From IMG/VR virus record IMGVR_UViG_3300005573_000201, positions 1-35,245 of that record: a stretch of 35,245 bases of DNA; one strand, given 5' to 3'. Source of the stretch: a virus. Taxonomy: Duplodnaviria; Caudoviricetes. This document shows positions 1 to 35,245 of the stretch, one piece after another; the first letter of the stretch is position 1; each line of letters starts with the position of its first letter. The notes beneath the pieces were generated by a model. It searched no databases and was not told the DNA's origin. It saw only the letters and a list, made by a program, of their open reading frames with translations. A program made the position numbers and the translations under genes.

Positions 1-8638: not shown

Positions 8639-9082
8639 GTGATTACCATCCGTTGTATTGCTGAATCCAACATCGAGAGTGACCTGATCCAGTACTGGAC
8701 ATGGGACAAGTTTTCCCACTGCGAATTCGTTCTGCCCGAAGGCTATCTTGGCTCGCGTCTCTCGGGGGGAATTCAGATTCGGCCATTCGATTATATAAAG
8801 GTCAGCCGGGAAGCGATTCTGACGCTGCTCCTCCCAAAGGACCGGGAAGAGGCCGTGATGGCATGGGCACGTGCACAGATTGGAGAAAGCTACGGCTGGA
8901 AGGATGTGTTTGATGAAGCCTTCCATAATGAGATATTGACGCCCTCCGGCATGGACTGCTCCCATTTTGTGACGCTGGCCTTGTCGAAGGGGAATTTCTC
9001 GGTAACTCGAAAACGATTCTTTCAAAACACTCCGGCGGATGTTTATAATTGCACCGGGCTGATATTGCAATCGGAGAAATAG
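8639..9082 (+). CDS. Permuted papain-like (NlpC/P60, YiiX/YaeF-type) amidase
   Basis: Probable start GTG 8639 after GGAGG. His precedes Cys: FSHCEF ... WARAQIGESYGW ... DCSHFV ... TPADVY. Confidence 0.75.
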   Translation: MITIRCIAESNIESDLIQYWTWDKFSHCEFVLPEGYLGSRLSGGIQIRPFDYIKVSREAILTLLLPKDREEAVMAWARAQIGESYGWKDVFDEAFHNEILTPSGMDCSHFVTLALSKGNFSVTRKRFFQNTPADVYNCTGLILQSEK

Positions 9083-9121
9083 GTGTGTCCACCTCCTCAA
9101 TCCTCTTTGGTGAAAAGAAAA

Positions 9122-9445
9122 ATGTCCATGCATGACCCTGAATCTCTGCCCGATTATACCTTATGGGGAAACGCCGCCGGATGGCTCCTCGCCATTTTTC
9201 TCGGAAAGAAGGCGTTGGCGGATCGGGATGAACGGATCAACAAGATCGAGGAATGGAAAGAGGATCACGAGAAGAATCATCCCAACACCGTAGAGATTCT
9301 TCGGATGCATAAAGAATTACGGGAGGATAGCAAAAGGATACTCGGACTCATCGAGAGAAACCATCATGACCATGAGGAGGACTTTCGCCATCTTCAAGAG
9401 CGTCTTGACAAGGTAATCAGATTCCATCCGAGAGGAAATAAATAG
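9122..9445 (+). CDS. Single-TM coiled-coil protein, holin/antiholin candidate
   Basis: ATG 9122 or 9128; hydrophobic LWGNAAGWLLAIFLG followed by a charged coiled coil; immediately upstream of the endolysin. Confidence 0.55.
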   Translation: MSMHDPESLPDYTLWGNAAGWLLAIFLGKKALADRDERINKIEEWKEDHEKNHPNTVEILRMHKELREDSKRILGLIERNHHDHEEDFRHLQERLDKVIRFHPRGNK

Positions 9446-9844
9446 ATGACCTACGGGGAAGGATTGGCCGTCGCCACACTCTGGCAAGAAGCCCGTGGAT
9501 CAAGCCTTGAAGGGAAGATGTGCGTGGCCCATGTCATCCGGAATCGAATGGCAAAGCGGTACACATCAGATGGTACAATAGCGGGTACGGTATTGCATCC
9601 TTGGCAGTTTTCCGGATGGACGGACAATGCCGTCTGCCTGGAATCCCTTCGTTATGTAGCAACGGATGCATTGGGACTCTTACCCATCTGGCAGGAATCT
9701 GCCACCAGTCCTGATCCGACAGACGGAGCCGTCTTGTACTATTCACCGGGGGCCATGACTCCTCCGGGATCTGTGCCATTCTGGGTGGCATCATCCAAGC
9801 TGACACTGACACTGCCCGACTTTCTGTTTTATGCGGCCAACTGA
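9446..9844 (+). CDS. Endolysin, SleB/Hydrolase_2 cell wall hydrolase
   Basis: TLWQEARG (catalytic Glu), VAHVIRNR, PWQFSGW and DPTDGAVLYY motifs. Confidence 0.9.
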   Translation: MTYGEGLAVATLWQEARGSSLEGKMCVAHVIRNRMAKRYTSDGTIAGTVLHPWQFSGWTDNAVCLESLRYVATDALGLLPIWQESATSPDPTDGAVLYYSPGAMTPPGSVPFWVASSKLTLTLPDFLFYAAN

Positions 9845-9883
9845 AGAGGCCGTCAATTATTCATCATCAAAAAGGAGCCGCCC

Positions 9884-10147
9884 ATGTCCGTCATCAACGA
9901 TCTTAAGACACTCTCCTCGAACGAAGTCTCTTCTGCTCAGGCAAGAGCGTCTTCCCACGAGTCCATCATATCCTCTTTGGAATCCGAGGTGGATAAAATC
10001 CTGGCTTCGATCAATGCCGTGTCTGGGCGAACCTTCGTTGAATCAGAAAGTCTATTCTCCAAGGTCAAGGCCGAACTGGTGGCCGGGGGGAAATTCGCCG
10101 AATCCGAGGTCGAGGCAATCTGGGCAAAGATCCGGGGCATCCTTTGA
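9884..10147 (+). CDS. Small helical hypothetical protein
   Basis: RBS AAAGGAG; 87 aa amphipathic helical sequence in the lysis region. Confidence 0.6.
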   Translation: MSVINDLKTLSSNEVSSAQARASSHESIISSLESEVDKILASINAVSGRTFVESESLFSKVKAELVAGGKFAESEVEAIWAKIRGIL

Positions 10148-10326
10148 CGAAGAAATGTGAAGTTTGCGGGACCCCGATACCCATTAATAAAACCGCCTGT
10201 AGCAAGAAATGCGTGAGGAAGATGCTTCTTTCCCCTCTCTTCGCCCAGAAAACCGAGGAATCGAAGAGGGCTCGACGGGTTCAGATATTGACGGACCGGG
10301 CGTACGGTCCGGGACATTACAAATGA
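10144..10326 (+). CDS. Small Zn-ribbon protein
   Basis: CEVCGTPIP...CSKKC; coupled to both neighbours. Confidence 0.55.
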   Translation: MTKKCEVCGTPIPINKTACSKKCVRKMLLSPLFAQKTEESKRARRVQILTDRAYGPGHYK

Positions 10327-10574
10327 ATACCCTAAAAAAACTCCTGACTGAAAGCGACAACGAAACTTGGTGCCCTATCCGTGTGGGAGGATCCTTCGTT
10401 CTGGTGGTGCTAATCTGGTATGCGGCCTCCGGGATCATTCACAAGACAGGGGATAATTTTATGGATGTCTGCAAGGGGTTTGCGTGGTATATTGGCGCAT
10501 GGGCGGCGGCAATTGGTGGCAAATCGAAACTCGGGGGGGATGCAAATGCCGGTTCTGGCTCTCCAACTCCTTAA
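10323..10574 (+). CDS. Holin candidate (2 TM)
   Basis: ATG 10323; two hydrophobic segments (VGGSFVLVVLIWYAASGII; GFAWYIGAWAAAIGG); upstream of the spanins. Confidence 0.6.
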   Translation: MNTLKKLLTESDNETWCPIRVGGSFVLVVLIWYAASGIIHKTGDNFMDVCKGFAWYIGAWAAAIGGKSKLGGDANAGSGSPTP

Positions 10575-10905
10575 GAAATTCGGTCCTTATCTTGGGATTG
10601 CTGTTCTCTGTGCGTTGCTCTATATCGAACATCTGAAACTGCAAACAGCCGATGCGGAGATTGCGACACTGACCTCGGCCAATCATCAATACGAACTCGA
10701 TACAAAAGCCCAAGATGCGAGCATCACAAAAGCCCATGCGGACCTTGAAATTCTTCAAAAACAGGCGGAGGATCTTCAGGCCAAGATCAATTCCGAATCC
10801 CGCCATGTTTCCGTTCAGACCAAACATATTCTGGCACATCCTCCCAATGGGAATTGCGATCACCTGATGGGATGGATGGCGCAGAAATTGGGGGGTCTCA
10901 AATGA
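10546..10905 (+). CDS. i-spanin (Rz-like)
   Basis: N-terminal TM (YLGIAVLCALLYI), periplasmic coiled coil and C-terminal Cys; followed by a lipoprotein. Confidence 0.75.
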   Translation: MPVLALQLLKKFGPYLGIAVLCALLYIEHLKLQTADAEIATLTSANHQYELDTKAQDASITKAHADLEILQKQAEDLQAKINSESRHVSVQTKHILAHPPNGNCDHLMGWMAQKLGGLK

Positions 10906-11174
10906 GACGATGGGTTGTGATCGGGTTGATCGGGATGGTGGGATGTTCTCCGGTGTACATCCCTCAGAAAGTGATGGTCGAAGTTCCGGTTTATTGCAAG
11001 GCCCCGGTCGTTCCGCCCTTTATCAATCACATTTCTTCGACGATCCCGAAGACGGAGAAGGAGCAGGAGGTATTGGCCTCCCAGATTGTTGCAACACTAT
11101 GGGAAGCGACGGAACAAAACAAGGAACTCCGACAGGCTCTCACCGCCTGCCAGAATCCCAAAGAGAGAAAGTGA
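10902..11174 (+). CDS. o-spanin lipoprotein (Rz1-like)
   Basis: MRRWVVIGLIGMVG|C lipobox, Pro-rich segment and C-terminal ALTAC; ATGA overlap with the i-spanin. Confidence 0.75.
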   Translation: MRRWVVIGLIGMVGCSPVYIPQKVMVEVPVYCKAPVVPPFINHISSTIPKTEKEQEVLASQIVATLWEATEQNKELRQALTACQNPKERK

Positions 11175-11197
11175 AAAGGGGAGGCCGAAGCCTCCCT
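11174..11197 (-). terminator. Rho-independent terminator ending the TasA-TIGR transcript
   Basis: Minus strand GGGAGGC-TTCG-GCCTCCC followed by CTTTT (cUUCGg tetraloop), ~8 nt after the last array unit. Confidence 0.75.
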
Positions 11198-11205
11198 GTG
11201 AAATA

Positions 11206-11531
11206 CGCTGTGATTTACTGGGTTTCTTAAACGAATTGACTCGCTCCGAATTTCTGGGTTTCTCTGGCGGTGTGACTCGCTCGAACCGTTTGGGTTTCTT
11301 CCCCTCCATGACTCACTCGGGACACTTGGGTTTCTCCGGACTTCTGACCCGCTTGCACGCGCTGGGTTTCTAGGCACTTGTGGCTCGCTCTGCCGCATTG
11401 GGTTTCTGGCGATTGATGGCTCGCTTGTTGTACTTGGGTTTCTTAGTTTCCATGACTCGCTAGGGACATCTGGGTTTCTGATTTGCCTGTGACTCGCTCC
11501 GTATACCTTGGGTTTCTCTGGGCTTTTGACC
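11206..11531 (-). ncRNA. TIGR array (tandem interspaced guide RNAs), 9 units of 36 nt
   Basis: Minus strand repeats RGYCA-N9-AGAAACCCA-N9-AGYG. The invariant TGGGTTTCT (+) starts at 11219, 11255, 11291, 11327, 11363, 11399, 11435, 11471 and 11509. All spacers are unique; the array directly follows a Nop-domain gene. Confidence 0.9.
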
Positions 11532-11537
11532 CCTCCC

Positions 11538-12437
11538 TCATCCCTCCGTTCCCGTTCCGTGATTGTAACCCAGTTTCCCCTCGGAATAGGGAACGCTCTG
11601 GGGGAATCCTTCCAGTTTCCGCCATTCCCGGTGAAGATCCACAAGGAATTGTTTGATCATATACCGGATGGAACGGTTGTGGATATGAAGCTTCGACAGC
11701 CCAGCGCAATCCGGACGGTGCGTGAGCCGATTCTTGTAGTCGTTATAGATCTTGGCGTAGACTCCCTTCCCACCGACCCGCAGGAACGATGATCCCGCCA
11801 CACCAATCAGCTTCGTTTTCAGGAATGGGTTGAACGTGATGGAATCCCGCTCGGCTTCTTCACCATCCTTGTTGACATAGGACTTCCTGACGAGGCTTTC
11901 TTTCTTGCGAGACCGTCCGACATTCTTTCCGTCCTCAGTGTTTACGGTGTCCAGCCCGGCATACTTCCAGAGGGAAGACGGATATTTTGCCTTTGAGATA
12001 TCGATCTCGGAAATGATGATACCCGCCAGCGCCGGACCGATTCCCTTGACCCCCTTGAGGTACTTCGTCCATACCGTGAACTCCATGAGGGACTTTTCGA
12101 GGAGAGCGAACTGTTGCTCTTCCATCTCCTCCATCTGAACATATTGATCGAAGAGGGCCAAGAACGAATACTCTGATATCAGTCCGACTGCAACGAATTT
12201 CTTTGGTGTCGGGATGATCTGCAAGCCGTCCATGATCTTCCGGTAGTCCTTCCGGAGCCTGTCCAGGTATTTCTTGTCCTCCTTGTCCAATGCTTCGGAT
12301 TCCGGAACGGATGGTTCGTTCCCCATGTCGCGGGCCTTTATGTTGGCAACGATCCGGTTTCCCATCTGGATTCGGAGTTTTTGCAGATCGTATACGCCAC
12401 GAACCTGTGTTCTGAGAGTTTCTTTCCGGAAGTCCAT
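11538..12437 (-). CDS. tasA: TIGR-associated protein TasA (Nop / IS110-related RNA-binding domain, no nuclease domain)
   Basis: 299 aa: coiled coil (YDLQKLRIQMGNRI), HhH LKGVKGIGPALAGIIISEI, SSLWKYAGL, FNPFLKT, HIHNRSIRYMIKQFLVDL. No N-terminal RuvC DEDD and no HNH; stop lies 6 nt from the array. Confidence 0.85.
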   Translation of the reverse strand: MDFRKETLRTQVRGVYDLQKLRIQMGNRIVANIKARDMGNEPSVPESEALDKEDKKYLDRLRKDYRKIMDGLQIIPTPKKFVAVGLISEYSFLALFDQYVQMEEMEEQQFALLEKSLMEFTVWTKYLKGVKGIGPALAGIIISEIDISKAKYPSSLWKYAGLDTVNTEDGKNVGRSRKKESLVRKSYVNKDGEEAERDSITFNPFLKTKLIGVAGSSFLRVGGKGVYAKIYNDYKNRLTHRPDCAGLSKLHIHNRSIRYMIKQFLVDLHREWRKLEGFPQSVPYSEGKLGYNHGTGTEG

Positions 12438-12554
12438 AAATCCCCCTTCTAAGGTTCAATCCTGACTCGATATGTCGATGGCATAACCACTTCATCACGA
12501 TATGTCGATTTTTCCGGTTCAAATGGATACGTCCTTCGATAATCTCCGTAGTCT

Positions 12555-12812
12555 TTACCAGTACTTCTGAACTTCCTCCTCCGTTGGCCTATGGTCAAAA
12601 TCAGAAGTGTAAAATGGATCATCTCCTTCCGGATCTCCATCAGGGCGACGAATCCGATAAGCCGGACTACAATCCTGAATAATCCCACCGCATGGGGCAA
12701 GTTCGTCCAACCCACAACCGCACTCGGTGTCAGGCTCGCAAAGTCCATCGAACCCGTTGTCTCTTAGATAAGATTCAACGATGTCTCGGACAGTCTTCGG
12801 CTTAGTTTTCAT
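12555..12812 (-). CDS. Cys-rich hypothetical phage protein
   Basis: ATG 12812; YLRDNGFDGLC...ECGCGLDELAPC...C motif. Confidence 0.65.
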   Translation of the reverse strand: MKTKPKTVRDIVESYLRDNGFDGLCEPDTECGCGLDELAPCGGIIQDCSPAYRIRRPDGDPEGDDPFYTSDFDHRPTEEEVQKYW

Positions 12813-12996
12813 CCTTCCCCGCCTCCTCTCTGGCTTTGCACGTCGAGCACTTGCCGAACATGAAGATAAACTGCCGCTCCTCCTGCGATCTCTCCCTCCC
12901 ACACGACTGGCAGATCGGAAAGTGATAGGGGAGCCTTAAGATCCCTGTCTCGCGGAAATAATCCTTGTCGATAGCGTCGATAATACGCATTGTCAC
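12802..12996 (-). CDS. Small Zn-finger protein
   Basis: CQSC...CSTC; overlaps neighbours in operon fashion. Confidence 0.55.
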   Translation of the reverse strand: MTMRIIDAIDKDYFRETGILRLPYHFPICQSCGRERSQEERQFIFMFGKCSTCKAREEAGKDEN

Positions 12997-13175
12997 TCTC
13001 CTTCCGTTCCAATTCCTTTTGCCCAGTCACATAGAATTAAATCTTCAGATTCGTCTTCTACCGTTCCCATGACAATTCCATTAAGCTCCTTATTGAGCAA
13101 CCGAAGGATCTCTATTTCATCACATCCTCTTAGAATGGCCTTGCGAATATATTGTTGTCTCCTGGTGTCAAGCAT
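12993..13175 (-). CDS. Hypothetical protein (60 aa)
   Basis: RBS GGAG; coupled to recT and to the downstream gene. Confidence 0.55.
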   Translation of the reverse strand: MLDTRRQQYIRKAILRGCDEIEILRLLNKELNGIVMGTVEDESEDLILCDWAKGIGTEGE

Positions 13176-13992
13176 CGTTGGATTCTCCTATTTTTTCTTT
13201 AAAACCATTGGCCCATTCCATCGCCTCTTCGTATTTTTCCAATGGGATATCTCTGAGAGAGAGGACATTGAAGAAACTCAATCCCTCTTTCATCAGATCC
13301 TTTTTCTCCGACTGGGAGTACCCGGATGTAGCGTCCTTGAGGGCTCCGATGATCTGTTCATATTGTTCTTGGGATATGATCCCGCTCTTATCCTGTTCAT
13401 GCGCCGGGGGAACAATTATCGATTCATTGTTAGGAGACAAAAGATTCTTGACTCGTTCGACCTTTGATTTTGGCTCAACTCGGATCGGTTCTGCTTCTAC
13501 GACCGGTTTATCATCAAAATTAACGGCTTCTTCCGGTGTATATGTTCCGACGGCGACCCCCGGAAACACGGTCCTGATGCCCTCCGAAACGACCCTTGCC
13601 CTGAGCATCTGCCGGGGATATTGTTTCCATACATCTTTTCCAGTCAGGCTGGCCTTCTTTGCCATGTCAATCGTCCAGCTTATGCGGGCCGAACCTCCCT
13701 TGGGATGGGAGAACACGGCTGTCACCTCATTGTCGTTGATTGTTTCCCATGAAACGGAGCCACCCGCTGTCTGAAACCTGGCAAGCATGGCATCGGATTT
13801 TAAGGTAGGACGATTCTGAATGATGTGGTAATCCCTTGCCGCAATGGCGGGATGCAAACCTTCGGCTTGGGCGATCAGCATGAGGGCGATGGCCTGCTCC
13901 TTTGTCTTGATACCGAAGAGCCCAGACTTAGTGACGGCATCCGCCATCCGTTCGATGTCGGAGTAGGAAATGATTGCGATTTCGTTAGACAT
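13168..13992 (-). CDS. recT: RecT/Red-beta-like single-strand annealing protein
   Basis: HIIQNRPTLKSDAMLA, WKQYPRQMLRAR...IRTVFP...YTPEE motifs; adjacent to a YqaJ exonuclease. Confidence 0.85.
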   Translation of the reverse strand: MSNEIAIISYSDIERMADAVTKSGLFGIKTKEQAIALMLIAQAEGLHPAIAARDYHIIQNRPTLKSDAMLARFQTAGGSVSWETINDNEVTAVFSHPKGGSARISWTIDMAKKASLTGKDVWKQYPRQMLRARVVSEGIRTVFPGVAVGTYTPEEAVNFDDKPVVEAEPIRVEPKSKVERVKNLLSPNNESIIVPPAHEQDKSGIISQEQYEQIIGALKDATSGYSQSEKKDLMKEGLSFFNVLSLRDIPLEKYEEAMEWANGFKEKIGESNDA

Positions 13993-13993
13993 T

Positions 13994-14869
13994 TTATTCC
14001 CCCTTCTTGATGCGGAAGACTCGGGTCTCCGCTTCTTTTTTGTACTGGTTATAAAGCTCCGATTGCTCTACCTGAAACCTCTTGCTGTCGAACCGGGATG
14101 ATTTCTGAGTTTTCCACGAGCAAAGCTCCCGTCCGTCTTGGCTTTCCAGAACTGATGCATCCTCCATAAAGCTCTTGATTTCAGCCTCAAGTTTTTCAAT
14201 CTGCTCGCTAAAAGACTTCTCTTCCTTCTTCAGCCGGATTAGTTTTATTACGATTCCTTCGATGTCCGAATCCGCAATCACGGCTTTCCCGGAATCTCTC
14301 GGATACGCAAGGGACAGGTCAGCGAGTGTTTTTGGTTCCGGCATTGTCTTTGTCTGGACAAGATCCCAGAATTTCACCTCCCTTTCAATGATACTGTTGA
14401 TGAGATCTGCGTCCTTCTGGACCTTGTAGATCCGGAAATCCGACCTGCCAATCAGAACCGGTATCCAGGCAATCTCCAGCCCCGTAACGGCCATTTGGAC
14501 CTGCGTCTGGATGATGTACTCCACCGGCACCTCGTCGGTGCCTTCTTCGCCCCATCCTTCATATGAGCCGGTCGTCTTGGCCTCCACCACAGCGTTTTGT
14601 GTTGCCCCGTCAAGCGTGGCCCGGATGAACGTATGGTCCGGATGCAGGACTTGTTTCTGTCGATCCAGAACCTTCTCTCCCGTTTGTTCCTCGAAGAGGC
14701 CAATCACCACAGGTTCGAGAGCCGTTCCCACCTTCATGGCCAGCGTTTCCTCCTGACCTTCCGATTGTCCAACCTTCTCCATCCAGACATCAAGGGGAGT
14801 TCGGTATCGGGAAAGGCCAACAATCGCGGCGGATTCTGATGCGCCAAGATATTGTTTACGATTGTCCAT
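13994..14869 (-). CDS. YqaJ-like viral recombinase / lambda-exonuclease family
   Basis: Start ATG 14869 after GAGG; RKQYLGASE, GTALEP, ATLDG, VEAKT and YIIQTQVQMAV motifs. Confidence 0.9.
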   Translation of the reverse strand: MDNRKQYLGASESAAIVGLSRYRTPLDVWMEKVGQSEGQEETLAMKVGTALEPVVIGLFEEQTGEKVLDRQKQVLHPDHTFIRATLDGATQNAVVEAKTTGSYEGWGEEGTDEVPVEYIIQTQVQMAVTGLEIAWIPVLIGRSDFRIYKVQKDADLINSIIEREVKFWDLVQTKTMPEPKTLADLSLAYPRDSGKAVIADSDIEGIVIKLIRLKKEEKSFSEQIEKLEAEIKSFMEDASVLESQDGRELCSWKTQKSSRFDSKRFQVEQSELYNQYKKEAETRVFRIKKGE

Positions 14870-15041
14870 CAGATGCCTCTCTTTCTTTTTTTTCCGGATA
14901 GCACTCATTCTCGATCAGCTGGAGCATAATCGGGACATACATAAGCGGTATAGTGATCGGTGATTTATATTCCTGTCTGATCGAAAGGATTCCCTCATTG
15001 AGTGTGATTTCGATTTTATCGATTTCCAAAAGTGTAGCCAT
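14856..15041 (-). CDS. Hypothetical protein (61 aa)
   Basis: RBS AAGGGGG; TGATG coupling. Confidence 0.55.
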   Translation of the reverse strand: MATLLEIDKIEITLNEGILSIRQEYKSPITIPLMYVPIMLQLIENECYPEKKEREASDGQS

Positions 15042-15220
15042 CAGATTCCCCCTTTCATTTCCTCTTTCCGAAGTCTCGATAATTCAGAGAGTACGGTATC
15101 GTGAGCTTCTTTGACAATCTGTCGAACCGTGGGATCGACTTGGAGCGGGTGAGCATCGACTACCTGTAACACATGAAAAAGATGGTCTTCTATCTCCTTA
15201 ATAATCTCCAGATCGGACAT
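15041..15220 (-). CDS. Hypothetical protein (59 aa, below the ORF-track cut-off)
   Basis: Translated by hand: MSDLEIIKEIEDHLFHVLQVVDAHPLQVDPTVRQIVKEAHDTVLSELSRLRKEEMKGGI*; RBS GGGAG; fills the operon gap exactly. Confidence 0.6.
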   Translation of the reverse strand: MSDLEIIKEIEDHLFHVLQVVDAHPLQVDPTVRQIVKEAHDTVLSELSRLRKEEMKGGI

Positions 15221-15221
15221 G

Positions 15222-15443
15222 TCACTCCCTCCCAGCGTCTCTTGGATAAAGTTTAACTACAGAAATATTCGTATCTTTTATCGTTTCTAACTTCTTGACT
15301 ATTTTTCCATCCTTGCCTAGTTTTTTTACCAACTGCCTGAAATTCGCTGAATCCATAGTCTCAAATCCAATTTTCTTGTAATGGACCAGCGGCTTTCCCG
15401 GATCTTTCCGAACATGCTCCAAAAGTCTTTCCCCATGTGTCAC
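15222..15443 (-). CDS. Small basic winged-helix-like protein
   Basis: RBS AAGGAGGT + GTG; LLEHVRKDPG...FRQLVKKLGKDGKIVK resembles a wHTH. Confidence 0.55.
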   Translation of the reverse strand: MTHGERLLEHVRKDPGKPLVHYKKIGFETMDSANFRQLVKKLGKDGKIVKKLETIKDTNISVVKLYPRDAGRE

Positions 15444-15446
15444 AAT

Positions 15447-15632
15447 TCACCTCCTTGGATCTCTATTAGTATTCTCCTGTGGCCGTGACCATGACCATGA
15501 CGATACACAGGACTGTGACCATGACGATACCCAGGACTGTGACCATGACCATAACCGGGACCGTGAAAATGACCGTGTCCCTGACCGGGAAAATGACCGT
15601 TCAAACCCCATTCTCAACATTGCTGCCGTCAT
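15447..15632 (-). CDS. Ser/Arg/Trp-rich low-complexity peptide, copy 3
   Basis: RBS GGAGG; MTAAMLRMGFERS followed by SR/SW dipeptides (TCAYGG hexamers). Confidence 0.65.
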   Translation of the reverse strand: MTAAMLRMGFERSFSRSGTRSFSRSRLWSWSQSWVSSWSQSCVSSWSWSRPQENTNRDPRR

Positions 15633-15847
15633 TTAAGTCCTCCCGGGAGCCATGACTGGGACCGTGGTCGTTCCCATGACCGTGACCACCACAATGACCC
15701 TGACCGGGACCCTGACCGGGACCGGGACTGTGACCATGACCGTGACCCTGTATATGACTGCGTATATGACCTTAAAAATGACCGGGATCGTGATCGTGGT
15801 CGTGACCGGGATTTATCAAATCCTCTTCTCAACATTCCCGCCGTCAT
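15629..15847 (-). CDS. Ser/Arg/Trp-rich low-complexity peptide, copy 2
   Basis: RBS GAGG; MTAGMLRRGFDKS followed by RS repeats; ATGA coupling to copy 3. Confidence 0.65.
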   Translation of the reverse strand: MTAGMLRRGFDKSRSRPRSRSRSFLRSYTQSYTGSRSWSQSRSRSGSRSGSLWWSRSWERPRSQSWLPGGLK

Positions 15848-15855
15848 TTAAGTCC

Positions 15856-16068
15856 TCACGGGAGCCGTGACCGTGAAAATGATCCCATCCGATTACCTTC
15901 CTGTAAAAATGTCCCTGACCATGAGTATGGACCTGGATTTGAACGTGAAAATGACCATGACCCTGACCTTGGCCGTGAAAAAGATCGTGACAATAACCTT
16001 GGTCGTGGCCATATACATGAAAATGATTCTGCTCGTTCAAACCCCATCCTAAACGTTGCTGCCGTCAT
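15856..16068 (-). CDS. Ser/Arg/Trp-rich low-complexity peptide, copy 1
   Basis: RBS GGGGAG; MTAATFRMGFERA followed by a degenerate RS/SW tract. Confidence 0.6.
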   Translation of the reverse strand: MTAATFRMGFERAESFSCIWPRPRLLSRSFSRPRSGSWSFSRSNPGPYSWSGTFLQEGNRMGSFSRSRLP

Positions 16069-16122
16069 TTAACTCCCCATCACGCCACGCCCCATATAAG
16101 ACGTGGCGGTCTCATTTTTTGA

Positions 16123-16437
16123 TTACTTCTTAGTTCGCTGAGTTGCAGAGATCTCAACCGCATCGATCACGGCTCCCCGTCCGACAATCACTCGACCGTC
16201 CGGAAAGGGTTCGATCTCCGTAAAATCAAGGCTCTTGAGAGTCTCGGAGAAGCGTCCAGTGTCGGCAATCCACGCGGCATCCTCCAGAACAAGCTCATGC
16301 TCTGTCACGGCTACCAGCCTCCCCGTGTCGATCATCGTGACAGTCCGGATGAGGTAGATCGCCCCGATTTTCCAAGGAGAAGTAGAAGGCGAAGAGTTTC
16401 CAAGAAGTTCCTTCAAATCATTTAATGTAAGTTCCAT
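16123..16437 (-). CDS. Sm/SH3-like beta-barrel protein (DUF6948-related)
   Basis: RBS AGGAGG; IGAIYLIRTVTMIDTGRLVAV...LVLEDAAW resembles Sm motif 1 and VIVGRGAVID resembles Sm motif 2. Confidence 0.6.
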   Translation of the reverse strand: MELTLNDLKELLGNSSPSTSPWKIGAIYLIRTVTMIDTGRLVAVTEHELVLEDAAWIADTGRFSETLKSLDFTEIEPFPDGRVIVGRGAVIDAVEISATQRTKK

Positions 16438-16533
16438 TTTTGTTACCCTCCTGATTGTCGTAGTTTTTCCGTGCCGATGCCATGGTGTTCATGCGTCTCC
16501 TTTTCTCCCACTCGTCGCTACCACACGAGTTAT

Positions 16534-16725
16534 TTAGCCGTAGCCTGAGCCGTAGCCGTCGCCGTCGCCGGAGCCGGAGCCGTAGCCTGAGCCGTAGCCG
16601 TCGCCGGAGCCGGAGCCGTAGCCTGAGCCTGAGCCGTAGCCGCCTCCATCGCCGTCGCCGGAGCCGGAGCCGTCGCCGGAGCCGTAGCCGTCGCCGGAGC
16701 CGTAGCCGTAGACTACGCTTCCCAT
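16534..16725 (-). CDS. Gly/Tyr/Ser/Asp low-complexity peptide (63 aa)
   Basis: ATG 16725 overlaps the end of the upstream gene; MGSVVYGYGSGDGYGSGDGSG...GYG built from GGC-TAC/TCC/GAC hexamers. Confidence 0.65.
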   Translation of the reverse strand: MGSVVYGYGSGDGYGSGDGSGSGDGDGGGYGSGSGYGSGSGDGYGSGYGSGSGDGDGYGSGYG

Positions 16726-17000
16726 ACCGGCACCCCTTCGATGCTTTTCCGGGCCTTTTCGGAGACCGGAAGCAGCTCTATCGCCTGTAGCAGAGTTACT
16801 TCCGGTACGGCCACCGGGAACTTGCATGACTTTGGCTTTTTCGTTCCAGACACCGACAGCTCGGACAGAGAGGCCGCACCGTCCCAATACCAAAGTCTCC
16901 GTGCGTCGGTTAATACCACTTCCTGCCCGTCCCGTGATTTGAGAGTCCCTGCAAAAACTCCCGCCGAATAAGTCCGGCAGATGATGTACGATCCGATCAT
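16713..17000 (-). CDS. DUF6948-like Sm/SH3-fold phage protein
   Basis: RBS AAGGAGG + ATG 17000; IICRTYSAGVFAGTL...VVLTDARRLWYWDGAASLSELS; first gene of the leftward operon. Confidence 0.7.
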   Translation of the reverse strand: MIGSYIICRTYSAGVFAGTLKSRDGQEVVLTDARRLWYWDGAASLSELSVSGTKKPKSCKFPVAVPEVTLLQAIELLPVSEKARKSIEGVPVWEA

Positions 17001-17135
17001 CCGTTCCTCCTTGTTTGAGTAGGTAACAAAATCCATTACAAGCCATTCCCTTATCAGCTCCGTCTCCCCGCCGGGTCCCTCCATCCCGACTTTATGGACA
17101 CCTCCCGAGAGGGGGGTGATTGGCTGAACGGGATC

Positions 17136-17164
17136 AATATACAACATTATGTGTCATTGGTCAA
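17136..17164 (-). promoter_or_regulatory. Leftward sigma70 promoter (PL-like)
   Basis: TTGACC (17164-17159), 17 nt spacer, TATATT (17141-17136). Confidence 0.7.
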
Positions 17165-17190
17165 GTAGTGATGCAACCCATAGGAAGAGA

Positions 17191-17219
17191 TTGAATTCCT
17201 GCACAAGTTGTTGTATTGT
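17191..17219 (+). promoter_or_regulatory. Rightward sigma70 promoter (PR-like) for cro
   Basis: TTGAAT, 17 nt spacer, TATTGT. The overlapping CACAAGTTGTTGTA resembles CACATAATGTTGTA in the leftward promoter (shared operator candidate). Confidence 0.55.
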
Positions 17220-17240
17220 TTTTTGCCGGAGGGTGGCATT

Positions 17241-17456
17241 ATGAAAAAAAAGACAATCGACCAGGTCATCGCATTCTTTGGAACCCAATCTGAGCTTGGA
17301 AAAAAGCTTGGAGTGACCCAGCAGTCAATCCGGCATTGGATCACGCGCGGGCATATTCCGATTCGCCGGGCTCTCCAGATCGAGGAGATCAGCGGGGGAA
17401 AGATCAGGCTTAAGGATATTTTGCACCTGACCAACAGGATTTGGAGAAAAGAATAA
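17241..17456 (+). CDS. cro: Cro-like HTH regulator (YdaS/Cro family)
   Basis: ATG 17241 after GGAGGG; FFGTQSELGKKLGVTQQSIRHW...IPIRRALQIEEISGGKI. Confidence 0.85.
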   Translation: MKKKTIDQVIAFFGTQSELGKKLGVTQQSIRHWITRGHIPIRRALQIEEISGGKIRLKDILHLTNRIWRKE

Positions 17457-18256
17457 TGGAAAAACGGATATGTCTTGTGTCCTGTTCAGGAGGAAAGGAT
17501 TCCACCGCTACCCTTCTTCTTGCCCTTGAAAAAATGGAGAATGTTGAGGCAGTTTTTGCGGATACAGGAAATGAGCATCGATTAACCTATGAATATCTCG
17601 ATTATTTGGAACAAAAACTCAAGATTCGTATTCGGAGAATAAAGGCCGATTTTTCAAAGAAGATCGAGCGTCATCATCAATACATAAGATTTTGCACAGA
17701 AGAGTTGAAGATTAAACCATTAACAGAATATGCCTTGTCTCTCGTGGAAAAAGGATGGTTTGTGGAATCATGGCAAGGTGTCAGGGCTGAGGAATCTCCC
17801 AGTCGGGCGAATCTTCCTGAAAGGGAGATGCTAGCGGATGGGATTGAAGCTGTCCGTCCCATCCATAAATGGTCAGTCAAGCAAGTTTTCGATTACCACA
17901 GGGAAAAAGGGATCGAGCCGAATCCTCTCTATAAAATGGGAATGAAACGTGTCGGATGTATGCCTTGCATTCACTCCAGAAAACAGGAACTTGCTGAGAT
18001 TGCATTACGATTCCCGGAAGTGATTGATCGGATCGAATCATGGGAGAAACATGTCGGTCAGGTTTCAAAACGGGATTTTTCTACATTTTTTCCGGCTGAG
18101 GGACACACGAATAAAGAAGCCTATGAATCAGGAAACATTAGAAAAGTTGTTCAATGGGCAAAAGGGGCTGAGCCTGTATTTTTCAAGGATTTTTGGAAAA
18201 GCGAAGAGGACTTGAGTAAAAATTCCTGCTCTTCTGAATACGGGCTTTGTGAGTGA
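17456..18256 (+). CDS. PAPS reductase-family (adenine nucleotide alpha-hydrolase) protein
   Basis: SGGKDS PP-loop, FADTGNE, CTEELKIKP, GVRAEES.SRA, NPLY..GMKRVGCMPC and C-terminal CSSEYGLCE. Confidence 0.85.
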   Translation: MEKRICLVSCSGGKDSTATLLLALEKMENVEAVFADTGNEHRLTYEYLDYLEQKLKIRIRRIKADFSKKIERHHQYIRFCTEELKIKPLTEYALSLVEKGWFVESWQGVRAEESPSRANLPEREMLADGIEAVRPIHKWSVKQVFDYHREKGIEPNPLYKMGMKRVGCMPCIHSRKQELAEIALRFPEVIDRIESWEKHVGQVSKRDFSTFFPAEGHTNKEAYESGNIRKVVQWAKGAEPVFFKDFWKSEEDLSKNSCSSEYGLCE

Positions 18257-18554
18257 CGGCTCCCCGGCGTGAACGCCGGAGCGTTTATCGACTTACGAAG
18301 AGATTGCCGCCCCAATCTCGAATCTATTTTTCTGTTTCACGCTGGATCGTTGAAGATTTTACGAAGAAAACTTCTTTCTTCAACCCGCTATCCTCAATTG
18401 TCAACGAGCGGTACGCTCCTGAGTCTTTTCACCTGCTGGAGCAAGAAAGACTGTAACACATGGAGGAAAGGATGCCAAACAGGAACACGCCTTGCATCTC
18501 CGGGGTGAATCCCGGAGTTTTACGGCGCCTTTCGATAATTTTTCGGAGGTTTAA

Positions 18555-18968
18555 ATGATCCGTTTCTTCATTCCCGGCGATCCGGTCCCGAAGGCCCGAC
18601 CCCGGATGACCCGGAGCGGCCATACATACACCCCGGAAAAGACCCGGACATACGAAAGCAAAATCGGGTTGTTCGGATCCCAGGCCATGTCCGGAAAACC
18701 TCTTCTGGAAGGCCCCATTCGGGTAAACATGATGGTGGTTCTTCCGATACCTGAGAGCTGGAACAAGAAGAAGAAAGCAGAAGCGATTTCATGTCGGTTA
18801 TTGCCAACCGGAAGAAAGGATCTGGACAATTTCATCAAATGCCTGGACGGCCTGAATGGGGTCGTCTGGCACGACGACGGGCAGATTTGCTCGATCTTGG
18901 CAAAAAAGGCTTACGGAGATACGCCGGGGATGTATCTTGAAATCGCGGAGATCGAGGGGGTAAAGTAA
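18555..18968 (+). CDS. rusA: RusA-like Holliday junction resolvase
   Basis: PVPKARPR, YTPEKT and KDLDNFIKCLDGLNGVVWHDDGQI motifs; RBS GGAGGT. Confidence 0.9.
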   Translation: MIRFFIPGDPVPKARPRMTRSGHTYTPEKTRTYESKIGLFGSQAMSGKPLLEGPIRVNMMVVLPIPESWNKKKKAEAISCRLLPTGRKDLDNFIKCLDGLNGVVWHDDGQICSILAKKAYGDTPGMYLEIAEIEGVK

Positions 18969-19147
18969 TCAAAGCTCATCCGCCACGCGCGGAAGGAGTT
19001 ACGAGGCCGCCCTTTGGGGTGGCATCAGCTTAAAATCAATTAAACCTTGGTTTCCGGGTCGGGGGTAACGGCAGGCCAGCCTTGGGATCGTGACCATCCA
19101 CATGATCCCGCCCCCGACATAGAAACCTCTGGATGGAGGTGTCTATT

Positions 19148-19324
19148 ATGCAATCACTGCGCTCACGAAAAATTCCAATTTCAGAACTTCGCTCCATCAT
19201 CAATGACCTGGCTCTCCTGGAACCGGATCTGACCCTTTCCTCGACAATCGATTTCGATTTCCTGAAATTCTTCCACGATCTTGCCATAAAGAGACATTTT
19301 ACTATGCTAGGGGAATCCAAATGA
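19148..19324 (+). CDS. Hypothetical protein (58 aa)
   Basis: RBS GGAGGT + ATG 19148; ATGA coupling to the primase-helicase. Confidence 0.5.
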   Translation: MQSLRSRKIPISELRSIINDLALLEPDLTLSSTIDFDFLKFFHDLAIKRHFTMLGESK

Positions 19325-21093
19325 CCGGGCGGGAGATATCGGAACTTCTCTCCGGAAGAGCTGATGAGATATGCCAATACCTCATTCCGGGAGGAAAGAG
19401 AATTGGTCATGAATACTGCATAGGATCAACCAGCGGAGAACAGGGTCAGAGTCTCAAGGTCCATCTTTCGGGGGGAAAGGCTGGGGTATGGTCAGACTTC
19501 TCGACCGGAGAAAAAGGGGACCTGATTACTCTGTGGATGGCCGTCCGGAACTTGGGGTTCGTGGACGCAATGAGGGAGATCCGGGGATATCTGGGAATTG
19601 CCGAACCTGAATATGCCCGGAAGCCAAAAAAGACGTATGTGAAGCCCAAACCGACAGGATCGGAGATTTCTCCAAAAAGTCCCGTTCTTTCGTGGCTGTC
19701 TTCCCGTGGGCTCAATTCCAATACGATCTCGTCCTTTCAGGTGAAAGAAAAAGACGGAGCGGTGATCTTCCCTTATCTCCGTGACGGTATTCTCTTTCAT
19801 GAGAAATACCGGCTCACAACAAATAAAAAATTCTGGTCATCCACAGAAACAGAGCCAATCCTGTTTGGCTGGCAAGCTCTTCCTGACGATGCCAGATCCT
19901 TGGTGATCTGTGAAGGGGAGATTGACGCAATGTCACTGCATCAGTATGGTTTCCCCGCTCTATCAATCCCCTATGGAGCGGGGGATGGTGGCAAGCTCGA
20001 CTGGATCGACAGCGAATTTGAACGCCTTAGTCTGTTCGAGGAAATCATCCTCTGCATGGATATGGACGAAGCCGGACAGTCTTCCATTCCAGAACTGGTG
20101 AGGCGTCTTGGAAGGGAGCGCTGTAAGGTCGTCAGGCTCCCAAGGAAGGACGCCAATGAGTGTCTTATGGCCGGCATCCCGTCGCTCGATTCATACTTTT
20201 CCTCGGCCATATCCTGTGATCCGGAGGGTTTGCATCCTTCCTCCGAGTTTATCCCGGATGCTCTCGAAATCCTTCTCCGTAAGAGGGACAGGGAAAACGG
20301 ATTCCCTCTTCCGTGGTGCAAAGACTTCGTGATCCGCCCTTCAGAGCTGACAATCTGGAACGGCATCAACGGCCACGGAAAAAGCTCCTTTCTCAACCAC
20401 CTGACCGTTGAATTTCTCTTCAGGAGGGAAAAGGTTCTTTATTGCTCGTTTGAAATGAATCCGGACCGGCTCCTTGTACAGATTCTCCGTCAAATTTGCG
20501 GCGACCAGTCATTCTCGGAAGAGCGGATCCAAAGCCTGTCTTTCGGCATTCTGTCCGGCCTGTACATCTACATCGGGAAGAAGGACCGGTTCGAGGCCAT
20601 CCGGTACGCGATCCGGAGATACGGGGTCACACAAGTCGTGATCGACAACCTGACCCGAATGTCGAAAATGGACGACTACTCCGGCCAACAGGAGATTGTG
20701 GAAAAACTTGCGAATATCAAGGACGAATTGAAGGTCCATATTCACCTCATCACCCATGCCCGGAAAGGCGAATCCGAGTCTCTCAGGCCAGACAAGTTCG
20801 ACGTTCGGGGGGCAGGGCCCATTACCGACATCGCCGACAACGTCGTGACCATCCACCGAAACAAGGAAAAGAAAGATCTCCTTGAGTTGTCCGACGTGGA
20901 ACTGCTCCGGAAGAAGACAACCCGGAAGGATGTTGTCGAGCAGGCCGACGCGAAGCTCTATGTCCAGAAGCAGCGCGTCAACGGATGGGAGGGATCGGCC
21001 AAATTATGGTTCGATCCCGTATCCTGCCAGTTCTCGGATCGATCCGGATTCGAGCCTATTATTTACGACCATCCGGATATGTCAGGATGGTGA
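19321..21093 (+). CDS. Primase-helicase (T7 gp4/Twinkle-like: TOPRIM + SF4 helicase)
   Basis: TOPRIM ICEGEIDAMS and DMDEAG; Walker A GINGHGKS; SFEM, VIDNL, HLITHARK and ITDIADNV. Confidence 0.9.
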   Translation: MTGREISELLSGRADEICQYLIPGGKRIGHEYCIGSTSGEQGQSLKVHLSGGKAGVWSDFSTGEKGDLITLWMAVRNLGFVDAMREIRGYLGIAEPEYARKPKKTYVKPKPTGSEISPKSPVLSWLSSRGLNSNTISSFQVKEKDGAVIFPYLRDGILFHEKYRLTTNKKFWSSTETEPILFGWQALPDDARSLVICEGEIDAMSLHQYGFPALSIPYGAGDGGKLDWIDSEFERLSLFEEIILCMDMDEAGQSSIPELVRRLGRERCKVVRLPRKDANECLMAGIPSLDSYFSSAISCDPEGLHPSSEFIPDALEILLRKRDRENGFPLPWCKDFVIRPSELTIWNGINGHGKSSFLNHLTVEFLFRREKVLYCSFEMNPDRLLVQILRQICGDQSFSEERIQSLSFGILSGLYIYIGKKDRFEAIRYAIRRYGVTQVVIDNLTRMSKMDDYSGQQEIVEKLANIKDELKVHIHLITHARKGESESLRPDKFDVRGAGPITDIADNVVTIHRNKEKKDLLELSDVELLRKKTTRKDVVEQADAKLYVQKQRVNGWEGSAKLWFDPVSCQFSDRSGFEPIIYDHPDMSGW

Positions 21094-21249
21094 AAAATGC
21101 CGGGTGAAGATCGACGGATCTTCCAATTCATCCCGATTGTGTGTTAGGCTGAGAAAAGATGGGTTCCGTTGCGCGACGGCGATCCAAAAGTTTTCGGAGC
21201 CGTTCCTCCGAAAAGCCCATCTTTTTTTTACCCTGAACGGAGGTCAAAA

Positions 21250-22233
21250 ATGAAACATCCATCTTTCCAATTTTATCCATCCGACTGGCTTTCCGATACC
21301 AAACTAAGATCATGTTCCATGGAAGCGCGTGGCCTTGCTATCGATCTTTTTTGCATCATGCACGACCACGATCCCTATGGACACTGCCCGAACTCTATCC
21401 CGACATTAGCCCGACTTCTCAGGGAAGATCCCCGGAAGTTGCGCCGACTTCTCGATGAACTCCTGGTCCATAAAGTGATAAAACAATCCGAAGATCGACC
21501 TGAATTCTTCTATAGTTCCCGAATGATTCGTGACGAAGCCATCAGGGCAAAAAGACGTTCAAATGGAAAGTTGGGGGGGAATCCAAAATTAAAAGTTGAC
21601 CCAACTTCTCCCGAACATCTCCCGAACATCTCGCCAACATCTCGCCAACATCTCGCCAACATCTCGCCAACATCTCCCGAAGATCTGGAGAACATCTTTA
21701 AGACTTCTCCCGAACATCTCGCCGACATCTCCATAACATCTCAACGAACTCGAAGTGAAGAAATAAGGCATGACAATGAGTTAAGCGAAAATGAGGTTAA
21801 CCACTTGGATAACGCATTGTCGAAAGATAGGTTAACCCTTGAGGAAGAATCTTGTACCCCCCCTTCTTCTTCTTCTTCATCTTCATCTTCAAAAAAAAGA
21901 AATAAAACCATTGTCGAAATGCCGGAAGAATCGGCTTTCGACTTGCCGGCACTCTGGAAAGAATTATGTCCGGATCTACCGCAAGTTCGAGAGATCACTC
22001 CAAAACGACGCCAAAAGATCCGGTCCAGGATCAAGGAACATCACTCAATCGATTGGTGGAAGGATCTATTTGCGATGATCAGCGGTATTCCCTTCCTGAA
22101 CGGTGAAAACAAAACAGGATGGAGAGCCAGTTTCGATTGGGTGATTGAAAATCCTGACAACGCAATCAAGGTGCTGGAAGGGAAATACGCATCAAAGGAA
22201 GATCACACCGTGAGTTCCAATTCTGGATGGTAG
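21250..22233 (+). CDS. Phage replication initiator / replisome organizer (lambda O-like architecture)
   Basis: ATG 21250 after GGAGGT; N-terminal PSFQFYPSDWLSD...CSMEARG; central iteron and Ser-rich linker; C-terminal GENKTGWRASFDW...KVLEGKY. Confidence 0.85.
   Translation: MKHPSFQFYPSDWLSDTKLRSCSMEARGLAIDLFCIMHDHDPYGHCPNSIPTLARLLREDPRKLRRLLDELLVHKVIKQSEDRPEFFYSSRMIRDEAIRAKRRSNGKLGGNPKLKVDPTSPEHLPNISPTSRQHLANISPTSPEDLENIFKTSPEHLADISITSQRTRSEEIRHDNELSENEVNHLDNALSKDRLTLEEESCTPPSSSSSSSSSKKRNKTIVEMPEESAFDLPALWKELCPDLPQVREITPKRRQKIRSRIKEHHSIDWWKDLFAMISGIPFLNGENKTGWRASFDWVIENPDNAIKVLEGKYASKEDHTVSSNSGW
21601..21743 (+). repeat. 11-bp tandem repeat array (~13 copies), probable replication iterons
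   Basis: Units of consensus C(C/G)AACATCTC(G/C) with 11-nt period inside the initiator gene; followed by GGTTAACC x2 and a TCTTCT/A-rich tract (~21865-21910). Confidence 0.8.
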
Positions 22234-22327
22234 AGTACAACCAGGATATGCCTCTGGATGAATCAGAAATGGCCCAAGAAACGATTCTAATTGGTAAGGT
22301 GGACCCATGGGTCATATAGGAAAAGAA

Positions 22328-23632
22328 ATGCCCTTTAAAACGCAAAATCGGGGCATTTCCGATGGGATTGAGAAAATACCGAGGGATCCGATGCCGATGC
22401 CGAAACAGATCTTTCCTCCGCCCGACATTCTCCCCAAGGGAGGATTGATCCGTCAGATTGCGGATTATATCCTGGAAACCTCGGTCTATCCTCAGCCCGT
22501 TCTGGCCGTTGCGGCATCGGCAACGTTTGTCGGATGTCTCCTCGGGGGGAAAGTCGCCTCGGAAAGCGATCTCAGGACCAATCTTTATACCGTCGCCCTG
22601 GCTCCGTCCGGATCCGGCAAAGAGCACGCCCATAAAATACTCCGGAAACTTGTTGCGGAATGCGGGCTGGACAGACACCTGGGAGGCGACAATATCGCGT
22701 CGGGAAGCGCGGTTTTTGCCGCCCTGTCCCACGAAAAAAGGCTCTTGTATCTGCTGGATGAGTTTGGCCTGTTCCTGAAGGCGATCCTGGATGGGAAGAA
22801 TCAGCACAAGGCGGAAATCATGAAGAATTTCATGACCGCTTACTCCCGGTCGAACTCTTCATGGCTGGGGACCGATTATGCCAACCCAAAGGAAAATCCG
22901 AGAACGCCAATAATCAATCCCCATTTATGTTTATATGGCATATCCACGCATCAGAATTTTTTCGAGGCTCTTTCTTCCTCGAACGGAGGCGACGGATCAA
23001 TTGCCAGAATGATATTTTTCGATATCGGGGAAAAATCGACCCGACCCCAAAAACAGTCCGGACTTATGTTCCCGGTTCCCTTTTCGCTCGTAGAAAAGAT
23101 AAAAAATTTTTCAACCATAGGCGGAAATTCAGGTTCCAACTCAGGTTCCAACAGGGAGAATGATCCGCTCGTGATGCCCTTCGATCTTGACGTCTATGAA
23201 CAGATTGATAAACTCGATCTTTTTCTGCAATCCCAATGCGCACCGACGGATGTGATGCGCGCGGTGTACAACCGGGAGACCGAGAACACGATCAAGCTTG
23301 CTCTCATTCATGCGGCCTCGATGGGAAATAGGACCGTCGGCATGGAATCCTTCGGCTGGGCATCCTCGATCATGCGATGGTCCACGCAGACGATTATCAC
23401 TCAAATGGAACGGCATGTTTCCGACAATGTGCAGGAGAGGCATGTCAAGATGATTATTCGTCTTATCGGAGACGGCATCACGCGCAACGAATTGACCCGA
23501 AAGACTCAAACGCTGACCCGAAGGGAACGCGATTCGATCCTTGCCGATCTGATTGAATCCGGACAGATCGTGGCGGAAATGAAAGAATCCGATGGGAAAA
23601 AAAGGGCACCACTGGTTTACCTGAAAGCCTGA
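22328..23632 (+). CDS. DUF3987-like P-loop ATPase/helicase (no primase domain visible)
   Basis: RTNLYTVALAPSGSGKE (Walker A), LLYLLDEFG (Walker B), DGSIARM and a C-terminal wHTH (ITRNELTRK...LIESGQI). Start is 22307 or 22328. Confidence 0.75.
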   Translation: MPFKTQNRGISDGIEKIPRDPMPMPKQIFPPPDILPKGGLIRQIADYILETSVYPQPVLAVAASATFVGCLLGGKVASESDLRTNLYTVALAPSGSGKEHAHKILRKLVAECGLDRHLGGDNIASGSAVFAALSHEKRLLYLLDEFGLFLKAILDGKNQHKAEIMKNFMTAYSRSNSSWLGTDYANPKENPRTPIINPHLCLYGISTHQNFFEALSSSNGGDGSIARMIFFDIGEKSTRPQKQSGLMFPVPFSLVEKIKNFSTIGGNSGSNSGSNRENDPLVMPFDLDVYEQIDKLDLFLQSQCAPTDVMRAVYNRETENTIKLALIHAASMGNRTVGMESFGWASSIMRWSTQTIITQMERHVSDNVQERHVKMIIRLIGDGITRNELTRKTQTLTRRERDSILADLIESGQIVAEMKESDGKKRAPLVYLKA

Positions 23633-23686
23633 AAAATTTCTTTTCAATCCGACGCCAAGGGAATATAAAAAATTTCTCACCCATAG

Positions 23687-24430
23687 GTGGAAATTCCGCT
23701 CCTCCGCTACAAGTATGCTATGGAAAGAATCTTCGGATTCGTTCTCTCCTTCTTCTGGGCCCATGTCCGAATCCTCACCAAACATCCCGGCATGAGACCC
23801 TGGGTCTCCTCCTGGATCAGCCGAATCAGAAAGGTCTATGGTCTCGGGAAAGAGCCTGAAAACCGGATCAATAACCTCGATGCTCTTGGGTCGAATCTTG
23901 CCTTCATGAAGCAGGAGGCCGAAAAAGACCTTCACCAGAGCCTTCCTTCCCCGGCCATAAAAGCGGTGAAGAGTCTCACCCGGCACCGGGAGGGGCTCAC
24001 TCTCTTCCTCGATCTCCCGGAGGTCCCTCTCAACAACAATGCGACCGGACGGGATCTCCGGCGCGAGGTCGTGGGGCGAAAGACCTTCCATGGAGCCGGC
24101 TCCCTCTGGTCCGCCAATATCGCCTCCTGGATCACTACGATCTTTGGGCACATGGTCGAAAAACGGGATCAACATTCACACCTCCCTCACCGATTATCTC
24201 ACTGTATGCGCCGCGTTGGGCACGGTCCCCGACAATCTCTCTCCGTGGCTCCCCTGGTCCATGGACTGGGACCGGAAGGCTTTTCTCTCCCGGCCAACGT
24301 CCGACGACACCTCCTGATCCCCTCCCGTTCCCCTGATCGTCCGGTCTCGTTACATTGCCCTCCGAGGAAGGCTTCCCTTGCGTCCTTCGTCTCCCCCCCC
24401 CATATCCCTCCCAGAAGATCGAAAACTTAC
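23687..24430 (+). mobile_element. IS66-family remnant: frameshifted 3' part of the TnpC transposase plus probable right end
   Basis: LTLFLDLPEVPLNNNATGRDLRREVVGRKTFHGAGS, a frameshift near 24145, then TWSKNGINIHTSLTDYL...LSPWLPW* (24317). ...AAACTTAC at 24423-24430 fits a GTAA-type terminus; no tnpA/tnpB or left end. Confidence 0.75.
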
Positions 24431-24526
24431 GAGCCTTCCGTAATTTTTGAAAGCATGAATGACCCTCTGGAAAGGCTTCAAGAAAAAAAAGGGGAGCTCG
24501 AATGCTCCCGGTCATATCAATCGTGA

Positions 24527-25138
24527 TTACTCAATGTATGGCATAATGACAAAAACTCCTTTCTCTTTCTCAATCTCGATAAATGCCGGATCTGTAGCCG
24601 AAAATATCGAAAACCTGAAATTGCCGGATTCCTTCCCGATAACTTTCATGACCTTTCCCATGTTTTCAGTATTGAAAAAAAGGCCGCTGGTCAATTGACC
24701 ATCAGTCATCAGTTTTTCCTTTAGCATCAATACTTTCTCATATGGTGGATATAGAATTTTCTGATGTATAAACTGAAAATATTCGTCTACGTATCTGAAC
24801 ATGCCGGATGAAGGATTGAAAGATACTATAAATTCATCGGTTTTTTTGATGAGCTTAATTATTTTGGACAGCGATGAGGAACTATAGATCCTTCTTTCAG
24901 TAAGCCTCCCGTCAATCGGCTTCAGGGATCCGCGATATAGAATGAATCCGTCCGTGCCGACAATCGCTATAGATCCGTCCTCTTGAGGGTCGAAAAGAAC
25001 GATACCAAAATGATTCGGTCTCTCATCCGTACACGCAATAGCACGCATTACTTCTCTTTTAAAGTCTTGACCGAGGAAGAATAATTCCGTCGTGGTTGTC
25101 ATCGTCTCTGTCCCGGTCTCAATCAATGTGTTTTCCAT
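24527..25138 (-). CDS. Shortened DNA polymerase III beta-clamp-like protein (about two domains)
   Basis: 203 aa: ACTDERP...IVGTDGFILY (cf. ATDGHRL), YPPYEKVL (cf. FPDYRRVIP), FNTENMGKVMKVI and C-terminal VFVIMP; RBS AAGGAG. Confidence 0.7.
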   Translation of the reverse strand: MENTLIETGTETMTTTTELFFLGQDFKREVMRAIACTDERPNHFGIVLFDPQEDGSIAIVGTDGFILYRGSLKPIDGRLTERRIYSSSSLSKIIKLIKKTDEFIVSFNPSSGMFRYVDEYFQFIHQKILYPPYEKVLMLKEKLMTDGQLTSGLFFNTENMGKVMKVIGKESGNFRFSIFSATDPAFIEIEKEKGVFVIMPYIE

Positions 25139-25185
25139 GTCAATCTCCTTTTTTTGTCAATATTATTTTTTGTCTCGTCCAGGAT

Positions 25186-25743
25186 TCATAAGCCTTTCCG
25201 TCTTTCGGTGTCTGCAAGTAGTTCTTTTCGTGTCGCAGGCACCGTCGAAAACTTAAAACCCTTTGTCGACAGTCTTTTCTTAAAAATGTCTCCAGATCGC
25301 AATGTTATCGTTGCCGTCCCCCCCCTGATTGAGATTGTTCGTGCGATCTCCGTGTGTGGGCTGTATTTTGAGTGATTCCGGCTTCCGCTCCATTCTAGCC
25401 AGCTAACCTCGACGTTCTCATATACCGTCGTTTCTTCGTCTTTTTTGTCCCTCTTGTAATTTTTCAATGCCTGGACCGCGTCCGGGTTGACCATTACATC
25501 ACAACCTATAGATGCACATCCGGGCCCGTGTCCTTCCAGGCCGAAGATCACGAAGACCTCATGGCGACGGTAAAAGTCGATTCTATTTTTATAGCTCGAT
25601 GCGTGATGCCACTCATTCGGGGAACAGAATTCACGAATAAGCTCTGCCGGAATTCTCCCGACCCGCGAAGCCGGCATGAGCCCGGCCTGGTAAGCATTCG
25701 CAGCGTTATTCGACATCCCTTTTTCATAACTCCATCCCGACAT
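25186..25743 (-). CDS. Early hypothetical phage protein (185 aa)
   Basis: ATG 25743 after a G-rich RBS; MSNNAANAY..GLMPAS and PNEWHHAS motifs. Confidence 0.65.
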   Translation of the reverse strand: MSGWSYEKGMSNNAANAYQAGLMPASRVGRIPAELIREFCSPNEWHHASSYKNRIDFYRRHEVFVIFGLEGHGPGCASIGCDVMVNPDAVQALKNYKRDKKDEETTVYENVEVSWLEWSGSRNHSKYSPHTEIARTISIRGGTATITLRSGDIFKKRLSTKGFKFSTVPATRKELLADTERRKGL

Positions 25744-25788
25744 TTTGACCCCCCCGGTTAACTTTTCCACGTGGCCATGGGTAACTAC

Positions 25789-25932
25789 TTATTTTTGGCT
25801 CTTCCATACCGAATAATCCGCAATCGATTCAAAAGCCAGATATCCTCCTTCGACCTTAACGATCCTTGCCGCCCAGGGGGCGCGGTTAATTGCTGTTTTA
25901 CGTGTTTTGCAATCGAAAAATTGTGTTCTCAT
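25789..25932 (-). CDS. Small early protein (47 aa, not in the ORF track)
   Basis: RBS AAGGAG; MRTQFFDCKTRKTAINRAPWAARIVKVEGGYLAFESIADYSVWKSQK*. Confidence 0.65.
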   Translation of the reverse strand: MRTQFFDCKTRKTAINRAPWAARIVKVEGGYLAFESIADYSVWKSQK

Positions 25933-25959
25933 GAGATTCTCCTTGTGTATGTTTTTCCG

Positions 25960-26352
25960 TCAAGAATGACCAACTATGACGTATTTTGTGATCCCACATT
26001 CTTCCGCAATCGCATCCATCGCCTCTCTGATCGCACCTTCTCCCACCCCATGGATATTCCGAGAGAGAGTGATTCCAGCAGAATCGCACGCATCAGAAAA
26101 AGATGCGGAAAGCTTGTCATAGCCGAATCCTCCGGCCTTCCCGGTCCCCGAACAGTAGTGATCCCCATGAATCCATAGTGAACATGTAATCGTCGATGCA
26201 TATTTGTTCCGTCCCGAATACCACCGAACAGTGATTAATTCATCCAGCGAATCAGACACAAGAGAGCAGCATTTGATTAACTCTTTCTTAGTCCCGAGAT
26301 TGATTGCATTGTAAGCATGTTTTTCGTCGAATTTTGCCGTCATTTTTTCCAT
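25960..26352 (-). CDS. Early hypothetical phage protein (130 aa)
   Basis: RBS GGAGGT; SGTGKAGGFGYDKLSA motif. Confidence 0.7.
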   Translation of the reverse strand: MEKMTAKFDEKHAYNAINLGTKKELIKCCSLVSDSLDELITVRWYSGRNKYASTITCSLWIHGDHYCSGTGKAGGFGYDKLSASFSDACDSAGITLSRNIHGVGEGAIREAMDAIAEECGITKYVIVGHS

Positions 26353-26353
26353 T

Positions 26354-26863
26354 TTAAACCTCCGTGATTGAATGATCTTTCAAGTATTCGAGAGCATAGC
26401 GATTGTCATGTCCGACAATCCCCCACAATGAATCTTTAAATTCCCATTTGTCGCAACACTGACATTTTTCTTCATAGATATAGCCCACGGCTCCTTCATC
26501 TAAAAAAATTTTCATGTCTTCATATGCAAACTGCCAATATTCTTTTGCATCTTTCCGCGATTCAAATGAAAAATAATACTGACCGTCTCGGTCCGATGGG
26601 CCCTTTATCCAGTATTTTTCTCCGTCAAAAATAATTCCGTTGGTGTTCAGAATTTCTTCTGTGTAATCCTCATCCGCATTATTAAGTTTGGAGATAAACC
26701 GTCGCTCATCCCGCCAAGTTTCATAATGTAATTTTGCCATTCCTCCGCCCAAAGAAGTTTCTGGATCATAATCATAATCTGGAACAACCCGAACCCGTCT
26801 TGTCGCTGTTTCTTTGTCCTGATCTTCATTTTCATACACTGTTTCAAGAGTTTCATTTTTCAT
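26354..26863 (-). CDS. Acidic early hypothetical protein (169 aa)
   Basis: RBS AAGGAG + ATG 26863; D/E/Y-rich, C-terminal DSLWGIVG. Confidence 0.65.
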   Translation of the reverse strand: MKNETLETVYENEDQDKETATRRVRVVPDYDYDPETSLGGGMAKLHYETWRDERRFISKLNNADEDYTEEILNTNGIIFDGEKYWIKGPSDRDGQYYFSFESRKDAKEYWQFAYEDMKIFLDEGAVGYIYEEKCQCCDKWEFKDSLWGIVGHDNRYALEYLKDHSITEV

Positions 26864-26896
26864 CTTACTTCTCCTTTTTGAGCTTTTTGTCATTCC

Positions 26897-27094
26897 TTAT
26901 TCTTCATCATCAAGATCAAGCCATTTTTCGTAAGCGCGTTGATGCGCATTTTTCCCTTTTGACACGGACACTCTCCCGGCGAAAACCCAGGCATTATTTT
27001 TCAGTTTTCTGAACTCAAAAATTTCCGATGGAATCCCGTTCACATTGCAAACTTCTGTTTGCGTAACTTTCACATCCCCGAAGAGTTTAGCCAT
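26897..27094 (-). CDS. Small early protein (65 aa), first gene of the operon
   Basis: RBS AAGGAGG + ATG 27094. Confidence 0.65.
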   Translation of the reverse strand: MAKLFGDVKVTQTEVCNVNGIPSEIFEFRKLKNNAWVFAGRVSVSKGKNAHQRAYEKWLDLDDEE

Positions 27095-27224
27095 CTTGCG
27101 CCTCCTTTTTGTCGTTCGATCCAATCTTTCGTTACTGATCATCAGCTCGGGGGTTCGGTCCGGGTCTCATCTATCCCGGGCTTTTGAGACGCTCGCTTGA
27201 GCCGTCCCCGTTGCTGATGTATAC

Positions 27225-27253
27225 ACTATACACTATGTGATAGGTGATGTCAA
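27225..27253 (-). promoter_or_regulatory. Strong leftward sigma70 early promoter
   Basis: TTGACA (27253-27248), 17 nt spacer, TATAGT (27230-27225). Confidence 0.8.
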
Positions 27254-28018
27254 GGGATCGATATAGCATGACGTTTATTGACGTTTTAAAGTGTCACAAT
27301 TCAATAATCACGATGCTTTATCGCTTAAAACGTCAACGTCACTGTTACCCCATATATACAGGGGGGGGGAAAAGGGAGAAGGGGAGGGATATGATGTATG
27401 AGAGAGATAAGATAGTAAGTTATTATGATATATGTATATATTATTTATCTATATAATACGGAAAAGACTCTTTTTCCATTACATGACAATGACTTAGCAA
27501 AACGTCATTCAAACGTCATGGGAAGATTGCGATTGTGATCGTAAATGCTCTCCATTCCTCGATTCGGACAACGTAAAACATCAATAGAGGGGATGAGGTT
27601 TTAAAGATGAATCCTGGAGCTGTCTATGTATTATATTAATGCCCTCTTCTTGGAGCCTGTACATCCCTGTACATCAATGAATGTTCACGCTATCACGCTA
27701 TAAGGGATGGGTAACGCTCTTCGCACGCGCTCATTCGGTAGTAGCCCAGGGAAAGGCAAAAAACCGATCCCGAAGCGGTTCGCGGATCCTCCTGGAGGAG
27801 ATCGCGAATTCTCCAAGATCGATCATTCCTGAACGCAAATAACGCACATTATGTAAACGGCTCCCATGAACCAGGCCATCATGAGGGAAATTTTTGGGGA
27901 GGAGGGGGGGGAGGGACGGGACCCCGTCACTCCGAGCGGCTCTTGAGATTGCCCCCTGCGGGTGGGGGCCAAGTAATCTTTGAGTGAATGGGAATTCTGG
28001 AAAAAAAATACGGAAAAA

Positions 28019-28047
28019 TTGACAACCCAAAAAAATGGGGCTATAAG
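28019..28047 (+). promoter_or_regulatory. Rightward sigma70 promoter
   Basis: TTGACA (28019-28024), 17 nt spacer, TATAAG (28042-28047), with A-tracts upstream. Confidence 0.7.
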
Positions 28048-28085
28048 GGGGGGAGAGAAAAAAATAAACAAGAAGTGAGGTAAAA

Positions 28086-28289
28086 ATGATCCACGATCCC
28101 CATTGCCCCGCTCCGGAGATGTGTTCGGAATGCGGGGAGTTTCCGGTAGCAGACGATCACGACTGCATGGACTACCCGGTATGTCTGGACCCTTTCATCT
28201 TGGGGAGCAGCGCCATCCTGTGGGGCCTGATTATTGTCATTGGGTGGTCCCTGTGGACGGCGCTGAAATACGGAGGGTGGGTGCGATGA
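28086..28289 (+). CDS. Small Cys/His-rich membrane protein
   Basis: RBS GAGGT; HDPHC...CSEC...HDC followed by one TM helix. Confidence 0.6.
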   Translation: MIHDPHCPAPEMCSECGEFPVADDHDCMDYPVCLDPFILGSSAILWGLIIVIGWSLWTALKYGGWVR

Positions 28290-28564
28290 CGCAACAGGAA
28301 TACCAGATGATTCAAGACTTTCTGACAACGCAAGCCGCGATGCTCGCCAAACTGGACCTTGACGGGTTCATTGATGCAAACAGCCGGGCCGATTCCCTCG
28401 GGACTATCAAGGACCCGACGCTCTACCGGAAAGCGTATAAGGAGCTTGACGCGATCCGCGATCTTGCTATAAGAGCGAAGCTGTATGCCAATGCTTATCT
28501 CCAGCTGAACCGCATAGCAGAGAAGGGGGAACGGGAGGAATCGAAGTCAACTCCCCCGTCCTGA
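28286..28564 (+). CDS. Hypothetical helical protein (92 aa)
   Basis: ATGA-coupled start at 28286. Confidence 0.6.
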   Translation: MTQQEYQMIQDFLTTQAAMLAKLDLDGFIDANSRADSLGTIKDPTLYRKAYKELDAIRDLAIRAKLYANAYLQLNRIAEKGEREESKSTPPS

Positions 28565-28575
28565 ATGACGGATCG

Positions 28576-28797
28576 ATGGGGTTAAACAAGAATGGGAGGA
28601 TGATGAAGACGATTTTGAGTTTGATCGCAGGGATTATGATTGGATGGATGGTCTGCAATCCAAGCGCGGTGGCGGACGATTGGGGAGGGAGTTCGCCGGG
28701 GGTTTATCCGGAGCAACGGACGATTATCAATCACGGAAACGGGAGTCAGAGTTATTTTTTTACTGACAAAGACGGGGGGAACTTCGGTGACAAGTAG
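28576..28797 (+). CDS. Small secreted/membrane protein
   Basis: Signal-peptide-like MKTILSLIAGIMIGWMVCNPSAVA|DDW; the true start may be 28600 or 28603. Confidence 0.55.
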   Translation: MGLNKNGRMMKTILSLIAGIMIGWMVCNPSAVADDWGGSSPGVYPEQRTIINHGNGSQSYFFTDKDGGNFGDK

Positions 28798-28811
28798 GGG
28801 AGAAGAAGAGA

Positions 28812-29246
28812 ATGGACAGAGAGACAAGAATGCAGGAAGCGGAAATAAAAGAGGTCTACGACCGGGAAGCGGAGCTGAAGCTCCATGCGAACATCCGGAA
28901 GGCGTTGGGAGTAGAGCTGGCGGAAATGGGATCTCTGGTGACATCGAGCCGAACGAGGCTCAAGGTCAAGGTCCGGGAGCGAGCGAAGGGGGATTTGAAG
29001 GTCGAACTGAGGTTCTTTTACGGAGAGAAGGATTTGCCGGGGAAGGGAATACTTATGGATCCGGCGACACTGGAATGGGTGATCCTGATGTTGGGGGAAG
29101 CCCGGAAATATGCGCAGAAAGTGGAAGAGAGCCGCGAACCGATCAGCAAGATCAGCAAAACGGACAAGGAGCTGCGGAGACTGAGAGGGGAGGGAGAGTT
29201 CCCGGCGGAGATCGACCTGAAGGGATTTATGGAGGGGGGATCATAA
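28812..29246 (+). CDS. PC4/Sub1-like ssDNA-binding domain protein
   Basis: LKVKVRE...KVELRFFY...PGKGILM...LEWV resembles the PC4 signature VDIREFY...PGKKGISL. Confidence 0.55.
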   Translation: MDRETRMQEAEIKEVYDREAELKLHANIRKALGVELAEMGSLVTSSRTRLKVKVRERAKGDLKVELRFFYGEKDLPGKGILMDPATLEWVILMLGEARKYAQKVEESREPISKISKTDKELRRLRGEGEFPAEIDLKGFMEGGS

Positions 29247-29734
29247 ACGAAGAGGCCCTGGAAGCGATAGAGAAGGCGATGAGGGGGGCGGAGGAAGCGG
29301 TCGAGAGGGTGATCAAGACGATTCGTGTGATCAAGCCCGTTTTCGAGCGCATGTTGGCGTTTGAGGCGTGGGGAAGCGGGGAGACAGGCAAGCGTCCGGG
29401 AATGGTGGAAAATGAAAGGAAAACTCCTTCGGAGAGCATTGTCTGGACTCCTGGACCGGGGTTGACACCGATTCGGGGAATTCCGGGGGCCAAGCTCCCG
29501 GGATTGTATCCGGGGGGAGTGAAGGGGAGTTCATTTGTTAAATGGGATGGCAGGGGAGAGCCATTGGTGGCGGAGCTGACATATGAAGGCGGAAGAAAGG
29601 TGTGGTTCGAGATTGAGAGAGCGGGGGATATTATCGGTACTCTGTGGACTTCCGACCCCGGAACGATGCCGGCAGGACCCGGAACTCCGGCTGGCGTGGA
29701 AAGTGATCCAGCGAAGCCTACAGGATCTCTATGA
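29243..29734 (+). CDS. Hypothetical protein (start uncertain: ATA 29243 or ATG 29279)
   Basis: The 3' part of the 28640..29734 frame reads protein-like (NEEALEAIEKAM...); RBS GGAGGGGG precedes 29243. Confidence 0.45.
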   Translation: MNEEALEAIEKAMRGAEEAVERVIKTIRVIKPVFERMLAFEAWGSGETGKRPGMVENERKTPSESIVWTPGPGLTPIRGIPGAKLPGLYPGGVKGSSFVKWDGRGEPLVAELTYEGGRKVWFEIERAGDIIGTLWTSDPGTMPAGPGTPAGVESDPAKPTGSL

Positions 29735-29948
29735 TCCGGACCTTCCGGTGATTCTCCGGTTTGATGCCTGGGCCTTTCTGTCCTTGGATGAATTCTGGAG
29801 TGAATTGCTGGGGATAAAGATCCGGAGAATTTTCACAAAATATCCGTTTCCGCCTTTTGTGATCAGTATGGAGGAAGTCAAGAAATGGGAAAAAGAGTTC
29901 TGTGCAACAATTCAAAATGCGAACGATATGGAACGGACAGCGAAATGA
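29583..29948 (+). CDS. Hypothetical phage protein
   Basis: PELRLAWKVIQRSLQDL...DAWAFL motif seen in small phage proteins; RBS GGAG; overlaps both neighbours. Confidence 0.5.
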   Translation: MKAEERCGSRLRERGILSVLCGLPTPERCRQDPELRLAWKVIQRSLQDLYDPDLPVILRFDAWAFLSLDEFWSELLGIKIRRIFTKYPFPPFVISMEEVKKWEKEFCATIQNANDMERTAK

Positions 29949-30106
29949 ATATTTACGAGCAGGACAAAACATGGTCTTTTTATTGCCATGCCTGCAAGAG
30001 CCTCATGGTTCGTACGAAAGAGGGATGGACAAAAGATCCGAAGGTAAAGGGAACGGCGGCAGATACGGACGACCCGGAAAAATGCCGGAAATTGCGGATC
30101 AGATAA
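29885..30106 (+). CDS. Zn-ribbon protein
   Basis: CNNSKC...CHAC. Confidence 0.55.
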   Translation: MGKRVLCNNSKCERYGTDSEMNIYEQDKTWSFYCHACKSLMVRTKEGWTKDPKVKGTAADTDDPEKCRKLRIR

Positions 30107-30120
30107 TCAAAGGGGGAACG

Positions 30121-30510
30121 ATGGCTTACAATACAGTCGCAAAGAACAAGTTGCAGGATCTCAAGGAGCAGGAAACGCGGGTTTTCCATATGGCGGAGAT
30201 TGTTTCACTTTTTGGAAAGTTTCACCCGGAAAAGGAAGAGTTGAGCGATCTCAAACAGTTCTGGACTACGGTAAATCGCTATGTGGAAGATCTTGGGGCG
30301 CATATTTCAAAACGGGAACAGGCCAATGCGCACACGAAATGTTCGGTCTGCGGAGAGCCCATCAGTCGGAGACCGGCGGGAATTCTTCCCGGATTCGATC
30401 CTGTGACAGGCATTCCTGTTCAGCTTTATGTCTGCACGCAGACGTGCTTTCAGAAAGCGCAAGTCCAGATGGAAAAAGAATCCCGGGCGAGACTGGAGGC
30501 AAGGCGATGA
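30121..30510 (+). CDS. Zn-finger protein (treble-clef-like)
   Basis: RBS AAGGGGG + ATG 30121; CSVCGEPI...VCTQTC. Confidence 0.65.
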   Translation: MAYNTVAKNKLQDLKEQETRVFHMAEIVSLFGKFHPEKEELSDLKQFWTTVNRYVEDLGAHISKREQANAHTKCSVCGEPISRRPAGILPGFDPVTGIPVQLYVCTQTCFQKAQVQMEKESRARLEARR

Positions 30511-31136
30511 TGGAAGAGGGAAAAGAGCTTCAGAAAGCAGTCCCTATGGATGAGATGGACAGGGCCCTGATTGGCCTGTCCGGGGTCAAGGAGGATAATA
30601 TTCTTGAGGAATGGGGGAAGACCTCTCTTCTTCAGGCGATTGAGGATATCCAGTCGCTTGAATCCTGTGTGCCTCTTCTTGAAAAAGAAAAGGGCCTTCA
30701 GGTCCGGAGATCGATTGATTATTTAAAAGACTTCCTGATGATTTATGCCGCGACCCCCAGCGCCTTTCTTCCAAGATCATTCAAAAAGCAGAAAGAGGCT
30801 CCGATTGGAAAGAATGAGTTCGAAAAGTGGTTCTGGGAACATCTCAGGGCGAACTATGTGGGACATCCTATAAAAACGGGAGACATCGAGGGAATCATTT
30901 CAAGGTTCGGGTGGGATGTCGTGGAGATCCGGTCGGTTCTGGAATCGAACGGGATCATGATGGTGGGGGAGTGGAGGATTGAAGGGGAGTGGGGGACACA
31001 CTTTTCATGCTTCATTGAGCTTTTGGACGGGGAGATGAATGCCGTTATGTATTTGCCGGTAGAGGAGGCCCCGAGGATCATCAAGTCTCTTGGAACGAAT
31101 CCTGATGAAGAGGAGGAGACCGATGGGGACGACTGA
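30507..31136 (+). CDS. Acidic hypothetical protein (209 aa)
   Basis: RBS GGAGG and ATGA coupling at 30507. Confidence 0.6.
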   Translation: MMEEGKELQKAVPMDEMDRALIGLSGVKEDNILEEWGKTSLLQAIEDIQSLESCVPLLEKEKGLQVRRSIDYLKDFLMIYAATPSAFLPRSFKKQKEAPIGKNEFEKWFWEHLRANYVGHPIKTGDIEGIISRFGWDVVEIRSVLESNGIMMVGEWRIEGEWGTHFSCFIELLDGEMNAVMYLPVEEAPRIIKSLGTNPDEEEETDGDD

Positions 31137-31338
31137 TATTCCTTTTTCACGACGGGGAATCTCTGTTCGGTGGGAGACTTGTCCCAAATGTGGGGCCTAT
31201 ACCCATACACAAAAAATAGTGGATATTTTTTCGGAGGAAGGATTGTCTGTCATCGGTGGTCTTGGACCCCGGAGCATTTTGGCCCTATGTCCGAAGTGTG
31301 CATCCCAATACAGGGAGAAAAGTCATGTCACAAATTGA
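31123..31338 (+). CDS. Zn-ribbon protein
   Basis: RBS GAGGAG + ATG 31123; CPKC x2. Confidence 0.6.
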   Translation: MGTTDIPFSRRGISVRWETCPKCGAYTHTQKIVDIFSEEGLSVIGGLGPRSILALCPKCASQYREKSHVTN

Positions 31339-31594
31339 AGTCTGTGGAACATGCAAGTTCTACATCGATCTTCCCCCCGAATCAGGGGTAACGAATGTAG
31401 GGGTTTGTTCCCGGTTCCCGCCCCAATTGCTGTTAATGCCACAGAAACGACCGGATGGACAAATGGACCTCTGGCCCATGGCGCTTAGACCTCAAGTACA
31501 ATCTGTGGATACTTGTGGGGAATATCGCCTTAAGATTATGGAAAAATCCCAAAAAGAAAAAATTTATGTCGTTAACAATCCACGTGAATCATGA
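31325..31594 (+). CDS. Cys-rich metal-binding phage protein
   Basis: ATG 31325; CGTCKFY...GVCSRFPP...PQV...TCGEY. Confidence 0.65.
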   Translation: MSQIEVCGTCKFYIDLPPESGVTNVGVCSRFPPQLLLMPQKRPDGQMDLWPMALRPQVQSVDTCGEYRLKIMEKSQKEKIYVVNNPRES

Positions 31595-31827
31595 AGACTA
31601 TTCTCGCTCTATTGGCCCTTGTTATCATTGGAACCGTCTACTATATCTGGTGGGAACATTCCCGATGGATACGCTATGTTTCCGAATATAGTTGCGTTCA
31701 GACCGGAAGGACACGGGAAACAAGAATTCCTATATGGGTAAGTATCCCCAATGGTACGGGATTTTTGAATTATATTTACGAAACCAAATATGAATACAAA
31801 TGTCTCAACGGAAAAATCTGGCATTGA
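31591..31827 (+). CDS. Small AT-rich membrane-anchored protein
   Basis: N-terminal TM ILALLALVIIGTVYYIWW; two Cys; ATGA coupling. Confidence 0.6.
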   Translation: MKTILALLALVIIGTVYYIWWEHSRWIRYVSEYSCVQTGRTRETRIPIWVSIPNGTGFLNYIYETKYEYKCLNGKIWH

Positions 31828-31866
31828 AGGAGCCTCGCCATTAAGATATCGGAACTTCATCCCTAC

Positions 31867-33567
31867 TTGTACGGGCTTAAATCGGAGGGGGAGACCTTCC
31901 CCGGATTGCCCATCGTGAATCGTGAAGGACGGAAGATCTTTTTCCGTCCCACGCCTCCCCAGGAGTATGCCCTTGAGAAAATGAAAGAGCAGGACGGGAA
32001 ACCTCTGAGGGTCGTCGTTTTGAAAAACCGTCAGGTGGGTTTTTCGACCTTGTTCCTGGTGCTGATGGTCGCCTATGCCCACCGGTATGCCCATCGGGAA
32101 TGCTATGCGGTGGCCCAGCTTCAGAAAACGGCGAATGTTCTCCGGGAACGGGCGGCCCGGATGTGGGAGACGCTGTATCACAAGACGATCAAGAAGGGAA
32201 CGACAAAGCAAATCCAGTTTCCGCATGATGGGGATGCATACAGCTTTTTGATTACGGATACCGCCGGTTCGCTGAAAGGAGGAAGAGGTCCGACGGCGCA
32301 TTCCCTGATGTTGACCGAAGCGTCCCGCTATCCCCCCGATTCGATCTCCACCTTCACCTCAGCGGTCGGATATCATCCGGAATCCATGATATTGATTGAG
32401 ACCACAGCGAACGGGAAGTCCGGCGACGGATATGACTATTATCATTTATGGCAAGCTGCGGAAGAAGGGAAGAATGAATATCTTCCCATTTTCATTCCGT
32501 GGACCATGGATAACGAATGTCGAAGGGTCATTCCGGATAATTTTGAACTGATCTCGGAATATGAGGAAGAGCTTCACCACGAACATCATCTTGAGTTCGA
32601 TCAGATTTATTTCCGAAGAATGAAGATCGACGGCGACTTTGCCGGAAATGAATCGAAATTCTGCCAGGAATTTCCGCTCACTCCTTCCGAAGCTTTTGTG
32701 TCCTCGGGAGTGAGAATCTTTTATATCGATGAAATAAAGGCCGTTGAGAAAACACTGGAAGATCCGATCACAGAAGGTATTTTTGAAATCGATACCCTGA
32801 AATTCCGGAAGAAAAAGGGAGGGTATTTACGGCTCTGGGAGGCCCCGATAGAAGGCCATAAGTACTACATCGGAGCGGACGCCGCCAAATGCGATGATGA
32901 GGATTCCGACTTCGCCGCCGCGGTCATGTGGAACGGAACGATGAAGACGCAAGCCTGCACCATCGAGGAACGTCTTGATCCGAAAGAATTTGCCTTTGTT
33001 CTGAATCTTCTTGGCCGATGGTACAACAATGCGATGCTCTCGGTTGAAATCACCGGCGGCTGGGGGAATCATGTCCAGATGGAACTGAAAGATTCCCTGA
33101 ATTATCCGAATCTCTATATATGGAAGGGAAAAAACGATTATGTCGGGATTAAGAAATCCCACAATTATGGATGGATGACGACCTTTTCATCCAGGAATGA
33201 TCTGATGAGCGTCTTCAAGGAATCCCTTCGGAATGGACTCATTGTGAAAGACGAGTCGCTGTTTTTGCAGATGGACAGCGCCGAACAGGAAATGGGGCTC
33301 CGATGGTCCGTTTCGAAAGGACATGATGATATACTGATGGCAGCCATGATCGGATGGATGGCCTGTTATCACTATCCCCCTCCCCGATACGTCGGATCAG
33401 AACGGTCAAAGATCCTGGATGACGAACCGGCGGACAGGGGATATATTCCTCCGGATGAGGCCTACTTGGTCAAGCATTTGTCCAAACTGAACAAATTGGT
33501 CCAGCGGGACGTGAAACGCAGGACTGTCATGGGTGGATCCGTATTGGCAAAAACCAAATACATCTAG
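31867..33567 (+). CDS. terL: Terminase large subunit
   Basis: Walker A variant VLKNRQVGFST, Walker B LMLTE, coupling motif ETT, RNase H-like YIGAD and GHDDILMA. The start may be ATT 31840. Confidence 0.92.
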   Translation: MYGLKSEGETFPGLPIVNREGRKIFFRPTPPQEYALEKMKEQDGKPLRVVVLKNRQVGFSTLFLVLMVAYAHRYAHRECYAVAQLQKTANVLRERAARMWETLYHKTIKKGTTKQIQFPHDGDAYSFLITDTAGSLKGGRGPTAHSLMLTEASRYPPDSISTFTSAVGYHPESMILIETTANGKSGDGYDYYHLWQAAEEGKNEYLPIFIPWTMDNECRRVIPDNFELISEYEEELHHEHHLEFDQIYFRRMKIDGDFAGNESKFCQEFPLTPSEAFVSSGVRIFYIDEIKAVEKTLEDPITEGIFEIDTLKFRKKKGGYLRLWEAPIEGHKYYIGADAAKCDDEDSDFAAAVMWNGTMKTQACTIEERLDPKEFAFVLNLLGRWYNNAMLSVEITGGWGNHVQMELKDSLNYPNLYIWKGKNDYVGIKKSHNYGWMTTFSSRNDLMSVFKESLRNGLIVKDESLFLQMDSAEQEMGLRWSVSKGHDDILMAAMIGWMACYHYPPPRYVGSERSKILDDEPADRGYIPPDEAYLVKHLSKLNKLVQRDVKRRTVMGGSVLAKTKYI

Positions 33568-33580
33568 GAGGTGCCCCCCC

Positions 33581-33998
33581 ATGGGGAAAGTCAAGATCCT
33601 GAACAAGAAAGATATGGACAAAGGAAGAAGAGAAGTCCAGAAAAGGGAAAGGACTGTTGCCATTAAAATGAATATTTCGGAAGGAGAAAAAATTGCCGCC
33701 GAAGCTGCGAAAAACGCCCGACTTGTCCCCGGAATCTTTAGTCCCGGATGGCTCTCCAATATTGAAAAAAATGTTTCTGGAACTGGCTGATGCGCTGGAA
33801 AAAAGAGACCCGAAAACCTATCTGAATTTGCAGGTCAATCTGGTGAGGGCCTTGGCTCCCCTGATTCAAACCAATCAAATTGATGTGGCGTCCGTTCCCA
33901 AGCTTTTGCTTGACCTCGAGAAATTAAAGTTGCAGGATACGGGGTCAGGACAGGGAGATATTATCCGAAGAGCGGTGTTGAACAATACCGCCAATTGA
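33581..33998 (+). CDS. Helical protein between terminase and portal, split by a frameshift in an A7 run (33581..33790 + 33771..33998)
   Basis: RBS AGGAGGT + ATG 33581. Removing one A from 33765-33771 gives a continuous 138-aa frame (...LSNIEKMFLELADALEK...). Confidence 0.55.
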
Positions 33999-34011
33999 AT
34001 GGGGGACTATT

Positions 34012-35245
34012 TTGGCTTACGGGAATACGACCTTCACGAATTATGCCAGAGAGCCACAGGTCATGGGACCCGTCCCCAAAGGCGTCCAGGACATGGTGCG
34101 GGAGATTCAGAACCTCAAGTCCAACGCCCAGGCATTCAAGGAAAAGAAACTCGGCGAAGGGTTTCTACAATGGGTCGAACAATTTTATTCCATGGAACGA
34201 GTTCCTTTTTCTGAATCCGGAACGGATACCGTCATCCCTCTCCTCCAGTATCTTTTTCTGATCGAAGCCTCCGATCTTACCGATACCATTCCTATATTCT
34301 ACATCCACAAAGAGGGAAGACAATCTTTTGAACGCCTGAAACAAGTGGAAAAGGTGATTCGGAATATCTGGAGAGAAGAAGACTGGAATCTTGAATTTCT
34401 CTCGGCCAGTTTATGGTCTCTCCTTGTGGGCGTGGGGTTTGTGGAGTTCGGACTGGATTCACAGGCCGATTCGGGAGAGGGGAAAGTCTGGGGACGATCC
34501 GTCAATCCCACCAAAATATTCGTTGATCCCCAATGTTCCACTTTGGACAATGCCTGGTACATGATGAAGGAAGACACCAAATACATTGATGAAATACGGA
34601 TTCTTTATCCGAACCATGCGGACGAAATATTGAAGAGAGCCAAAAAGGGCATCCCGGAGGTGACTCAGTTTGTGGGACTGGAAATGCCCATGGGCCCCAT
34701 GCGTTCGGTCTTCGGGGCGGATGTGACGCGCATGAAAGCGACGGATGGGGTTTTCTCTCTCAGAACCGTATGGGTCAAGGATTCGGCAACGATTGAATAT
34801 GAAGCGGAAGAAAAGGCCCGAAAGGCGGATGTTTCCGTCCGGAAGATCCTTCCGAATCCCAAAAAAATATTGAAATACCCGAATGGACGAATGATTGTGG
34901 AATGCGAGGGGACTATCCTTTACGATTCTCCCAACCCATACCGAACCTTTCCGTTTGCGGACATTCATGCGACTCCTCCCATTCAGGGATTTTGGAATCC
35001 TCCCCCCTTGAAGTTTTCCGCCTCCATTCAAAGCACGGCCCAGGAATTGATCAATCAACTGATGGACAACTGTTCCCGCTTGAACAAGGGAATTACCTAC
35101 ATCAAGGAAAATACGGAAATCAGCCAGGAAGACTTCATGGGTGTGGCGGGCGAAGTCCACTGGATTCCCGCCCAGGCAGAAATACCCGTGACGAAGTTCC
35201 CCGAACCGATGCCTCCACAGATGACGGATATCCCTTTCAAGATGA
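34012..35245 (+). CDS. Portal protein (P22-like), 3'-truncated by the window edge
   Basis: TTG 34012 after GGGGGA. Hand translation gives GVGFVEFG...RSVNPTKIFVDP...LDNAWYM...EIRILYP and ILYDSPNPY; directly downstream of terL; frame runs to the window end. Confidence 0.85.
   Translation, partial: MAYGNTTFTNYAREPQVMGPVPKGVQDMVREIQNLKSNAQAFKEKKLGEGFLQWVEQFYSMERVPFSESGTDTVIPLLQYLFLIEASDLTDTIPIFYIHKEGRQSFERLKQVEKVIRNIWREEDWNLEFLSASLWSLLVGVGFVEFGLDSQADSGEGKVWGRSVNPTKIFVDPQCSTLDNAWYMMKEDTKYIDEIRILYPNHADEILKRAKKGIPEVTQFVGLEMPMGPMRSVFGADVTRMKATDGVFSLRTVWVKDSATIEYEAEEKARKADVSVRKILPNPKKILKYPNGRMIVECEGTILYDSPNPYRTFPFADIHATPPIQGFWNPPPLKFSASIQSTAQELINQLMDNCSRLNKGITYIKENTEISQEDFMGVAGEVHWIPAQAEIPVTKFPEPMPPQMTDIPFKM

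What the first reader, a model, noticed from the sequence alone, without database searches (positions are those of the whole stretch)
11174..12437. Complete TIGR-TasA RNA-guided system (dual-repeat 36-nt guide array plus nuclease-less Nop protein)
Seen: nine units of edge(AGYCA)-9 nt-loop(AGAAACCCA)-9 nt-edge(AGCG), with exact 36-nt periodicity over eight loop repeats, starting 6 nt after the stop of a Nop/IS110-like gene and closed by a UUCG terminator. Established: this is the architecture of the recently described TIGR-Tas systems, in which 36-nt tigRNAs with two 9-nt spacers direct PAM-independent binding to both DNA strands; they are related to IS110 and box C/D snoRNPs. This protein has no RuvC or HNH, so it is the TasA class, whose biological role is essentially unresolved. 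Standard pipelines would call it an IS110 transposase and miss the array.
Basis: partly seen in the sequence, partly recalled or inferred. Interest (0 to 1): 0.93.

Follow-up and report, generated by a model that had tools for sequence, protein, structure and literature searches.

The report
Phage RNA-guided DNA clamp (TIGR-TasA)
A hot-spring phage carries nine short guide units behind a protein of the recently described TIGR-TasA kind that has no DNA-cutting domain and likely sits on matching DNA to switch genes off; the system is real but one of thousands now catalogued, and its natural targets, possibly host genes, remain unproven.

Summary
Confirmed. The minus strand holds a 299-aa solo-Nop Tas gene, a nine-unit dual-repeat TIGR array 6 nt behind it and a terminator. 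NCBIfam names the protein TIGR-Tas above its cut-off, its best fold matches are TasR/TasH, it has no RuvC or HNH domain, and it keeps the Tyr and (two residues shifted) His of the guide-processing dyad. It is a new member of a known family: a 91%-identical sister is already in the discovery paper's Table S1, and TasA repression in E. coli has been reported. No target of the window's guides was found; the host is unknown. Three leads came from relatives. (1) The last bases of spacers A and B are Watson-Crick complementary beyond chance in two separate array sets (194 of 448 against 129; 196 of 619 against 149), where the discovery paper saw no covariation; the window's own nine units do not show it. 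(2) A Sporomusa prophage relative has 3 of 17 guides matching its host chromosome at 17/18 (0.35 expected), one in the conserved flgB leader; 0 of 3 guides replicated in a second host. (3) Sister phages share the protein but hardly any guides.

The parts
11538..12437 (-). tasA: 299-aa solo-Nop TIGR-associated protein (coiled coil plus Nop domain, C-terminal Tyr284/His293 loop)
   Evidence: in-frame stop 7 codons upstream of the ATG, so no N-terminal nuclease
12442..12449 (-). ribosome-binding-site-like purine run, overlapping the stop of the upstream 99-aa ORF
   Evidence: seen in the sequence; function inferred
11206..11531 (-). [quoted passage not shown]
11495..11531 (-). unit 1 (37 nt, 10-nt spacer B)
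11458..11494 (-). unit 2 (37 nt, 10-nt spacer A)
11206..11457 (-). units 3-9, 36 nt each (starts 11457, 11421, 11385, 11349, 11313, 11277, 11241)
11170..11196 (-). intrinsic-terminator-like hairpin (11196-11179, UUCG loop) with U tract, closing the array where it meets the converging lysis genes
   Evidence: a like hairpin closes the sister arrays L001 and L010
12449..14908 (-). context, not part of the system: co-oriented YqaJ exonuclease, RecT and two small ORFs, the likely early operon that tasA ends
   Evidence: co-transcription inferred

Best explanation
A tailed phage carries a nuclease-less TIGR protein (TasA) with a nine-unit guide array directly behind it; the protein likely cuts the array transcript into 36-37-nt two-spacer guides and would clamp onto 18-bp DNA sites outside the phage's own genome, probably on the host chromosome, blocking transcription without cutting. 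Shown here: gene, array, terminator, family, absence of a nuclease domain, absence of self-targets. Taken from published relatives: processing inside the edge repeat, dimer binding one guide, spacer A pairing with one strand and spacer B with the other, no PAM, repression by roadblock. Inferred: early expression at the end of the YqaJ-RecT operon; self-processing by Tyr284/His293; host genes as the main target class. My odds: TIGR-TasA membership 0.97; binds DNA and represses 0.8; host chromosome rather than rival elements as main target about 0.5.
For: NCBIfam TIGR_Tas 125.1 bits over cut-off 100, the only family at E<=1e-8. The only two PDB sequence hits are TaTasR (9mty) and SpTasH. AlphaFold model pLDDT 87.7 with a helical N-terminus; the top ten Foldseek rows are TasR/TasH (E 1e-8 to 8e-7, TM 0.52-0.59), IS110 recombinases come at E>=0.0035, TM about 0.4. 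No HNH or RuvC Pfam hit in 121 of 121 aligned proteins. Tyr284 aligns with catalytic SpTasH Tyr289; Tyr284 and His293 are invariant in 121 of 121. Edge repeats can form both published pairs in 9 of 9 units. Arrays were parsed beside 93 of 112 related loci. No site with 2 or fewer mismatches for any window guide in the window outside the array. A TasA represses reporter and chromosomal genes in E. coli (bioRxiv 10.64898/2026.09.09.750476). In a Sporomusa aerivorans prophage (TasA 42% identical), 3 of 17 guides match the host chromosome at 17 of 18 bases in the published geometry within 2.8 of 6.5 Mb scanned, against 0.35 expected from 1502 foreign guides (P about 0.005). One site lies 65-82 bp upstream of flgB, is the only such site in the whole genome for that guide, and is the conserved block of that leader in one relative.
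Against: No expression, processing or binding data for this locus. No target was found for any of the nine window guides, and the host was not identified. His293 sits two residues beyond the position that aligns with SpTasH His296. The Sporomusa result is one genome; one of its three sites was known before the region was chosen (without it 2 against 0.32, P about 0.04); one of seven control geometries gave 2 hits; all three sites carry a mismatch, two at spacer A position 5. Three guides of a second prophage-like locus found 0 sites in its own and 7 related genomes. Predicted sites of 1067 guides show no excess of sigma-70-type hexamers. The repression shown in print is for reprogrammed guides in E. 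coli.
Confidence: 0.6

Rival explanations
1. Same binding and roadblock mechanism, but aimed at competing phages or plasmids rather than at the host chromosome.
For: Proposed in the discovery paper. Fast guide turnover between sister phages fits an arms race: no whole unit is shared between the window and L001 or L010. One L001 guide matches the window's own array at 11328 with 2 mismatches in 18.
Against: 68 guides of the three sister arrays gave no exact and no excess near match in the window, G001, L005 and L010 in any geometry. 918 guides show no excess of matches to TIGR arrays or tas loci in 534 kb. Only a small part of the local virome could be searched, so this is weak.
Confidence: 0.25
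2. TasA acts on the phage's own genome, as a lifecycle regulator or as an RNA-guided DNA-bending aid for integration or recombination.
For: Raised in the discovery paper; tasA lies behind RecT and YqaJ here and beside a CI-like repressor in the Sporomusa prophage.
Against: No self-site within 2 mismatches in the 35-kb contig; none of the Sporomusa near-perfect sites lies near its prophage. The contig may be incomplete, and no integrase was seen among the 41 ORFs scanned.
Confidence: 0.07
3. A decayed or silent cassette carried along by recombination.
For: Two units are 37 nt; no RNA evidence was available.
Against: Intact ORF with all invariant residues, nine perfect loop repeats, intact terminator, and intact sister cassettes in different phage backgrounds.
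Confidence: 0.06
4. An IS110 transposon with a bridge RNA.
For: Pfam Transposase_20 and PHROGs 'transposase' hits.
Against: No DEDD domain in sequence or model, no NCBIfam IS110 hit at E<=1e-8, folds rank TIGR far above IS110, and the RNA is a nine-unit array.
Confidence: 0.02

Closest known systems
Dual-repeat TIGR-TasA (FpTasA of Flavonifractor plautii; Faure et al. 2025, PMC12045711)
   Same: Solo-Nop Tas, array of alternating 9-nt edge and loop repeats with 9-nt spacers, truncated end repeats, terminator, phage setting. The sister protein of L001/L006 is itself a row of Table S1, in a 50% cluster that appears 89 times in the stored part.
   Different: New sequence: the window's exact protein was not among the three rows that hold the peptide searched (table cut when stored). 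Box D reads AG rather than the UG of TaTasR; two units are 37 nt.
TaTasR (PDB 9MTY) and SpTasH (PDB 9W02-9W04, 21KL)
   Same: Coiled coil plus Nop fold, TM 0.52-0.59; C-terminal Tyr/His loop as in SpTasH.
   Different: No RuvC or HNH domain; His is offset by two residues.
MbTasA and dead TasR repressors (bioRxiv 10.64898/2026.09.09.750476)
   Same: Nuclease-less Tas that binds DNA and represses transcription: the mechanism proposed here.
   Different: Tested with reprogrammed guides in E. coli; the paper centres on stem-loop systems and states that natural targets cannot yet be determined.
TldR, phage-encoded nuclease-dead TnpB repressors of flagellar genes (bioRxiv 10.1101/2023.11.30.569447, abstract seen)
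   Same: Works like it if the host-target reading holds: a prophage RNA-guided repressor aimed at a conserved promoter region of flagellar genes.
   Different: Unrelated protein family (TnpB, not Nop); TIGR-TasA is multiplexed with split guides. Not a member.
IS110 bridge-RNA recombinases and box C/D snoRNPs
   Same: Nop domain and box C/D-anchored two-spacer RNA (weak fold matches).
   Different: No DEDD recombinase module, no fibrillarin or L7Ae partner; arrayed guides.

Membership tests
TIGR-Tas | Tas protein with coiled coil and Nop domain | tested here: met
   NCBIfam NF052498 125.1 bits over cut-off 100; fold matches; PDB sequence hits
TIGR-Tas, dual-repeat | Adjacent array of alternating edge and loop repeats with two 9-nt spacers per 36-nt unit | tested here: met
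   nine units, seven of 36 nt and two of 37 nt
TIGR-Tas, dual-repeat | [quoted passage not shown] | tested here: met
   both repeats start AG and end YCA; pairs 2:7 and 3:6 possible in 9 of 9 units; covarying in 543 and 547 of 550 relative units (partly circular, the parser used these motifs)
TIGR-Tas, dual-repeat | Array starts and ends with truncated edge repeats and is followed by an intrinsic terminator | tested here: met
TIGR-Tas, dual-repeat | C-terminal Tyr/His dyad for guide processing | tested here: inconclusive
   Tyr284 aligns with SpTasH Tyr289; invariant His293 is two residues past the His296 column; catalysis untested
TasA class | No N-terminal RuvC or HNH domain | tested here: met
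   in-frame stop 7 codons upstream; helix from residue 3; no nuclease Pfam in 121 of 121; longer relatives mostly carry inteins (5 of 7)
TIGR-Tas | Array transcribed and cut into 36-nt tigRNAs bound by Tas | not testable with these tools
   no RNA holder listed
TIGR-Tas | Guide-dependent, PAM-free binding to both strands of a DNA target | not testable with these tools
   needs EMSA, ChIP or reporter; indirect support only from a relative
IS110 transposons | N-terminal DEDD (RuvC-fold) domain | tested here: not met
IS110 transposons | Single bridge RNA with target and donor loops | tested here: not met
   nine-unit dual-repeat array instead
TldR | TnpB-derived protein with inactive RuvC | tested here: not met
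   Nop-fold protein; functional analogue at most

The most novel reading that the evidence does not exclude
Dual-repeat TasA cassettes are multiplexed phage CRISPRi against the host: each phage carries 9-49 swappable guides that silence host surface, motility and cell-wall genes (flgB leader, rodA end, an NlpC/P60 gene in Sporomusa), and the Watson-Crick rule between the last bases of spacers A and B is an unreported junction constraint, either a one-base overlap on the source DNA or an RNA pair at the guide's crossover, that records how guides are made.
Probability: 0.3. Interest if true: 0.8.

Novelty: new member of a known kind. Interest (0 to 1): 0.45.

Why it matters
The locus itself is one more of about 4,100 catalogued dual-repeat arrays. 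It matters as an entry to the two questions that the 2025 and 2026 papers leave open: what natural TIGR guides hit and how arrays gain guides. Its clade offers three sister arrays on a near-identical protein, a reproducible base-pair rule between the two spacers, and a cultured, harmless lysogen (Sporomusa aerivorans DSM 13326) with three named candidate sites, which makes native-host targeting directly testable. A compact hot-spring TasA may also be a heat-tolerant, PAM-free repressor (untested).

Tried and rejected
Self-targets: none within 2 mismatches in three geometries and gaps 0-2. Targets in sister phages: background only, gaps -3 to +3. 'Guides target rival TIGR arrays': 2 of 1836 spacers resemble the reversed loop repeat against 1.1 expected; no geometry stands out in 534 kb; rejected as a rule, one anecdote kept. 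'A9-B9 signal is a pooling artefact': the 'same base' signal was (arrays with 8-nt spacers), the complementary signal survived within-array shuffling. 'It is ordinary neighbour bias of DNA': junction ratio 1.40 (1.28-1.52) against 1.04 (1.01-1.06) inside spacers; rejected. '17-bp overlapped sites': 0 of 17 Sporomusa guides exact, near matches at background; no support, low power. Promoter hexamer enrichment: none (hexamers recalled). Array as a protein-coding repeat: stops inside spacers, no family for the overlapping 205-aa ORF. Expression: no RNA holder listed. Replication of host targeting: 0 of 3 guides, of about 10 in L137, in 8 genomes; 1 of 2 patterns. Only 2.8 of 6.5 Mb of G002 was scanned for all guides, so 57% is untested for most of them. 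Laid contigs at 80-85% likeness hint at variant arrays and other flanks, but repeats align to any array, so these are hints only. Polar, CRISPR-like growth of arrays: shared units between related arrays are colinear with internal gains and losses, no clear end bias by eye. Earlier notes of this scan: none on this genome or protein.

Full report
Observation. On the minus strand the loop repeat AGAAACCCA occurs nine times exactly, spaced 38 then seven times 36, and nowhere else in the window on either strand. All nine units parse with half-edge repeats and two spacers from 11531 to 11206; units 1 and 2 are 37 nt. The array starts 6 nt after the stop of ORF 11538-12437 and ends before a UUCG hairpin with a U tract. 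In 200 shuffles of the window the longest 36-periodic run of a 9-mer was 2, against 8 here.

Protein. P0001 (299 aa) scores 125.1 bits on NCBIfam TIGR_Tas (cut-off 100); Pfam and PHROGs call it transposase. Its only PDB sequence hits are TaTasR and SpTasH. The model from a 121-row alignment (pLDDT 87.7) matches TasR/TasH best, IS110 weakly, Nop5 faintly. An in-frame stop 7 codons upstream excludes an N-terminal nuclease. 2028 of 3303 candidates are relatives at E<=0.001; none of the 121 aligned has an HNH or RuvC Pfam hit; 5 of 7 longer relatives carry inteins. Tyr284 aligns with SpTasH Tyr289, and invariant His293 lies two residues past the His296 column.

Setting. The contig is a tailed phage: terminase, portal, primase-helicase, hydrolase and weak spanin matches. 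tasA ends a run of co-oriented genes that starts with YqaJ and RecT and converges on the lysis genes. Both listed sequencing runs are hot-spring DNA. The host was not identified.

Sister cassettes. L003 and L004 are identical copies and not independent. L001/L006 (91% identical protein) has 49 units, L010 (93% over the part held) has 10, with the same repeats. The window shares no whole unit with either; L001 and L010 share one, second from the terminator in both. Among 131 nine-base spacers, 4 pairs are identical and 13 differ by one base, against 0.05 and 1.3 in 500 shuffles; a four-copy family in L001 accounts for part, and several others pair a spacer A with a spacer B or have different partners, which fits duplication and half-guide reshuffling (inference). 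Outside the cassette the L001 phage shares only two short stretches with the window, and the flank behind the L010 array matches window 28068-28223, so the cassette has moved between phages and positions.

Family. The same repeat type gave 98 stretches in viral contigs, 67 with a Tas match in the DNA held. Alignment searches gave 27 genome loci and the best 80 of 202 viral matches; arrays were parsed in 93 of 112 loci examined. Cultured phage phiRSL1 has a 36%-identical protein annotated as transposase, followed by a degenerate array.

A base-pair rule between the spacers. Within-array shuffling shows one strong cell of 81: the last base of spacer A is complementary to the last base of spacer B. 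All arrays of 4 or more guides: 205 of 875 against 138.5 +/- 7.6. The 29 arrays with a variable ninth base: 194 of 448 against 129.2 +/- 7.7, maximum 156 in 5000 shuffles, 25 arrays above and 4 below expectation. A second set, after dropping 16 arrays that shared guides with the first, merging overlaps, collapsing near-duplicates and dropping groups under 4 guides: 196 of 619 against 149.4 +/- 8.2, 35 of 47 arrays above, 7 below, no signal with neighbouring units. All four Watson-Crick pairs rise in the pooled table, G-T does not, and neighbour bias inside spacers is far smaller. The window's own units do not show it (2 of 9, 2.0 expected) and L001 barely (18 of 49, 15.8 expected). Faure et al. 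write that the spacers show no obvious covariation and are unlikely to overlap; their oligo table lists a one-base-overlap substrate whose result is in a PDF I could not read, which bears on this claim. Overlap on the source DNA and an RNA-level pair both remain open; the Sporomusa sites below fit 18 bp, not 17.

Targets. Nothing for the window's guides in its own contig, the sister contigs or 534 kb of related loci. The one complete host genome in the set is Sporomusa aerivorans (L134, G002), where TasA and a 17-unit array lie between a CI-like repressor and phage replication genes. In 2.8 of 6.5 Mb, 3 of 17 guides match at 17 of 18 bases in the published geometry; mismatched spacer pairs predict 0.25 and 1502 foreign guides 0.35. 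Six control geometries gave 0 and one gave 2. One site was found first and the region was chosen to hold it; without it 2 against 0.32 (P about 0.04). The sites are the codY-flgB intergenic leader, an NlpC/P60 hydrolase gene and the 3' end of rodA. The flgB site is unique in the genome for that guide, recurs in 1 of 19 other family genomes, and is the conserved block of an otherwise diverged leader. Against this, three guides of L137 found nothing in 8 genomes, and 1067 predicted sites are not enriched for promoter hexamers. This is a lead, not a result, and it concerns a relative.

Mechanism. From the anatomy and the published relatives, the likeliest course is: early transcription through tasA and the array, cutting inside each edge repeat by the Tyr/His loop, one guide per TasA dimer, opening of an 18-bp site with spacer A on one strand and spacer B on the other, and a transcription roadblock. 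The target class is the weakest step; I put the host chromosome slightly ahead of rival elements on the Sporomusa data and the lack of phage matches.

Literature seen. PMC12045711: parts 1-4 of 12 of the text, passages, term searches in four supplements (Table S1 cut when stored; PDF unreadable). bioRxiv 10.64898/2026.09.09.750476: parts 1-4 of 7 and passages; supplements closed. PMC13421893: passages and section 16. bioRxiv 10.64898/2026.08.11.744272: part 1 of 6 and a term search. bioRxiv 10.1101/2023.11.30.569447: abstract and outline. Yang et al. 2026 (Mol Cell): not seen, cited through PMC13421893. I found no report of the spacer-end rule or of host flagellar targets in searches and the term searches; the library lacks most subscription papers. 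An earlier AI note of this scan mentions signs of a one-base overlap; I saw it after my tests and it is not independent support.

Verdict. A real, intact, ordinary member of dual-repeat TIGR-TasA. Interest 0.45: the family is recent and its biology open, the locus is one of thousands, and the added value lies in two testable leads from its clade.

Noticed in passing
L134 / G002:C1:2404041-2409907; sites at G002:C1 3916443, 4102234, 4163737: Sporomusa aerivorans prophage TasA with 17 guides; three match the host chromosome at 17 of 18 bases (flgB leader, NlpC/P60 gene, end of rodA).
   Followed up: partly
L001:3900-5670: 49-unit array, with a four-copy unit family that mostly shares a variant loop repeat, a sign of growth by unit duplication.
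   Followed up: partly
L001 units 12 and 13 against window 11292-11345: Two neighbouring L001 guides resemble the reverse complement of the window's own array (2 mismatches in 18; 3 in 17). Not a general pattern.
   Followed up: partly
L112:2432-4850 (NC_010811.2 13180-15600): Cultured jumbo phage phiRSL1: gene annotated 'transposase' is a TasA relative followed by an unannotated, degenerate TIGR array of about 1.3 kb.
   Followed up: partly
L113:2234-3300 (PP438412.1): Microcystis phage Mvi-JY20 carries a distant Tas relative with a short array and terminator behind it.
   Followed up: no
P0247-P0251: Tas relatives of 685-879 aa with intein domains, some with LAGLIDADG endonuclease.
   Followed up: no
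L010:880-1968: A TnpB-family gene lies about 250 bases behind the sister array's terminator.
   Followed up: partly
L038, L025, L041, L066 and other loci: Arrays with the same repeats but a fixed purine at the ninth position (8-nt spacers), mostly beside distant Tas proteins that match only the C-terminal part.
   Followed up: partly
window 15484-16007: Region of short tandem repeats (6-, 24- and 30-nt periods) among small minus-strand ORFs.
   Followed up: no
window 21603-21742: About 13 copies of an 11-nt repeat inside a replication-initiator gene, iteron-like origin by analogy.
   Followed up: no
window 16534-17046: Minus-strand ORF with a long 6-nt repeat run (16535-16711), beside a DUF6948 gene.
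   Followed up: no
window 17441-18256 and 23687-24526: PAPS-reductase-domain gene and a partial IS66-like domain gene in the phage.
   Followed up: no
L001:2700-2930: Three copies of a repeat of about 66 nt just upstream of the sister tasA, absent upstream of the window's gene.
   Followed up: no
L134 and L163 arrays: One guide nearly shared (2 mismatches in 18) between the Sporomusa prophage and an unrelated viral contig; AT-rich, may be chance.
   Followed up: no
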